Shown piece by piece: positions 1 to 64,000 of a stretch of 64,000 nt of DNA. The stretch's first letter is position 1, and every line of letters begins with the position of its first letter. The stretch is taken from the IMG/VR virus record IMGVR_UViG_3300029305_011823; one strand, written 5' to 3'. The notes beneath the pieces were generated by a model, which worked only from the letters and a program-made list of their open reading frames with translations, was not told where the DNA came from and did no database searches. The translations under genes and the position numbers were made by a program. Source of the stretch: a virus. Taxonomy: Duplodnaviria; Caudoviricetes.

Positions 1-2
1 TG

Positions 3-734
3 TATGTTAATATTGATAGCCATATATTATCATGCTACTATTCATTTGCAAATTGTAGAGTACTTAAACGTATAAATACTAGAAATTGGAATACTGAAAA
101 TGTAGAAGATATGTATTGTATGTTCCATGGTTGTAATTCATTAATTTCATTAGATCTAAATAGCTTTGATACTAGAAATGTAACTGATATGGCACATATG
201 TTCCAAAGCTGTCAAACATTAACTACGATAGATTTAAGTAACTTTGATACTAGTAATGTAATTGATATGAATCATATGTTCCATAATTGCCATAAATTAA
301 CTTCATTAGATCTAAGTAATTGGGATACTAGTAATGTAACTGATATGAGTAATATGTTTAGATCTATGGTATCAATTACAACTTTAGATATAAGTAATTT
401 TAATATGGAAAATATTATAAATTGCGATAGTATGATTTTATGGAATAATGCTAATGTTATTAATATGAGTAATTGTAAGACAGAAGATATTAATACAATA
501 ATAGGACAATTACGAAAACATGATGACGGTATAATTAGAAAACTTTATATTTTAAATAATAAAGAACATGACTTAATAGATAAAGCTACTTTAGATACTA
601 AGAATTGGAAAGCTGTAATCTATGGTGGTAATATTAAAGCTGTTCATATACCAGAAGGAATATTTAACTCACTTGGATTAGGAAATGTGTTACTTAAACA
701 TATTCATATAGGTGAAAGATTCCTAGAAGATTAA
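3..734 (+). CDS. BspA-type (DUF285-like) leucine-rich repeat protein, 5'-truncated by the window edge
   Basis: Repeats of LDLSNFDTSNVTDMxxMF; the frame is open from position 3, upstream of the called ATG at 111. Confidence 0.85.
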   Translation, partial: YVNIDSHILSCYYSFANCRVLKRINTRNWNTENVEDMYCMFHGCNSLISLDLNSFDTRNVTDMAHMFQSCQTLTTIDLSNFDTSNVIDMNHMFHNCHKLTSLDLSNWDTSNVTDMSNMFRSMVSITTLDISNFNMENIINCDSMILWNNANVINMSNCKTEDINTIIGQLRKHDDGIIRKLYILNNKEHDLIDKATLDTKNWKAVIYGGNIKAVHIPEGIFNSLGLGNVLLKHIHIGERFLED

Positions 735-740
735 TAAAAA

Positions 741-785
741 CAAATACATAAGAGATTACAACGTCTCTTATGTATTTGATTTTTT
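741..785 (+). terminator. Intrinsic terminator
   Basis: CAAATACATAAGAGA / TCTCTTATGTATTTG inverted repeat followed by a T run. Confidence 0.8.
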
Positions 786-842
786 CTATATAAGAACGTT
801 GTAAATTAAAATTCTAACAATGAAGGAGAGTGTAAATAAATC

Positions 843-3800
843 ATGTCTGATAAAAAGAATAATGTCATAATTGGTGGTTCTTTAATGCCTTCACTTAAAG
901 ATACACCACTTGACGCAAGATCAAGAATCGATACTATTGCCGATATCGGTAATATCGAATTACCTTATGTCGGTATGATGTTTTACGTAAAAGATGAACA
1001 AAAATTCTATGTAGTAAACTCTTTAAAATCGAAAGTTATTAATGGTATAGAAGTAGAAGGAATGCTAATAGATAGATATGCCGAAATAGCCATGGGAAAA
1101 TCTGCATTTGATATAGCAGTTGAAAATGGTTATGAAGGTAATGAATCAGAATGGCTAGCTGAACTTGTTGGACCTCAAGGACCAGAAGGACCAGTTGGAC
1201 CTCAAGGAGAACAAGGTATACAAGGACCTAAAGGTGAACAAGGTCTAGTTGGACCTATGGGACCACAAGGACCAAGAGGGGAACAAGGACCTATGGGACC
1301 TGAAGGACCTCAAGGTTTAAAAGGTGATAAAGGGGACCAAGGTGAACAAGGTATACAAGGACCTCAAGGTGAAATGGGACCTCAAGGACCACAAGGTAAA
1401 GCAGGACCAGAAGGTGAACAAGGTCTTCAAGGACCAATAGGACCAATGGGACCTCAAGGTATACAAGGACCAGAAGGACCTCAAGGACCAGTTGGACCTA
1501 AAGGGGATCAAGGTATCCAAGGTATACAAGGACCTCAAGGTGAAGTAGGACCTAAAGGGGAACAAGGACCACAAGGTCTTCAAGGACCTCAAGGAGAAAG
1601 AGGACCAAAAGGAGATCAAGGACCTCAAGGTGAACAAGGTCTAGTTGGACCTATGGGACCACAAGGACCACAAGGTATACAAGGTGTAAGAGGGGAAAAA
1701 GGGGACCAAGGTGAAGTTGGACCAATAGGACCTCAAGGACCTCAGGGTGTACAAGGTATACAAGGTGAAGTGGGACCACAAGGACCACAAGGTATACAAG
1801 GACCTAGAGGGGAAAAAGGTGAAAGAGGTGCTGATGGTACTTCTGTTAAAATAGTTGGTGTATTAGATGCTGTTAGTGATTTAGATAACCTTGCTAATGA
1901 AGAAATTGGTAATGGTTACATCATAAAAGCAAATGGACACTTATACGTTTGCGTTGAACCAAATAAATTTGTTGATGCTGGTGAAATAAAAGGACCAAAA
2001 GGAGATCAAGGTCCACAAGGGGAACAAGGACCTCAGGGACCACAAGGACCTCAAGGATTCTCTGCATTCCAAGCATGGAAAACATTAGAAGGAAACGCTA
2101 ATAAAACTGTAGAAGACTATATGGAATCAATGAGAGGACCTGCTGGACCAGTTGGACCTCAAGGAGCAGTTGGACCTCAAGGACCACAAGGTATACAAGG
2201 TGAAAGAGGATTCTCTGCTTACCAAGCATGGAGAACATTAGAAGGAAATGAAGAAGGAACTGTAGAAGAATTTATAGAATCTCTAAGAGGACCTCAAGGT
2301 ATACAAGGACCTATGGGAGAAAAAGGTGAACAAGGTGTTCAAGGACCACAAGGTGAACAAGGACCTGTTGGACCAGAAGGACCAATGGGACCTCAAGGAC
2401 CAGTTGGACCTCAAGGTGAAAGAGGACATTCTGCTTATATGGCTTGGAAAACTTTAGAAGGAAATGAAGCAGGTACTGTAGAAGAATTTATAGCTTCTTT
2501 AAAAGGTGAAAAAGGAGATAAAGGTGAAAAAGGGGAACAAGGTTTACCTGGAGAAAAAGGTGAACAAGGTGTTCAAGGACCACAAGGTTTAAAAGGTGAC
2601 CAAGGTGAAATGGGACCTCAAGGACCTCAAGGACTTAAAGGTGAAAAAGGAGATAAAGGTGACCAAGGTGAAGTTGGACCTCAAGGACCACAAGGTTTAC
2701 AAGGTGAAATGGGACCTCAAGGACCTCAAGGTTTACAAGGGGAACAAGGACCTATAGGAGAAACGGGACCACAAGGACCAGTTGGACCACAAGGTATACA
2801 AGGACCAGAAGGACCTCAAGGTGAAAGAGGACCAGAAGGAAAACAAGGACCTCAAGGAGAAACGGGACCACAAGGACCAATGGGACCACAAGGACATTCT
2901 GCTTATATGGCTTGGAAAACTTTAGAAGGAAATGCAAATGGAACTGTAGAAGATTTCATAGCTTCTTTAAAAGGTGAAAAAGGGGAACAAGGTGAAATAG
3001 GACCTCAAGGAGAACAAGGACCTCAAGGTGAAGTAGGACCACAAGGACCAGTTGGACCTCAAGGAGAACAAGGACCACAAGGTGAAATAGGACCTCAAGG
3101 ACCAGTTGGACCACAAGGGGAACAAGGACCACAAGGTTTACAAGGACCTAGAGGAGAAAAAGGTGCGGATGGAACATCTATACGTATAGTTGGTGTTTTA
3201 AATTCTATGGATGAAATAGATTCCATAGTTGGAGAACAAGTTGGGGATTGTTACATAGTTGAAGAGAACGGACACTTAATAGTATTTAATGGAGAAGATG
3301 ATTTTGTTGATTTAGGTAAATTAACAGGACCTCAAGGACCAAAAGGTGATAGAGGGGAACAAGGTGAAAAAGGGGATCCATTCTTATACGAAGACTTCAC
3401 AGAAGAACAACTTGCTGCTTTAGTTGGACCTATGGGACCACAAGGACCTGCTGGAGAAAAAGGAGCAGATGGTATAATAGGTAAAGACGGAGAGAAAGGT
3501 GAAAAAGGGGATCAAGGTGAACAAGGACCTAAAGGAGAAGACGGTTACACTCCAATTAAAGGTGTAGACTATTTCACTCAAGAAGAATTAGATGTGTTAT
3601 TATACGATGATTCTGAAATAAGAGCAATGATAGATGAAGAAAAACCTTATTTAATGGATATAGCTGCTTATCCAACTAGTAGATTCTTATTTGCTTGTGG
3701 ATTACCTATATATGTAGATGTAAATAAAGGACGTAAATATAATACTGAATTACCAGAAGATGAGATAATATGTAGTTATATGTGGAATGAAAGATTAGAA

Positions 3801-5027
3801 TACATTAATGTTCCTGCTGCAGAAGCTGGTAAATTAATGGTATTCGGAGGATACGGACCTAATAATGTTAACGTTAAGAGAAGTTTACCAAATACTAAGA
3901 TAGTTGCTAAAGGAGTTAATATAAAAGGTATCTGTGGAGGTAACTACTTTGAAGGTATAGTTGGTAGATCTGAAATAATCGTTAGAGATTGTAATATGAA
4001 ACAAATTATAGGTGCAGGATGGTGCGGAGCAGCAGTAAATGGAAAACCTGCTAGATTAAACGTCGTTTATGATGTATTTGTAGATTGTGAAAATATGACT
4101 GGTTGTTCATTATTATTTGGTGGACCACAAGGAAACGGTGTAGCTGAAACAGTAGATATGAAACTTAAAAATTGTGAAGTCGGATGGGTTACTATAGGTG
4201 GTTCTAACGGATGTACTAGAAACGGAGTAGTTGAAATAAATGGTGGTACATATACTTGTGTACAAACTACAAATAGAGGTATTGTAAATAATGCTAAAGT
4301 AATATTAGAGGACGGATTAGTTAAAGCTTTATATGCTGGTGGAGAAACTGAAGATAACACAGTAACTGGAATAATAGAAGATTGTGAATTAATACTTAAC
4401 GGCGGTATTGTAAATAAATTTAGCTTAGGAACTAGCAACGGTGTAGAAGGAGCTATAAGACCTCATGGTATAATAGCTGATACTAATGTTGTAGTTGGAG
4501 ACGTTAGTATGCTTAAACATATAGATGATCCTGTTAAAGAAGACTATGAAGCTCAAATTAAAGCTCTTAAGGAGGAACTAGAAATGGCTAAGAAAAAAAT
4601 ACTTGATATGGAATTTGGTGTAGAATATGAATGGATACATGAAGTAAAACAAGAAGAAGTTGATACTATAATATTCAATCGTGAAAATGCACCTAGTTTA
4701 TTCAACGAAATGGACACTATAGAAGAAGCATTTGCTAAAGGTGAAATAGACGAAGAAAAATATAATGAATGGTGGATGCAATTTGAAAATGGTGATGTAT
4801 TCAGAGTTTACGCTTTAAGACTTGCTAGTGATAATAAAGCATTCAATAGATATAATGTATTAATTCCATATGAAGGAAGCACTGTACAACAACCAGGTGA
4901 AGGATTACAAGACTGGGAAGTTATACCAGGATTAGACTGGACTTGGAACTTTGATGGAGAACAAATAGTATTAAATTATATGGCATTATCAAAAATGGTA
5001 TTTGCTATAATGAAAGTTAAAGAATAG
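843..5027 (+). CDS. Collagen-like (Gly-X-Y) fibre protein, probable virion appendage
   Basis: Long GPQGPQGEQ runs interrupted by repeated [24 protein letters not shown] and GADGTSxxIVGVL modules; Gly-rich beta-helix-like C-terminal region. Confidence 0.85.
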
Positions 5028-5065
5028 GTTCTACTATAATTTTAATAAAGAGAGGTGAATTGTAA

Positions 5066-5788
5066 ATGGCTCTTTCTGAAGAACAAATCAAACAACAAAT
5101 TGATGTTTTAACTGCGAAAACATCAGAAAACCCTGAGATGGTTTATAAGGCGATAGCCGCATTAAATAAAGGTCTTAACCCAGAATATTTCTCAGGCAAT
5201 AATAGTAAAATAGTAAATGCAATAAATAAATTAGCTGCTGAAGTAAATATGCTTAATAAAGCAGTTAGAGATATGATTGATAATACTAACGATATATTAC
5301 TAGATGTAAAAGGTGAGGAAACTAAAGATATATGGGAAGCAACTAAGCAGTTAATGGGTGAAGATACTATCATAGAAGGTATAAAAGCTATACTAGAAGG
5401 TAGAAAAGTAGAAGAGATATTAAATCTTCATCCAGCTGATGATGGTAAATTACTTTCTGTAGAGAAGAATGATAAAACTGGTGCTTTAGAAGTAAAACCT
5501 GTTTCAATAGATTCACTTACTGTAGAAGTAGGTGCTTATGACGTTGCTTATCTAAATAGAGATTTTGAAAAAATAAATAGCGTTGGAGAAGCTATAGATC
5601 ATATACTTGAGGATATACAACAACCATTACAATGGGATGAATTGGTTAATAGACCAAAATTAGCTGATGAATTAGTTATAGAAGAAGATGCTTTGGTATT
5701 AAAATCAATTGAAGATGAAGAGCTGTCAAATATTCCTATAACTAGTGATGAAGATATAGAAAATATTATAGACTCTTTAGACTTATAA
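5066..5788 (+). CDS. Hypothetical protein of the fibre cluster
   Basis: 240 aa, RBS GAGGTG; C-terminal IPITSDEDIENII motif shared with 6826..9546. Confidence 0.7.
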   Translation: MALSEEQIKQQIDVLTAKTSENPEMVYKAIAALNKGLNPEYFSGNNSKIVNAINKLAAEVNMLNKAVRDMIDNTNDILLDVKGEETKDIWEATKQLMGEDTIIEGIKAILEGRKVEEILNLHPADDGKLLSVEKNDKTGALEVKPVSIDSLTVEVGAYDVAYLNRDFEKINSVGEAIDHILEDIQQPLQWDELVNRPKLADELVIEEDALVLKSIEDEELSNIPITSDEDIENIIDSLDL

Positions 5789-5879
5789 TCGTCTAGGAGA
5801 ACAATACATTAAAGGTGACTGGGCTTTATAATAAAGCCCAGTAAATAAAAAATATTATATAAAAAGGAGTGTTTTATAA

Positions 5880-6791
5880 ATGTCTAAATTAGTAGATAAA
5901 GATAGACTTGCGAAATTAGCTAAAGCTTTAGATGCTAGAGCTAAAGCCGCTGTAGCTGCTGAAAAAGTAAGAGCAGAAGCTAAAGAAGCTGAAATAGCAG
6001 AAGATCTAGCTCAAGAAGTAGAAGATAGAGAAGCAGCTATAGATGAAGCTGTAACATTTGAAAATGGAATAACTACTGTTAATGCTTTAGGTGGTATACC
6101 AGCTAACACAAGCTTAGATGGTAAATCAGTTACTGAAATACTTGATATGTTATTATTCCCATATGTAAAACAAACTATATCTAACGTAAAAGGAACACCT
6201 AATGGTGGTACTTACGAACATGGTAATAACCAAGTTATAACTGCAGTTCAAGCTACAGTTACTAAAAAATCTAAAAAAATAACTAAAGTAGAATTATTAC
6301 AAGGAACAACTGTATTAGCTGTTAAAGAAGGTGACGAAGTTGCTAATGGTGGTACTTTCACTTTCTCTGGATTAAGCGTAGCTGTTAACTCTGTTAACGT
6401 ACAATTAACAGTTAAAGCATATGATGAAACTAATGCAACTGTTGAAGGAAAAACTGGAGCATTCACTTTCGTTTATCCTTATTACTATGGAGTATGTGAA
6501 GCTGGAGCTGCTGTAGATGAAGCTTTAGTTGAAGGATTAACTAAAGATGTTTCTGGTAAAGCTCAAAAAGCTTATTCATATAATACAAATAACCAATGTG
6601 CAGTAATAGCTTATCCTAAATCTCATGGAGTATTAAAATCTGCATTAGACCCTAACGCATTTGAAAATATAAGTGCATTTACAAGACATGAAGTTTCTGT
6701 AACTGGATTAGATGGTAAAGCTGTAGCTTACTATGTTTATGTAAGTGGAGCATTTACTGGTTCTGGATTCAAATATACATTCAAATATTAA
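5880..6791 (+). CDS. Probable virion fibre/decoration protein (helical N-terminus, beta-rich C-terminus)
   Basis: 303 aa, RBS AAGGAG, AACA-N6-TA promoter at 5800..5811. Confidence 0.65.
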   Translation: MSKLVDKDRLAKLAKALDARAKAAVAAEKVRAEAKEAEIAEDLAQEVEDREAAIDEAVTFENGITTVNALGGIPANTSLDGKSVTEILDMLLFPYVKQTISNVKGTPNGGTYEHGNNQVITAVQATVTKKSKKITKVELLQGTTVLAVKEGDEVANGGTFTFSGLSVAVNSVNVQLTVKAYDETNATVEGKTGAFTFVYPYYYGVCEAGAAVDEALVEGLTKDVSGKAQKAYSYNTNNQCAVIAYPKSHGVLKSALDPNAFENISAFTRHEVSVTGLDGKAVAYYVYVSGAFTGSGFKYTFKY

Positions 6792-6825
6792 TATAAATAA
6801 TAAATAGGTAAAGGAGTGAAAAAAG

Positions 6826-9546
6826 ATGGCTTTAGATAATCAATTCGGTAAAGGTATAGGTCTAGCCGCTGGTTTTGACCTTGGTGCACAAAAACCTCTT
6901 GATGCAAGGGTTGCTGTTAATACTATAGCAGAAAGGGATGCACATATAGAAAATAACAGAGCATATGAAGGGATGTTAGTTTACGTTGCAGAAGCTAACA
7001 TGACTTACCAATTAGTAAAAGGTGAAGAAGAAGGGCAATTAGTATGGAAAGAATTTGGATTTAACCAAAATGATTTCGATGAATCATTCAATGGTGCTAT
7101 CCAAGATGTTGATGATAGATTAAAAGCTGTTGAAGACGATCTAGCTCAAGGTGGAGAAATAGAAGCTAGAATAGCTCAAAATGAAGCTGATATAGACGGA
7201 TTACAAGGATTAGTAGGTCAACCTGCTCAAGCTGGTGAAGGAGAAGGAGAAGACGTTCCTGCTACTGGATTACATTTAGCTTTAGACAATGCTAAAGCAG
7301 AATTAGAACAAGATATACTTGATGAAAAAGGTAGAGCTGAAGGTCAAGAAGCTGCTATAAGACAAGAATTAGCTGATGAAGCTGCTGAAATAAGAGGAGA
7401 AATGGCTGCTGAATTAGGTAATTATACTGTTGAAGCTGGTGAAGGTGTAGAAGCTAAAGAAGCATCTGGATTAAGAAAAGAAATAGAAGATGCTCATGCT
7501 GCTATAAGACAAGAATTAGCAGATGAAAAATTAGCTTTACAAGGTGAAATAGATGCTGATGTAAAAGTTGAAAAAGAAAGAGCTGAAGGTGTAGAAGCTG
7601 CTATAAGAGGAGAAATGGCTGCTGAAACTGCTAGAGTAAATCAAAAAATAGCTGATGATATAGCTGCTGAATCTGCTTTAAGAGTTGCTGAAGAAGCTAG
7701 AATAGAAGGTAAAGTTGATGCTGAAGCACAAAGAGCTGACACTGAAGAAAAACGTATAGTTGGTTTAGTAGAAGCTGAAGCTGAAAGAGCTGCTGGAAAA
7801 GAAGGAGAATTACTTGCTGCTATAAACAAAGAAGTAGGAGATAGAGAAGCTGCAGTTCAAGGTTTAGCTGATAGACATGACCAAGAAATGGAAGCAGCTG
7901 CTGAACAAGTTGCTGAAGATTTAGCTGCTTTAAAACAAGAATTACAAGGTGAAATAGACAGTGATGTTGCTGCTGAAGCTGCTTTAAGAGAAGCTGCTGA
8001 TAAAGCATTAGATGAAAGAGTTAAACCTCTTGAAGCTCACGTTGCTGCTCAACCTGGTGTAGATGCTGCTCAAGATGCTAGAATAAAAGCTTTAGAAGAT
8101 GATGCTCCAGTTAAACAAGCTGCTATAGAAGCTGCTCAAGCTGCTGCTGATCAAGCTCAAGAAGAAGTTGACGTAGTTGAAGGTAGAGCTTTAGCTTTAG
8201 AAGGAAGAGCAGAAGCTTTAGAAGAAGATGTTGCTAGATTAGACGGAGCTGATAATGTTGAAGGTTCTGTTAAGAAACAAATAAAAGATGCAGTAGATGC
8301 TATAAATGCAGATGCTGAAGCTTTAGAAGCTAGAGTTAAAGCTAATGAAGATGATATAGTTGCAATGAAAGCTGAAGAAGCTAAAATAAGAGAAGACTTT
8401 GCTGCTGCAGATGCTCAAGTATTAGCTGATGCTAAAGCTCATGCAGAACAAAAAATAGCTGATTTAGTTGACTCTGCTCCAGATGCAATGAATACTTTAA
8501 ATGAATTAGCAAAAGCTATAAATGATAATAAAGGTATTTATGATGCATATATAGAAGAACATAATCAAGCAATGGCTGCTATGAAAGAAGAATTACAAGG
8601 TGAAATAGATGCTGATGTAAAAGTTGTTGCTGATGAATTAGCTAAACAAAAAGATGCTGCTCAAGAAGGAACATTAGCTAATCAAATAGCTGACGAAGTT
8701 GCTAGAGCAGACGCTGAAGAAAAAGCTATAAGACAATTAGTAGCTGATGAAAAAGCTAATTTACAAGCTGAAATAGATGCTGATGTTAAAGTTGAAAAAG
8801 AAAGAGCCGAAGGACAAGAAGCTGCTATAAGACAAGAATTAGCTGATGAAGCTGCTGAAATAAGAGGAGAAATGGCAGAACAACATCAAGCTATGAACGA
8901 AGCTGCAGAACAAGCTCATCAAGCTATAAGAGGAGAAATGGCTACTGAAGCTGCTAGAGTAGATAAAAAAATAGCTGACGACATAGCTGCTGAATCTGCT
9001 TTAAGAGTTGCTGAAGAACAAAGAATAGAAGGATTAGTTACTGCTGAAGCTGAAAGAGCAGATGCTGAAGAAAAACGTATAGTTGGTTTAGTAGAAGCTG
9101 AAGCAGAAGCTGCTAGAGCTGCTGAATTAAAATTAACTCAAGATTTAGCTAAAGAAGTAGAAGATAGAGGAGCTGCTGTTCTAGCTGAACAACAAAGAGC
9201 TGAAGGGCAAGAATCTGCTATAAGAGGAGAATTAACAGCTGCTATAGCTAAAGAAGTTGGAGATAGAGATGCTGCTATAAAAGTTGAAGCTGACAGAGCT
9301 AAAGCTGAAGAAGCAGATATAAGAGCTGACTTTGCTCAAGCTGATGCTGACTTACATGCTACTATAAAAGGTGAAATGGCTGCTGTTATACAATCATTAG
9401 TAGCTGAAATAACTGAAGATGGTATGTTAAGAATAGCTTTAGGTGGAATACAAGGAGACGATGTTTTAGTAATAAGAGAACAAGAAATACCTTTTGTTAC
9501 TGATGCTGAAATAGATGAAATAATAGCTGGATTAGATGCTGAATAA
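6826..9546 (+). CDS. Long Ala/Glu-rich coiled-coil fibre protein
   Basis: Internal repeats (RAEGQEAAIRQELADEAAEIRGEMA), tail-fibre-like LVDSAPDAMNTLNELAKAI motif, N-terminal PLDAR domain shared with 843..5027. Confidence 0.75.
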   Translation: MALDNQFGKGIGLAAGFDLGAQKPLDARVAVNTIAERDAHIENNRAYEGMLVYVAEANMTYQLVKGEEEGQLVWKEFGFNQNDFDESFNGAIQDVDDRLKAVEDDLAQGGEIEARIAQNEADIDGLQGLVGQPAQAGEGEGEDVPATGLHLALDNAKAELEQDILDEKGRAEGQEAAIRQELADEAAEIRGEMAAELGNYTVEAGEGVEAKEASGLRKEIEDAHAAIRQELADEKLALQGEIDADVKVEKERAEGVEAAIRGEMAAETARVNQKIADDIAAESALRVAEEARIEGKVDAEAQRADTEEKRIVGLVEAEAERAAGKEGELLAAINKEVGDREAAVQGLADRHDQEMEAAAEQVAEDLAALKQELQGEIDSDVAAEAALREAADKALDERVKPLEAHVAAQPGVDAAQDARIKALEDDAPVKQAAIEAAQAAADQAQEEVDVVEGRALALEGRAEALEEDVARLDGADNVEGSVKKQIKDAVDAINADAEALEARVKANEDDIVAMKAEEAKIREDFAAADAQVLADAKAHAEQKIADLVDSAPDAMNTLNELAKAINDNKGIYDAYIEEHNQAMAAMKEELQGEIDADVKVVADELAKQKDAAQEGTLANQIADEVARADAEEKAIRQLVADEKANLQAEIDADVKVEKERAEGQEAAIRQELADEAAEIRGEMAEQHQAMNEAAEQAHQAIRGEMATEAARVDKKIADDIAAESALRVAEEQRIEGLVTAEAERADAEEKRIVGLVEAEAEAARAAELKLTQDLAKEVEDRGAAVLAEQQRAEGQESAIRGELTAAIAKEVGDRDAAIKVEADRAKAEEADIRADFAQADADLHATIKGEMAAVIQSLVAEITEDGMLRIALGGIQGDDVLVIREQEIPFVTDAEIDEIIAGLDAE

Positions 9547-9636
9547 TAAAATTAAGTAGATAGAGAATATTCTCTATCTACTTTTTTGTCATCAAAACAA
9601 TGATATAATAAATATAAATAAAAGGTGGTAGATGAA

Positions 9637-9969
9637 ATGCCAAAAATAAACTGGACTATTAGAAAACAAAATCCGATGTTCTATATTCAATTATTACTTT
9701 CAATATTTGTACCAATATTAGGATATTTAGGAATCAACTGGTCTGATGTTACTACATGGGGAACATTTTTCCAAGTTATAATAGCTGCTATTAGCAATCC
9801 ATATTGCTTAAGCATAGTTGCAGTATCATTATTTAATACTGTTGTTGATACTAGTAGCCCTGGTATAAATGATAGTAATCATGTATTATGTTTAAAATGT
9901 ATATTTGATGATTGTGATGAACATGAAAAGGTTGAAGAACAACCTAAAGAACCTGAGAAAAAAGAATAA
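9637..9969 (+). CDS. Holin, phiLC3-like family
   Basis: KINWTIRKQNPMF start, two hydrophobic segments, VDTSSPGINDS motif; ATG at 9637 fits the RBS better than the GTG at 9625. Confidence 0.8.
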   Translation: MPKINWTIRKQNPMFYIQLLLSIFVPILGYLGINWSDVTTWGTFFQVIIAAISNPYCLSIVAVSLFNTVVDTSSPGINDSNHVLCLKCIFDDCDEHEKVEEQPKEPEKKE

Positions 9970-10008
9970 ATATATACGTATAGGAATTATCCTATACGTA
10001 TATATTTT
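9968..10008. terminator. Bidirectional terminator between convergent holin and DHFR genes
   Basis: AAATATATACGTATAGGA / TCCTATACGTATATATTT inverted repeat. Confidence 0.8.
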
Positions 10009-10510
10009 ATTTTGAATATTTATAAATATGTGCATCTAATATACTATTATAATGTTTAAATTTAATCATTCTAATATATTCTCTTTTAGGTAAAACTTCA
10101 GCCAATTTAAATATATGAACATATCTATCCGCAGAATAATGTTCATCTAAAACCATTGTTACATAAGCTTCATCTAACATTCCACTATCGATTATGGAAT
10201 TATATAACTGAGCCCCACCGATTATAAATATATCATCATTCTTTCCAAGTTCGATTACTTGTTCCAAATTATTTAAAACTTTGACATTTTCAGTTTCTTC
10301 AATATCACATTCGCCATTACATAAGATATAATTAACTCTATTAGGAAGGGGTTTCTTTGGTAAAGAAACCCATGTATTATATCCCATCACAACTTTGTGA
10401 TACATTGTCATACCTTTAAAAAATTTCATATCTTCTTTTATATTATATAATAATTCGTTATTAAATCCTATAGCACCCATAATATCGGAACAAAAAATCA
10501 TTTTAATCAT
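10007..10510 (-). CDS. folA: Dihydrofolate reductase
   Basis: AIGFNNEL, DMKFFK, VVMGYNTWVSL, PLPNRVN and IIGGAQLY motifs. Confidence 0.95.
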   Translation of the reverse strand: MIKMIFCSDIMGAIGFNNELLYNIKEDMKFFKGMTMYHKVVMGYNTWVSLPKKPLPNRVNYILCNGECDIEETENVKVLNNLEQVIELGKNDDIFIIGGAQLYNSIIDSGMLDEAYVTMVLDEHYSADRYVHIFKLAEVLPKREYIRMIKFKHYNSILDAHIYKYSK

Positions 10511-10522
10511 TTATATGTCCTC

Positions 10523-11359
10523 CTATATAGCTATTGGTATAAATATTTTAGCTTGTGGTTCATAATCAACTACTTTAAAATCATCTATTGTAAACTCATA
10601 AAAATTATTTGATTTAGGTTCAAATATTAATTTAGGTTGTTTTTCACTAACAGGTCTATTTAATATTTCAGCTGCTATCGGCATATGTCTATCATATATG
10701 TGCACGTTTTGAATGAAATGTGTAAACTTACCTGGTTTTAATCCACAATGTTTAGCAACCATCATTTGTAATGCAACATATTGTATATTATTAATATTAT
10801 TTGCACCTAATATATCTTGGCTTCTTTGAACTAACGTACAATCTAAAAATTCCCCTCTTACTGTCCATAATGTTTGGAAAGCACAAGGAGGTAATCCTAT
10901 AACTCCTCTTAGTTCTTCTTCTTGCCATAAGCTCATTATATGTCTTCTACCATAAGGATTCTCTTGAATTCCTTTTAATAACGTTCCCATTAAATCATAT
11001 TTCTTTACAATCGCTCCATATGTCGAACCAATTGTTCCGTCACCTATATCCCACGGATTCCACCATGTTATACCAAACTTTTCTCTGGCAACTTTTAAAT
11101 CATTAGATGCTTCTTGATAAATCCACAACATCTCTCTAATTCCAGTTTTCCAGGCAGTTGGTTTAATTGTCGTTATTGGGAATTCTCCTTTAGATATATC
11201 AAATGTCTCAACATACTGAGTTGTAAATATACTATGAGCTGGTGTATGAGATCCATCTTCTTCTAACCAATAAGGTCTTGGATCTTTATCTACGATACCA
11301 TTTTCAATTACTTCAGTTAAAATTTTTTTATAAGCTATATCTGCTTTATTCATACACAT
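10523..11359 (-). CDS. thyA: Thymidylate synthase
   Basis: GRRHIMSLW, catalytic LPPC, QRSQD and HIYDRH motifs; Asn at the dUMP-specificity position. Confidence 0.95.
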   Translation of the reverse strand: MCMNKADIAYKKILTEVIENGIVDKDPRPYWLEEDGSHTPAHSIFTTQYVETFDISKGEFPITTIKPTAWKTGIREMLWIYQEASNDLKVAREKFGITWWNPWDIGDGTIGSTYGAIVKKYDLMGTLLKGIQENPYGRRHIMSLWQEEELRGVIGLPPCAFQTLWTVRGEFLDCTLVQRSQDILGANNINNIQYVALQMMVAKHCGLKPGKFTHFIQNVHIYDRHMPIAAEILNRPVSEKQPKLIFEPKSNNFYEFTIDDFKVVDYEPQAKIFIPIAI

Positions 11360-11403
11360 TATCCTCCTATAAATTTGATATAATTTTGTTACGCTGAATA
11401 TAA

Positions 11404-11652
11404 TTATTCAGCGTCATCTTCTTTATGACAATGTCCGCAACATTCATGTCCTTCTCCACAATGTCCGCATTCACCTCCACAACAATCTCCGTCTGCATCA
11501 TGATGGCATCCACATGAACCTTCACAACTATGATGAACTTCTTCTTTTTCTTTTTTTGCTTTAGCCTCACTTACAAAATTTAATATAAATATTCCTGCAG
11601 CAGCACCTGCACATAAAGCTAATACTTCCATCATAGGTTTTAATATATTCAT
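11404..11652 (-). CDS. Small membrane-anchored protein with a Cys/His-rich tail
   Basis: N-terminal hydrophobic helix, then HHSCEGSCGCHH...CCGGECGHCGEGHECCGHCH; RBS AAGGAG. Confidence 0.7.
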   Translation of the reverse strand: MNILKPMMEVLALCAGAAAGIFILNFVSEAKAKKEKEEVHHSCEGSCGCHHDADGDCCGGECGHCGEGHECCGHCHKEDDAE

Positions 11653-11677
11653 AATTAAACACTCCTTTTTATATTAT

Positions 11678-11959
11678 TTATTTTAAATTTTCTATTGCCC
11701 ATTTTATATAACTTTCTTCTGTATAATGTCCATCATCTATCACTGTTCTTATAGCTTCATAATATTGTGATGTTTTACATCTAGGTTTATCATTAAACCA
11801 TACATATACTTCATAATCGTCGAATTTTAAATATACTTCATCAGTTTCTCTAAAATATAAAACATTATTGAGATTCTCAAATCCTAAATCTTCTGCTGCT
11901 TTTTTCAATCTAAACTTCGTATTCATTAATTCAACATATCTTTCTAATGTCATTTTCAT
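11678..11959 (-). CDS. Hypothetical protein
   Basis: 93 aa, RBS GGAGG, AACA-N6-TA promoter at 11986..11997. Confidence 0.7.
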   Translation of the reverse strand: MKMTLERYVELMNTKFRLKKAAEDLGFENLNNVLYFRETDEVYLKFDDYEVYVWFNDKPRCKTSQYYEAIRTVIDDGHYTEESYIKWAIENLK

Positions 11960-12041
11960 ATGTTTACCTCCCTACATCTTTTATCTAAATATTTGTTAGA
12001 TGACATATAAAAAGTTAGTAGGAAAAAATCCTACTAACTAA

Positions 12042-12575
12042 TTACATTTTACCGTATAAATCCACTACTAATTTTTCACCTTTATTTAATTTATATTCTT
12101 CATTTAATACTATATTTTGTCCAGATATTTGGAAATCAACTTTAGCTAATCTTCCTATTCTTGAGTGGAATATAATTATATTATATTCATCTTCTCCAAC
12201 ACCTGCAGTTTTTAATTTAAATTCAACCTGACCATCTTCAGTTGCCTGTAATACTTCTTGTCTTATATCTAAACTAGCAACTATAGTTTCATCTGATATT
12301 ATAGGTTTTCTAAAACTTTGTATAAGATCAACCCATTCATCATCTTTTAATTCTCCGATAGTAGAGTTTTCTACTTTACATTTGTATATATGATGTTTAC
12401 CTTTAACGTCATTGACATAGACTTTTTCATTTAAATGATATTGAACATTTTCATCAAAATCTGTAACTTCATTAATATCAACACGTAAAATTATATCAAA
12501 TAAAAAAGCTATTAAATTGTCATGATCAAACTTTTTAAGGTTTCTTTTAAAATACTCAATGCTCACATTCATCAC
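12042..12575 (-). CDS. Hypothetical protein with a possible CBM5/12-like module; paralog of the next gene
   Basis: FDENVQYHLNEKV..HIYKCK..DEW pattern. Confidence 0.6.
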   Translation of the reverse strand: MMNVSIEYFKRNLKKFDHDNLIAFLFDIILRVDINEVTDFDENVQYHLNEKVYVNDVKGKHHIYKCKVENSTIGELKDDEWVDLIQSFRKPIISDETIVASLDIRQEVLQATEDGQVEFKLKTAGVGEDEYNIIIFHSRIGRLAKVDFQISGQNIVLNEEYKLNKGEKLVVDLYGKM

Positions 12576-12586
12576 CCTTTCTCTAG

Positions 12587-13381
12587 TTATTCTTTAGGTG
12601 AAAAGAAAAATTCACCATTAACCATTTCTAATATATATGGATTTCTATCGACATCTAATATTTTAATTTCTGTTTGAGATGTATAAATGTCTGTTAACTC
12701 AAAAAATATATCTTCATCTATCATATAAATTTTATATACTTCATCTGTAGCTGAATCTTTAACAAATATTTCAGGTTTAGAATATTTGAATTCTGATAAT
12801 ATTATAAATACATCCTCACCAATAACACCGACTTCATAGTTATTACCGTTACTACTTAACATGATTAATCTGTCAGGTAATCCTATAGATTCTTTTATTT
12901 CAATGATAACTTTATCTCCTATTTGTACTATACTTGAAGGTATAAATGTAATTTTACCATTCTCATCTATTACAAAATCTCTACCATTTAAATAAATATC
13001 TTTATCAATATAAATAGTTACAATTGAAGTACCGTGTTTATAGTCTGAAATAACAATATTATCAATATTGTCTTTGTCAACATAAACAACTTCTTCTCTA
13101 ATATAAATACTTCCAGCTTTTTTTACCTCTTCATCATATACGTCTAATACATGTTCCCATTCATCAGGTATAAACGTATTTGATGATTGATCTGCTTTAC
13201 AACGATATATTTTGTGAATACTGTTTTCTTTTAAATGTACATAATCACCTTTTGTATAGATTTTTCCTTGTTCATACGGTTTAACATTTTCTAAATCAAT
13301 TACAGTTAAATCTAACAGGAACTTTAACACATTGTAACAATCTATTTTTCCATAGTTTGTTTGAATAAAGCGTATACTCAA
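12587..13381 (-). CDS. Hypothetical protein with a possible CBM5/12-like module and a C-terminal module shared with 21464..24760
   Basis: YEQGKIYTKGDYV..IYRCK..DEW pattern; TTG start after GGAGGTG. Confidence 0.6.
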   Translation of the reverse strand: MSIRFIQTNYGKIDCYNVLKFLLDLTVIDLENVKPYEQGKIYTKGDYVHLKENSIHKIYRCKADQSSNTFIPDEWEHVLDVYDEEVKKAGSIYIREEVVYVDKDNIDNIVISDYKHGTSIVTIYIDKDIYLNGRDFVIDENGKITFIPSSIVQIGDKVIIEIKESIGLPDRLIMLSSNGNNYEVGVIGEDVFIILSEFKYSKPEIFVKDSATDEVYKIYMIDEDIFFELTDIYTSQTEIKILDVDRNPYILEMVNGEFFFSPKE

Positions 13382-13441
13382 AAGAAAACACCTCCTTTAT
13401 TAAAAAGTTTTATTTGCTATCCATTAAGAAATTGTTTCGGT

Positions 13442-14722
13442 CTATTTTTCTTCTCTAAATTTAACAATATCTGCTAATAAATTATTCAAATATTCTGTAT
13501 TCACAAGCATTATAAATCTATATTCTGCAGTTATACTACAATTATAAACATATAGTTTTAGTTCATCCCAGTCAATTCTATATTCCTTTCGTTCAACTTC
13601 CATTTCTCTAGGACCTTTCAGGACTACTGCATCTAAGAAAGTTGTCATTGGAATACCATGTTTCTTATGATAATTATAAGCTTCAGTTAAACTTGTATTT
13701 AACAATACTGACAGATCTAAAGGATAAGGTACTTCATCAGTATCTATTTCAAATGCAGGCATTGTAAATACTTGCCATCCATTAGGCATAGTTCTGTTAG
13801 TAGCATAATATTGTGGTGTGAATGTAGGAACTAACTTATCATTTCCTAATAGCATACTACTATCTTGCAATCCTTCATTTCTCACTTGATCGAAAATTAC
13901 ATCATTATTAGATAAGTAAACATAAAGTCCTGCAGTATTAAAATCACATCTTAAAGAGAAAGTTATATAGCATTCATCTGAAACCATATTCTTTTTACTA
14001 GGATCGTCTATAGATAATCCTGTAATAGCCATGTTAACATGGGAATGATGGTATCTGAAGAATTCATGTCTACCCGACGCATTTTTATATTTTATAGTTA
14101 CTGGATACATACTGTTATTATTTACATAAGATAAGAACTCACCTATTCTATTTTCTTCACTTGTAGTAAATACATCTTCATATCCAGCATCTTTTGCTAA
14201 TAACCACATTATATCTCTAGAAATGTAACTTTCAAGTCCGACGACTTTAGTCATTTCCCAATTTTGTCTTACTCTGTTTTTAAAATAATGTGCTAAGTTT
14301 ATTTGTTCCATTTGCGTTTCTACTATTATCGCAACGTCAAATACTATTCTTAAAGAGTTTAATAAAAATTGAATTTGTCTTTTATTATCTCTATCATAGA
14401 AAAAGTTTTGTAAGTTACCTGATTCAATATCATCATTATTTATATCATAAATCCTTTGAGCTAAATATGTTTGATTTATAGGAAGCTCGTCATTCATATC
14501 CATTTCTATTCTCGGCTTCATGATAATCATAGGTTTTTGTTTTTTTATAAACTCTTTTCTATTATTATTGAAAGTAGCGAAATCTCTATAAGCAATAGTA
14601 GAGTTTATATAGTTTGTCTTAAAATAATTAGGTGGGAATAAGTTTACTAAAAAATCATTAGCAAATGTTGCTATATTCCCATAAGTATGAGCTAGACTGG
14701 CAGCTGCCATAGAATATCTCAT
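13442..14722 (-). CDS. Hypothetical protein, probably structural
   Basis: 426 aa, RBS GGAGG, AACA-N6-TA promoter at 14752..14763. Confidence 0.6.
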   Translation of the reverse strand: MRYSMAAASLAHTYGNIATFANDFLVNLFPPNYFKTNYINSTIAYRDFATFNNNRKEFIKKQKPMIIMKPRIEMDMNDELPINQTYLAQRIYDINNDDIESGNLQNFFYDRDNKRQIQFLLNSLRIVFDVAIIVETQMEQINLAHYFKNRVRQNWEMTKVVGLESYISRDIMWLLAKDAGYEDVFTTSEENRIGEFLSYVNNNSMYPVTIKYKNASGRHEFFRYHHSHVNMAITGLSIDDPSKKNMVSDECYITFSLRCDFNTAGLYVYLSNNDVIFDQVRNEGLQDSSMLLGNDKLVPTFTPQYYATNRTMPNGWQVFTMPAFEIDTDEVPYPLDLSVLLNTSLTEAYNYHKKHGIPMTTFLDAVVLKGPREMEVERKEYRIDWDELKLYVYNCSITAEYRFIMLVNTEYLNNLLADIVKFREEK

Positions 14723-14792
14723 TACATCTACCTCCTTCTTAGTATATTCATTATCTCATTGTTTTGATAAGAAAAAAATTAGGTTGGTATAA

Positions 14793-15389
14793 TCACCAAC
14801 CTAATTTAAGTTTAACATTACTTGTAATATAATTTTTAACTCTAATAACATCTAATTCATAATACATTTTATAAAATAAATAATCACTTTGTTCCATATT
14901 TAAACCGTTTAATAAATCATATTCTTCATATTCGATACCAACTCTATCAAAATCATTAATATCCATTATATATTTTCCATTTGTATAAAATATACTATTA
15001 TGATATACCAAATCAGTTTCATCATAGATTTCTCCCGTTCTCAGCGTGGCATCTAGAACTATATCAAACAAATTATCTTGAACTTTTATCATTTCTAGAC
15101 CTCTTACTGGTACCAGGAATCTAGTTAATTCCATAAAATGAAAGTTATCGATTACTTTATACATTGTATTATCTAATAGAATCATTGAATATTCTCTATC
15201 TAATATCCCTTCTCCTATTAAATATTTAACTCTTTCGTTTATATAATGATGATATATTTCATAATGTTTTCTATCAAGTTTTTTATTATAAATTTCTCTA
15301 TTATAAACTTTAACTACTACTCTATATTCATCATCTTCTTTATACCAACGTATAACTGATTGTCTATTAATCCTTACCTCTTCAATCAT
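14793..15389 (-). CDS. Hypothetical protein
   Basis: 198 aa ORF in a minus-strand run. Confidence 0.6.
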   Translation of the reverse strand: MIEEVRINRQSVIRWYKEDDEYRVVVKVYNREIYNKKLDRKHYEIYHHYINERVKYLIGEGILDREYSMILLDNTMYKVIDNFHFMELTRFLVPVRGLEMIKVQDNLFDIVLDATLRTGEIYDETDLVYHNSIFYTNGKYIMDINDFDRVGIEYEEYDLLNGLNMEQSDYLFYKMYYELDVIRVKNYITSNVKLKLGW

Positions 15390-15400
15390 GTTCGCACCCC

Positions 15401-15766
15401 CTATAATAAAAGCATCTCCAATCCAAAACTTTGTTCTATTTGTGCAAGTGTTTTATGTCCAGGTAAATTATTATTATATAAATAAAGTTCATCTAATATT
15501 GCTTGTGTATAATTCTCTATAGACTCATCTTCCCAAAATACTGGAACATATAATACAGCACCATACGGAACATGAGTTATATCTTGATCTACTGTTATCT
15601 TACATGGCAAATATACTCTATGTTTATTTAGCACATGTTCTCTTAGTTCTTCTGTTATTTCAAAATTAGCTAAATGAGTTTTCATCTTTCCAGTTACTAT
15701 ATCAATTTCTATTTTCGTAAAATGTACCATATTCATGTCTTTAGTTACTACTACACTAGAAATCAT
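15401..15766 (-). CDS. Hypothetical protein
   Basis: ATG at 15766 lies about 8 nt after GGAGG. Confidence 0.6.
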   Translation of the reverse strand: MISSVVVTKDMNMVHFTKIEIDIVTGKMKTHLANFEITEELREHVLNKHRVYLPCKITVDQDITHVPYGAVLYVPVFWEDESIENYTQAILDELYLYNNNLPGHKTLAQIEQSFGLEMLLL

Positions 15767-15839
15767 ATATCTAACCTCCAATACAAAATTTTAATAAATT
15801 GTATAAATTAATATAAAAAATAAAGAGGTTTGAACCTCT

Positions 15840-16118
15840 TTATCCTTTATATCCATTCTCAAGATATCTGTTCATTACATTTTTTCTCAATGCATTCACA
15901 ATATGATCGTTTACATCATCTTTAAATAATTCTAATTCTTCATCTTTAAATAGTTGGTGTAATAATATAAATGCTTCTCTATCTCTTAATTTATATTCTC
16001 TTATTATCTCTAAATAACCTCTATAACGATCAAGGATTGTAAAATCCCTGTCGTATAATTTTACCATATCCATATACTTAATTAAACACCTATCCGTTCT
16101 GATTAATTCTTTATACAT
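15840..16118 (-). CDS. Hypothetical protein
   Basis: 92 aa, RBS AGGAGG. Confidence 0.6.
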   Translation of the reverse strand: MYKELIRTDRCLIKYMDMVKLYDRDFTILDRYRGYLEIIREYKLRDREAFILLHQLFKDEELELFKDDVNDHIVNALRKNVMNRYLENGYKG

Positions 16119-16128
16119 AATATACCTC

Positions 16129-17583
16129 CTATACTCTACAGAAATGACTTAAACCTATTGCTAGGTCTTTTATTGGCATCATGTTACCACTTAATAAACC
16201 ATCATTATGAGATACCATTAAGAACAATCTTGCATTATACTTTCTAGTTGCTTTGATTTGATCTTTAGCTGATAGCTTAGTTATTGTTAAGTTGTCGCCA
16301 TCAAAATCTGCGTTAAGACCACTAAGGATCATAAGAGATATTGCCATTGTATAATCATCTACTCTTTTTGTTACATCTACAATCTTAACTTGTAATATAG
16401 AACCTACGTCTATAGTTGGAGCACGGTTAATTAAGCAATATGTTAAATCTTGTGCTATCATTAATTTGATTATCTTATATATCTTTTCACTGAAATTTAT
16501 ACAACCCATATACCATTCACTATATGCTTGACTTTCAGTTATGTTTTGTGTACTTGCTAATTTTTGTATTATCTCAAATTTATACATCTCTAAGAATGAT
16601 ATATATGATAATATAATTTCATCTGCTGCTAAGTTTGGATTTGATATTATAACGTTTCTTGATGTGTAATTCATTCTTCCTGCTAACACACCTGATTTTA
16701 TAAACCCATCTTTCTTATTAATTGTACTGAACATTTTCTCATATAGTTCATTTACTTTCTTTTGTATATATGGTAATTTCTTATCTACTGATAAAGCATC
16801 ATTTGAATTATTCATTCTAGATACTGAACTAAATATCATATTGTATATCTTATCAGTTCCATTTACAAAGTTGATTTCATTTTGAACCATTGCAAATCTT
16901 AATGCTGAACTAAATACTGGAATATATTGGAAGAATAATTTATCTTTATTAGCTTTTACAAATGCAACATTACCTTCCATATTAGAATTTCTTTTATTCT
17001 TTTCAGCATAATAATCTAATATCTCATCAAATCTTCTTTGGAATTCTATCATTCCTATATTCTTAAATGGTTGATCTTTATCAAATTCAATTTCATCATC
17101 TAATAATGGATTACCAAATTGATCTGTATCTACAAATTTAGGTGGTTGTATAATATTCTCTAATATAGATTGCTTATTCTTTTCACCCATTATATTATTA
17201 AGGTATAAATATAATGCTGGATGAATTATATAATAATCTTTGATTTTAATATAAGCAAATTTTTCTAAATCTATATCAACTAATCTAACATTACTTCTAC
17301 AATATGGACATATAGATGATTCATGAGATTTACCTTCTAGATATCCACATTCACAACTATATCTTTCTTTAAATGCATTCTCACTTGACATTTCACTATA
17401 GAAGAAATCCGAACGGATTCCTCCTTTATTATAACTACCATCTGTTGTCTTCTTATCTTTTATCGGTTCATAGACAACGAATGCTTTTCCTGCTTTTAAA
17501 TCTAATTCTGCCTCTTTATCTATATTAGAAATTTGTAACATAAATCCATTCTTTTCAATCCCATTATTTCTTTCTATTATCAT
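16129..17583 (-). CDS. Phage multisubunit RNA polymerase beta' N-terminal subunit (catalytic), probably non-virion RNAP
   Basis: Zn finger CECG...CPYC, GRMNYTSRNVI, INRAPTI and catalytic NADFDGD; lies downstream of early-type promoters. Confidence 0.92.
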   Translation of the reverse strand: MIIERNNGIEKNGFMLQISNIDKEAELDLKAGKAFVVYEPIKDKKTTDGSYNKGGIRSDFFYSEMSSENAFKERYSCECGYLEGKSHESSICPYCRSNVRLVDIDLEKFAYIKIKDYYIIHPALYLYLNNIMGEKNKQSILENIIQPPKFVDTDQFGNPLLDDEIEFDKDQPFKNIGMIEFQRRFDEILDYYAEKNKRNSNMEGNVAFVKANKDKLFFQYIPVFSSALRFAMVQNEINFVNGTDKIYNMIFSSVSRMNNSNDALSVDKKLPYIQKKVNELYEKMFSTINKKDGFIKSGVLAGRMNYTSRNVIISNPNLAADEIILSYISFLEMYKFEIIQKLASTQNITESQAYSEWYMGCINFSEKIYKIIKLMIAQDLTYCLINRAPTIDVGSILQVKIVDVTKRVDDYTMAISLMILSGLNADFDGDNLTITKLSAKDQIKATRKYNARLFLMVSHNDGLLSGNMMPIKDLAIGLSHFCRV

Positions 17584-17595
17584 ACAATCACCCTC

Positions 17596-17826
17596 CTAAG
17601 ATAATTTATTAAATAATCTTTTTAAATCCTTATTAGCTTCATTTTTTGTGTCATACAATAATTCAATGGATTTTCCATTTTTCATTGTAATTTCTAAAAC
17701 CCACGTGTCTTCATCAACCATACCTGTTTCACAATCATAATATTCTTCAACATATGCGTGTGATACTTCACTTAAATTAACTACAACATCGTCTGCTTCA
17801 AACATTATAAATTTATCCATACACAT
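17596..17826 (-). CDS. Hypothetical protein
   Basis: 76 aa, RBS AGGAGG. Confidence 0.6.
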   Translation of the reverse strand: MCMDKFIMFEADDVVVNLSEVSHAYVEEYYDCETGMVDEDTWVLEITMKNGKSIELLYDTKNEANKDLKRLFNKLS

Positions 17827-17853
17827 TACCTCCTAAATTATTATATAATTTTA

Positions 17854-18213
17854 CTATCTAAGATATTCATCATTTAGAAAAGTTAATTCATAATATAAAT
17901 CATCATATCTAGCACATGCTTCTCTAAATGGACAATTACCACATTCACCTCCACATGAGTTTAGCATTTCTTGATAAGATTCTGCTAAATTCATAATACT
18001 ATCATGAAATTCTTTCCAAAATTTATCAACCCTTTCTGGTTTATCACTATAAACTTCCCATTCAGTTCCATCATCTATTAATTCTTCTACAAGACTTCCA
18101 TTTTCCCACATTAACTTACCACGATTAGAATATACATACCTCCCTTCTTCCCAACAGTTCTTTCTAACCTTAAACCCATTATTAACTTTCATCATAGCTT
18201 CCCACATTTTCAT
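17854..18213 (-). CDS. Hypothetical protein (DUF2829-like N-terminus, Cys cluster)
   Basis: EAMMKVNNGFKVRKNCW start; CGGECGNCPF. Confidence 0.55.
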   Translation of the reverse strand: MKMWEAMMKVNNGFKVRKNCWEEGRYVYSNRGKLMWENGSLVEELIDDGTEWEVYSDKPERVDKFWKEFHDSIMNLAESYQEMLNSCGGECGNCPFREACARYDDLYYELTFLNDEYLR

Positions 18214-18227
18214 ATTAAATTACCTCC

Positions 18228-18431
18228 CTAATCTTCAAAATAATTATATTCTTTTCCTGTATCATTTATATAATCACCATACATTAAACAAGAACCTATA
18301 TAATCCATTGCTAAACTTAAATCCATAAGAACTTCTGTTTTATAATCACATTCTTCCATAGTTGCATTTATCATATTATATTGATTCTCTAACTCAATTA
18401 AATCGTTTAATAATTCTGATAATTTTCTCAT
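18228..18431 (-). CDS. Hypothetical protein
   Basis: 67 aa, RBS GGAGG. Confidence 0.55.
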   Translation of the reverse strand: MRKLSELLNDLIELENQYNMINATMEECDYKTEVLMDLSLAMDYIGSCLMYGDYINDTGKEYNYFED

Positions 18432-18440
18432 ATTAGCCTC

Positions 18441-18755
18441 CTACATTATAACTGCATTTAAATCTATTATTGTCATTTCTATTCTAAATACTGTATAATC
18501 ATTCTTATCTCTTATATCAGTTATATATTTTTCTAAAGCTGTATTCTCATCTTTATATGCTTCTATTATCTCATAGTTTAAACTATATGATTTCATCTTC
18601 ATATAATCGTCTATTAATAATTCCACATAATCATTTGCTTTTTCTTTATTTTTATAATATCTAGGTTCTCTATAATATTCTGTATAAGTTACATTATAAT
18701 CATCATCTTCTTCAACTTTACCACCAAATACTACAAATAATTGATTTTTCTTCAT
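18441..18755 (-). CDS. Hypothetical protein
   Basis: Start moved to MKKNQ (18755) after AAGGAGG; the upstream part of the track ORF is a hairpin-containing leader. Confidence 0.6.
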   Translation of the reverse strand: MKKNQLFVVFGGKVEEDDDYNVTYTEYYREPRYYKNKEKANDYVELLIDDYMKMKSYSLNYEIIEAYKDENTALEKYITDIRDKNDYTVFRIEMTIIDLNAVIM

Positions 18756-18883
18756 AATTAATTCCTCCTTAAAATTTTTCATAATATTGTTGAGATGAAT
18801 ATAAAAATCCATCTCAACACTCATTCTCACATTATATTATTACGTAGTAATAATATAGTACTCAAATCCTACGTTTTACACTT

Positions 18884-19159
18884 TTATATAAAGTTTATTT
18901 GTGTTTTTATTTTATCAAATTTATCTCTTATTTCATCATAAGTTAATAATCCTGCATTTAGATTTCTACATGTCATATCTTTATATAACTTATTTAATCT
19001 ATCACATAAATTATCTGATACCATAAATTCATATATTGGTGTCTTTACAATACACAATACTTCTATATTTTCTGAATAAGCCATTGTTAAGAAGTTATCT
19101 AATGTTTCTGTTCCTTTATAGAATGACATTAATAAATCTCTTTTACACATAATTACCAA
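18884..19159 (-). CDS. Hypothetical protein
   Basis: 91 aa ORF downstream of the early-type promoter at 19183..19214. Confidence 0.55.
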   Translation of the reverse strand: MVIMCKRDLLMSFYKGTETLDNFLTMAYSENIEVLCIVKTPIYEFMVSDNLCDRLNKLYKDMTCRNLNAGLLTYDEIRDKFDKIKTQINFI

Positions 19160-19245
19160 CTCCTTTTATTTTATTCGCTATTATAATATATAATTGAAAT
19201 TATACCTTTTTACATAAGAAAAGGTATTAGGAAAAAACCTAATAC

Positions 19246-20457
19246 CTAGAATGTCATATCGTCTAAATTGATTTCATTAGTTTTAACTGATGTATCATGC
19301 ATTGCTTTCATCTTTAAGTTTAATAACGCACCTGTTAGTGTTGATGTTGTTAACCCTATAGAATCTATTTGTAATTTTTCAAATAATCTTCCTGCACATG
19401 TTAAACAAACTCCTGAATCACAACCACAATACATAATCGATCTTAATTTAACTTTCTTCCCAACATATTTACCTATACTATCATCATCTAATAAAACAGC
19501 TTTTCCATTATCCATTATATATCTATACATAAATTTAGATTTCATTGATGGTGGTATAACTATTTCAACATATCCTTTAGAACCGCAATCTTGTACGTCT
19601 TTTCTTAATACAACCGCTTGACCTAAACTTGAAACTTGTTTAGCTTTATATCCTGATACTGCCGTACCACAAGATTTAGGATATTGTGCATTTACTGTAT
19701 TTGTACCAGATGCAGCTATCTCTTCTTTACTTATACCATCAAATAAGTTATTTTCTATAAATTGATACTTACCTATAGTTTTATTGAATACTGGTCCTTT
19801 TACTATACTAAGCTGTTTATAGTTGTTTGATATAGAACCCCTTGCTCCTGAATAATATAAATCCATTGCAGGGTCGTCACCTATTTCTTTTTCAGCAAGT
19901 TTAACTAATTCTTTTTCGATTGCTGACATTACCATAACGTCACCTTTTTCTAAGGCTTCTTTATTTTCTTTAATAAGCTCAGCTTTACGTTTCATAACTG
20001 CAGGAACTGGTTTTAATCCTCTCATTGTAAATGATGCTGCTAATGGTTCATGGAATTGCATTCCTAACCATTGTATTCTATCAAAATAATCACCGAAATC
20101 CACTGTAGTTATTTTATCATCTAATAATAATTTAGATAATTTACTTTCAAGACTTTTTAGTCCATCAGCATCTATAACATCGTTTATATAACCTAAATGA
20201 ACGCCAAATCTAGCTTCTATTATAAACTTATTAAATATAAAAGAACCAACTGTAGTTATAACATCTTCTTTATTTATATATTCTCCAGCTTTTAATAAGA
20301 ATCTATCATCTGGTTCAAATTTAGATTTCACTTCTACTACTTTTCCATCAACTTTTTTAATATGGTCTGCAAATAAATCCATACCAAGTTCATAAGTTAT
20401 ATCTTCAGGTTTAAGTGATAATAAATAAGCTTTCTCTTCAGGTGTAATTCTACGCAT
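19246..20457 (-). CDS. RNA polymerase beta' C-terminal subunit, probably virion RNAP
   Basis: SGARGS, bridge-helix-like TAVSGYKAKQV, DCGS, and Zn site RSIMYC..GVCLTCAG. Confidence 0.88.
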   Translation of the reverse strand: MRRITPEEKAYLLSLKPEDITYELGMDLFADHIKKVDGKVVEVKSKFEPDDRFLLKAGEYINKEDVITTVGSFIFNKFIIEARFGVHLGYINDVIDADGLKSLESKLSKLLLDDKITTVDFGDYFDRIQWLGMQFHEPLAASFTMRGLKPVPAVMKRKAELIKENKEALEKGDVMVMSAIEKELVKLAEKEIGDDPAMDLYYSGARGSISNNYKQLSIVKGPVFNKTIGKYQFIENNLFDGISKEEIAASGTNTVNAQYPKSCGTAVSGYKAKQVSSLGQAVVLRKDVQDCGSKGYVEIVIPPSMKSKFMYRYIMDNGKAVLLDDDSIGKYVGKKVKLRSIMYCGCDSGVCLTCAGRLFEKLQIDSIGLTTSTLTGALLNLKMKAMHDTSVKTNEINLDDMTF

Positions 20458-20524
20458 TATATCATATCCTTTCCAATAAAAAATAAATAGAGATTATCAT
20501 TACGATAATCTCTAAATGTATATC

Positions 20525-21394
20525 TTAAGAAGTGTAAATTCTATACACTATAGTTATGTCTTTTGAAAGAACTAACATTTCATTTGGTATATTTAATTTA
20601 GAGAATAATTTTACTTGTTTATATTCAGGTTCACCTTTTTCATTAGTTGAAAGGATTCCTGTGAATAAACCTATAGAGTTTACTCTAGCAGCTTCTATAT
20701 CTCCGTTTATTTCAAAGAATTCTCTACAATCTTTTTTATTAACTTTTAAAATCATTTCTACAAATGTTTCTATAGGTTCAGTTCTAGATGTATTGTGAAC
20801 ACCTGTTGCTACTTCTGATCCATCTTCCCCTTCTTCTCCATCTTTCCAAAGAACTCTTATTTCAGGTTTGTGTTCAAATGATTTTAAGAAATAAGATATT
20901 TTTCCATCTTCTTCATATCTCTTAAACCAATATTTTTCTTTTTCTGAACCTGTCATTTCTTCGTCAGTTATTCTGAAAGGAATCATTTGGAATATTTCTC
21001 TTTCATAATATTTAACATCTACCACTGATCTAGAAGCTTCTCCGCATCCACCAACACCTACACCAAATAAACAAACTCCAGTTTCTTTTGGGTATAATTC
21101 TTCTATAGGACTGTTAGTAGCTATACCCATTATATCATTTAAATATTCTACATTTATAGGTGCTTCTACATTGAAAACTTTTTCTAATATGAATAAAGCT
21201 CCACCTAAAACTATTTGGTTTTCTTCTTCAAATAATTTTTCTCCAGTTAATGTGTCTAATCCAACTATTTTAGTTTTTAAAACTTTTCCTTGTGAACTTT
21301 CCATTACTAATGGTTCAACTTTTTTAGCTGGAGCACTTGCCATTTTATCAGACGAATTTAAGTTATCGTTTAATTTTAAAACATCTTTACTCAT
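20525..21394 (-). CDS. Hypothetical protein, probably structural (tail/baseplate-like)
   Basis: 289 aa, AACA-N6-TA promoter at 21442..21453; FGVGVGG and INSIGL-like motifs. Confidence 0.55.
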   Translation of the reverse strand: MSKDVLKLNDNLNSSDKMASAPAKKVEPLVMESSQGKVLKTKIVGLDTLTGEKLFEEENQIVLGGALFILEKVFNVEAPINVEYLNDIMGIATNSPIEELYPKETGVCLFGVGVGGCGEASRSVVDVKYYEREIFQMIPFRITDEEMTGSEKEKYWFKRYEEDGKISYFLKSFEHKPEIRVLWKDGEEGEDGSEVATGVHNTSRTEPIETFVEMILKVNKKDCREFFEINGDIEAARVNSIGLFTGILSTNEKGEPEYKQVKLFSKLNIPNEMLVLSKDITIVYRIYTS

Positions 21395-21463
21395 TCACAT
21401 TTACCTTCCTTTCCTTCGCATCAATAATAAAAATCAGTTCTTATATTAATGTTTCCGTTTTAA

Positions 21464-24400
21464 TTAATCTTCATAGGTAACTTTAACAGAATCATTGATG
21501 TAAATATCAGCATTAGACAGCTTCATATTACCTTTTAACATATTAATATCATCATTATATAATAATTCTATTGTATCATCTTTACCTAATTCAGCACACG
21601 TGTTATATTTATCCTTATCTATTAATTTATCTATACCCTGTTGTGATATAAACGTTAAATCTGTTTCGATTAAATTTAGCTTTAGTTCTTCACGAATTAT
21701 ATTTGAAAGATCCTTAATTACATCTTTGTAATCTAGTAATAGTGAATCGATAGCTTCTTTACCTATTCCTATTGAATAAGCATCTCTAGATTCCCATTTT
21801 TCATAATTATCAATGTTTATTAAAGTCTCATGTTGTAATTTTAATTTAAGTTGACTTATTTTAGTAAATATAACATGCGAATTCCCTATTAAATCTTTAT
21901 ATTCTAATTCTAAACTATCTAATATAGCTAATAAGTTTTTCAATATAAGAGTATGTTTACTAACAAATTTATCTTTATCAGCAATCAGTCTAGTGCTTAA
22001 AGCATTATTTTCTCGTAGATCTATTATGTCATCTATAGATTGATTGTTTATCATTTCCATCATATCTTTATATGATAATACTAACTCATCTTCTACTCCT
22101 AATTGCATCAACAATTGTTCTATTTCATCATACATACCTGCAGAATCAGAAGGTCTTAGTTTTGTTCCCAATCTAGAAGGATCGTAAATTACTAAGTTAT
22201 CTTGCTTATCAAACATAACTGTTGGTCTAAGACTGTCTGCATAGAGTGGATATGACTCTGTAGGATATAATTTTACAAATAATCTTGGGTCATCTATCAT
22301 ATAAATTTTATTAAGCATTCTATTATCGAACATGTATAATATATTTAAAGTTCTTAAGTCTACAGTATACGATTTAAAGAAATTTATTAATCCTAATATC
22401 GCTTGTACTATATTATTATTTGTTCCGTTTATAGTATTTAAATATTCTATTTCCGGTATCAATTCATTTAATTTACCTAAAACGTGTTCTATAAATACTC
22501 CAGTTTTATCCTTATGCATATTATCTATAAAATCTGCTATAACAGGAAGTTTATCATATAAGTACTCTAAGTAAGTATTAGCAACATTCCCATCAGACAT
22601 TGTGAATAATTTAGTAGCATCTTTACGTACAGTAATTACTTTATAAAGTTCTTTATATGCTTTATATTCATTTATATCTGTTGTGGTAGCCACCACATCC
22701 GCACAGAATTCTGCGAAGTTTTTAAAATTATTGAATAAAGTATCTATGTCTTTTACTGAACGTATATCTAATAAATCTAAGTATTTTAATATCTCTTGAT
22801 TTTTAAAAACTCTTTTATATTTACGAATATTTTCTCTTATAAGTTCAAAGTTTGCTTCAAAGTTGAATCCTAATACAGATAATATCTTAGAAGGAGATTC
22901 AACTATTATATTTCCTTTCATACCATTTTTCTTAGCTACCAATGCACAAAGAATCATTACAGAGTCGAATATTGAAACAGGTACAGTTGTAAATCTATCT
23001 AAATCTAAATATAAATAATCAGTACCATATTTCATTGCATCTGAATTAAACACCCTTTCAAGCATTGGAACTGTAGTGTTTTTATGATCAACTAACATAT
23101 TTAAATAATAAACTGTTTCATAAAGCATTTTAGTTAAATTTTGCATAACTGTAACACTTATGTATTTAGTATCTATATAAGTATAGTCTCTACCGAATAA
23201 TTCTTTTTTAAGTTCTTCAGTTTCCCACCAATAAACATCATCTTTTACAACTTCGTCATATGCATATCTATTATATTTAGTTTCTAATGTAGATATAACA
23301 TTTCTTTCCATAATATCAGTTGCTTGGAAGTATACATCGTACATATGTTCATAATCATAAACTGTAACTCTATTATATTCTATTTCTTCTGTTTCAATTA
23401 CATCTTTGTCTACTGCTAATTTAAACTTCTGAAAGTTTTCATTATACATTATAACACTTTGACATATTTGGTTTTTATCTTCTACAGGTGCTGAAACTAT
23501 CACATCATCTATCATAAATATTTTAAACATTTCTCCCGTTACTTCATCTTTCATATAAATAGCTTCGGGTGCATATGGAACTTGACATTCTACAGTAACT
23601 AAATGATTACCTTGAACTGCAAGTTCATAAGTCTTTTTATTATTACTTTTGATATAATATTTTTCAGGTGGTGTATCCCTTATTTCTTCTTTATATAAAA
23701 ATATAGGCTTACCATTTTCATCAAATTTTCTTTCTCTTACTAAAAAGTATTTATATATTCTAACTCTTTCATAGAATAGAGTATTTGCAATATCATATAA
23801 AACTTTATCTGTAGATTTAGAACGTATTAACATATTAACATTCTTAACTATAGTTCTTTGGTAATCTAATGGTAAGTCTTCAAAGAAAGGTACACCATAA
23901 ACATTAAATAATTTTTTTATTGATATTAAATCATAAAAATCTCTATCAATACCCATCTTAATAGTATCAACTACTAACCTCTGAACAGTCATTATCATTA
24001 TATGCATACCCATATAGTTATCATATAAATCATATCTTTCTTTAAAGGCTTTATTATATATAAGTCCCATGAAATACTCTCTAGCAAAGTCATAAGTTTC
24101 AAAGAAAGCACGCATGAATACAGTGTCTAGTTTAATATCTGTAAATATTATATCAAAGTTTCTAGCCTGTCTAGCTCTTACTAAATTTACAGCTTTACTT
24201 CCCATGTGTTGCAAGTATGTTCTTTCTGGATATAATTTAATAAGATTAGGTATCAAATCTCTTTCTAACTTATGCTGTATTTCTTTAGGATAATCATGTA
24301 TAGGTCTTACCTCATCTATTTCGTAATATTTCATTTCTTCTTCAGTTAGGTATATCCATTCTTCCTCTGGAGTATTTATTGAAGGCATACCTATCAATTC

Positions 24401-24760
24401 TCTATAATAGTCATTCATTTCAACGTATTCTCTAATAACAGTTTCTCTCATAGCTTTAAGAACATCTTTTCTTTTTTCACGAGGTATTTTAGTTCTGTCA
24501 GAACTATATTCAGCAAGATCGTTTAAATTACTAATACCTGCTTTAGCTATTACATCCATAGGATACGCTCTATATGAATCGAATGTGTCTTTCTCTAAAT
24601 ATGCGGCTATATAACGGTCTGCTTCACGTTTTATATCAGCAGTCTCATACATATCTGCTTGATAGCTTAACTTTATAATAACGTTATTAACCATAGATCG
24701 TATATCGTTAAGAATAGACTCAACCTGAGATTTATCATTCATTTCCCACATCTCCTTCAT
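21464..24760 (-). CDS. Large hypothetical protein, probably structural (baseplate-like)
   Basis: 1098 aa among late genes; repetitive acidic C-terminus. Confidence 0.6.
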   Translation of the reverse strand: MKEMWEMNDKSQVESILNDIRSMVNNVIIKLSYQADMYETADIKREADRYIAAYLEKDTFDSYRAYPMDVIAKAGISNLNDLAEYSSDRTKIPREKRKDVLKAMRETVIREYVEMNDYYRELIGMPSINTPEEEWIYLTEEEMKYYEIDEVRPIHDYPKEIQHKLERDLIPNLIKLYPERTYLQHMGSKAVNLVRARQARNFDIIFTDIKLDTVFMRAFFETYDFAREYFMGLIYNKAFKERYDLYDNYMGMHIMIMTVQRLVVDTIKMGIDRDFYDLISIKKLFNVYGVPFFEDLPLDYQRTIVKNVNMLIRSKSTDKVLYDIANTLFYERVRIYKYFLVRERKFDENGKPIFLYKEEIRDTPPEKYYIKSNNKKTYELAVQGNHLVTVECQVPYAPEAIYMKDEVTGEMFKIFMIDDVIVSAPVEDKNQICQSVIMYNENFQKFKLAVDKDVIETEEIEYNRVTVYDYEHMYDVYFQATDIMERNVISTLETKYNRYAYDEVVKDDVYWWETEELKKELFGRDYTYIDTKYISVTVMQNLTKMLYETVYYLNMLVDHKNTTVPMLERVFNSDAMKYGTDYLYLDLDRFTTVPVSIFDSVMILCALVAKKNGMKGNIIVESPSKILSVLGFNFEANFELIRENIRKYKRVFKNQEILKYLDLLDIRSVKDIDTLFNNFKNFAEFCADVVATTTDINEYKAYKELYKVITVRKDATKLFTMSDGNVANTYLEYLYDKLPVIADFIDNMHKDKTGVFIEHVLGKLNELIPEIEYLNTINGTNNNIVQAILGLINFFKSYTVDLRTLNILYMFDNRMLNKIYMIDDPRLFVKLYPTESYPLYADSLRPTVMFDKQDNLVIYDPSRLGTKLRPSDSAGMYDEIEQLLMQLGVEDELVLSYKDMMEMINNQSIDDIIDLRENNALSTRLIADKDKFVSKHTLILKNLLAILDSLELEYKDLIGNSHVIFTKISQLKLKLQHETLINIDNYEKWESRDAYSIGIGKEAIDSLLLDYKDVIKDLSNIIREELKLNLIETDLTFISQQGIDKLIDKDKYNTCAELGKDDTIELLYNDDINMLKGNMKLSNADIYINDSVKVTYED

Positions 24761-24827
24761 TTTTCATATTCCAAAACAAATCATTAAGTAATTGTATTAA
24801 AGCTGGTTTTCGAAAGGAAGTGAAACA

Positions 24828-25502
24828 ATGGCTAGTAAAATACCAGGTATAGATGTTAATAAACCTAATTTAAATCCAACTATAGACTCTGAAGATAGTT
24901 TTTATGAATTACCATTCTATAAGGATGCTGACTATATGTTTAGTATAGAAAACGAAGTTGCTTTCATAAATGCAGTGGAAAGAATGGTTAGAACTTCTAA
25001 ATACTATTCAAGATATATAGCTCATTTAAAAGTGGATTTAGGAATGTGTTTTTGTCAGGTAAAAGGAAATATATCTGAAGATGAAGAAACAGGTGTAAAA
25101 GATTTAATAGAGATGCACCATGGTCCAATATTTACATTATTCGATGTTACATCAATAATATTGAATTATATGTTAATTAAAGGAATGAAAATCACTACTT
25201 TCAGTGTAGCTAACAAAGTTATCGAGGAACACTTTAAACATAGGGTTCAAACAGTAATGCTTTGTGAAACAGTTCATCAGCTTGTACATGATAATAAAAT
25301 ATTCTTAAATTACAAACAAGGATTTGGTGATTTATATAGCTTCCTAGAAATATATTGGGAAGGAATGGATAAGACAATGGTGTATAAGATATTAGACTAT
25401 ATAGAAAAATCCGAAAAATATGACAGTAATGATTTTGATAATCTAAAAGTAATTGTTACAAGATGGAAAACAGAACATCCAGAATTCGAGGATGAACTTT
25501 AG
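24828..25502 (+). CDS. HNH-like protein, paralog of 36138..36830
   Basis: EMHHGPIFTLFD...LCETVHQLVH; AACA-N6-TA promoter at 24775..24786. Confidence 0.6.
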   Translation: MASKIPGIDVNKPNLNPTIDSEDSFYELPFYKDADYMFSIENEVAFINAVERMVRTSKYYSRYIAHLKVDLGMCFCQVKGNISEDEETGVKDLIEMHHGPIFTLFDVTSIILNYMLIKGMKITTFSVANKVIEEHFKHRVQTVMLCETVHQLVHDNKIFLNYKQGFGDLYSFLEIYWEGMDKTMVYKILDYIEKSEKYDSNDFDNLKVIVTRWKTEHPEFEDEL

Positions 25503-25511
25503 GAGGTAACC

Positions 25512-25919
25512 ATGATTGTATTTTTATCAGTTTTATTGGGAGTATCTATTATTGGAATCGTATTAGGTGTCTGTTCATATGTTTATTACGATGTTAATAA
25601 TAGAAAACTTAATTTGGAAGAAAATAGAAAAAAAGAAATACGCTCAGAAGAAGAATTAATGGGAATCGTATTTAACGTACTTGAAAGAAAATGGGCTTAT
25701 AGAGTTCAATTCCATTTTAAAATAAAAGAAATAAATGTACCTAAATTTGAGTTTGAATGGAACTATTTATTAGAAGAAACTATAAATGCATTGTCACCGG
25801 ACGTATTGGAAGAATTAAAATATTATTACAAAGATGATGAAACTACAATAAAAGCAGTATCTGAAATGATACAAATATATTTATATAATTATATGCAAAG
25901 TAGAATGATGAAAAGATGA
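25512..25919 (+). CDS. Membrane-anchored hypothetical protein
   Basis: N-terminal transmembrane segment, RBS AGGAGG. Confidence 0.65.
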   Translation: MIVFLSVLLGVSIIGIVLGVCSYVYYDVNNRKLNLEENRKKEIRSEEELMGIVFNVLERKWAYRVQFHFKIKEINVPKFEFEWNYLLEETINALSPDVLEELKYYYKDDETTIKAVSEMIQIYLYNYMQSRMMKR

Positions 25920-26044
25920 TAACCTTATAGGTTATCATCTTTATTTTGATATATGTTAACAGTTTTTGATACCGACTAGTATAGTATCTTCAAACTGGGG
26001 TTTTTACACCCGTACTATCATATCGGGGATTTTACTCCCATACT

Positions 26045-26812
26045 TTATATTAGACTAGTGCATATCGGCACCAAATATTTAAAATAATTATAAGAAATGT
26101 CGATCGAATCAAAGCACGAACTGTCTATGTTATCGAGACCGTATATACTCTTTTCAACGATAATGTTAAGCCTGTACGTAGATTGCACATTCATTTCTCT
26201 ATAATATCGCATGTCTAGTAATTTTGATTTATAACGGTATACAAAATTAGTTACGTAATCTATCAATTTGGATTTATTATCAATCTCCATCAATGTAAAA
26301 TAAGTTTTAAAGAATTCAATCATATAATCTCTATGCTGATCATACACAGAGTCACCTATTCCCTTTATATCTAACTGATTGGAGTTATAATAAAACTCCA
26401 ATTTGTTTAGTTCCATATAACTGGTATAAATATTTTTAGGTATAAATTCAATATTACCGAATTTTCTGATATTACATCTTCTTGAAACAAAAATTGCATC
26501 TTTCTTAATAGCCACAATATCCTCCACATTCAATTTGTTCGTAACAATAAACAATTCACGTGCTTTGATAAAGGCTTCATTTTCCTTCTTACTTATTTGT
26601 TCATCATTTTTCTTAAGTAGACCCATGTGAATATTACGGTCCCTTTTATCCATCTGCTCTAGTTTTTCTAATATCTTTGGATCGATATATCCAAATTCTT
26701 TTGCTAGATTTAATCCGGCAGCTCTAATATCATATTCAATTATTTCACCATTTATTATTTGTCCGATATCATGATTAGTGAAATTATGTCTTTCCCAGAT
26801 TTGTTTAGACAA
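26045..26812 (-). CDS. Small divergent family-B-like DNA polymerase palm domain
   Basis: IIEYDIRAAG (motif A-like) and AIKKDAIFV (motif C-like); only 255 aa. Confidence 0.5.
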   Translation of the reverse strand: MSKQIWERHNFTNHDIGQIINGEIIEYDIRAAGLNLAKEFGYIDPKILEKLEQMDKRDRNIHMGLLKKNDEQISKKENEAFIKARELFIVTNKLNVEDIVAIKKDAIFVSRRCNIRKFGNIEFIPKNIYTSYMELNKLEFYYNSNQLDIKGIGDSVYDQHRDYMIEFFKTYFTLMEIDNKSKLIDYVTNFVYRYKSKLLDMRYYREMNVQSTYRLNIIVEKSIYGLDNIDSSCFDSIDISYNYFKYLVPICTSLI

Positions 26813-26893
26813 TAATATTCACCTCCTGTCTAAAATTTTATTAATTGTTTATATAATAATAAAAAATAAAGGGATAAACACCCTTTAAAAACT

Positions 26894-27019
26894 CTATTTT
26901 CTTTGTGTCCATACTGGTAATTTAGAACCAAGATTTATTCCAAATGGTTTATTTCCAGATACGGATACATTAGATACACATATACCTGTTATTAATATCA
27001 TTACCATTAATCTCTTCAT
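26894..27019 (-). CDS. 41-aa putative secreted peptide precursor (not in the ORF track)
   Basis: AAGGAG RBS; MKRLMVMILITGICVSNVSVSGNKPFGINLGSKLPVWTQRK; followed by a terminator hairpin. Confidence 0.6.
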   Translation of the reverse strand: MKRLMVMILITGICVSNVSVSGNKPFGINLGSKLPVWTQRK

Positions 27020-27055
27020 ATTATCAACTCCTTCATTATTTTTATTATTTTGTTA

Positions 27056-27889
27056 CTATACATTTAAATTATAAGTTAATGTTTCTGGTTTTATTATACC
27101 TTCTTCCATTAATAATTTTATATCATCTCTATATGAAATTGCACATAATCTTTTTGCTAATAATCTTCTAGCTTCTTCTTCATATAAATATAATTCATTA
27201 TTAAATCTTTCATCTAAATATCCTAACTCTCTTAATTTTCTCATTATATCATCTAATCCAAAATCTCTAAGTTTTGTATAATAAGTTATCATTCTAAATT
27301 TATACGCCTCTACAAATGTTGAGTATAATTGTGATCTATAATCTTTCTTTTTATCATTTTGTATCCATGCTTGTCTCATCTTGAAATATTCATCATTAGG
27401 ATCATAATCTTCAAACATATCCATGTTGTATTCATCCCAAGATACTACGTTCATTCCTTCATCACTTCTGAATCTTGAGATTAAACATTTCACAAATACT
27501 TCATACTGTTCTTCACTTAATGTTGTTGTATTATTACCAGCTTTTTGAGTTGAATCAAAGAATGTTGTTGGAACTACTAATACCATATGAGAATTATCCC
27601 AATAATCATTTACTACTGCCACATGTCTATCTTCTCTAAATACACTTCCTATCATATCATCCCAAGCTATATCTGCTTCTCTACCTTTTATCTTCATCCT
27701 ATTAGCTCTCATCTGACTTGCTAATCCTGTAAATAATAAGCAATCATTTAATAGTTCTAAGTTATAATTTTGAATTGTTTTATATTTATCATCTGACTCA
27801 TATAAGAACTTATATTTAAATTTACTATTATCTAATTTCTCAGCAACCATTTCTAATTGATTTGAAGTTATAGCTATACATATACTCAT
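27056..27889 (-). CDS. Hypothetical protein
   Basis: Start moved to MSICI (27889) after AGGAGG; early-type promoter at 27921..27952. Confidence 0.65.
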   Translation of the reverse strand: MSICIAITSNQLEMVAEKLDNSKFKYKFLYESDDKYKTIQNYNLELLNDCLLFTGLASQMRANRMKIKGREADIAWDDMIGSVFREDRHVAVVNDYWDNSHMVLVVPTTFFDSTQKAGNNTTTLSEEQYEVFVKCLISRFRSDEGMNVVSWDEYNMDMFEDYDPNDEYFKMRQAWIQNDKKKDYRSQLYSTFVEAYKFRMITYYTKLRDFGLDDIMRKLRELGYLDERFNNELYLYEEEARRLLAKRLCAISYRDDIKLLMEEGIIKPETLTYNLNV

Positions 27890-27960
27890 ACAAATACCTC
27901 CTAATATTTTATTCATATTTATAATATATAATTGAATTATGATTAAATTACACATGCAGA

Positions 27961-30861
27961 TTATTCTACATGTGTAAGATAATCTAATCTAGTTGTACAT
28001 CCATTCATTGTTAAGATATGGATTTTCATCATTCTATTAGCATATGCTTCTGCTAATCCATGTTTAGCCATATCATACATGAACTCTTTTGTATCTTCAC
28101 ACATGTTATGTTCTTTATCCATTAATTCTACTATTGTTTTCTTAACTATTCCGTCAACATCTTTAATAACTTCTAAAGATAATTTATCTTCAAATTCTTC
28201 TACTAATTTAATTTCTTTTTCTGTTAATCCTAATCTCATATTATCTCTTGTTTTCTTAATATTGTATTTAGCTATACGTCTTTCTGAATAACATATTCCT
28301 TTTGATTTCATACTTAAGATAGCATCTTGCATGTTTGTTATTTCTTCAGGATTATCCATGTTAACTAACATGTCATATCTTTGTTCTATTGTGATTACTT
28401 TATATTGAACTCTATTAAATATTTCTGGTTCAAATGTGTCTATATTACTATGCTTATTAACTAATCTAGCTTTTATTCTAGGTTTTATTAATCTTGGATG
28501 ACTTATACAACCTTCTTCTTTAACCATTGAACCGTTATATTTGAATATATCAAATACACTATCTGGTAATATACTATTATATTCCATATAATATTTATTT
28601 AAGATATATTCTTTGATGTCAGTTATTCCTGTGAAATCAGAAGTTTGTATTATGTTTAAGATATTTAATTCTGTATTAGACATTATAGCTTCTAAATCAT
28701 AATAATAAACTATCTTGTTGTCTTGTAACATATCTTCTAATCTATATCCGTTATCTATTAATTCGTCTTTTAATTCAGCTTTAGCTTCTCTTAATAGTTT
28801 TGTCATATGTTCACTTTCTTCTGCAACTGTTAAATAATAATTTGGATCATCTATATCAACATCTTTATTATCTGGTTTCATTAGTTCATAATATTTATCT
28901 AAAGCTTTGTAATAGTTGTTTAATTCATTACCTAGGTTCATTATAACGTTAGGTCTAGCTGGTTTCATATCATCTTCGAATCTGTTTATAATTTGAGCAA
29001 CTACTGGATTTCTGTTTTCAACTGTTCCATATAAATCTTCTGGAATTCTAACTTCTTCATCTATTCTATAAATTGCTTGGAACTCTGATTCAACTTGATC
29101 CATATCATAATCAAATTTGATTAATAGGTGTCTGTATAATGGGAATGCAAATTCACTTGCTTTCCAACCACCTAATATATTCTTAGCATTTACTCTAGGA
29201 CTATAATCTAAATCTATAAAATCACCATTTAGATATGTTCTATATACATCACCTGTTGTATATTCTTCTTCATCTAATACTGTAGGATATCTTGAAGTTA
29301 TTAATTTTGTTAAAGCATCTTCTAAATCATTATATTTTTCTTCAAGTTCTTTTTCTGCTTCATATATTAAATAATCAGCATCTAATTTTTCTTTTTCTTC
29401 TTGTGCTTTTTGTTCTTCAGCTTTTTCTTCAGCTACTAATTTATCATTTATATTTAATAAGTTCATTATATGATCTAATGAGAATTCACTACTCATGTTA
29501 TCTAATTCAGGATCTTCTGCATTAAACATGTTTGTGAAATCATTTGAGAAATCAGCACTGAAGAAATCATCTAAAGATGTTTCTATTACTTCGTTTTCAC
29601 CATTTTGAGATTGTCTATCTATTATCTTTAATTCTGATTCATATCCTCTTACAGAGAATTCACCAAACTCATCATAACAATCTGGAAGATCTTCAACTTC
29701 TTCTTTCTCTTGACTCTCTTCAAACTCTCCTTTTAGTTCTTCATATATTTTATTATATCTAGCATTAGCAAACTTATTGAAATCTTTTATATGACTATCA
29801 ACATTGTACATATTCATTTCTAAAGATGCTAATACGAATGGATATAACATTTCGTCATACTCATCTTTTTCATTTATTATTTCATCTTTAAGTTCATAAT
29901 AATCATCTATAGTTATTCTATCAGCTTTAATCATTTCAGTTATATTGAAGAACATATCTCTTGCTTTATTTATTTTATTATCTATGTCTTCTGGCATTTT
30001 AAATTCTTCTTTCTTTTCTTCCTCTATCTCAACTTTCTCTAATACATCTACATTTATTGTACCATTTTCATCAAATTTGATATATCTATCATTCTCAAGA
30101 TTTTTATTTATGTTCTTTATTATCTCACCATATCCAAATGTATTTCTTAAAGTTGTATATTTAACTTTATTATTGCACTCAGTTTTTGTACATTTTAATT
30201 CTGAATAATCTGATGTATATTCTAATGAACTTCCACATATAGGACATCTTGCAACTTCTTTCCATTCATCGTTTGCTAATTGATATAAATACCCATAATC
30301 TAGAACTACTATATCACCATTCATTCTTTTACCCCAGTTTCCGTAGTTCTTTTCACTTGTCCCCATATCTCCTAAGATATAGAATTTTCTTTCATCATCT
30401 ACTAAAGATTGATCTTCTGCTAATGTACTTAATATTCTTTTTATATAAAATTGACTATCTAAGAATTCTTCTTTATCCATAACTGTAACATATTCACTAA
30501 CTAATATTATTCCATTAGTTTCATATGCTTGAGCTAAATATTTACTTTTATATTTAGCTTGTGCTAATTCATTCATATTATCTATAAATGCTAAATAGTT
30601 ATAAGCTACTTTAATTATATGGTTATCAAGAAGACAAACAAATCTGTTTGTCCCCTCACCAATTCTTCTGTAATCTTTTCTACCTCCAAACTCTTCTGTA
30701 AATATTTTGTCAAATCTTATTGTCTTTTCAACTATACTAATATAATCATTTGAATATATATCATAAACTTTTCTCATAAATTCTTCTGAGAAATTCTTTT
30801 TGATTAAACTTTCAATTTTAACCTCATCAACTTTAACTATTTTTGTTTTCATATATATCAT
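27961..30861 (-). CDS. Protein-kinase-like domain + Zn ribbon + long acidic tail
   Basis: Gly loop IGEGTNR, IIKVA lysine, DNMNE, GDM..GNWG catalytic loop, VLDYG; CPIC...CTKTEC; the true start may be the ATG at 30852. Confidence 0.75.
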   Translation of the reverse strand: MIYMKTKIVKVDEVKIESLIKKNFSEEFMRKVYDIYSNDYISIVEKTIRFDKIFTEEFGGRKDYRRIGEGTNRFVCLLDNHIIKVAYNYLAFIDNMNELAQAKYKSKYLAQAYETNGIILVSEYVTVMDKEEFLDSQFYIKRILSTLAEDQSLVDDERKFYILGDMGTSEKNYGNWGKRMNGDIVVLDYGYLYQLANDEWKEVARCPICGSSLEYTSDYSELKCTKTECNNKVKYTTLRNTFGYGEIIKNINKNLENDRYIKFDENGTINVDVLEKVEIEEEKKEEFKMPEDIDNKINKARDMFFNITEMIKADRITIDDYYELKDEIINEKDEYDEMLYPFVLASLEMNMYNVDSHIKDFNKFANARYNKIYEELKGEFEESQEKEEVEDLPDCYDEFGEFSVRGYESELKIIDRQSQNGENEVIETSLDDFFSADFSNDFTNMFNAEDPELDNMSSEFSLDHIMNLLNINDKLVAEEKAEEQKAQEEKEKLDADYLIYEAEKELEEKYNDLEDALTKLITSRYPTVLDEEEYTTGDVYRTYLNGDFIDLDYSPRVNAKNILGGWKASEFAFPLYRHLLIKFDYDMDQVESEFQAIYRIDEEVRIPEDLYGTVENRNPVVAQIINRFEDDMKPARPNVIMNLGNELNNYYKALDKYYELMKPDNKDVDIDDPNYYLTVAEESEHMTKLLREAKAELKDELIDNGYRLEDMLQDNKIVYYYDLEAIMSNTELNILNIIQTSDFTGITDIKEYILNKYYMEYNSILPDSVFDIFKYNGSMVKEEGCISHPRLIKPRIKARLVNKHSNIDTFEPEIFNRVQYKVITIEQRYDMLVNMDNPEEITNMQDAILSMKSKGICYSERRIAKYNIKKTRDNMRLGLTEKEIKLVEEFEDKLSLEVIKDVDGIVKKTIVELMDKEHNMCEDTKEFMYDMAKHGLAEAYANRMMKIHILTMNGCTTRLDYLTHVE

Positions 30862-32792
30862 TCTCCCTTTCTACCATTTTTATTATTTTCTATAGCTTTC
30901 TCTATCATAGCTTTTGTGATCATAGGTTTACTTGTTTGCTTAGCTTCATTTACGAAATCATCTATATTAGTTCTTTCACTGAACATATCATTTGCTTTAG
31001 AATCAGAACTTAATTCATAAATTTTCTCAGCTAATTTATCATTATTCTTCATGTAATTTAATAATTGACTAGCTTCATTTGGATTTAATTCAAAACCATC
31101 TAAACCTCTATTTAATAATTGATATCCTGTTGCATCACCTATATCTATTGTAGATCCATCAACTCTATTAACATTGTCTGCATTTGAGTTCATGTTTTGT
31201 AAACTTTTCTTAGCTGCATCTGCTATTTCTCTTACATATGCTGATATTTTATTATCCCCTTTTCTCATTCCTGTTCTTTGATCTCTCGCTTCACCAAAGC
31301 TTACATGTTTAGAATCTTTATATAAACTTTCAGCTACTGAGTTCATTGATAATATTTCATCTTCTCTACGTTTAAATCCTTCATTAAATACATAATCTGC
31401 TGCATATTTAACTAAACCTTTAACTGTTGTCTTATCTATTGGATTTTCCATATCATATCCATTGATACCTATTAATTGATATTCTAGATATTTCTCATAA
31501 GCTTCTCTTGATTCTTTATTGTCTTTCATTATACTATCAACTACACTAGAATCATTCTTATACTCTTCCATAAGTTTATCATATTGGAATTGATTTATTA
31601 CTGAAGATATTGTTAAATCATCTATGTCTGTAACATTTACAAAACTAGATTCATAATCTTCTTGATCTAACATCATGTCACTCTTAATATCTTCTAATAT
31701 TCTATAACCTTCAAGTTGTTTATCTGGATCTTTAGATGCGATTAGAGAATTTGCATATTGCTCATAAGATGTGAATCTATCTGTATGTGTGAAACCATTA
31801 ATGTTATCTTTATCTGTTTTATAGAACATTTGTAGGTCTTCTGGTAGGTCTTTGAATTTAGGTGGTGTGCTTTCATACATTGTGAAATCATATCCATCAA
31901 CTTCTATTGCATTTATTTCTTCTTCATATTCTTCCCATATACGTTTACCCATATCTTTTACCATTGCTAATTCGTTTAAGTTCATACCTCTATCTAATTT
32001 TATATTACGCATTGTCTTCTTAAATCTAGGTTTAACTGTTGGATAATACTCATAAGCTCCAAACATTCCACCCATATCTTTAGCATGGAAGAATTCTTCT
32101 TTACCACCATACTTATCAAACAATGCTTGTTTATATCTTTCAATTAAATCTTTTGCATCTTCATAATCTTCATAACGTTCATATATAGAACGTCCTAAAC
32201 CATTTTTACCTCTATCTTTTAATCTCTTAACAAATTCAAAATAATCTTCTTTAGTTTCTATTAAACCTGGAATTGTTACTCCAACATCTTCTCTTAAATC
32301 ATCTGGAATATCATTATCTTTCATATGATATGTTGAACCATTATATGCATTAACATAAACATTATTCATTATATCTTCAAAAGATGGTTTTGTAAATTCG
32401 TTTACTAATTCACATTCTTCTTTCTCTCTTTCTAATAATGCTTTATATTTATCTAATGCTTTCTTATTAAATCCTGTTTGCATAACTGCTTTTGGTTTAC
32501 TACTAACTCTGTTATTATCTATACATTCTTCTATAAATTCTATTGCATGATGTTTTTCCATATATCCGTATGATTGATTTAGATCAGAATTCTTAATCGG
32601 ATTCTTTTCTTCATCATTTACTAATGTTATCTTAAATTTTGGATGCATTTCTTCTATAACATCTAAATGATAACTAAGATAATCATCATCAGATTTAAAT
32701 TCATTATATAATTGATTTAATTTACTTCTATCCATTGGTTTTCTAATTCTTTCTATTGTATAATTATTAGAATTTTTATCAACATTTGCCAT
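30858..32792 (-). CDS. Hypothetical protein, overlapping the kinase gene start
   Basis: 644 aa; stop overlaps the kinase start region; early-type promoter at 32829..32860. Confidence 0.7.
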   Translation of the reverse strand: MANVDKNSNNYTIERIRKPMDRSKLNQLYNEFKSDDDYLSYHLDVIEEMHPKFKITLVNDEEKNPIKNSDLNQSYGYMEKHHAIEFIEECIDNNRVSSKPKAVMQTGFNKKALDKYKALLEREKEECELVNEFTKPSFEDIMNNVYVNAYNGSTYHMKDNDIPDDLREDVGVTIPGLIETKEDYFEFVKRLKDRGKNGLGRSIYERYEDYEDAKDLIERYKQALFDKYGGKEEFFHAKDMGGMFGAYEYYPTVKPRFKKTMRNIKLDRGMNLNELAMVKDMGKRIWEEYEEEINAIEVDGYDFTMYESTPPKFKDLPEDLQMFYKTDKDNINGFTHTDRFTSYEQYANSLIASKDPDKQLEGYRILEDIKSDMMLDQEDYESSFVNVTDIDDLTISSVINQFQYDKLMEEYKNDSSVVDSIMKDNKESREAYEKYLEYQLIGINGYDMENPIDKTTVKGLVKYAADYVFNEGFKRREDEILSMNSVAESLYKDSKHVSFGEARDQRTGMRKGDNKISAYVREIADAAKKSLQNMNSNADNVNRVDGSTIDIGDATGYQLLNRGLDGFELNPNEASQLLNYMKNNDKLAEKIYELSSDSKANDMFSERTNIDDFVNEAKQTSKPMITKAMIEKAIENNKNGRKGE

Positions 32793-32917
32793 ATTGAATA
32801 CCTCCCTATTTTATTTTTCTTCATTACTATAATATATAATTGAAATAGTACCTTTTTACGGTGGGCAAAAAATAATATGAAAAGGATCATACAATCCTCT
32901 CCATATTATTTAGTTGT

Positions 32918-34126
32918 CTAAATTCTCTTATCGTCTTTTAATTGTACTATGACTTTTCTAAGCCATGTATCCATTTTATCTATTACCTTTAAATCAGATA
33001 ATTTAAATAATGAAAGCATTTCAACATCATGCTTTTCTGGTTCTCCACTTTCTATTTCATATTCTATATTTCCTGTATCTATTTTAACTAGATAGATAAC
33101 TCCTAAATGTTCTGAACTTATTTTATTATCGTTAGATTGTACTAAATATAAAGGTTCTATACTTATTATATCTTCAAGATCTATTGTTAATTCTTCTGTT
33201 AATTCTTTCTTTATGTTTTTATTTAAAATTGTTTGTAATCTATGTTTTGTATTTCCTTTTTCTAATTTACTAACATGACCTTGAACTAATGTTAATTTAT
33301 CTTTTAATCTTTCTCCTTTACATTTTAACACTATGAAACTATCTGTAAATACATCATATACTAAAGCTCCAACTACTAACTGTCTTACAAAATCTCCATT
33401 ATATTCAAGTTCATTTCTATTAGCAAATTGTGTCCCTACCTTTTTCAATACTTCTTTATCTATTTTAGTTACTTCATTTTCAGGTCTATAATCTGTATAA
33501 TATATTATCTCATCATAATATTCATATAAACCTTTTTCTTCAAATATCTTATGTCTGTTTTCTACAAACTCTGCAGTTCCTGGTTTATATTTATATATAG
33601 CTGCAACTAAAGGATCTATAGCATCTAAATCATTAGTTGTTTTAACTTCTGTTCCTACAGGAGTTTGATAAATACTTCCGTCCATTTTAACTAATTGACA
33701 TCCTGCTTCTTTTGCCATATTTTTTGTAAATTCATTTTCATATTCGTCTATGAAATATATATTTCTAATACCTACTTGTAATGTAAGTTTCATACAAGTT
33801 GCACAAGGATACGTATTAACATATAAACTAGCTCCTCTTAAATCTTCTCCCGTTTTCATTGCGTTTAAAATTGCATTCTGTTCAGCGTGTACAGCATAGC
33901 ACATATCCAACATTTGTCCTGAAGGTATGTTATGTGCACTTCTATAACATCTCTTACAATCATCACAACAATTTGGAAGACCACTAGGAGCACCATTATA
34001 TCCTGTAGATAATATTCTATTATCTTTCACTATAATTGCACCAACTTTTCTTCTGATACATGTACTTCTTAAAGAAGTTTGAACTGCAATATTCATATAA
34101 TATTCATGTATATCTAATCTATTCAT
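32918..34126 (-). CDS. dCMP deaminase fused to a Nudix-like domain
   Basis: STCIRRKVGA, TGYNG, HAEQNA and PCATC; C-terminal QGHV...KKELTEEL, HLGVIY. Confidence 0.88.
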   Translation of the reverse strand: MNRLDIHEYYMNIAVQTSLRSTCIRRKVGAIIVKDNRILSTGYNGAPSGLPNCCDDCKRCYRSAHNIPSGQMLDMCYAVHAEQNAILNAMKTGEDLRGASLYVNTYPCATCMKLTLQVGIRNIYFIDEYENEFTKNMAKEAGCQLVKMDGSIYQTPVGTEVKTTNDLDAIDPLVAAIYKYKPGTAEFVENRHKIFEEKGLYEYYDEIIYYTDYRPENEVTKIDKEVLKKVGTQFANRNELEYNGDFVRQLVVGALVYDVFTDSFIVLKCKGERLKDKLTLVQGHVSKLEKGNTKHRLQTILNKNIKKELTEELTIDLEDIISIEPLYLVQSNDNKISSEHLGVIYLVKIDTGNIEYEIESGEPEKHDVEMLSLFKLSDLKVIDKMDTWLRKVIVQLKDDKRI

Positions 34127-34185
34127 AAAATCATTACCTCCATTTTTTATTTAAATTTCAACATATTTTGTTGTTACATAAAATA

Positions 34186-34752
34186 TTATTTTTCATTTAA
34201 TGTATCATAAGCAAGTTTATCTACTATTTGATTTCCTTCGAATATTAATTTAAATTCTTCTATATCAATGTCAAAATATTTATTGACAAATTTCTTATGC
34301 ATTTCAGGAATCTTACTTTCATTATTATGGGAATTTATATGACAAACATAGACTGGAATTGTAAGACTTAATAATAAGATATTTATATATGCAGATTTGA
34401 TCAGTTCTTGATTTTTTACTTTACCTGTTGTACTCATTAATACTTCATTGTCAGTTTTCTTTAACCAACCTTTCATCCATTCATTTAAAGTTTTCTCACA
34501 TAACTGAGAATCTGTTACTATCATAACTGATTCAGCATCAAATATTTCTGTAGAATTTTCTACTAAATATTTCGTACCTTTGTAAATTGCATACATTTCA
34601 GCATAATTATTTGTATGGTTTAATAAAAGTTTAGATTCTTTATGAATTAATTTGTTATTATAATAAATAGCAAATGCTGAAGCTGCATCAAATCCTTTTT
34701 CATTATTAGCACTTATAGAACTTCCATCTGTAGTTATTATAATTTTTCCCAT
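34186..34752 (-). CDS. rnhA: Ribonuclease HI
   Basis: TDGSS, TNNYAEM, TDSQ, KNQEL, HINSH and GNQIVDKLA motifs. Confidence 0.9.
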   Translation of the reverse strand: MGKIIITTDGSSISANNEKGFDAASAFAIYYNNKLIHKESKLLLNHTNNYAEMYAIYKGTKYLVENSTEIFDAESVMIVTDSQLCEKTLNEWMKGWLKKTDNEVLMSTTGKVKNQELIKSAYINILLLSLTIPVYVCHINSHNNESKIPEMHKKFVNKYFDIDIEEFKLIFEGNQIVDKLAYDTLNEK

Positions 34753-34830
34753 ATAAATACCTCCTAAAATTTATTATTCATTTACATAATATATAATTGA
34801 TTTGATACCTTTTTACACAAACATTACTAT

Positions 34831-34985
34831 AAGTAGTCATAGGACTACGCTAAGATCTCTCTGAGATCATTAGAATTTTACCTCCAATAAAATTTGATAA
34901 AATATATTTTTTATTTAGTTTTCAAGTACGGAAAAATAGATGTATATAGTGATATGACTTCACTATATACATCTATTTATCTTTT
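34831..34985 (+). ncRNA. Candidate sRNA A with an anti-SD loop
   Basis: AACA-N6-TA at 34820..34831, two 5' hairpins, AATTTTA-CCTCCAA-TAAAATT hairpin, terminator at 34934..34978; no ORF on this strand. Confidence 0.55.
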
Positions 34986-35255
34986 GTTTAGTCTCACATG
35001 CGTATATATCTTATCCACATTGATATAAAAACGTTGGCTTTTTCTACACCAACTCTACACACGATCGACAACATCGCTAATCTCTGCAAAAGCATACGAT
35101 GCATTATGTTATCAGCTGTATAACATAACTAGTTGATGGATTGAATTATCTGGCTCCCTTGTGGTGGAAATCATCTGTACCTGTGGCTACCTAAGGCTTT
35201 CGAACAGTGTTGCAGACACTGAACTGGCACGCTTCTCTGTCCCTTCCATCTCCCT
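34932..35255 (-). ncRNA. Candidate ~320-nt structured RNA
   Basis: AACA-N6-TA at 35255..35266, GC-elevated sequence with many hairpins, no long ORF, ends at a terminator. Confidence 0.6.
34934..34978. terminator. Bidirectional terminator between two convergent non-coding units
   Basis: 19-bp perfect inverted repeat AAATAGATGTATATAGTGA / TCACTATATACATCTATTT. Confidence 0.8.
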
Positions 35256-35281
35256 AATTAGTTGTTATACTATATGAAATT

Positions 35282-35779
35282 TTATTTTCTAAAATTATTT
35301 TTACTATTTTTCATTTTATGTTTTTTATTCATTCTTTTCATTTTATTGTCAGTATATTTTTGTACTTTAACAGATGTCATTAATACATCACTATCTTCAC
35401 AATAACAAGAATGTTCTATTGAGGCAGTTCTCATGTCATTTAATATTTGCAACCCCAAATACATCGAATCTGATTTTATATCTGGCATAACATCTCCTGT
35501 TATATAATTTAGAATTTCATCTCGAAATTCATTTTCATATTCTATTAATAACATATTTATACCCTCTTCTGATATGAACGTCTCATCCTCAATAGTCATT
35601 AAATAATAACCGTTTATATATTCATCTTCATTTATTCTTAATATATCAAGTACATTTCTTAATTCATACCATTTATAACCTAGCTCATCAGTAAATACAG
35701 GTGAATTTACTTCAAATAAACAATATAATTCATTTAGTAGAGTCTCTAGTGTACAGTATTTATTGTTTGAATTGTACAT
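35282..35779 (-). CDS. BRO-N-like domain protein
   Basis: WYELRNVLDILRI...FISEEGINMLL...FRDEILNYITGDVMPDI. Confidence 0.55.
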   Translation of the reverse strand: MYNSNNKYCTLETLLNELYCLFEVNSPVFTDELGYKWYELRNVLDILRINEDEYINGYYLMTIEDETFISEEGINMLLIEYENEFRDEILNYITGDVMPDIKSDSMYLGLQILNDMRTASIEHSCYCEDSDVLMTSVKVQKYTDNKMKRMNKKHKMKNSKNNFRK

Positions 35780-36092
35780 TATATAAGCACCCCACTTTCT
35801 CTATTCTATCTTTAACAAACTCAACAAATTCATCAGTTATCTCAAATACGAAATATTGTCTCCCGTTCTTGTAATCAAAATATTCTCTGAAATACTTTGG
35901 ATATAAATCATTAAAGTGTTCACGTTTGAAATCTATATGTACACATAATTTACCCATTTTACAAGTAGTATTAGGATTTTCTTCGACTGCCAATATCTGC
36001 ATTGCTTTTAACATATAAGTAATACGACCCTTATCAGCATTCACTAATTCTCCTATCATACTATACGGATAGTATCTTACTTCTTCTTCCAT
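35760..36092 (-). CDS. Hypothetical protein
   Basis: 110 aa, RBS AAGGAG, AACA-N6-TA promoter at 36116..36127. Confidence 0.6.
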   Translation of the reverse strand: MEEEVRYYPYSMIGELVNADKGRITYMLKAMQILAVEENPNTTCKMGKLCVHIDFKREHFNDLYPKYFREYFDYKNGRQYFVFEITDEFVEFVKDRIEKVGCLYNVQFKQ

Positions 36093-36137
36093 TTTTCTAC
36101 GCTCCTTTCGTGTTTTAACTATTTGTTTAATAATGAA

Positions 36138-36830
36138 TTATTTTGGATCTGAAACGATTCTCTTCATGAATTCTTCTTGACCTAATAGAGATAAAGGTCT
36201 AAATCCATCTACATCTACATATGTAAACTTAGTTTCTAATAACGAATAGTCTTGACATTCTTTAGAGAATTTAACGATAGATTTTAATTTATCTTTCATA
36301 TCTTGAGGCATATAAGGTTCATACTCTTTATAGAATGTTAACCAATCTCCACGTACATTTTGTACAGGTATAAATAGCATACCTTCATGTACTAACTTAT
36401 GTACTGTAGTAGATAACGGTATTAATCCTACTCTACATTGATAATGTAGTTTCATAACCTCTTCACATACTTCAAATAGATTTATTTCTCCATAATAATC
36501 AAGATGTTTAAGTAATACAGTCATTGTAATATCATATAAAGTAAATGGTGAATGGTGTATCTCAACTTTAAATTTAGAATAATGGTCCATTTTAGAATTT
36601 CCAAAGAAACTACATTTAGTCATATCTATGTATTCTTTTAGATATTTAATATACTCTTTATATTCTAAGCTAGAACGTATCATTCTCTCACATGTTTTAA
36701 CTGTTTTTACTTTATCCTTTTCAGATACTATATTGTAAATCATCTCAACATCTGGAACGTTGTTAATATTGACTTCCTCTATAAGTCTATCGTTTTTATA
36801 ACTTTCTATTTGTTTTGGAACTAATCTCAT
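36138..36830 (-). CDS. HNH-like protein, paralog of 24828..25502
   Basis: EIHHSPFTLYD...LSTTVHKLVH. Confidence 0.6.
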   Translation of the reverse strand: MRLVPKQIESYKNDRLIEEVNINNVPDVEMIYNIVSEKDKVKTVKTCERMIRSSLEYKEYIKYLKEYIDMTKCSFFGNSKMDHYSKFKVEIHHSPFTLYDITMTVLLKHLDYYGEINLFEVCEEVMKLHYQCRVGLIPLSTTVHKLVHEGMLFIPVQNVRGDWLTFYKEYEPYMPQDMKDKLKSIVKFSKECQDYSLLETKFTYVDVDGFRPLSLLGQEEFMKRIVSDPK

Positions 36831-36894
36831 CTTATCACTCTCCTTTTATAAAATTGTAGGTAAGAAAAAAAGATATAACCCGAAGGTTATATCT

Positions 36895-37407
36895 TTAAAA
36901 TAACCCAGCTTCAGGCTGGTAAGTTGATAGGAATCTATTTAAACACTCAGGAACATCTAAAACTGATGCATATATAGAATCTAAAATATCATCACTACCA
37001 TATTTATTTTCCATATGCATTCCATATGATGTTTCATATAAGGTTTCATGTAAGAATCCTAAACCTTCTGATATTATATCTTGTTCAGTTTCATTAAATT
37101 TAAAATATTCAACATCTCTTGATAATGTATCTATAAGCATTGTTAGTTGATTATATTCTGCTGTTAGATATTGCATAAAATCTGTAATCATTTTTGGAGT
37201 TAGATAATGTCCTCCAGAATATTTTATCTCGTAATCTGCTGATAAGTTATCATAGAAACTATCTATAACAACATTACCGCCTTTACAGAAATGATAATGT
37301 TCTTCTCTAAATCCATTTATCATATCCTGATCTTTTGTAACCCCTACTATAAAAGGACCTGGGTCTGTATCATTATAACCATATATTATACAATATTCTT
37401 GCTCCAT
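36895..37407 (-). CDS. Hypothetical protein
   Basis: 170 aa, RBS GGAGG. Confidence 0.65.
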   Translation of the reverse strand: MEQEYCIIYGYNDTDPGPFIVGVTKDQDMINGFREEHYHFCKGGNVVIDSFYDNLSADYEIKYSGGHYLTPKMITDFMQYLTAEYNQLTMLIDTLSRDVEYFKFNETEQDIISEGLGFLHETLYETSYGMHMENKYGSDDILDSIYASVLDVPECLNRFLSTYQPEAGLF

Positions 37408-37420
37408 ATTTTACCCCTCC

Positions 37421-37654
37421 TTAGAATCTACTTATTTTTTCTATTTGATCTACATCTATATGATTATCTAATTGACTTACATTAGATCTTTTTATCTGTT
37501 CTATTTTTTCTACTATGACATATATACTTTCTAAAACTTTATCTCTTTCATCTGGTGAAAGATTCATTGTATCTAATAATTCATATAATTTTTGATTAGA
37601 AGATTCTACTGAATTCACTATATCAGCTATTAAATATAAAGTTGATTTTTTCAT
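37421..37654 (-). CDS. Hypothetical protein
   Basis: Start moved to MKKST (37654) after GAGGAGG; early-type promoter at 37696..37727. Confidence 0.6.
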   Translation of the reverse strand: MKKSTLYLIADIVNSVESSNQKLYELLDTMNLSPDERDKVLESIYVIVEKIEQIKRSNVSQLDNHIDVDQIEKISRF

Positions 37655-37775
37655 ATTTATTACCTCCTCTAAATTAACTACTTGTATTCGACGATATAAT
37701 ATATAATTGAAATTCTCATGTTTTACAAAGATAAAATACATAGAGGAAAAAGTCCTCTATGTATTTTAAAAAATA

Positions 37776-40700
37776 TTATTCTCCATATATTGGTTGGTCT
37801 GCAGTCCATGCAGTATTTGCTGCCTGTGCAGTAGCGTAGTTTGTTAATTTAGTACAACCTCTAAGTGCTCCTGCGAATCCGTTAGAGTCTGCTCCACCCA
37901 TAGCGGTGAATTTAGCACCATTCCAGAATTCAGGTGCAGTACCTTCAAGAGATGAACAACCGTAGAACATACCATAAATATTTTTAAGCTTAGTATTTCT
38001 ACCTCCACCATTTAAGAAGTTAGGTCCTATACTACTAACTTTTGAGAATGCAAACATTTGAGCTGCACTTGTTATAGTATTTATTGAGTTAGCAAATAAT
38101 AATGGAGAAACTGCTCCAGTAACATTTGTACATCTGAATAAACAAGAAATATTTGTAACTTTATTTTGTTTACTAAACATTTGTGGATGTATATTCGCAG
38201 TACTTGGTATACCAGGCATTGCACGGAATATTGATGAACAGTTAACAAGTTCTGGACACTTATCAAATAACATTGGACTACATATATAATCTATACCAGT
38301 CTCAGTTTCATGATAAAGTTCAGAAATTTTTTCACAGTCATAGAATAATCTTGAAACATCTTGTAATTTAGTATATTTAATATTGTTATTTTCTGTAAAT
38401 AATAAATCGTGTGGTATACCACCAGTTATTTTCTTACATGCATAGAACATACTTGCTATTGAAGTTAATTGGATACAGTTTGCAAGTAATCCTGGAACGA
38501 CAACTTCAGTTTTTGGTCCTACCTTAGGTAATACGTAATAATTACCACTTGCGTTGATTATAGTTGCTAAGTTTGGTGATAATGTAACAACGTCTGAATA
38601 AGCAACTTGTGTGAATGGGTCTTCCATTACTTCAACAACTTGCATAGCTCCTTCAGTTCCTTTAGCTACAAGTTCGTATTCTACTATACCTTCAACTTCG
38701 TTATATTGTCCAACAGGTATAGGTTGATCTAATCCTTCACAACTTGCAAACATACTTGCTGTAGTAGTGATAGTTTTTCTACACGCATCAAATAATCCTA
38801 GAGGAATAGATCCTACAATATTTTTACAACCGTTAAATAGATTATCAGTTCTTTGTAAACTAGCACAGCCTTCTAACATATCATCAGGTATTTGTCCTGT
38901 GTATAAACTACAACCTTGCATAAATCCTGCCACGTTAGTTAACGCTATACCATTTTTAAACCATTCTGCACATATACCAGTTTGCACATCATTATCGCTA
39001 GTAGCATCTAAATTTACACCTGTTAATAATGAACAGTTAAGGAACATATATGAAACGTTCTTTAGTAACGATTTAGAATTTACAAGTAAATTTCTAGGAA
39101 TATGTCCTTCAATACTACTACATCCAGCGAACATGTAATATGTATCAGATAAAAGTTTATTTTCTATAAATAAGTCTTCACTTATACCATTATTACGAGT
39201 TTCAACTTGTGAACCTTTATAGTAATGACAATCTTTAAGAGAAGTACAGTTTCTAAACATTCCTGAAACATTTTGCACTTTAGGAACAACGTTTAAGAAT
39301 GTTTCATGATAACCAGTTATTTGAGTTCCTTCAAATATACCTCTAGATGTATATCTAGTAGTTCCCATATAAGTATTATCCTCATGGTCCATACCTATAT
39401 TTAGTAAGTTTTCAGCTCCTAAGAAGAAAGTTGACTCAACAATACCTTCCATTGATGTACAGTTACCAAACACACCTACAGCTTTTGTTAAATTAGGGAA
39501 TTTAGCAGTACCTCCTAATTTGTTAAATAAACTTGCTGGTAATTTTGGTAATTTACTACAGTTTTGGAACATACCATTTATCTTAACAAGTTTAGTATTT
39601 GTTGATAAGAATCCATCAGGTATTTCACAGTTAAGGTTATTAGAACAACCAAAGAACATAAAACTAGCATCAGTTAAATAAGTTAACGGTTTCATCATTT
39701 CTCCTAATCCAAGTTCTTCAGAAACTGCTAAGTTAGTACAATTGTTGAACATTTGTTTTGTTGAAGTAATATTATAACTTCCAATAAATATATCAGGACT
39801 TTCATTTATATAATCAGTAAGACTTCCGTCAGATGCAAACATTTGAGATACAGTAGTTAAATTAGGTTTATTATGTAATAAACTTGCTCCTACTGTTGTT
39901 AAATTTCTCATTCTACCGAATGTATTATTACAGTTAGTTAGTGTTGCACCGCATGGGTCAAATAAATCTCCAGGAACTGTTGTGTATCCAGTTATATCGA
40001 AGAATCCTGAAACGTTTTGTAATTTAGTATTCATAGCAAATAAATCCGATGGTATTGTTCTAGTAGTATCTTCTGCAGTACCTAATATAGTTTCATAACC
40101 GTCAAGACCTGCCATATGACACATACCTGTCGCACTAGTTAATGATTCACCACATGCATATAGTATTTTCTTAAGCATAGGTGTTTTCATACGGAAACAT
40201 CTATCACATGTACTATTAGCACTAGTTACACCAGTAAAGTTTAAAGATAAACCATCTATGTCTGATAAAACGAAACATTGTTGGAACATAGAATTTATAC
40301 TAGTATTTCCGTTAGTTAATACACCTGTTATCTTAGTAAGACCTCTACAGTTATAGAATAATGATGCTAAAGGACCAGTATAATTGATATTTCTTATTTC
40401 TGTAAAATAAGTACAGTTACTTAGTTTAAGTGTAGTAAGTTTTTTCAATTGACTCATGTCTAATACAACATCGTCGACATCAGCTGATCCATATTGTATT
40501 TTTCGTATACTTGAAGTCGATGCATCTAAGTAAGTTAAATTATCCCATAATTTAGCATTAGGATCACCATTTACAGCTTTGAATGCTTCTTCTTCATTTA
40601 AATATTTAGGTAATCTTAATGTATGAACAGTATCTGTTTGTGATATTATAAGTTTATTTAATTTATACATTGAGTATAATTTAAGGTCATTCATTACAGG

Positions 40701-43700
40701 ACTTGTATTTCCTGACATATTTAATGTTACTATATTATAACTGTTAGTAACGTCGAATCCAGCTATTGATTTACAACCAGATAAGTTTACTTCTGTAACA
40801 TTTTCACAGTTAGTTACTATGAAGTTTTGTATTGTTGAGTTAGCAACGTCAACAACTGCTATTCTGTTACATCTATTAAGTTCAAATTTATTAATATTTT
40901 CACAGTTTGTTATTTTTATGTCATCTAGGAATTCTGCACCGTCTATAGATACGTTTTTAATACTACTACTAGTTAAGTTTATAGAGTTAAGAACTGTATC
41001 TGTTGGGAACATTACCCCTGTAAATTTAGTGTAAGATAAATCAACTGTTTTTAAGTTAACACAGTTCGATAAATCTAGAGTTTGTGATTCTGTTGCTGTA
41101 CCTAATCTGTATGAGTTAGTACAGTTAAGATGTCTTAAGTATTTATTGTTACCTATTTTTAGACCTTCCATACGGTTTGAATATGAAACGTCTAGTTCAA
41201 GTAATTTAAGTGCTTTTTCTATTCTGGCTTCAGTTAAGTTAAGTGTTTGTAATCTATTAATTTGCTTAATATTGCCTGCTCCAGTTATACCCATCTCTTT
41301 ATTTATACCTTTTATAGGGAATGAGAATAATGCACCTTCATACTCTATTCCAGTATCAGGGTCTTTATATCTAGATTCAGGTCCAACATATCCAGTAACT
41401 TTACCGTCAGCTCCAGAACCGATAGTTATTGTTACATACTGTGGAGAATAAACACTTACACCAACATAACAACGTAAAGTTGTTCCTTCCCCTTGTCCGT
41501 AAGCAGCATCTGAACGTAATCCTATATAACTATTTAAAGTATCAGGTTGTGCTGCTGATTCTTCGTATCCAAATACTGTGTCTAAGAATATTAATCTCTC
41601 TTTTAAGAATTTTTTATATTTTTGTGCTCTATTACCATGAAGCATTTGTAAGTAAGTAGAGTCGGATGCTGTTGTTTGAGATAAATATTTAGATGCAGCA
41701 TCTTTATTGAAATAAATTTTTCCTATCTTGTCATCAGTGTCAGCTGAAATAGCTTTGAATATATTATCAACGTCATATACTTTAGCATTTCTTAATGTAG
41801 TATATGCTTTTTTTATTTCTTCTTTAAATTCAGTTCCGAATGCATTCCATAATTTACTAGTTCTAGTATTATAGTTCATATATCTTAAATCTGTTGTAGT
41901 ATCTGTATAACTATATCCTATAAAGTTTTTATCCCCATCCAATAAAGTTGGAGATAATGAAGGTATTATTTCTGAGTCAACACGGATTATCTCAGTACCT
42001 GTATTTGATAATCCCATTTGTGTATCCATATCGTATGGTCTAGGGTAGAATTTAACTCCATCCCATGTATCCCACATACTATTTTTCATTCTGTTACTTT
42101 CATTATTCATAAATTACTGACCATATATTAATATGGCGGGAAAGGTTCTTCTTAAATCAGTCTGGTTACTGATGACCTCTCCTCTCTAGTTTCATTGTTA
42201 GATTATATCTAGAGATCAGACTGTTGCATACTTGAAAGTTCAAGCCTTACTCGCTCAGTCGTTGTTGGTGATTATAATCATATCATTTCCCAATGCAATT
42301 GTACCAATTCTCCATTTATCAATATTTCTCCATACCAATCATGACCTTTTATCAATTCATGATTGAGATGCTTTGTAAAGGTTTTTTTATTAAATTCTAT
42401 ACCAAACTCCTCTTTCATACACTCTAAAGCTTTTCGTTTACTTGGAAATACCCTATCAAGTTCAATACAACGTACATGTGTACCTTGTGTATAACTACTT
42501 TTAGAATATTGTATTTCTATAGATTCTTTGCTTCTATTAGGTTCCTTACGATTTCTACAAGCTTCTTTCATTCGTGCTTTTTGTTCAGGAGTTCTTTTCT
42601 TTCCAATGTTCTTTAGTCTTCTCTTCTCAATAGTTTCTTGTGATTGTTTCATAGAAAATCCACTAGTTCCTTCACCACCCCATGTGCAATTAGTCAAATA
42701 ATTATCATTACTTTTATCATTGAAACCATGAATATCTATACTATAACCTTCATTAAATACCAAATCATGTATAGTTTGCATTTCTAGTTCCAACGCCTCA
42801 CGCTCAGTTAAATTATTATATATTATCTCAACTACACAATCAACAGAATTTATTATATTCATAAAATGATCATTTCTACTATCCAATCTAAGATATCTAT
42901 TATTTTTACCTTTACCTATATAAAATATACTTCCGTTATCTAAACGAATGTATTGATATACGTAATAACATTTTTCCATTCACATCACTCCATTAGTTTA
43001 ATAATAGAGAATTGTTTTATCAATTATAATCTTCCAAGGCGTTGTCCTTCTCAGGAGTTTCGCCGTATATCAGAGTAAGTTTTTATACTGAGGCATAAAC
43101 TTTACCACAGTTATCTACTTGTGTAAATACGTGCATTTGTAGATAATAAGCTATCATGTATGTTAAATCAAGATGTTTTTCTAAGTCGTCCTTAAATGTA
43201 CCATTATCTATTGAGTTACTTACCCAGTTAACTAATTCAATCATTGGTTTATAAGTAGCTTCTTCGTCATCTTCACAATAACTATATCTAGCTTCAAAGT
43301 CTGACATTATATAATCAGTTTCACTATAGTCAGCAGAGAATTCTTCGAATGTCATATATTCTTCTATAGTTCCATCATTTATTCCTGCTTTAAATTGATC
43401 CATAGTACATTTTTCAGAAGTAAGACCATATTTTTCTAAATATTCTTTATAAGAGTCTTCTAAATAATAATTATAAACGTTTACTATAGATTCAGATAAT
43501 TTATAGAAACATCCAGCTGTGTCACTTGCATTGGCAGTTGCTTCATATGAAATACAACTATTTTTACCATTACCGATTAAATCACCGATTTCATCATATA
43601 AATCACATTCGAATCCTAATTCTTTACCCTCTTTATCTATATTAAACATAAATGAACCTACTAATATATTTTCAGCTGGTTTACCATCAGCATCTACTCC

Positions 43701-46700
43701 ACCTTCATTATAGTAAACTATACAAGGGAAACCGTCTATAGCATCATGATAACCATCTCTCTTAGCAGGTGACATTCCTCCTAAAGCATCTATAACTTGA
43801 TTATAGAATCTTGCAGTAGGCGTATTGTTTTTGTGTGATTGTTCCATGTACATTCTGTTACTTTCATTATTCATAAATTACTGACCATATATTAATATGG
43901 CGGGAATGGATCTTCTTTAGGTCGTTATTTCAGACCGCCCATTCCTCTCTAGTTTCATTGTTAGATTATATCTAGAGATCAGACTGTTGCATCATTAATC
44001 ATAAATGCCTTTTCGCTCAGTCGTTGTTGGTGTAATTTAAACGTTTTTATTTTCAAAATGTAGATATAAAAGTTCACCTGTTATTATATTTCTACCCGCA
44101 TGTTTTCGTTTTCCTCTACAAACTGCAGATATTGATGCATGTGAACAATTTATATTATATTCTTCTAGTAATATTTTTTCAGCTTCTCTATATGAATTAA
44201 AAGTTCTATTCAACTCTACACAATAAACTTCATTTCTATTAGGGCTAGCTAGACGTATTTTTTCTTTATGCTCTTCAGTATATGTTTTTCCATAATGTGG
44301 TGATAACTCACCTTTTTTACCGTACATACCGTTTTTCTCACCAAATAACGAACATTTTTTACGTTCTTCTTCGGTATGTGTGTAACCACTCACACCTTCA
44401 CCACCCCATGTTTGATTTACAAGATGATTTTCATTTTTAGTGTTATAACCATTTATTTCAATACTATAACCTTCATTAAACACTAAATCATGAATAGTCT
44501 TAACTTCTAATTCAAGAGCTTCATTTTCAGTTAAATTATCATATAATATTTCAATTTTATAGTCTATACTATTTATTATGTTTTTAAAATGTTTATTCCT
44601 ACCTGTATGATGTTCATAACATCTATTACCAGTACCTTTACCTATATAAAAATAATTATTTTTGTCTAATCTTACATAAGCATAAATGTAAAATCTATTA
44701 TCCATATTTATCACCTTCATTTTAAAACGTTTAAATAACTTCCAAGGCGTTGTCCTTCTCAGGAGTTTCGCCGTATATCAGAAAAGGTTTTTATAGTGAG
44801 ACTATACTTAATCACACTTTAATGTATATGTACTATCTTTAACCCAGTCGTCTTCCATACCTGGAGGAACGAATTTTAATTTAGATGTTTTTCCTTCATC
44901 CACCCAAGCTTTAATCTTATAGTTTTTAACAGGGTATTGTAGTGATGATGTACCTTGTAAATATACATCCATGTTATCATAAACTATTATGTTACCAGCA
45001 CCATCGTTATACTCCATTACACAATCAACGAATGTTGATTTAGATTGTTTTTTATCCTTGATTGAATGTAATGTTGCAAATGTTGCATTGTTTTCATATC
45101 CATCACCTATTTTTCTTTTAAATACTATAGTAGGTAATGTAGCTAAGTCTGTATTATTCTTATCGTTTTCAAGTTGTTGTTCTTCTGAATCGTATATATG
45201 TGATACATAGTTTTGTAAAACTTCTGATGATTTTAAGAAACTATTGTAAATACGTATGAATTTTATTTCACATTCACCGAAATTAGTAAATGAAACATTT
45301 CCTGCAGCATCTATCATTCTACATGCATTAAGTACTAAAGGATAAGCTTCTTTAGCACCGTCTAAGAAGTTTTCTTTACTTTCATCTTCATTTATAGTAG
45401 TACATGAACACATAACACCATTTATATATACACGTAGTGTATATGTAGGGTTAACGTCTTCTATCATATTTTGACCAACTTTTTCAAATGTTCTTATGTC
45501 TTTATCTACTACAAGTGTTATATGAACCCATTCATCTTCCATAAATCCAAGACTATTTACTTGAGCATTTGACGCTATAGCCATAGTATCATATGTTATA
45601 TTAATTCCTGGTTCATTTAATGGGTTTTCCATATTATTATTGAATTTTGTACATGTCATTACACGTGCATTCAATTCCCCTATATTTCTAGTACGTATAG
45701 CAGTTTCTATTGTTATACCTTTTTGTCCACCCATTTTAAATATTGAGAATGGGCTATAAGGTTTAGCTTCACCATTAACCATTTCAACAAGTTCACCATA
45801 TGATTCACCAGTGAATTTAAGCATCATTTCCCCATCTTCACTATCAGGTATTGATTCATCTACATGTTTCCATCCATTTGAACTGTAATTTAGTCCATGT
45901 AATAATATTCTGTATTTATCACCTGTGTGTCTAGATGAGTTACCCCAAATATTAGGACTACCGTCATTGTTCCCTTTAGTATTAGCGTCAAAGTAAGCTA
46001 TTAAGTTTGCGTTATCGATAAAAGGAACTTTTTGGTAAAGTGATTCAACAACTTCCATCATAACTTCAACAGGATCTGATTCAACACCACCATCGACAGT
46101 ATAACCTTTAATAATATATTTATATGTACCAGCTTCTAATTTACCAACTGACCAATAGTTAGTAACATTAACTTTTGCAGATATACCAGTATTACTAGTT
46201 TCTGCAACTAACTCTAAGTGTCCATTAACGTCTTTATACATTTGACCTTTCATTACAAAATAGTCTGCAATTCTACTGACTATTTTAAATGGTATTGATA
46301 TATACATGTTAGTATCATATTGTATACCTTTAGACTCATCTAATATAGCTATCTCTCCAGCTTTAAGAACTCTTATGTCATATGATAATTCATGAGATTT
46401 AAATGTACCTTCAGTTGTATCGGATACTGAACTTCCAGTATATGCTTGTGCTGTAATAGTATATAAACCTGCTTTATTTATTACAGGTGATTTCCATATA
46501 GTAGATAAGAATGTCCCTTCTAAAGCAAAACTATCATCATATACAGTTTCACCCGTTCCATTATTAACTAATTTAATTCTCATTTTCATACTTTGACTAG
46601 CATCTGCTAAACTAGCCATGTAAGGGAATTCTATTATATCCCCTTCTTCATATATAGCAGTTAATAATGTTTGTTCAAATGTACTTGTTAATTTCAATCC

Positions 46701-47417
46701 CCCAACTATAACTTTATAACTTAATGTTTCTGGAGCAGGAACTGTTAAATAGTCTGTTGCAGTAACAGTTATCTCATATGTACCATCTGATGTTATTTTT
46801 CCTAAATTAACTATAACGTTACCTTTAGCACCACTCCATGATTTAGCTAATGACCCATTGATATATACACGATATTTACCATCACCGAATGTATTAGCTG
46901 TGAAGTTAAATTTTATAATCAATTCTTGATCATCATTTAAATACATCTTAGTACCTTCAGGCATACTAGGATCGTATGATAACTTAGGTATTGTATTTTC
47001 TTTTTTATTTATTTTATCCCAAGTTGCTGGAACTTTTACACCATTTTCATTTTCTTTAACGGAAGTTATTATATAAAATCCTGGTTTAGCTCCACCATCG
47101 TCAGCATCGGATTCGTCAGCTATTACGTAGAATAATCCACCTACAGTAGCTTTGCTTATTTTCATATTAGCAAAATTAGGAACTATTGTTGTAGATGTAT
47201 TACTTACTGGTCCCCATACACCAGGTGTACCACCTTGATTACAAATCCACATAGGTTCGTCTATAGATGTAACTGGATTCGTATTAATAATCATATCACC
47301 AGTTAAATATGTACCCTCAGTTGGAATAGCTGAACCCTTCATAATTCTATTTTCTGTAAAATATGTATTCTGTTTATCAGAAATAAGTTTATTTTTTCTG
47401 TTATTTTCTTCAGCCAT
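37776..47417 (-). CDS. Spliced ~2554-aa protein: Ig/LamG-like region + CotH-like kinase domain + long LRR/BspA repeats; join(47417..44811, 43850..43104, 42086..37776)
   Basis: Removing the two introns restores TLKCD|YMEQSH and VDNCG|KNSMWDTWDG..PYDMD; QGTSS..YPVKNYK precedes them; all exons stay in frame. Confidence 0.85.
42087..43103 (-). mobile_element. Group I intron 2 (1017 nt)
   Basis: Exon ends in U (TGTGGT|), P1 pairs with GCCTCA via a U.G pair, P7 GACTG/CAGTC, terminal G (..AACAGAATG|AAA). Confidence 0.9.
42278..42979 (-). CDS. GIY-YIG homing endonuclease (intron 2)
   Basis: YVYQY...FYIGKG..NR; NUMOD3-like SQETIEKRR; own AACA-N6-TA promoter at 43005..43016. Confidence 0.88.
   Translation of the reverse strand: MEKCYYVYQYIRLDNGSIFYIGKGKNNRYLRLDSRNDHFMNIINSVDCVVEIIYNNLTEREALELEMQTIHDLVFNEGYSIDIHGFNDKSNDNYLTNCTWGGEGTSGFSMKQSQETIEKRRLKNIGKKRTPEQKARMKEACRNRKEPNRSKESIEIQYSKSSYTQGTHVRCIELDRVFPSKRKALECMKEEFGIEFNKKTFTKHLNHELIKGHDWYGEILINGELVQLHWEMI
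43851..44810 (-). mobile_element. Group I intron 1 (960 nt)
   Basis: Exon ends in U (GTGTGAT|), P1 pairs with GTCTCAC via a U.G pair, same core as intron 2, terminal G (..AACAGAATG|TAC). Confidence 0.9.
44037..44705 (-). CDS. GIY-YIG homing endonuclease (intron 1)
   Basis: YIYAY...FYIGKGTGNR; NUMOD3-like HTEEERKK and TEEHKEKIR; ATG at 44705 after AAGGTGA. Confidence 0.88.
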   Translation of the reverse strand: MDNRFYIYAYVRLDKNNYFYIGKGTGNRCYEHHTGRNKHFKNIINSIDYKIEILYDNLTENEALELEVKTIHDLVFNEGYSIEINGYNTKNENHLVNQTWGGEGVSGYTHTEEERKKCSLFGEKNGMYGKKGELSPHYGKTYTEEHKEKIRLASPNRNEVYCVELNRTFNSYREAEKILLEEYNINCSHASISAVCRGKRKHAGRNIITGELLYLHFENKNV

Positions 47418-47483
47418 TTTTATTTTCAACTCCTTCTAAAAATAAATTATATTTATTCATTACAAAATTGTTTCTCCTAATAA

Positions 47484-47603
47484 ATATAAAGATTGGAGTA
47501 TACCCCGTACTTAAACGAAGTATACTCCAATCAAACCATGGTATTGTCCGTCCTCGTCAATTCGAGGAGAGATGATATATATGTTAAACAACAATAACAA
47601 CTT
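47484..47603 (-). ncRNA. Candidate sRNA B, complementary to the kinase gene start
   Basis: AACA-N6-TA at 47603..47614, hairpin TCCTCG/CGAGGA, 17-bp terminator stem (47491..47532) whose G.U pairs form only on the minus strand. Confidence 0.55.
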
Positions 47604-47617
47604 ACCATATTGTTATA

Positions 47618-48442
47618 TTATTTTAATTTTATATAATCACCACAAATAAATGCTTGTTTTCCTTTATATATAACACCAAACCAATTGTTAAGACAATATT
47701 TAACTGTAACAACTTCTCCTTTTTTATATTGACCAAGGATTTTTTTATATTCTGCAGTTCCAGGTCTTCCTGCTCTAACATTTAATGCTGATGCAGTTAT
47801 AACTGCTTTTTTATTATAAGTTCCATTTTTAAACTTACCATCGGCATTTTTATGTGGATCTACAGGTTCTTTCGGTTTAGTTACTTCAACAACTGGTGCT
47901 GGAGTTGCTTCTATTTTAGCAATTATAGATTTTAAAGTTACTGCATATTTTTTATCCGTAGCCCATGTTCCAGATAAACCTTCTACTGTAGGACACTTAC
48001 CATATAAATAGGTAAAATGTCTTGGATCTAATGTTGTACCATTAGCTTTATATTTATCATTTGGATAATTTTTAGTTTCAGGTGAATACTTAGGACAATT
48101 CTTAGCTCCTGCATATAATCCAAGATGATCAGCATGAGCTTGAATTCCATCAGCCCATGATTTAAATCTCATATGTGCGTTAGCTTCATAATCCCCTCCA
48201 CCTTTTGTAGTTTTTAATCCACATGTATTATGGAATGAAGCATTTAACACTCCACCAAAATTAAAATATCCCGTCTCACAACAAACTTGTGCTAACATAA
48301 CAACAGGATTAATCCCATTACCTTCTGCAGCTTTCCATATTATCGGTAAATTCTCTAATAACAATTTATTTGCAGTTTTTACCGATTTTACCCAAGCTTC
48401 TGCTTGTGCATATGTTACTGTAGCCTTTCCTAATATGTTCAT
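47618..48442 (-). CDS. Endolysin: GH73 glucosaminidase-like domain + SH3b
   Basis: AQVCCETGY, HNTCGLK, WATDKKY; C-terminal ALNVRAG...GQYKKGEVV..WFGV. Confidence 0.85.
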   Translation of the reverse strand: MNILGKATVTYAQAEAWVKSVKTANKLLLENLPIIWKAAEGNGINPVVMLAQVCCETGYFNFGGVLNASFHNTCGLKTTKGGGDYEANAHMRFKSWADGIQAHADHLGLYAGAKNCPKYSPETKNYPNDKYKANGTTLDPRHFTYLYGKCPTVEGLSGTWATDKKYAVTLKSIIAKIEATPAPVVEVTKPKEPVDPHKNADGKFKNGTYNKKAVITASALNVRAGRPGTAEYKKILGQYKKGEVVTVKYCLNNWFGVIYKGKQAFICGDYIKLK

Positions 48443-48454
48443 TAATATTCACTC

Positions 48455-48949
48455 CTATTTTAATAATCCTAATATATCATTTATTTTCTTTTTAAGTTTT
48501 TCATTTTCTTCTTTAGATTTTTCAAGTTCTTCTTTTAATTGACAATTTTGTTTATATCTTTCTTGAGCTTCAGATTCTAATCTTTTTATTCTATTTTTTA
48601 ATTCGTCTATCTCTTTTACATGTTCTAGAATCTCAGCAGTTTTTTCAGATATAGTTTTATGTTGTATTCTTATATTATTTTCTCTGTCTACTAATAATCC
48701 TTCAACTTTATTAGTTGCTTCAATCTGTTTATTAAGATCTTCTACAAGAGAATCTATAACATTTTGTTTTTCTACTACTACTTGTTCAAGTTTAACAATT
48801 TCTTCATCCCTTACAGAAACTTCTTTTAATACTTCATCTAATTGATTTGAGACTTCACCTACTATCCCAATTAGATCTTCAACAGATGCTTTCTCAACTT
48901 TTTCTTCTTTATCTTTTTTCCCTCTTGTTATCTCTAACCTATATCCCAT
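48455..48949 (-). CDS. Coiled-coil protein
   Basis: Heptad-rich 164 aa, RBS AAGGAG. Confidence 0.65.
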   Translation of the reverse strand: MGYRLEITRGKKDKEEKVEKASVEDLIGIVGEVSNQLDEVLKEVSVRDEEIVKLEQVVVEKQNVIDSLVEDLNKQIEATNKVEGLLVDRENNIRIQHKTISEKTAEILEHVKEIDELKNRIKRLESEAQERYKQNCQLKEELEKSKEENEKLKKKINDILGLLK

Positions 48950-48998
48950 TATTAATTCTCCTTTCTGATTTTAACATATGGGCTTAAAGCCCATATGT

Positions 48999-51122
48999 TT
49001 ATATTATTATGAAATTTATTTCTCTAGCATCAGCATTTACACTATCAAGTTTAACTGTAACTTCATCTCCTACCCTATAAGCAATAATGTGTGTTTCTTC
49101 AGTTCCTACTCCTTGACCTATCAACTCATGTGTATTTTCATTATACTCATAACGGTCTTCTGTTAAAGATTCAATAGAAACTAATCCCTCTACTGTATCA
49201 GGTAATTCAACAAAGAATCCAAAATGTGTTACGCTTGATATTATACCTTTAAAATCTTGACCTATTTTGTCTTCCATGTATATACACTTATAATATTTAT
49301 CTATATCTCTTTCTGCAACTTCTGCTTTTCTTTCCATTACAGAAGATTGTTCTGAAGCTTTTAATACTATGTCTTTAAGTTTATTTTGTCTATTACTATT
49401 TAATCCTCCTTTATTTATAAATTCTTTTATTATTCTATGAATTTGTAAATCAGGATATCTTCTTATAGGTGATGTAAAATGACAATAATACTCAGCAGCT
49501 AATCCAAAATGCCCACTACAATCTGGAGAATATTTAGCTTGTTTTAAAGAACGTAATATTAACGTACTTATAGCTTTCTCTTCTTTCTTACCTTCTACAG
49601 ATTTTATTATTTTTTGTATTTGTTTTGGATGAACTTCTTCTGTATCACCTTTTATTAATAAATCATAATTGTGTATAAATTTATTTAAAGCTTCTATTTT
49701 AGATGAACTAGGAGTTTCATGTATTCTATATACAAAAGGAATTCCTATCCAATAGAAATATTCAGCAACTGTTTCATTAGCTACTAACATAAATTCTTCA
49801 ATTATTTTATTAGCAATTCTTCTTTCATACGGTTCTATATTATAAGGTCTTCCATTTTCATCTAAATGTATATATGGTTCAGGGAAATTAAAATCTAATG
49901 CTCCTCTTCTTTCCCTTTTCTTCATTAATATTTTAGCCAATTCTTCAGCTTTAAATAACATATCAGCTAATTCTGGATTCTCTTCTTCATGTATGTGTTC
50001 TAATACATCTGATACGTTTGTATAAACCAATCTACCTTTAGATCTTATTACAGTTTCTTCTATGCTAGAGTTAACAACATTACCCTTACGGTCTATTTCC
50101 ATAAATACTGATAATGTCAATTTATCTTCATTAGGATTTAAGCTACAAACCCCATTGGATAATTGTTTCGGAAGCATAGGAATAACTTTATCTACAAGAT
50201 ATACAGATGTAGCTCTTTTTAATGCTTCTTTATCTAAATTAGATTTTTCTTTAACATAATGTGTAACATCTGCTATATGAACACCTAACATAAAATTACC
50301 ATTATCAAGCAATTTTACTTGTATAGCGTCATCTAAATCTTTTGCATCAGCACCGTCCATTGTAACTATGAATTCATCTCTTAAATCTTTTCTTCTTTCA
50401 TATTCTTCTTCAGGTATAGGTACTGCTACATGATTTGCATTATCTAAAACTTTTTGAGGAAATTCTAAAGGTAAATCATGTTCTCTTATAATAGATTCAA
50501 TCTCAATTCCTCTATTACCTTTATATCCTAAAACTTCTACTATTTTCCCTTCAGGTTTTTTATCGTCTTTAGCCCATTGTGTTATTTCCACAACAACAAC
50601 ATCATCTTCCATTGCTCCATTAAAATGTTTTTCTTGTATATAAACATCTGTACGTAATTCATTTCCCCTAGGAATTACAAATGCAAAATGTTCATGAGGT
50701 TTGAATGTACCAACAATTTGTGTTTTCACTCTCTTAATTACATTAATTATCTTACCTTCTGCTCTTCTACCACCTGATGCCTCTCTTGTTATTTCTGCTA
50801 AGACTCTATCTCCATGCATAGCTCCATTAACATCTTTAGATGGTATATACAAATCTCTTTCGTCTTCTTTATCAGATTCAACAAATCCAAATCCCTTTCT
50901 ATGAGATATAAATTTTCCTACGAAAATTCCTGCTTGATTTGGTGATATTATTCTGTCTTTTTTAGTTACTATGATATACATTTCATCTAATAATTCTCTC
51001 ATTACATTCATAACTTCTTGAGATTTTTCTAGACCTAATGCTATACCTATTTCTGTTAATGTCATTGGTTTGTAATTATCGTCGTTTATAAAACTAACAA
51101 TTCTTTTTTTAATATCATCCAT
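48999..51122 (-). CDS. rnr: Ribonuclease R
   Basis: HRKGFGFV cold-shock domain, DGADAKDLDDA, HFTSPIRRYPDL, C-terminal S1 domain. Confidence 0.95.
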   Translation of the reverse strand: MDDIKKRIVSFINDDNYKPMTLTEIGIALGLEKSQEVMNVMRELLDEMYIIVTKKDRIISPNQAGIFVGKFISHRKGFGFVESDKEDERDLYIPSKDVNGAMHGDRVLAEITREASGGRRAEGKIINVIKRVKTQIVGTFKPHEHFAFVIPRGNELRTDVYIQEKHFNGAMEDDVVVVEITQWAKDDKKPEGKIVEVLGYKGNRGIEIESIIREHDLPLEFPQKVLDNANHVAVPIPEEEYERRKDLRDEFIVTMDGADAKDLDDAIQVKLLDNGNFMLGVHIADVTHYVKEKSNLDKEALKRATSVYLVDKVIPMLPKQLSNGVCSLNPNEDKLTLSVFMEIDRKGNVVNSSIEETVIRSKGRLVYTNVSDVLEHIHEEENPELADMLFKAEELAKILMKKRERRGALDFNFPEPYIHLDENGRPYNIEPYERRIANKIIEEFMLVANETVAEYFYWIGIPFVYRIHETPSSSKIEALNKFIHNYDLLIKGDTEEVHPKQIQKIIKSVEGKKEEKAISTLILRSLKQAKYSPDCSGHFGLAAEYYCHFTSPIRRYPDLQIHRIIKEFINKGGLNSNRQNKLKDIVLKASEQSSVMERKAEVAERDIDKYYKCIYMEDKIGQDFKGIISSVTHFGFFVELPDTVEGLVSIESLTEDRYEYNENTHELIGQGVGTEETHIIAYRVGDEVTVKLDSVNADAREINFIII

Positions 51123-51154
51123 TCATCATTACCTCCTAAATTTTAATTATATAG

Positions 51155-58882: not shown

Positions 58883-61800
58883 ATGATTACTACTAATAGA
58901 TTACCGTTATTACAAAGATCAAGACTTAGACCAGTAATCAATTATGATATTAGAAATAAAAGATATGGTTCATTATTGATAATGAACACTATGGATTATT
59001 CTAATTTAAAAGGGAAATTAGGGACAGTTAATATAGAATATAATACTGTCATGACAATGTGCTATTCTAAAAGAAGAGAACAAATTAAGATAAAAAATAA
59101 AAGATATGTTGAAAATAGAGTTCAGACTAGACAAGAACATTACGACAAAATAAAAGCTGAACTTCCTATGTTAAATGGAATTAATGAAGGTAAACTTCAT
59201 ATGGGATTCAACTTATATTTTGATTTAATAAATGCTAATAAAATATTTGCTGAAAATTCTGGGATGTTAACTAAAATAGTAAAACCTAAAGAGTATTGGG
59301 ATTTTATAATGCGATATATGGAAGAATTACCTTTAGATAAATATCCTATGAAAACCATGCTTATAAACGTAGATGAGTTTGGAGCTAATATAGTTGCAGA
59401 TTTAAATAATAGAACTGATTCAGTAAACCCAATATCTTATTTATATTTATTAATGAAAAGAGAACCCGAAGAATTCTATAAACTAGGGGATATAGATATA
59501 ATAATAACATCAAAAATAGGATATGTAGTTAGAATAAATCCTGCTGAATGTAAAAGAACTATAGCTAAAGATGCTAACAAAGCTAATATAGCAGCTTTAT
59601 TTAGAAAGGAATTATTTAAATTATTAAATAGAACTGACCCTGAAGAAGGGAACATAAAATCTGAAGCAGATGAAATATTAGCAAAAAATAGAGAGGAAAT
59701 AACTCAATCGCTAATAGATAAATTTGTATTTGGTGCAGGTGGAGACCAAAGTATACCTGAAGATGTTAAGAATAAAATAGAGGTAGAAGTTGAAAAAGTG
59801 TTGGATAAGAACAATGAGGCAAGTCCAGCAGAAGTTAAAAAAGAAATAGAACAAAATGAAGACTTGATGAAAGATATACTAATGGCAGATAATAAAAAGA
59901 TAGCTAAATCTGCAGCATCTAGTAAAAGAGATGAATTGCTTAGAGAAAGACAAATGGCTCTTACTGTACAAGGTAAAACTATTGAAGAAGTCCTTCAAAT
60001 GAAATCAGAAGATATAAAAGTACCAGTAAATAATATAGAAGATAAAGTTGAAACATTTAATAAAAACATGACCGATGTAAGATTTAATAATATAGATAAA
60101 GCTTACGTGTCTGAATTAATGGAAAAAGATATAATATCGATGTTTACAATGATGAATGATAAATCTATAAAAGTATTCGTAAGATCTATAAATAAGGAAG
60201 ATTCATCTGATATATCTAACTATAAAGAAACATGGACTATTGAATTAGAAGATGAATTAAGAGTTAGACATAAATTAGTATTTGACGTGCCTAAAATAAT
60301 AGATGGTAGATTTATGTATCTTGGAGGTAATAGAAAATATATAAATAACCAACAGTTATTATTACCTATAGTTAAAGTTGAACCTGATACAGTTCAATTA
60401 GTTAGTAACTATAATAAAATATTCATAAGAAGATATGGAGAAAAAGTTTCTTCTGTAAATGAAAAACTTAAAAAAGCATTATCCGAAGATATAAAAGGGG
60501 TTAAAGTTCAAAGAGGTAAATTTGATACCGAAAATAAAAGTTATGTTACTTCTATTGATTATGATGACTTAGCTAAAATATTTAAAGAGATAAATGCTAA
60601 CGGAACAAGAGTTATATTCGACCAAAAAGAAATACGTAGTATCTTAGTAGGAGCAAATATAAAAGGATTAGAAGCAAAATTAGATAAAGAATTATTACCT
60701 TTAGCTGTTAAAGGTAATACGTATTATTGTGTCGATTTAAACAAAGATGAAGTAGTTACAATAAATCAACAAGGTAAAACTGGATCTACTGGTAAAGGAA
60801 TAATAGACTTTATATTATCTTTATCAAAAGAATTAGAATCTAAAGTGGGAGAACAATCTGCAGGTAAGAAATACATGTATAATAGAGCAACTATAATGAG
60901 TAAACAAGTTCCTATAGTTTTATTATTATGTTATTTTGAAGGTATAGACGGATTTTTAAAAAGAGCAAATATAGATCATTATTTCTCTGATACTAGACCT
61001 AGATTAGCACCTAATGAAGGCTGCATACAATTCCAAGACGGATTCTTAATATTCACTAATAAACCTATGGCGACATCATTATTGATGAATGGATTTATAG
61101 ACATACCAACTAAGAATTATAATTATGCCGATTTAAATGATAAATTTGTTTATCAATCAATATTTGAAACTATGTTTGGTAGAAGAAATATAGCAAATGC
61201 ATTTGATAACTTCTTAGATAACTTTATAGATCCAATGACGTTAGATGTATTAAGAAGATTATCATTACCAACTGATTTAACTGGTATGATTTTATATGGA
61301 AATGAGTTATTAGTAGATAACCAATATACACATGAAATAACAGTATCTAGAATTAGATGTTCTGAAGTAATAAATGCTATAATTTATAAAAACGTAGCTA
61401 AAGCTTACGAAAAATATAAAGAGACTGCTAACTTTAATAACCCTGTTAAAATAAGTATGAAGAAAGATGCTATAATAAAAGAAATAGTTATGCAACAGAC
61501 AGTGGAAGATTATTCTGAGCTTAATCCTATATATGAACAACAAAACTTAAGAAAATGCTTAAGAAAAGGACCTAGTGGTTGTAACTTAGCACAAGCTTAT
61601 AATGAAACACAAAGATCTTTCCACCCTGGTATGACTGGACTATTTACTTTATCATCTTCTCCAGATGCTAACGTTGGGGTAAATAGATTCTTAACATTAG
61701 AACCACCTATAACAGATCCTCGTGGATTTATAGATAATAAAGCATTACAAGGTAAAGTTAATGAATATACCGATGCTAACTTATTTGGTGTTGCAGAATT

Positions 61801-63025
61801 ATTAACTACAGGTTGTGCTTCAGGTGATGACAGTGTAAGGGTAACAATGTCATGTAGACAATCAACACACTGTGTTGCTGTTGCTAAAGGATCACCTGTT
61901 TTAGTATCTAATGGTGCTGAAAGGGTTATGCCTTATCATTGTACTAAAGACTGGGTATTTGTTGCACAAGATGATGGTATAGTAAAAGAATATGATGAGA
62001 AATTAGGCTTACTTATAGTTGAATATGAAAATGGAGAACATGACGCTGTTGATATAAATAGAATAGCTAAAAATGGTGCTGGTGGATTCCATGTTGCTAA
62101 ACATATGAACTGTAATTATAAGAAAGGTGATAAATTTAAAAAGAACGATATACTAGCATATGAAGATAAATTCTTTAGCCAAAACTCAGCATTTGGTAAT
62201 AGATTTAACGTTGGTTCATTACAAAAAGTTGCATTACTTTCTTCATCATTAACATATGAAGATAGTTCTTATATAAGTAAGAAATTATCTAGAGAAATGG
62301 CTACTGAAGTTGTTATGCAAAAACAAGCCGTATTAGGACCAAATACAAACGTAGACTATATGATAAAAATAGGAGAAAAAGTACAAAATGGTGATGAACT
62401 TATAAGATTTGAAAAATCTTTCAATGAAGAAACTATCAACCAATTATTATTTAATGTTGGGGATGAATATAAAGAAGATATCATAATGAGTGGTAAAGAT
62501 AAAGTTAAATCTAAGTACTCAGGAGTTATAGAAGATATCAAAGTATATTGTACAGTGGAATTAGATGAACTATCTCCATCATTAAGACAAATAGTTTCTC
62601 AATATTATAATAAAATAAACTCTAAGAAAAAATTATTAGAAAAATACGATAAGAATGGTTCAGTTGTTAAATGTAATATGTTATTCAATGAACCTACTGG
62701 AAAAGTAGAACCTAATGGTAATGGTGTATTTAGAGGTGCTAAAGTTAATGAAGGTGTTATAATAGAATTCTATATTAAAGTTCATGATGAAGTTGGTATA
62801 GGAGATAAAATAGTTTTCTTCAGTGCCTTAAAGAGTATAGTAGGTAGTGTTATACCAGAAGGTCAAGAAGCATATACATTATTTAGACCAGAAGAAGGAA
62901 TAGATGCTGTATTAAGTTGTAACTCATTAATAGCTAGGGGTGTTACTTCTGCTCCAAAAGCAATAATGGGTAATAAACTAATGGTTGAATTAAGTAGAAA
63001 GCTTAAAGAAATTTATGATAAATAA
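58883..63025 (+). CDS. RNA polymerase beta subunit (large), probably virion RNAP
   Basis: SSPDANVG, YEDS, GDKIVFFSALKSIV and IDAVLSCNSLIARG motifs; AACA-N6-TA at 58831..58842; ATG at 58883 after AAAGGGTGAG. Confidence 0.9.
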   Translation: MITTNRLPLLQRSRLRPVINYDIRNKRYGSLLIMNTMDYSNLKGKLGTVNIEYNTVMTMCYSKRREQIKIKNKRYVENRVQTRQEHYDKIKAELPMLNGINEGKLHMGFNLYFDLINANKIFAENSGMLTKIVKPKEYWDFIMRYMEELPLDKYPMKTMLINVDEFGANIVADLNNRTDSVNPISYLYLLMKREPEEFYKLGDIDIIITSKIGYVVRINPAECKRTIAKDANKANIAALFRKELFKLLNRTDPEEGNIKSEADEILAKNREEITQSLIDKFVFGAGGDQSIPEDVKNKIEVEVEKVLDKNNEASPAEVKKEIEQNEDLMKDILMADNKKIAKSAASSKRDELLRERQMALTVQGKTIEEVLQMKSEDIKVPVNNIEDKVETFNKNMTDVRFNNIDKAYVSELMEKDIISMFTMMNDKSIKVFVRSINKEDSSDISNYKETWTIELEDELRVRHKLVFDVPKIIDGRFMYLGGNRKYINNQQLLLPIVKVEPDTVQLVSNYNKIFIRRYGEKVSSVNEKLKKALSEDIKGVKVQRGKFDTENKSYVTSIDYDDLAKIFKEINANGTRVIFDQKEIRSILVGANIKGLEAKLDKELLPLAVKGNTYYCVDLNKDEVVTINQQGKTGSTGKGIIDFILSLSKELESKVGEQSAGKKYMYNRATIMSKQVPIVLLLCYFEGIDGFLKRANIDHYFSDTRPRLAPNEGCIQFQDGFLIFTNKPMATSLLMNGFIDIPTKNYNYADLNDKFVYQSIFETMFGRRNIANAFDNFLDNFIDPMTLDVLRRLSLPTDLTGMILYGNELLVDNQYTHEITVSRIRCSEVINAIIYKNVAKAYEKYKETANFNNPVKISMKKDAIIKEIVMQQTVEDYSELNPIYEQQNLRKCLRKGPSGCNLAQAYNETQRSFHPGMTGLFTLSSSPDANVGVNRFLTLEPPITDPRGFIDNKALQGKVNEYTDANLFGVAELLTTGCASGDDSVRVTMSCRQSTHCVAVAKGSPVLVSNGAERVMPYHCTKDWVFVAQDDGIVKEYDEKLGLLIVEYENGEHDAVDINRIAKNGAGGFHVAKHMNCNYKKGDKFKKNDILAYEDKFFSQNSAFGNRFNVGSLQKVALLSSSLTYEDSSYISKKLSREMATEVVMQKQAVLGPNTNVDYMIKIGEKVQNGDELIRFEKSFNEETINQLLFNVGDEYKEDIIMSGKDKVKSKYSGVIEDIKVYCTVELDELSPSLRQIVSQYYNKINSKKKLLEKYDKNGSVVKCNMLFNEPTGKVEPNGNGVFRGAKVNEGVIIEFYIKVHDEVGIGDKIVFFSALKSIVGSVIPEGQEAYTLFRPEEGIDAVLSCNSLIARGVTSAPKAIMGNKLMVELSRKLKEIYDK

Positions 63026-63061
63026 AAAATATAGAGATAGCCAATCGGCTATCTCTATTTA

Positions 63062-63976
63062 TTACATATATCTTCTAAAATCTTCTACATCTTTATCTGA
63101 TACTTTTTCTTTCTTATACATTACTTCATGTTCATTATATTCTAATTCATTATTTCCATATAAAGCTTTGTCAAATATACTATCTACTAAATTAGTTGTT
63201 GCTCTTTTCTTTTCATCATATTTGTTTCTATCGAAATCTCTCATTGCTACATCTAATGCCATCTTTGTAAGAACTTCAACTCCATATAATCCAACATCAG
63301 AATATTTTAATAGATAAGATATTATTTTACAGCAATATGCTATCATATCATATTCAAAATCTGATATATAATCACTTAAATAATCTTCGTATAGCATATT
63401 TAAATTATATCTTACAGATTCTATATCATTATGGAATACTATTAATGAAACAACATTTGCCAATTCAACATATAAATTATCTTCATACATTCCTAATCTA
63501 GATGCAGCAGGACCTAGAACATTTAAATCAAATGTCTCTGCTAAGTTTCTTTCATTATTTCGTCTTCTATCATAATGTTTCATTTTTGGATTTGGAACAT
63601 ATAAACCATATTTGTTTATTATGTCTTTTGCTTCTGTTAAGAATTGTTTAAATTTATTAGCTTTACATTTATCTGCTAATTTGATAATTGAATCTATGTT
63701 GATATGATTCTCATATAAATAATCTGCAATTTCAACATGATCAAATGCTGTTAATGATTTACTTAAACAATGATTCTTTTCTAGAAGATAAACTAAATCT
63801 TCTAGAGTTTGTACATAGCCAAATTCACTATGAGCATTTTGCATTACAAATAATATGTCATTTGCATTTACATATACAGCATCTATTCCTGTTGTATATT
63901 CTATAACTATATCACCATAATTCATTATTCTTTTACATTCTAAAACATCTTTTAAATTTACATTCATCATATACAC
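63062..63976 (-). CDS. Hypothetical protein, possibly BRO-like DNA-binding
   Basis: 304 aa; ANKFKQFL...INKYGLY. Confidence 0.55.
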   Translation of the reverse strand: MYMMNVNLKDVLECKRIMNYGDIVIEYTTGIDAVYVNANDILFVMQNAHSEFGYVQTLEDLVYLLEKNHCLSKSLTAFDHVEIADYLYENHINIDSIIKLADKCKANKFKQFLTEAKDIINKYGLYVPNPKMKHYDRRRNNERNLAETFDLNVLGPAASRLGMYEDNLYVELANVVSLIVFHNDIESVRYNLNMLYEDYLSDYISDFEYDMIAYCCKIISYLLKYSDVGLYGVEVLTKMALDVAMRDFDRNKYDEKKRATTNLVDSIFDKALYGNNELEYNEHEVMYKKEKVSDKDVEDFRRYM

Positions 63977-64000
63977 TTACCTCCTAAAATTTTATTATTT

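What the first reader, a model, noticed from the sequence alone, without database searches (positions are those of the whole stretch)
42087..44810. Twin group I introns with one ribozyme core retargeted to two kinase motifs of a virion-type gene
Seen: both introns share identical blocks (43-nt CTGATATACGGCG...CCTTGGAAG, and a 54-nt 3' end ...AACAGAATG). Their internal guide sequences differ to match their own exons (GTCTCAC for GTGTGAT, GCCTCA for TGTGGT), and they carry related but diverged GIY-YIG genes. They sit 747 nt apart at the conserved LKCD|Y and DNCG|KN motifs. Known: phage group I introns mostly occupy nucleotide-metabolism, replication, RNAP, terminase or lysin genes. Inference: local intron duplication with guide retargeting, and the targeted motifs mark a conserved, probably essential catalytic domain.
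Basis: partly seen in the sequence, partly recalled or inferred. Interest (0 to 1): 0.75.

Follow-up and report, generated by a model that had tools for sequence, protein, structure and literature searches.

The report
Twin mobile introns split phage kinase gene
Two self-splicing group I introns, each carrying its own homing-endonuclease gene, cut one giant gene of a jumbo gut phage exactly at two active-site motifs of its CotH-type kinase domain; this is a well-supported but not fundamentally new kind of mobile element.

Summary
On the minus strand, intron A (44810-43851) and intron B (43103-42087) share identical blocks of 44, 20, 50 and 56 nt. They lie 747 nt apart and each holds a GIY-YIG-type ORF. 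Intronless homologues read TLKCD-YMEQSH and VDNCG-KNSMWD straight through, so three ORFs make one gene of about 2558 codons.

Rfam gives no hit. The introns nevertheless belong to a large phage intron family, at least 119 IMG/VR loci, mostly in major-head and tape-measure genes. Its group I fold, including the P3/P7 pseudoknot, has strong covariation support: 98.5% of cells paired, 33 of 48 pairs compensatory. A model built only from ORF-less relatives hits both window introns at 74 and 72 bits.

The interrupted domain has a CotH kinase fold (Z 27.6). Intron B sits inside the catalytic D-x4-N loop.

The "local duplication" reading is only partly right. Each intron also occurs alone at its site in other phages, and the endonucleases group by site. 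The ribozyme scaffolds are mosaic: intron B's 3' domain is 91% identical to a site-A intron of another phage.

Verdict: a new member of a known kind, of moderate interest. Other first-stage notes of this scan cover the same stretch.

The parts
44811..47429 (-). Exon 1 (873 codons, ends ...TLKCD). It covers the N-terminal Ig-like and LamG-like region and the start of the CotH-like domain.
   Evidence: ORF. Weak Laminin_G_3 and Shr-like Pfam hits. phrog_9915 positions 86-684. Contiguous with exon 2 in intronless P0001, P0002 and P0003.
43851..44810 (-). Group I intron A (960 nt). It follows the U of GAU and ends in G.
   Evidence: Model R1 hits 43851-44049 (74.1 bits, E 4.7e-22) and 44667-44793 (16.8 bits).
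44037..44705 (-). Homing endonuclease gene A (222 aa, GIY-YIG-type) in the P6a loop. A GAAGGTGA Shine-Dalgarno sequence lies before the ATG at 44705; an upstream ATG at 44720 is also open.
   Evidence: Sits in the site-A clade of the endonuclease tree. 98% identical to P0194.
43104..43850 (-). Exon 2 (249 codons, YMEQSH...QVDNCG). It encodes most of the CotH-like kinase domain up to the catalytic loop.
   Evidence: 79% identical to intronless L001/L002. 113 homologues, most of them 2000-4000 aa proteins. Fold evidence.
42087..43103 (-). Group I intron B (1017 nt). It follows the U of GGU and ends in G.
   Evidence: Model R1 hits 42087-42330 (72.1 bits, E 1.9e-21) and 42986-43085 (17.8 bits).
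42278..42979 (-). Homing endonuclease gene B (233 aa, GIY-YIG-type) in the P6a loop, with a GGAGTGA Shine-Dalgarno sequence upstream.
   Evidence: phrog_314 homing endonuclease, E 2.6e-11. 210 homologues. Sits in the site-B clade.
37776..42086 (-). Exon 3 (1436 codons, KNSMWDTWDG...). It covers the end of the kinase domain and then LRR/DUF285 repeats.
   Evidence: phrog_9915 positions 1031-1535. Contiguous in intronless homologues.
44729..44802 (-). Intron A 5' ribozyme half: guide GUCUCACU, P3 5' strand CCUUUUC, P4 GGCG/CGCC, P5 UCCU-GAGA-AGGA, P6 UUGG, and the P6a 5' strand.
   Evidence: Helix coordinates. The helices match the family structure tested.
43851..44042 (-). Intron A 3' ribozyme half: P6a/P6 3' strands, P7 GACUG/CAGUC, P3 3' strand GAAAAGG, P8, P9, P9.1 and P9.1a, P9.2, a terminal hairpin, and ...GAAAGUAACAGAAUG.
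43024..43094 (-). Intron B 5' ribozyme half: guide GCCUCAGU, P3 5' strand CUUACUC, the same P4-P6 as intron A, and P6a GAUUAUAA.
42087..42277 (-). Intron B 3' ribozyme half: P6a UUAUAAUC, P6, P7, P3 3' strand GAGUAAG, P8 CUUGAACUUUCAAG, P9, P9.1 GGAGAGG/CCUUUCC, P9.2, and the 3' end.

Best explanation
Two mobile group I introns interrupt one gene of about 2558 codons in a jumbo gut phage. The protein has a LamG-like N-terminal part, a central CotH-family kinase domain and C-terminal LRR/DUF285 repeats.

Each intron folds into the same ribozyme: P1, no P2, P3-P8 with the P3/P7 pseudoknot, and an extended P9-P9.3 tail. Each carries a GIY-YIG-type homing endonuclease gene in the P6a loop. Splicing after GAU and after GGU would rejoin ...TLKCD-YMEQSH... 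and ...VDNCG-KNSMWD... (inferred, not observed).

The introns belong to a large, uncatalogued phage intron family. Its hallmark is the 3' end GGUCAGUA-hairpin-GAAAGUAACAGAAUG, and it lives mainly in major-head and tape-measure genes.

Both insertion sites are independent homing sites in the phage population. Each endonuclease lineage is tied to its own site, with a diverged C-terminal DNA-binding half. The ribozyme scaffold has moved or recombined between the two sites. Retargeting needs only about two guide-sequence changes, because the two P1 targets, AGUGUGAU and ACUGUGGU, match at 6 of 8 positions.

The sites are the Lys-motif strand (LK[CA]D) and the catalytic D-x4-N loop. These are the most conserved coding stretches of the gene. 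Homing endonucleases are known to favour such stretches (established knowledge; reviewed in PMC3073962, which I did not read for this point).
For: Junctions and frame: intronless homologues of 2525, 2551 and 2608 aa read straight through both sites. Exon 2 is 249 codons.

Ribozyme:
- 40 ORF-less relatives support all 10 helices: 98.5% of cells paired against 79% in shuffles, 33 of 48 pairs with changes on both sides, and slid controls at 34-44%.
- Rfam Intron_gpI aligns an ORF-less relative in the same register as my helix assignment, but only at 21.2 bits.
- Model R1, built without the window's sequences, hits both introns at 74 and 72 bits, hits their 5' halves, and finds nothing in intronless loci.

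Mobility:
- Intron A occurs alone in L133 and L135; a site-B intron occurs alone in L138. L129 and L130 carry site-B introns, and L131's short contig shows only the site-B end. There are none in L001-L006.
- Several divergent homologues end exactly after VDNxG with different read-through tails.

Endonucleases group by site: the site-A clade has support 93/93 and the site-B clade 98/99.

Ribozyme mosaic: intron B's 3' domain is 91% identical to L133's site-A intron, against 67-70% to other site-B introns. L138's site-B intron carries intron A's P9.1 module.

Kinase:
- Foldseek finds CotH 5jd9 at E 6e-7.
- VIA-align gives Z 27.6 over 343 of 359 residues, with the next match at 11.5.
- Pfam CotH hits 6 of 34 homologues weakly, and CotH is the precomputed family on related genes.
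- K98, D100, D340, N345, D362 and D364 are invariant. The D340-to-D362/D364 spacing of 22-24 residues compares with 23 between the CotH catalytic residues D228 and D251 (PMC7821199).
Against:
- Rfam gives no hit at its gathering score on the window or on 20 related loci.
- P1 has a U.U mismatch in both introns, and P10 is weak.
- The ribozyme tree is poorly resolved: no starred branches, and the intron B + L133 pairing has only 85/85 support. Exchange between sites therefore rests mainly on shared modules and pairwise identities.
- Pfam GIY-YIG models do not reach threshold on either ORF.
- The residue-level match to the CotH catalytic residues is inferred from spacing and invariance, not from an alignment.
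Confidence: 0.85

Rival explanations
1. One intron duplicated locally within this genome and its guide was retargeted. The two endonuclease genes then diverged in place.
For: Within the first sample of family 3' domains, A and B were each other's nearest neighbours: 77% against at most 63%. They share 44-, 50- and 56-nt identical blocks. The endonuclease N-terminal halves are clearly homologous.
Against: Each intron has same-site copies in other phages where it occurs alone. The endonucleases fall into separate site-specific clades that include much more distant host genes, L137 for site A and L139/L140 for site B. Intron B's 3' domain is closer to L133's site-A intron (91%) than to intron A (83%). 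Any duplication therefore predates this genome, and the later history includes exchange.
Confidence: 0.12
2. The introns were acquired independently, with no exchange. The near-identity of the cores reflects only purifying selection on a shared ribozyme family.
For: The family core is strongly conserved: there are many invariant columns in A3.
Against: The identical blocks include hairpins and loops that vary freely in the family, namely the L9 loop, P9.2 and the terminal hairpin. P3, P8 and P9.1 are swapped as whole modules among introns at sites A and B. Selection alone does not predict that pattern.
Confidence: 0.1
3. The inserts are not spliced. Either the gene is dead, or it is expressed as three separate proteins starting at the in-frame MNNESNRM codons supplied by the intron 3' ends.
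For: ORF finders call three ORFs. Each downstream ORF starts at an in-frame ATG inside the intron 3' end. Public gene calls make the same split (P0008 and P0015).
Against: The breaks fall inside a single folded kinase domain, with one of them in the catalytic loop. The exons stay conserved: 79% identity to intronless alleles, with no frame damage. The ribozyme core and both endonuclease ORFs are intact and conserved in other samples. No Shine-Dalgarno sequence is apparent before the MNNESNRM start (read).
Confidence: 0.04

Closest known systems
Phage T4 td intron with I-TevI (group I intron carrying a GIY-YIG endonuclease ORF in a P6 loop); comparison from my own knowledge
   Same: A self-splicing group I core, with a GIY-YIG-type endonuclease ORF looped out of P6a. 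The insertion lies in a conserved coding stretch, and the intron is present or absent among related phages.
   Different: There is no P2 and no P7.1/P7.2, and there is a long P9-P9.3 tail. Rfam's model scores it below threshold. The host gene is a giant CotH-kinase/LRR protein rather than a nucleotide-metabolism gene. Splicing and cleavage are untested here.
Staphylococcus phage Twort orf142, one gene with three group I introns (Landthaler and Shub 1999, from my own knowledge; a search on Twort, group I intron and exon skipping found 12 papers)
   Same: Several group I introns lie in one phage gene, and skipping of the exon between them is possible.
   Different: Here the two introns share near-identical, mosaic scaffolds, and each has its own site-specific endonuclease. 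No RNA data are available.
Cluster J mycobacteriophage introns in capsid and tail genes (PMC3706429)
   Same: Group I introns lie in virion structural genes. A 156-bp intron segment that is 98% identical occurs at two different target genes, so one ribozyme serves two sites.
   Different: Those copies are in different genes and phages. Here two copies sit 747 nt apart in one gene, at two motifs of one catalytic domain.
Bacillus CotH spore-coat kinase (PDB 5jd9/5jda; PMC7821199)
   Same: The fold matches over 343 of 359 residues at Z 27.6. There is an invariant D-x4-N loop and a downstream D-x-D.
   Different: Sequence identity is 13%. The domain has large insertions and sits inside a 2558-aa phage protein with LamG-like and LRR parts. 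Phage CotH proteins are described as unstudied (PMC8008677).

Membership tests
Group I intron | U at the last exon position, forming a U.G pair with the internal guide (P1) | tested here: met
   GAU| pairs with GUCUCAC, and GGU| pairs with GCCUCA. That gives 6 of 7 and 5 of 6 pairs including the U.G, each with one U.U mismatch.
Group I intron | Terminal G at the intron 3' end | tested here: met
   Both introns end ...ACAGAAUG, and the frame resumes exactly after that G.
Group I intron | Conserved core with P4-P6 and P3-P8 domains and the P3/P7 pseudoknot, supported by covariation | tested here: met
   Family alignment A3: 48 pairs, 98.5% paired, and 33 pairs with changes on both sides (4 of 7 in P3, 1 of 5 in P7). 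The window introns align to this model and form each helix.
Group I intron | Match to Rfam RF00028 at its gathering score | tested here: not met
   There were no hits on the window or on 20 related loci. The best result was 21.2 bits, against a gathering score of 50, on the ORF-less relative L035, aligned in the same register as my helix assignment. This is a database criterion, not a property of the RNA class.
Group I intron | Removal restores an uninterrupted host ORF | tested here: met
   Intronless alleles P0001-P0003 and many others read TLKCDYME and VDN[CA]GKN without a break.
Group I intron | Guanosine-initiated self-splicing | not testable with these tools
GIY-YIG homing endonuclease | GIY and YIG motifs about 10 residues apart, followed by a conserved Arg, Glu and Asn | tested here: met
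   ORF A has YIY-x10-YIG-KGTGNR, and ORF B has YVY-x10-YIG-KGKNNR. Both then have EALELE and GYSI.
GIY-YIG homing endonuclease | Significant match to a curated GIY-YIG model or a solved structure | tested here: inconclusive
   Pfam LEM-3_GIY-YIG gives E 0.014 and 0.073, below its cut-off. PDB 9u7u, a GIY-YIG domain protein, gives E 0.085 over 26 residues. phrog_314 'homing endonuclease' gives E 2.6e-11 for ORF B. NUMOD3 is found on many homologues.
CotH-family protein kinase | CotH fold | tested here: met
   The model of P0001:756-1283 has pLDDT 81.9. Foldseek finds 5jd9 at E 6.4e-7 with probability 1.00. VIA-align gives Z 27.6, rmsd 3.6 and 343 residues aligned.
CotH-family protein kinase | Catalytic Asp and metal-binding Asp (CotH D228 and D251) | tested here: inconclusive
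   D340-x4-N345 and D362/D364 are invariant, and their spacing is 22-24 residues against 23 in CotH. No residue-level superposition was available.
CotH-family protein kinase | Pfam PF08757 at threshold | tested here: inconclusive
   There was no hit on the window's exons or on P0001-P0003. 6 of 34 homologues hit weakly, best E 8.4e-5. PF08757 is the precomputed family for related genes in L130 and L133.

The most novel reading that the evidence does not exclude
The gene hosts a two-site intron population in which the parts evolve semi-independently. The endonucleases are old and locked to their sites. The ribozyme scaffold is a shared, recombining module that is repeatedly copied between the Lys-motif site and the catalytic-loop site, by gene conversion or reverse splicing into a look-alike P1 target. 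A further unexcluded possibility is that the two near-identical ribozymes occasionally pair across exon 2. That would skip it in frame (249 codons) and yield a kinase-less isoform of the giant protein.
Probability: 0.3. Interest if true: 0.65.

Novelty: new member of a known kind. Interest (0 to 1): 0.5.

Why it matters
- It corrects the annotation. Three "hypothetical" ORFs and two endonuclease ORFs become one giant CotH-kinase protein plus two mobile introns. Public gene calls make the same mistake (P0008, P0015).
- It exposes a large phage group I intron family that Rfam's model does not reach. The family sits mainly in capsid and tape-measure genes, so split structural genes in phage metagenomes are probably under-recognised.
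- The locus is a natural system for asking how ribozyme and endonuclease co-evolve. Related phages carry no intron, one, or two, and there are at least four insertion positions within two catalytic motifs.
- The intron sites independently flag the active-site residues of an unstudied phage kinase family.

Tried and rejected
- Rfam found nothing on the window at either the gathering or the E-value threshold. It also found nothing on MaeS, L007 and L008 or on 20 family loci.
- GenBank phages held no DNA match to the 5-kb region and no protein match to exon 2.
- Exact searches of IMG/VR found nothing for the 29-nt P4-P5 block or the 36-nt 3' block.
- Pfam gave no kinase hit on the split exons or on the intact middle of three homologues. 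A PDB sequence-profile search with A2 found nothing. The fold search was needed to identify the domain.
No whole genome is held for this window.
- I rejected the idea that the differing P3 and P6a helices keep the twin introns from mispairing. L133's site-A intron carries intron B's P3, so the P3 variants are not tied to a site.
- I rejected a pairing between the invariant CUGA of J3/4 and the UCAG after P9.2. L084, L008 and L137 change the G without any compensating change.
- The two homing sites share no extended DNA similarity: 23 of 60 flanking bases match, and the likeness is confined to the P1 octamer.
- A ribozyme ML tree was too poorly resolved to settle the direction of transfer.
Full report
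**What is there.** The finding's coordinates span exactly from the 3' end of one intron to the 5' end of another, on the minus strand.
- Three ORFs of 873, 263 and 1444 aa run in series. Two ORFs of 227 and 233 aa lie between them.
- Intron A is 44810..43851 (960 nt) and intron B is 43103..42087 (1017 nt).
- With those boundaries the exons are 873 codons (ending TLKCD), 249 codons (YMEQSH...QVDNCG) and 1436 codons (KNSMWDTWDG...), all in one frame.
- The aligned introns share identical blocks of 44, 20, 50 and 56 nt, separated by completely different stretches.
- A 41-nt probe from the 5' block occurs exactly twice in the window, against none expected by chance.

**The three ORFs are one gene.**
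- A scan of IMG/VR with exon 2 found six loci in phage contigs of up to about 260 kb.
- In L001, L003 and L006 a single ORF of 2525, 2551 or 2608 codons covers the region. It reads ...YTLKCDYMEQSHKNNT... and ...QVDN[CA]GKN[SA]M[WF]DTW... without a break.
- A search of 1.8 billion representative proteins with exon 2 gave 113 hits. Most are proteins of 2000-4000 aa with the match near residue 800-1100.
- phrog_9915 matches exon 1 at profile positions 86-684 and exon 3 at 1031-1535, leaving the gap where exon 2 belongs.

**The inserts are group I introns, although Rfam finds nothing.** Rfam gave no hit on the window at either threshold. I derived a fold by hand:
- P1 is formed by the exon end and the guide.
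- There is no P2.
- P3 is CCUUUUC/GAAAAGG in intron A and CUUACUC/GAGUAAG in intron B.
- P4 is GGCG/CGCC.
- P5 is UCCU-GAGA-AGGA.
- P6 is UUGG/CCAA.
- P6a flanks the ORF and differs completely between A and B.
- P7 is GACUG/CAGUC.
- P8 is a variable hairpin.
- Then come P9, P9.1 with an inner hairpin, P9.2, a last hairpin, and the 3' end GAAAGUAACAGAAUG (coordinates).

A blastn hit to an unannotated stretch of Microcystis phage MaeS showed the same layout, with compensating changes in P3, P5, P7 and the P9 helices.

Many of these are ORF-less introns of about 250 nt.

Forty distinct ORF-less members were aligned (A3). The proposed structure, including the P3/P7 pseudoknot, was counted on that alignment:
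- 98.5% of 1843 cells form standard pairs, against 79% in shuffles.
- 33 of 48 pairs show changes on both sides.
- The covariation score is 0.497, against 0.150 in shuffles.
- Sliding the partners by 1-3 columns drops pairing to 34-44%.

Rfam's Intron_gpI model aligns one ORF-less member in the same register as my helix assignment, but only at 21.2 bits against a cut-off of 50.

A covariance model built from A3 alone (R1) was searched against the window and related loci:
- It hits the window at 43851-44049 (74.1 bits) and 42087-42330 (72.1 bits).
- It hits the two 5' halves at 16.8 and 17.8 bits.
- It hits nothing else in the window above noise.
- It hits nothing in the intronless loci.

Both introns follow a U and end in G. 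P1 has a U.G at the splice site and a single U.U mismatch at the same position in both. P10 is weak.

**What the host domain is.** Pfam does not recognise the split exons or the intact middle of three homologues. A structure predicted for P0001:756-1283 from 34 homologues has mean pLDDT 81.9.
- Foldseek matches Bacillus cereus CotH kinase at E 6e-7 and nothing else below 0.1.
- VIA-align gives Z 27.6, 343 of 359 residues and rmsd 3.6. The next chains are other atypical kinases at Z 11.5 or less.
- Pfam CotH hits 6 of the 34 homologues weakly. It is the precomputed family on several related genes.
- In the alignment, T96, K98, D100, D340, N341, G343, K344, N345, D362 and D364 are invariant.
- CotH is inactivated by changing D228 or D251, which lie 23 residues apart (PMC7821199). 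Here D340 and D362/D364 lie 22-24 apart.

So intron A follows LKCD, the strand that carries the invariant Lys. Intron B splits the D-N-C-G|K-N catalytic loop. The residue equivalence is inferred from spacing and invariance, not from a superposition.

Whether the protein is a virion component was not shown. The gene lies next to an endolysin gene and among nucleic-acid enzymes and split multisubunit RNA polymerase genes. Phage CotH proteins are described in the literature as unstudied (PMC8008677).

**The endonucleases.**
- Both ORFs begin with Y-[IV]-Y, about ten residues, then YIGKG...NR, followed by EALELE and GYSI. These are the GIY-YIG signature residues.
- They are 41% identical overall. 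By my reading of the alignment they are about 60% identical over the first 110 residues and barely alignable in the C-terminal half, where such enzymes bind DNA.
- Curated GIY-YIG models stay below threshold. phrog_314 "homing endonuclease" hits ORF B, and many of its 210 homologues carry NUMOD3.

**Both sites are homing sites in a population, not a private duplication.**
- L007 and L008 are other metagenome copies of intron A's 3' end and intron B's 5' end.
- L133 and L135 carry only intron A, at FKCD|YMEQ.
- L138 carries only intron B, at VDNCG|.
- L129, L130 and L131 are more distant homologues that carry R1-family introns at the same VDxxG|KN position. L131's copy has no ORF.
- L137 is a distant homologue with twin introns: one at FKAD|YME with a site-A-type endonuclease, and an ORF-less one three codons upstream of site B, at VD|NLGKN.
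- L139 and L140 carry an intron that R1 does not match, with a 379-aa ORF, at LKADFM|. They also carry an R1 intron at site B.
- Several representative proteins end right after VDNxG with at least three kinds of read-through tail.

Taken together, these loci show at least four insertion positions within the two motifs.

**Endonuclease and ribozyme histories disagree.** In a maximum-likelihood tree the endonucleases group by site:
- The site-A clade (window, L133, L135, L137) has support 93/93.
- The site-B clade (window, L138, L139, L140, L130) has support 98/99.
- L129 has a separate lineage.

The ribozymes do not group by site:
- Intron B's 3' domain is 91% identical to L133's site-A intron, 83% to intron A, and 67-70% to other site-B introns.
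- L138's site-B intron has intron B's 5' half (93%) but intron A's P9.1 module.
- P3, P8 and P9.1 behave as swappable modules among these four phages.
- The blocks between those modules are identical even where the wider family varies freely.
- The ribozyme tree is weakly resolved. It pairs intron B with L133's site-A intron at 85/85.

The two P1 targets, AGUGUGAU and ACUGUGGU, match at 6 of 8 positions, so retargeting needs only about two guide changes. The wider flanks are unrelated, with 23 of 60 bases matching. That fits two endonucleases with different DNA-binding halves.

My reading is that there are two old, site-specific endonuclease lineages, and that one ribozyme scaffold has been copied or converted between the sites within this phage clade. 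The direction and mechanism (gene conversion, reverse splicing, or endonuclease-gene invasion of a copied ribozyme) are unresolved.

**Comparison with what is known.**
- Group I introns with GIY-YIG ORFs in a P6 loop are classical (T4 td with I-TevI; from my own knowledge).
- Several introns in one phage gene are known from Twort orf142 (my own knowledge; literature search).
- Introns in capsid and tail genes, and one intron segment reused at two targets, are published for Cluster J mycobacteriophages (PMC3706429).
- All ten sampled 3' exons of this family were major-head or tape-measure genes.
- A search for papers holding both 'group I intron' and 'CotH' found four, none about phages by their titles and abstracts.

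What is new here:
- the host, a giant CotH-kinase gene of a jumbo gut phage;
- the family's absence from Rfam's reach;
- the mismatch between ribozyme and endonuclease histories at a twin-intron locus.

**Limits.**
- Splicing, cleavage and kinase activity are all inferred.

Noticed in passing
L010-L128 (IMG/VR loci): A large phage group I intron family shares the 3' end GGTCAGTA-hairpin-GAAAGTAACAGAATG. All ten sampled 3' exons were major-head or tape-measure genes. Rfam does not detect the family at its gathering score.
   Followed up: partly
L009 (Microcystis phage MaeS MT362618), about 1340-2632: There is an unannotated intron of the same family (R1 65 bits). It lies between two 'hypothetical protein' CDSs (QJT70405 and QJT70402) and holds CDS QJT70403 inside it. 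The flanking CDSs look like one split gene, possibly a tape measure.
   Followed up: partly
L137:4881-6577: A distant homologue of the gene also has twin introns. One, at FKAD|YME, carries a site-A-type endonuclease. The other is ORF-less (R1 140.8 bits) and sits at VD|NLGKN, three codons upstream of the window's site B.
   Followed up: partly
L139:1492-3014 and L140:1562-3105: A different insert, not matched by model R1, carries a 379-aa ORF with a weak DUF723 hit. It interrupts the same gene family at LKADFM|, two codons downstream of site A. Its intron class was not determined.
   Followed up: no
L130:7539-8119: Two R1 matches lie in tandem (43 and 96 bits) downstream of one endonuclease ORF at site B. 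This may be two adjacent introns or a nested arrangement.
   Followed up: no
window 43851-43874 and 42087-42110: The last 24 nt of both introns (ATGAATAATGAAAGTAACAGAATG) are in frame with the next exon. Gene callers therefore start exons 2 and 3 at a spurious MNNESNRM. The same artefact appears in public protein sets (P0008).
   Followed up: yes
window 843-5027: A 1394-aa protein has a very strong collagen triple-helix repeat signal (Pfam E 1e-89, 7 stretches).
   Followed up: no
window 16129-17583, 19246-20457, 54653-56734: Several separate ORFs match phage multisubunit RNA polymerase beta-subunit families. This fits a jumbo phage with split RNA polymerase genes.
   Followed up: no
L133:1-1340 and L130:1458-3986: Related phages carry a second CotH-domain gene just upstream of the giant gene. 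In L133 a glucosaminidase gene lies between the two.
   Followed up: no

What the first reader, a model, noticed from the sequence alone, without database searches (positions are those of the whole stretch)
47484..47614. sRNA B is extensively complementary to the translation start of the phage kinase gene 17 kb away
Seen: the complement of the sRNA (47566..47596, GGAGAGATGATATATATGTTAAACAACAATA) aligns with the kinase mRNA start (30866..30838, GGAGA-ATGATATATATG-AAAACAAAAATA) at 27 of 31 columns. This includes a 12-nt unbroken run over both candidate ATGs, plus the SD. Inference: a later-made trans-acting antisense RNA shuts off an early, probably toxic kinase. Caveat: the sequence is AT-rich, and the + strand could instead encode a 22-25 aa peptide (MLNNNNNLPYCYIILILYNHHK).
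Basis: partly seen in the sequence, partly recalled or inferred. Interest (0 to 1): 0.75.

Follow-up and report, generated by a model that had tools for sequence, protein, structure and literature searches.

The report
Jumbo-phage small RNA, swappable seed
A giant bacterial virus carries a probably real small RNA gene just behind its cell-bursting enzyme gene. The RNA's front end mirrors ribosome landing sites, but that front end is swapped between sister viruses and the proposed kinase target is only one of several similarly good matches.

Summary
The 27-of-31 match to the kinase start is real, and the target is a kinase-fold gene in an early-type operon. The RNA gene is well supported: an AR9-type late promoter (motif found 8 times between genes, once within), a conserved hairpin, and a terminator shared with the endolysin mRNA, kept in five allele types among sister phages. 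The kinase target is not established. It ranks first among window start sites by identity and by accessibility-corrected energy, and second by raw energy. But any ribosome-site-shaped sequence of these phages finds an equally good partner in 11% (identity) to roughly half (energy) of trials. No sister phage keeps the pairing: its own kinase ranks 203rd to 504th of 588. The seed is a swappable module: absent in some alleles, best matching a different early gene in another. The opposite-strand peptide is unlikely. Best reading: an accessory late 3'-UTR sRNA with a lineage-specific anti-ribosome-site seed; the kinase as a real target is about 25%. No expression data were obtainable. The scan has noted this locus in another genome, and similar anti-RBS late sRNAs in several other jumbo phages.

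The parts
47603..47614 (-). AR9-type late promoter (AACA-N6-TA); last A = predicted +1 at 47603
   Evidence: AACAAT-N4-TA occurs 8x intergenic vs 1x coding in the window, p=7e-9; invariant in 8 aligned alleles; consensus from PMC5312081
47486..47603 (-). Predicted sRNA B, about 117 nt
   Evidence: Own promoter and terminator; z=-5.85 mostly due to the terminator; no Rfam match; transcript not observed
47566..47603 (-). Variable 5' seed: G/U-rich tract, anti-AUG, anti-spacer, anti-SD
   Evidence: Prefers start regions over mid-gene windows beyond all 25 shuffles; differs or is absent in sister alleles
47547..47572 (-). Conserved hairpin with A(A/G)UUGA loop; its 5' arm supplies the anti-SD
   Evidence: Kept in window, L001, L145, L008; one two-sided and two one-sided pair changes
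47535..47542 (.). ACCATGGT palindrome, kept in L001/L145, replaced by another palindrome in L008
47479..47532 (-). 18-bp intrinsic terminator with U-rich tail; also ends the endolysin mRNA
   Evidence: G-U pairs only on the minus strand; one two-sided change
47461..47472 (-). Separate late promoter of the downstream large gene, so sRNA B is not its leader
47618..48442 (-). Endolysin (glucosaminidase + SH3) directly upstream of the sRNA
   Evidence: Pfam PF01832, PF08239
47581..47649 (+). 22-codon opposite-strand ORF, judged not a gene
   Evidence: No + strand promoter of either class; length 22/13/17 aa in three alleles, no SD or no ATG in others
30838..30867 (-). Kinase start region, the proposed target; overlaps the stop codon of the upstream 644-aa gene
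27961..30852 (-). 963-aa protein with N-terminal protein-kinase-like domain plus zinc ribbon
   Evidence: Model pLDDT 92; all top Foldseek hits are kinase-fold proteins, E 2.5e-4, TM 0.33-0.39; no Pfam or PHROG kinase hit
32829..32842 (-). Early-type promoter motif heading the two-gene unit that contains the kinase
   Evidence: One of 7 copies, all upstream of gene starts; early class is inferred by analogy with AR9
58341..58371 (-). Rival target: start region of the 356-aa ORF that follows the tandem-repeat RNA
   Evidence: -31.1 kcal/mol, rank 1 by duplex energy, rank 2 after accessibility correction

Best explanation
An accessory small RNA gene inserted between the endolysin stop codon and the lysis-operon terminator of an AR9-like jumbo phage. 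Late in infection the phage non-virion RNA polymerase starts at 47603 and stops at the shared terminator, giving a ~117-nt RNA (signals shown; transcript inferred). Its 3' scaffold (hairpin, terminator) is conserved; its 5' module is exchanged between sister phages (shown). In this allele the 5' module is the complement of a phage-type ribosome-binding and start region (shown). It most likely nucleates through the open anti-AUG/spacer stretch, opens the anti-SD stem and blocks ribosome loading on one or a few mRNAs (inferred). The target set is lineage-specific; the kinase, the 356-aa ORF and genes outside the window are candidates, the kinase at about 25%.
For: Promoter enrichment and invariance. 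Terminator, minus-strand G-U polarity and two compensatory changes among four alleles. Three homologous seeds reach anti-SD complementarity by different sequences next to CAU; window and L014 seeds prefer start regions beyond all shuffles. Each of these two seeds has a standout match in its own genome: window to kinase (22 vs 16.5), L014 to a 76-aa early gene (22.5 vs 15; rank 1/588 by energy), and each binds its own genome's copy better than orthologous copies. Two other late units in the window (34831, 58704) carry conserved CCUC seeds in two sister genomes.
Against: L001/L145 alleles lack the seed, and several sisters lack the RNA altogether. The L008 and L015 seeds show no clear start-site preference (7/25 and 2/25 shuffles). 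Covariation is weak with four sequences (34/500 shuffles reach it). No target is shared between alleles. Only about 70 start regions, from 64 kb plus ~8 kb of a ~324-kb genome, were scored, and no host start regions by energy.
Confidence: 0.5

Rival explanations
1. Dedicated silencer of the early kinase: the RNA evolved in this lineage to shut off kinase translation late in infection.
For: Kinase is the best Watson-Crick match in 128 kb and rank 1 after accessibility correction (-12.9 vs -9.9). The seed binds its own kinase start (-27.6) better than eight orthologous kinase starts (-11.4 to -21.9). T7 kinase is toxic and is switched off early (PMC13645617), so a brake is plausible.
Against: 11-50% of decoy start sites find an equal partner. 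Cognate kinase ranks 420, 203 and 504 of 588 for the L014, L015 and L001 alleles. The genome with the 87%-identical kinase (L120) already has a similar start region (-21.9) but no matching seed. The kinase start overlaps the upstream stop codon.
Confidence: 0.2
2. The working parts are the conserved hairpin and terminator (protein binding, or stability of the endolysin 3' UTR); the start-site-like segment is a relic of an inverted gene start or drift.
For: Hairpin, promoter and terminator are what is conserved; seedless alleles persist with both. The window's anti-SD is simply that hairpin's 5' arm, present also in seedless alleles.
Against: Anti-SD plus anti-AUG geometry is rebuilt with different sequences in three alleles; the L014 seed matches 13 of 14 coding bases of one own-genome gene beyond the generic idiom.
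Confidence: 0.2
3. The + strand encodes a small peptide and the minus-strand RNA is its cis-antisense (type I toxin-antitoxin-like).
For: Strong SD (-10.6) sequestered in a + strand hairpin; frame relative to the promoter kept in window, L014 and L008.
Against: No + strand promoter of either class upstream; length 22/13/17 aa; the shared residues are dictated by the antisense of the promoter; variants at one codon give P, L or S; no ORF in L015/L020 and no SD in L001/L145; hydrophobic stretch only ~11 aa.
Confidence: 0.06
4. The U-rich 5' end mimics the uracil-containing template strand of late promoters and acts as a 6S-like decoy of the phage non-virion RNA polymerase.
For: AR9 nvRNAP reads 3'-UUGU-N6-AU-5' in single-stranded template and needs U (PMC9209446); UGUU repeats lie at the RNA's 5' end and in other late units.
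Against: The RNA lacks the full motif spacing; binding of RNA by this enzyme is not reported in the passages read; seedless alleles lack the repeats.
Confidence: 0.04

Closest known systems
Type I 3'-UTR sRNAs, e.g. Salmonella DapZ (PMC8383071)
   Same: Own promoter immediately behind a coding sequence, terminator shared with the mRNA, G/U-rich seed, presumed repression of distant mRNAs by base pairing.
   Different: Phage-encoded and read by a phage RNA polymerase; seed covers SD and AUG; seed module is exchanged or lost between close relatives; no sequence homology claimed; chaperone dependence unknown.
c4 antisense RNA of phages P1/P7 (Rfam RF01695; PMC12197685)
   Same: Phage-encoded structured RNA that pairs with the ribosome-binding region of another phage mRNA; seed differences between related phages.
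   Different: No Rfam C4 match; c4 serves immunity of temperate phages and has a proven, co-varying target; here the class is late, the phage AR9-like, and no target is conserved.
Late transcription units of Bacillus jumbo phage AR9 (PMC5312081)
   Same: AACA-(6N)-TA/G promoter with the last base as start site; multi-subunit RNA polymerase genes in the window.
   Different: That study reports cis-antisense transcripts; the term search found no mention of small or noncoding RNAs. No match of this element or of the kinase to GenBank phages.
T7 protein kinase gp0.7 (PMC13645617), for the proposed target
   Same: Phage protein with N-terminal kinase fold; atlas features near T7-kinase, APH and Kinase-PolyVal clusters at 0.88-0.90.
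   Different: No sequence-level family hit; 963 aa with zinc ribbon and long acidic tail; T7 kinase is switched off by autophosphorylation, not by RNA.

Membership tests
Type I 3'-UTR-derived sRNA (DapZ-like) | Own promoter within or just after the coding sequence | tested here: met
   Promoter motif 3 nt after the endolysin stop; enriched and invariant
Type I 3'-UTR-derived sRNA (DapZ-like) | Terminator shared with the upstream mRNA | tested here: met
   Only terminator between endolysin and next promoter; RNA-less sisters keep only a terminator there
Type I 3'-UTR-derived sRNA (DapZ-like) | Independent transcript detected | not testable with these tools
Trans-acting antisense sRNA | Accessible seed complementary to a start region | tested here: inconclusive
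   Anti-AUG/spacer partly open, anti-SD mostly paired; start-site preference real in 2 of 5 alleles
Trans-acting antisense sRNA | Seed and target conserved or co-varying (kinase) | tested here: not met
   Cognate kinase ranks 420, 203, 504 of 588 in three sister genomes
Trans-acting antisense sRNA | Repression shown experimentally | not testable with these tools
   Needs reporter or toeprint
c4 antisense RNA (RF01695) | Match to the covariance model | tested here: not met
   No hit at E<=5 in window or E<=10 in L008; uninformative because controls were blank
Type I toxin-antitoxin | Conserved hydrophobic peptide with its own promoter opposite the RNA | tested here: not met
Protein-kinase-like superfamily (target gene) | Kinase fold with Lys, Glu, catalytic Asp/Asn and DxG motifs | tested here: met
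   Invariant K80, D161, N168, D184 in 100 homologues; fold matches

The most novel reading that the evidence does not exclude
AR9-like jumbo phages keep a cassette of late small RNAs whose start-site-blocking seeds are swapped by recombination, retargeting them between lineages: here onto an early kinase, in a sister onto a 76-aa early gene. That would be an RNA-based, rapidly reprogrammed early-to-late switch in lytic phages.
Probability: 0.2. Interest if true: 0.75.

Novelty: new variant of a known kind. Interest (0 to 1): 0.4.

Why it matters
A 2024 review states that the roles of non-coding RNAs in lytic phages remain to be elucidated (PMC10884466). A late, modular anti-ribosome-site RNA would give a testable mechanism for switching off early genes in phages that use their own polymerases. 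The result also carries a caution for the scan: in these genomes start regions resemble each other so much that two readers of the same RNA named different targets (kinase, nrdJ), and neither stands on complementarity alone.

Tried and rejected
Rfam: no relevant match. tRNA/tmRNA: none. Own whole genome not held, so ranking covers the window plus ~8 kb of a sister contig only. Perfect host target: two exact patterns for the seed complement found nothing in GTDB genomes; this excludes only gap-free matches. Hairpin motif in viral contigs: only the known relative, the rest chance. More distant relatives (kinase ~60%) lack the promoter-plus-5'-end pattern. General early-gene preference: significant for the L014 seed (p 1e-6 on first genes), weak for the window seed (p 0.27 first genes, 0.002 all; operon classes crude), none for L008/L015. 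First shallow fold of the kinase was unusable (pLDDT 47). RF01695 genome search uninformative.

Full report
Context. The window is from an AT-rich (29% GC) AR9-like jumbo phage: it encodes multi-subunit RNA polymerase subunits and two promoter classes. AACAAT-N4-TA occurs 8 times in 4.65 kb of intergenic DNA and once in 59 kb of coding DNA (p=7e-9) and fits the AR9 late consensus AACA-(6N)-TA/G, whose last base is the start site (PMC5312081). A second motif, CAATTATATATTAT, occurs 7 times upstream of genes and is taken as the early class by analogy (inference).

Observation. The alignment is as reported: 27 of 31 columns, 12-nt run. The target is kinase-like: no Pfam or PHROG kinase hit, but a model from 100 homologues (pLDDT 92) matches only kinase-fold structures at the top, with invariant Lys, Asp and Asn at the expected motifs. 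It is the second gene after an early-type promoter at 32842, and its first ATG overlaps the upstream stop codon.

The RNA gene. On the minus strand, 3 nt after the endolysin stop, lie a late promoter (47614-47603), about 70 nt without an ORF, an 18-bp terminator (47532-47491) and the next gene's own promoter (47472). Sister phages, reached through the endolysin, show five allele types at this place with invariant promoter, first bases and terminator core. Four alleles share a hairpin; across hairpin and terminator 95.5% of cells pair, with two two-sided changes, which is suggestive only (34/500 shuffles). G-U pairs occur on the minus strand (2-3 per allele, against 0-1 for the plus strand). 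Other sisters (L019, L113, L150) have only a terminator and L018 lacks the promoter, so the RNA is accessory. No Rfam family matches. No transcript evidence could be obtained.

The seed. The 5' module differs among alleles. Window, L014/L118 and L008 carry a G/U-rich tract, then CAU, then three different anti-SD sequences. L001/L145 carry a hairpin instead, and L015/L020 a short anti-SD tract without CAU. L008 has the same endolysin protein as the window but another allele, so the cassette changes fast. In the window allele the anti-SD is the 5' arm of the conserved hairpin and is mostly paired, while the anti-AUG/spacer is partly open. Window and L014 seeds prefer start regions over mid-gene windows beyond all 25 shuffles; L008, L015 and L001 do not clearly (7, 2 and 1 of 25).

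Is the kinase the target? For: best Watson-Crick match in 128 kb; rank 1 of 58 after accessibility correction (-12.9, next -9.9); the seed binds its own kinase start better than eight orthologous ones. Against: rank 2 by duplex energy behind the 356-aa ORF at 57288 (-31.1 vs -27.6), and rank 13 of 588 pooled start regions, most of the better ones from other genomes. With real start regions as decoys, the mean best partner in the window is -27.4, and 11% reach the identity score at fair length (1% if trimmed after the fact). An unrelated locus carries nearly the same start sequence (L028). In the three sisters where RNA and kinase could be paired the cognate kinase ranks 420, 203 and 504 of 588, and the L014 RNA pairs better with foreign kinases than with its own. 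The L014 seed instead matches a 76-aa early gene of its own genome best of all 588 (-32.7), including non-generic coding bases. So the seed is start-site-shaped with several plausible partners, and the kinase pairing, if used, is lineage-specific.

The peptide alternative. The + strand ORF has a strong SD but no promoter of either class, is 22, 13 or 17 codons in three alleles, owes its shared residues to the antisense of the promoter, varies non-synonymously in the promoter spacer, and is missing in other alleles. I consider it unlikely.

Mechanism. Shown: signals, conservation, modular seed, complementarity. Inferred: late transcription, toehold binding through the open stretch, stem opening, blocked initiation. 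Two other late units in the window (34831, 58704) have conserved CCUC seeds, and for the first the top start region is the same orthologue in the window and G001, which makes an antisense role for this class plausible. These are my own computations; the similar earlier notes of the scan are not counted as support.

Comparison. The layout equals a type I 3'-UTR sRNA such as DapZ (PMC8383071), and the presumed action resembles c4 of P1/P7 (PMC12197685), without sequence membership in either. I found no paper describing late anti-RBS sRNAs in jumbo phages, within the limits of the library.

Verdict. Observation confirmed; interpretation partly supported. Real late sRNA gene about 0.85; acts by blocking start regions about 0.55; kinase among its real targets about 0.25. 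New variant of a known kind; interest 0.4.

Noticed in passing
window 43875-44720 and 42111-42979 (-): Two group-I-intron-like elements, each with a homing-endonuclease-like ORF, split a late gene that is one 2516-2536-aa ORF in L118, L145 and L150; conserved core motifs at 44014/43979/43885 and 42252/42216/42121. Rfam did not report them.
   Followed up: partly
window 34820-34985 (+) and 58693-58807 (+): Two more stand-alone late units with CCUC seeds, conserved in G001 and G004; the first ranks the same orthologous start region first in window (15401 gene) and G001, the second ranks the RNA polymerase subunit gene 54653 first or second.
   Followed up: partly
window 57288-58666 (-): Tandem-repeat RNA, terminator, then a 356-aa ORF; the ORF family recurs after repeat arrays in G001 (33666) and three times in G004, with different repeats. 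Its start region is also the top raw-energy match of sRNA B.
   Followed up: partly
L014:19687-19917; window orthologue 37421-37654 (-): 76-78-aa gene under an early-type promoter; best match of the L014/L118 allele of the RNA (rank 1 of 588).
   Followed up: partly
window 34934-35266 (-): GC-rich ~330-nt late unit without ORF; the counterparts in G001 and G004 share only the ends.
   Followed up: no
window 57040-57199 (-): Late unit whose RNA contains near-complements of its own promoter; a family with several copies in G001 and G004, some with perfect convergent promoters.
   Followed up: no
window 48999-51122 (-): Full-length RNase R two genes upstream of the endolysin, conserved in most sisters examined; a candidate for turnover of these RNAs.
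   Followed up: no
window 60-69 (-) and 47507-47516 (-); L008:2545-2559: The 10-mer forming the terminator apex recurs once more in the window and twice in the L008 allele; meaning unknown, may be chance or a module duplication.
   Followed up: no
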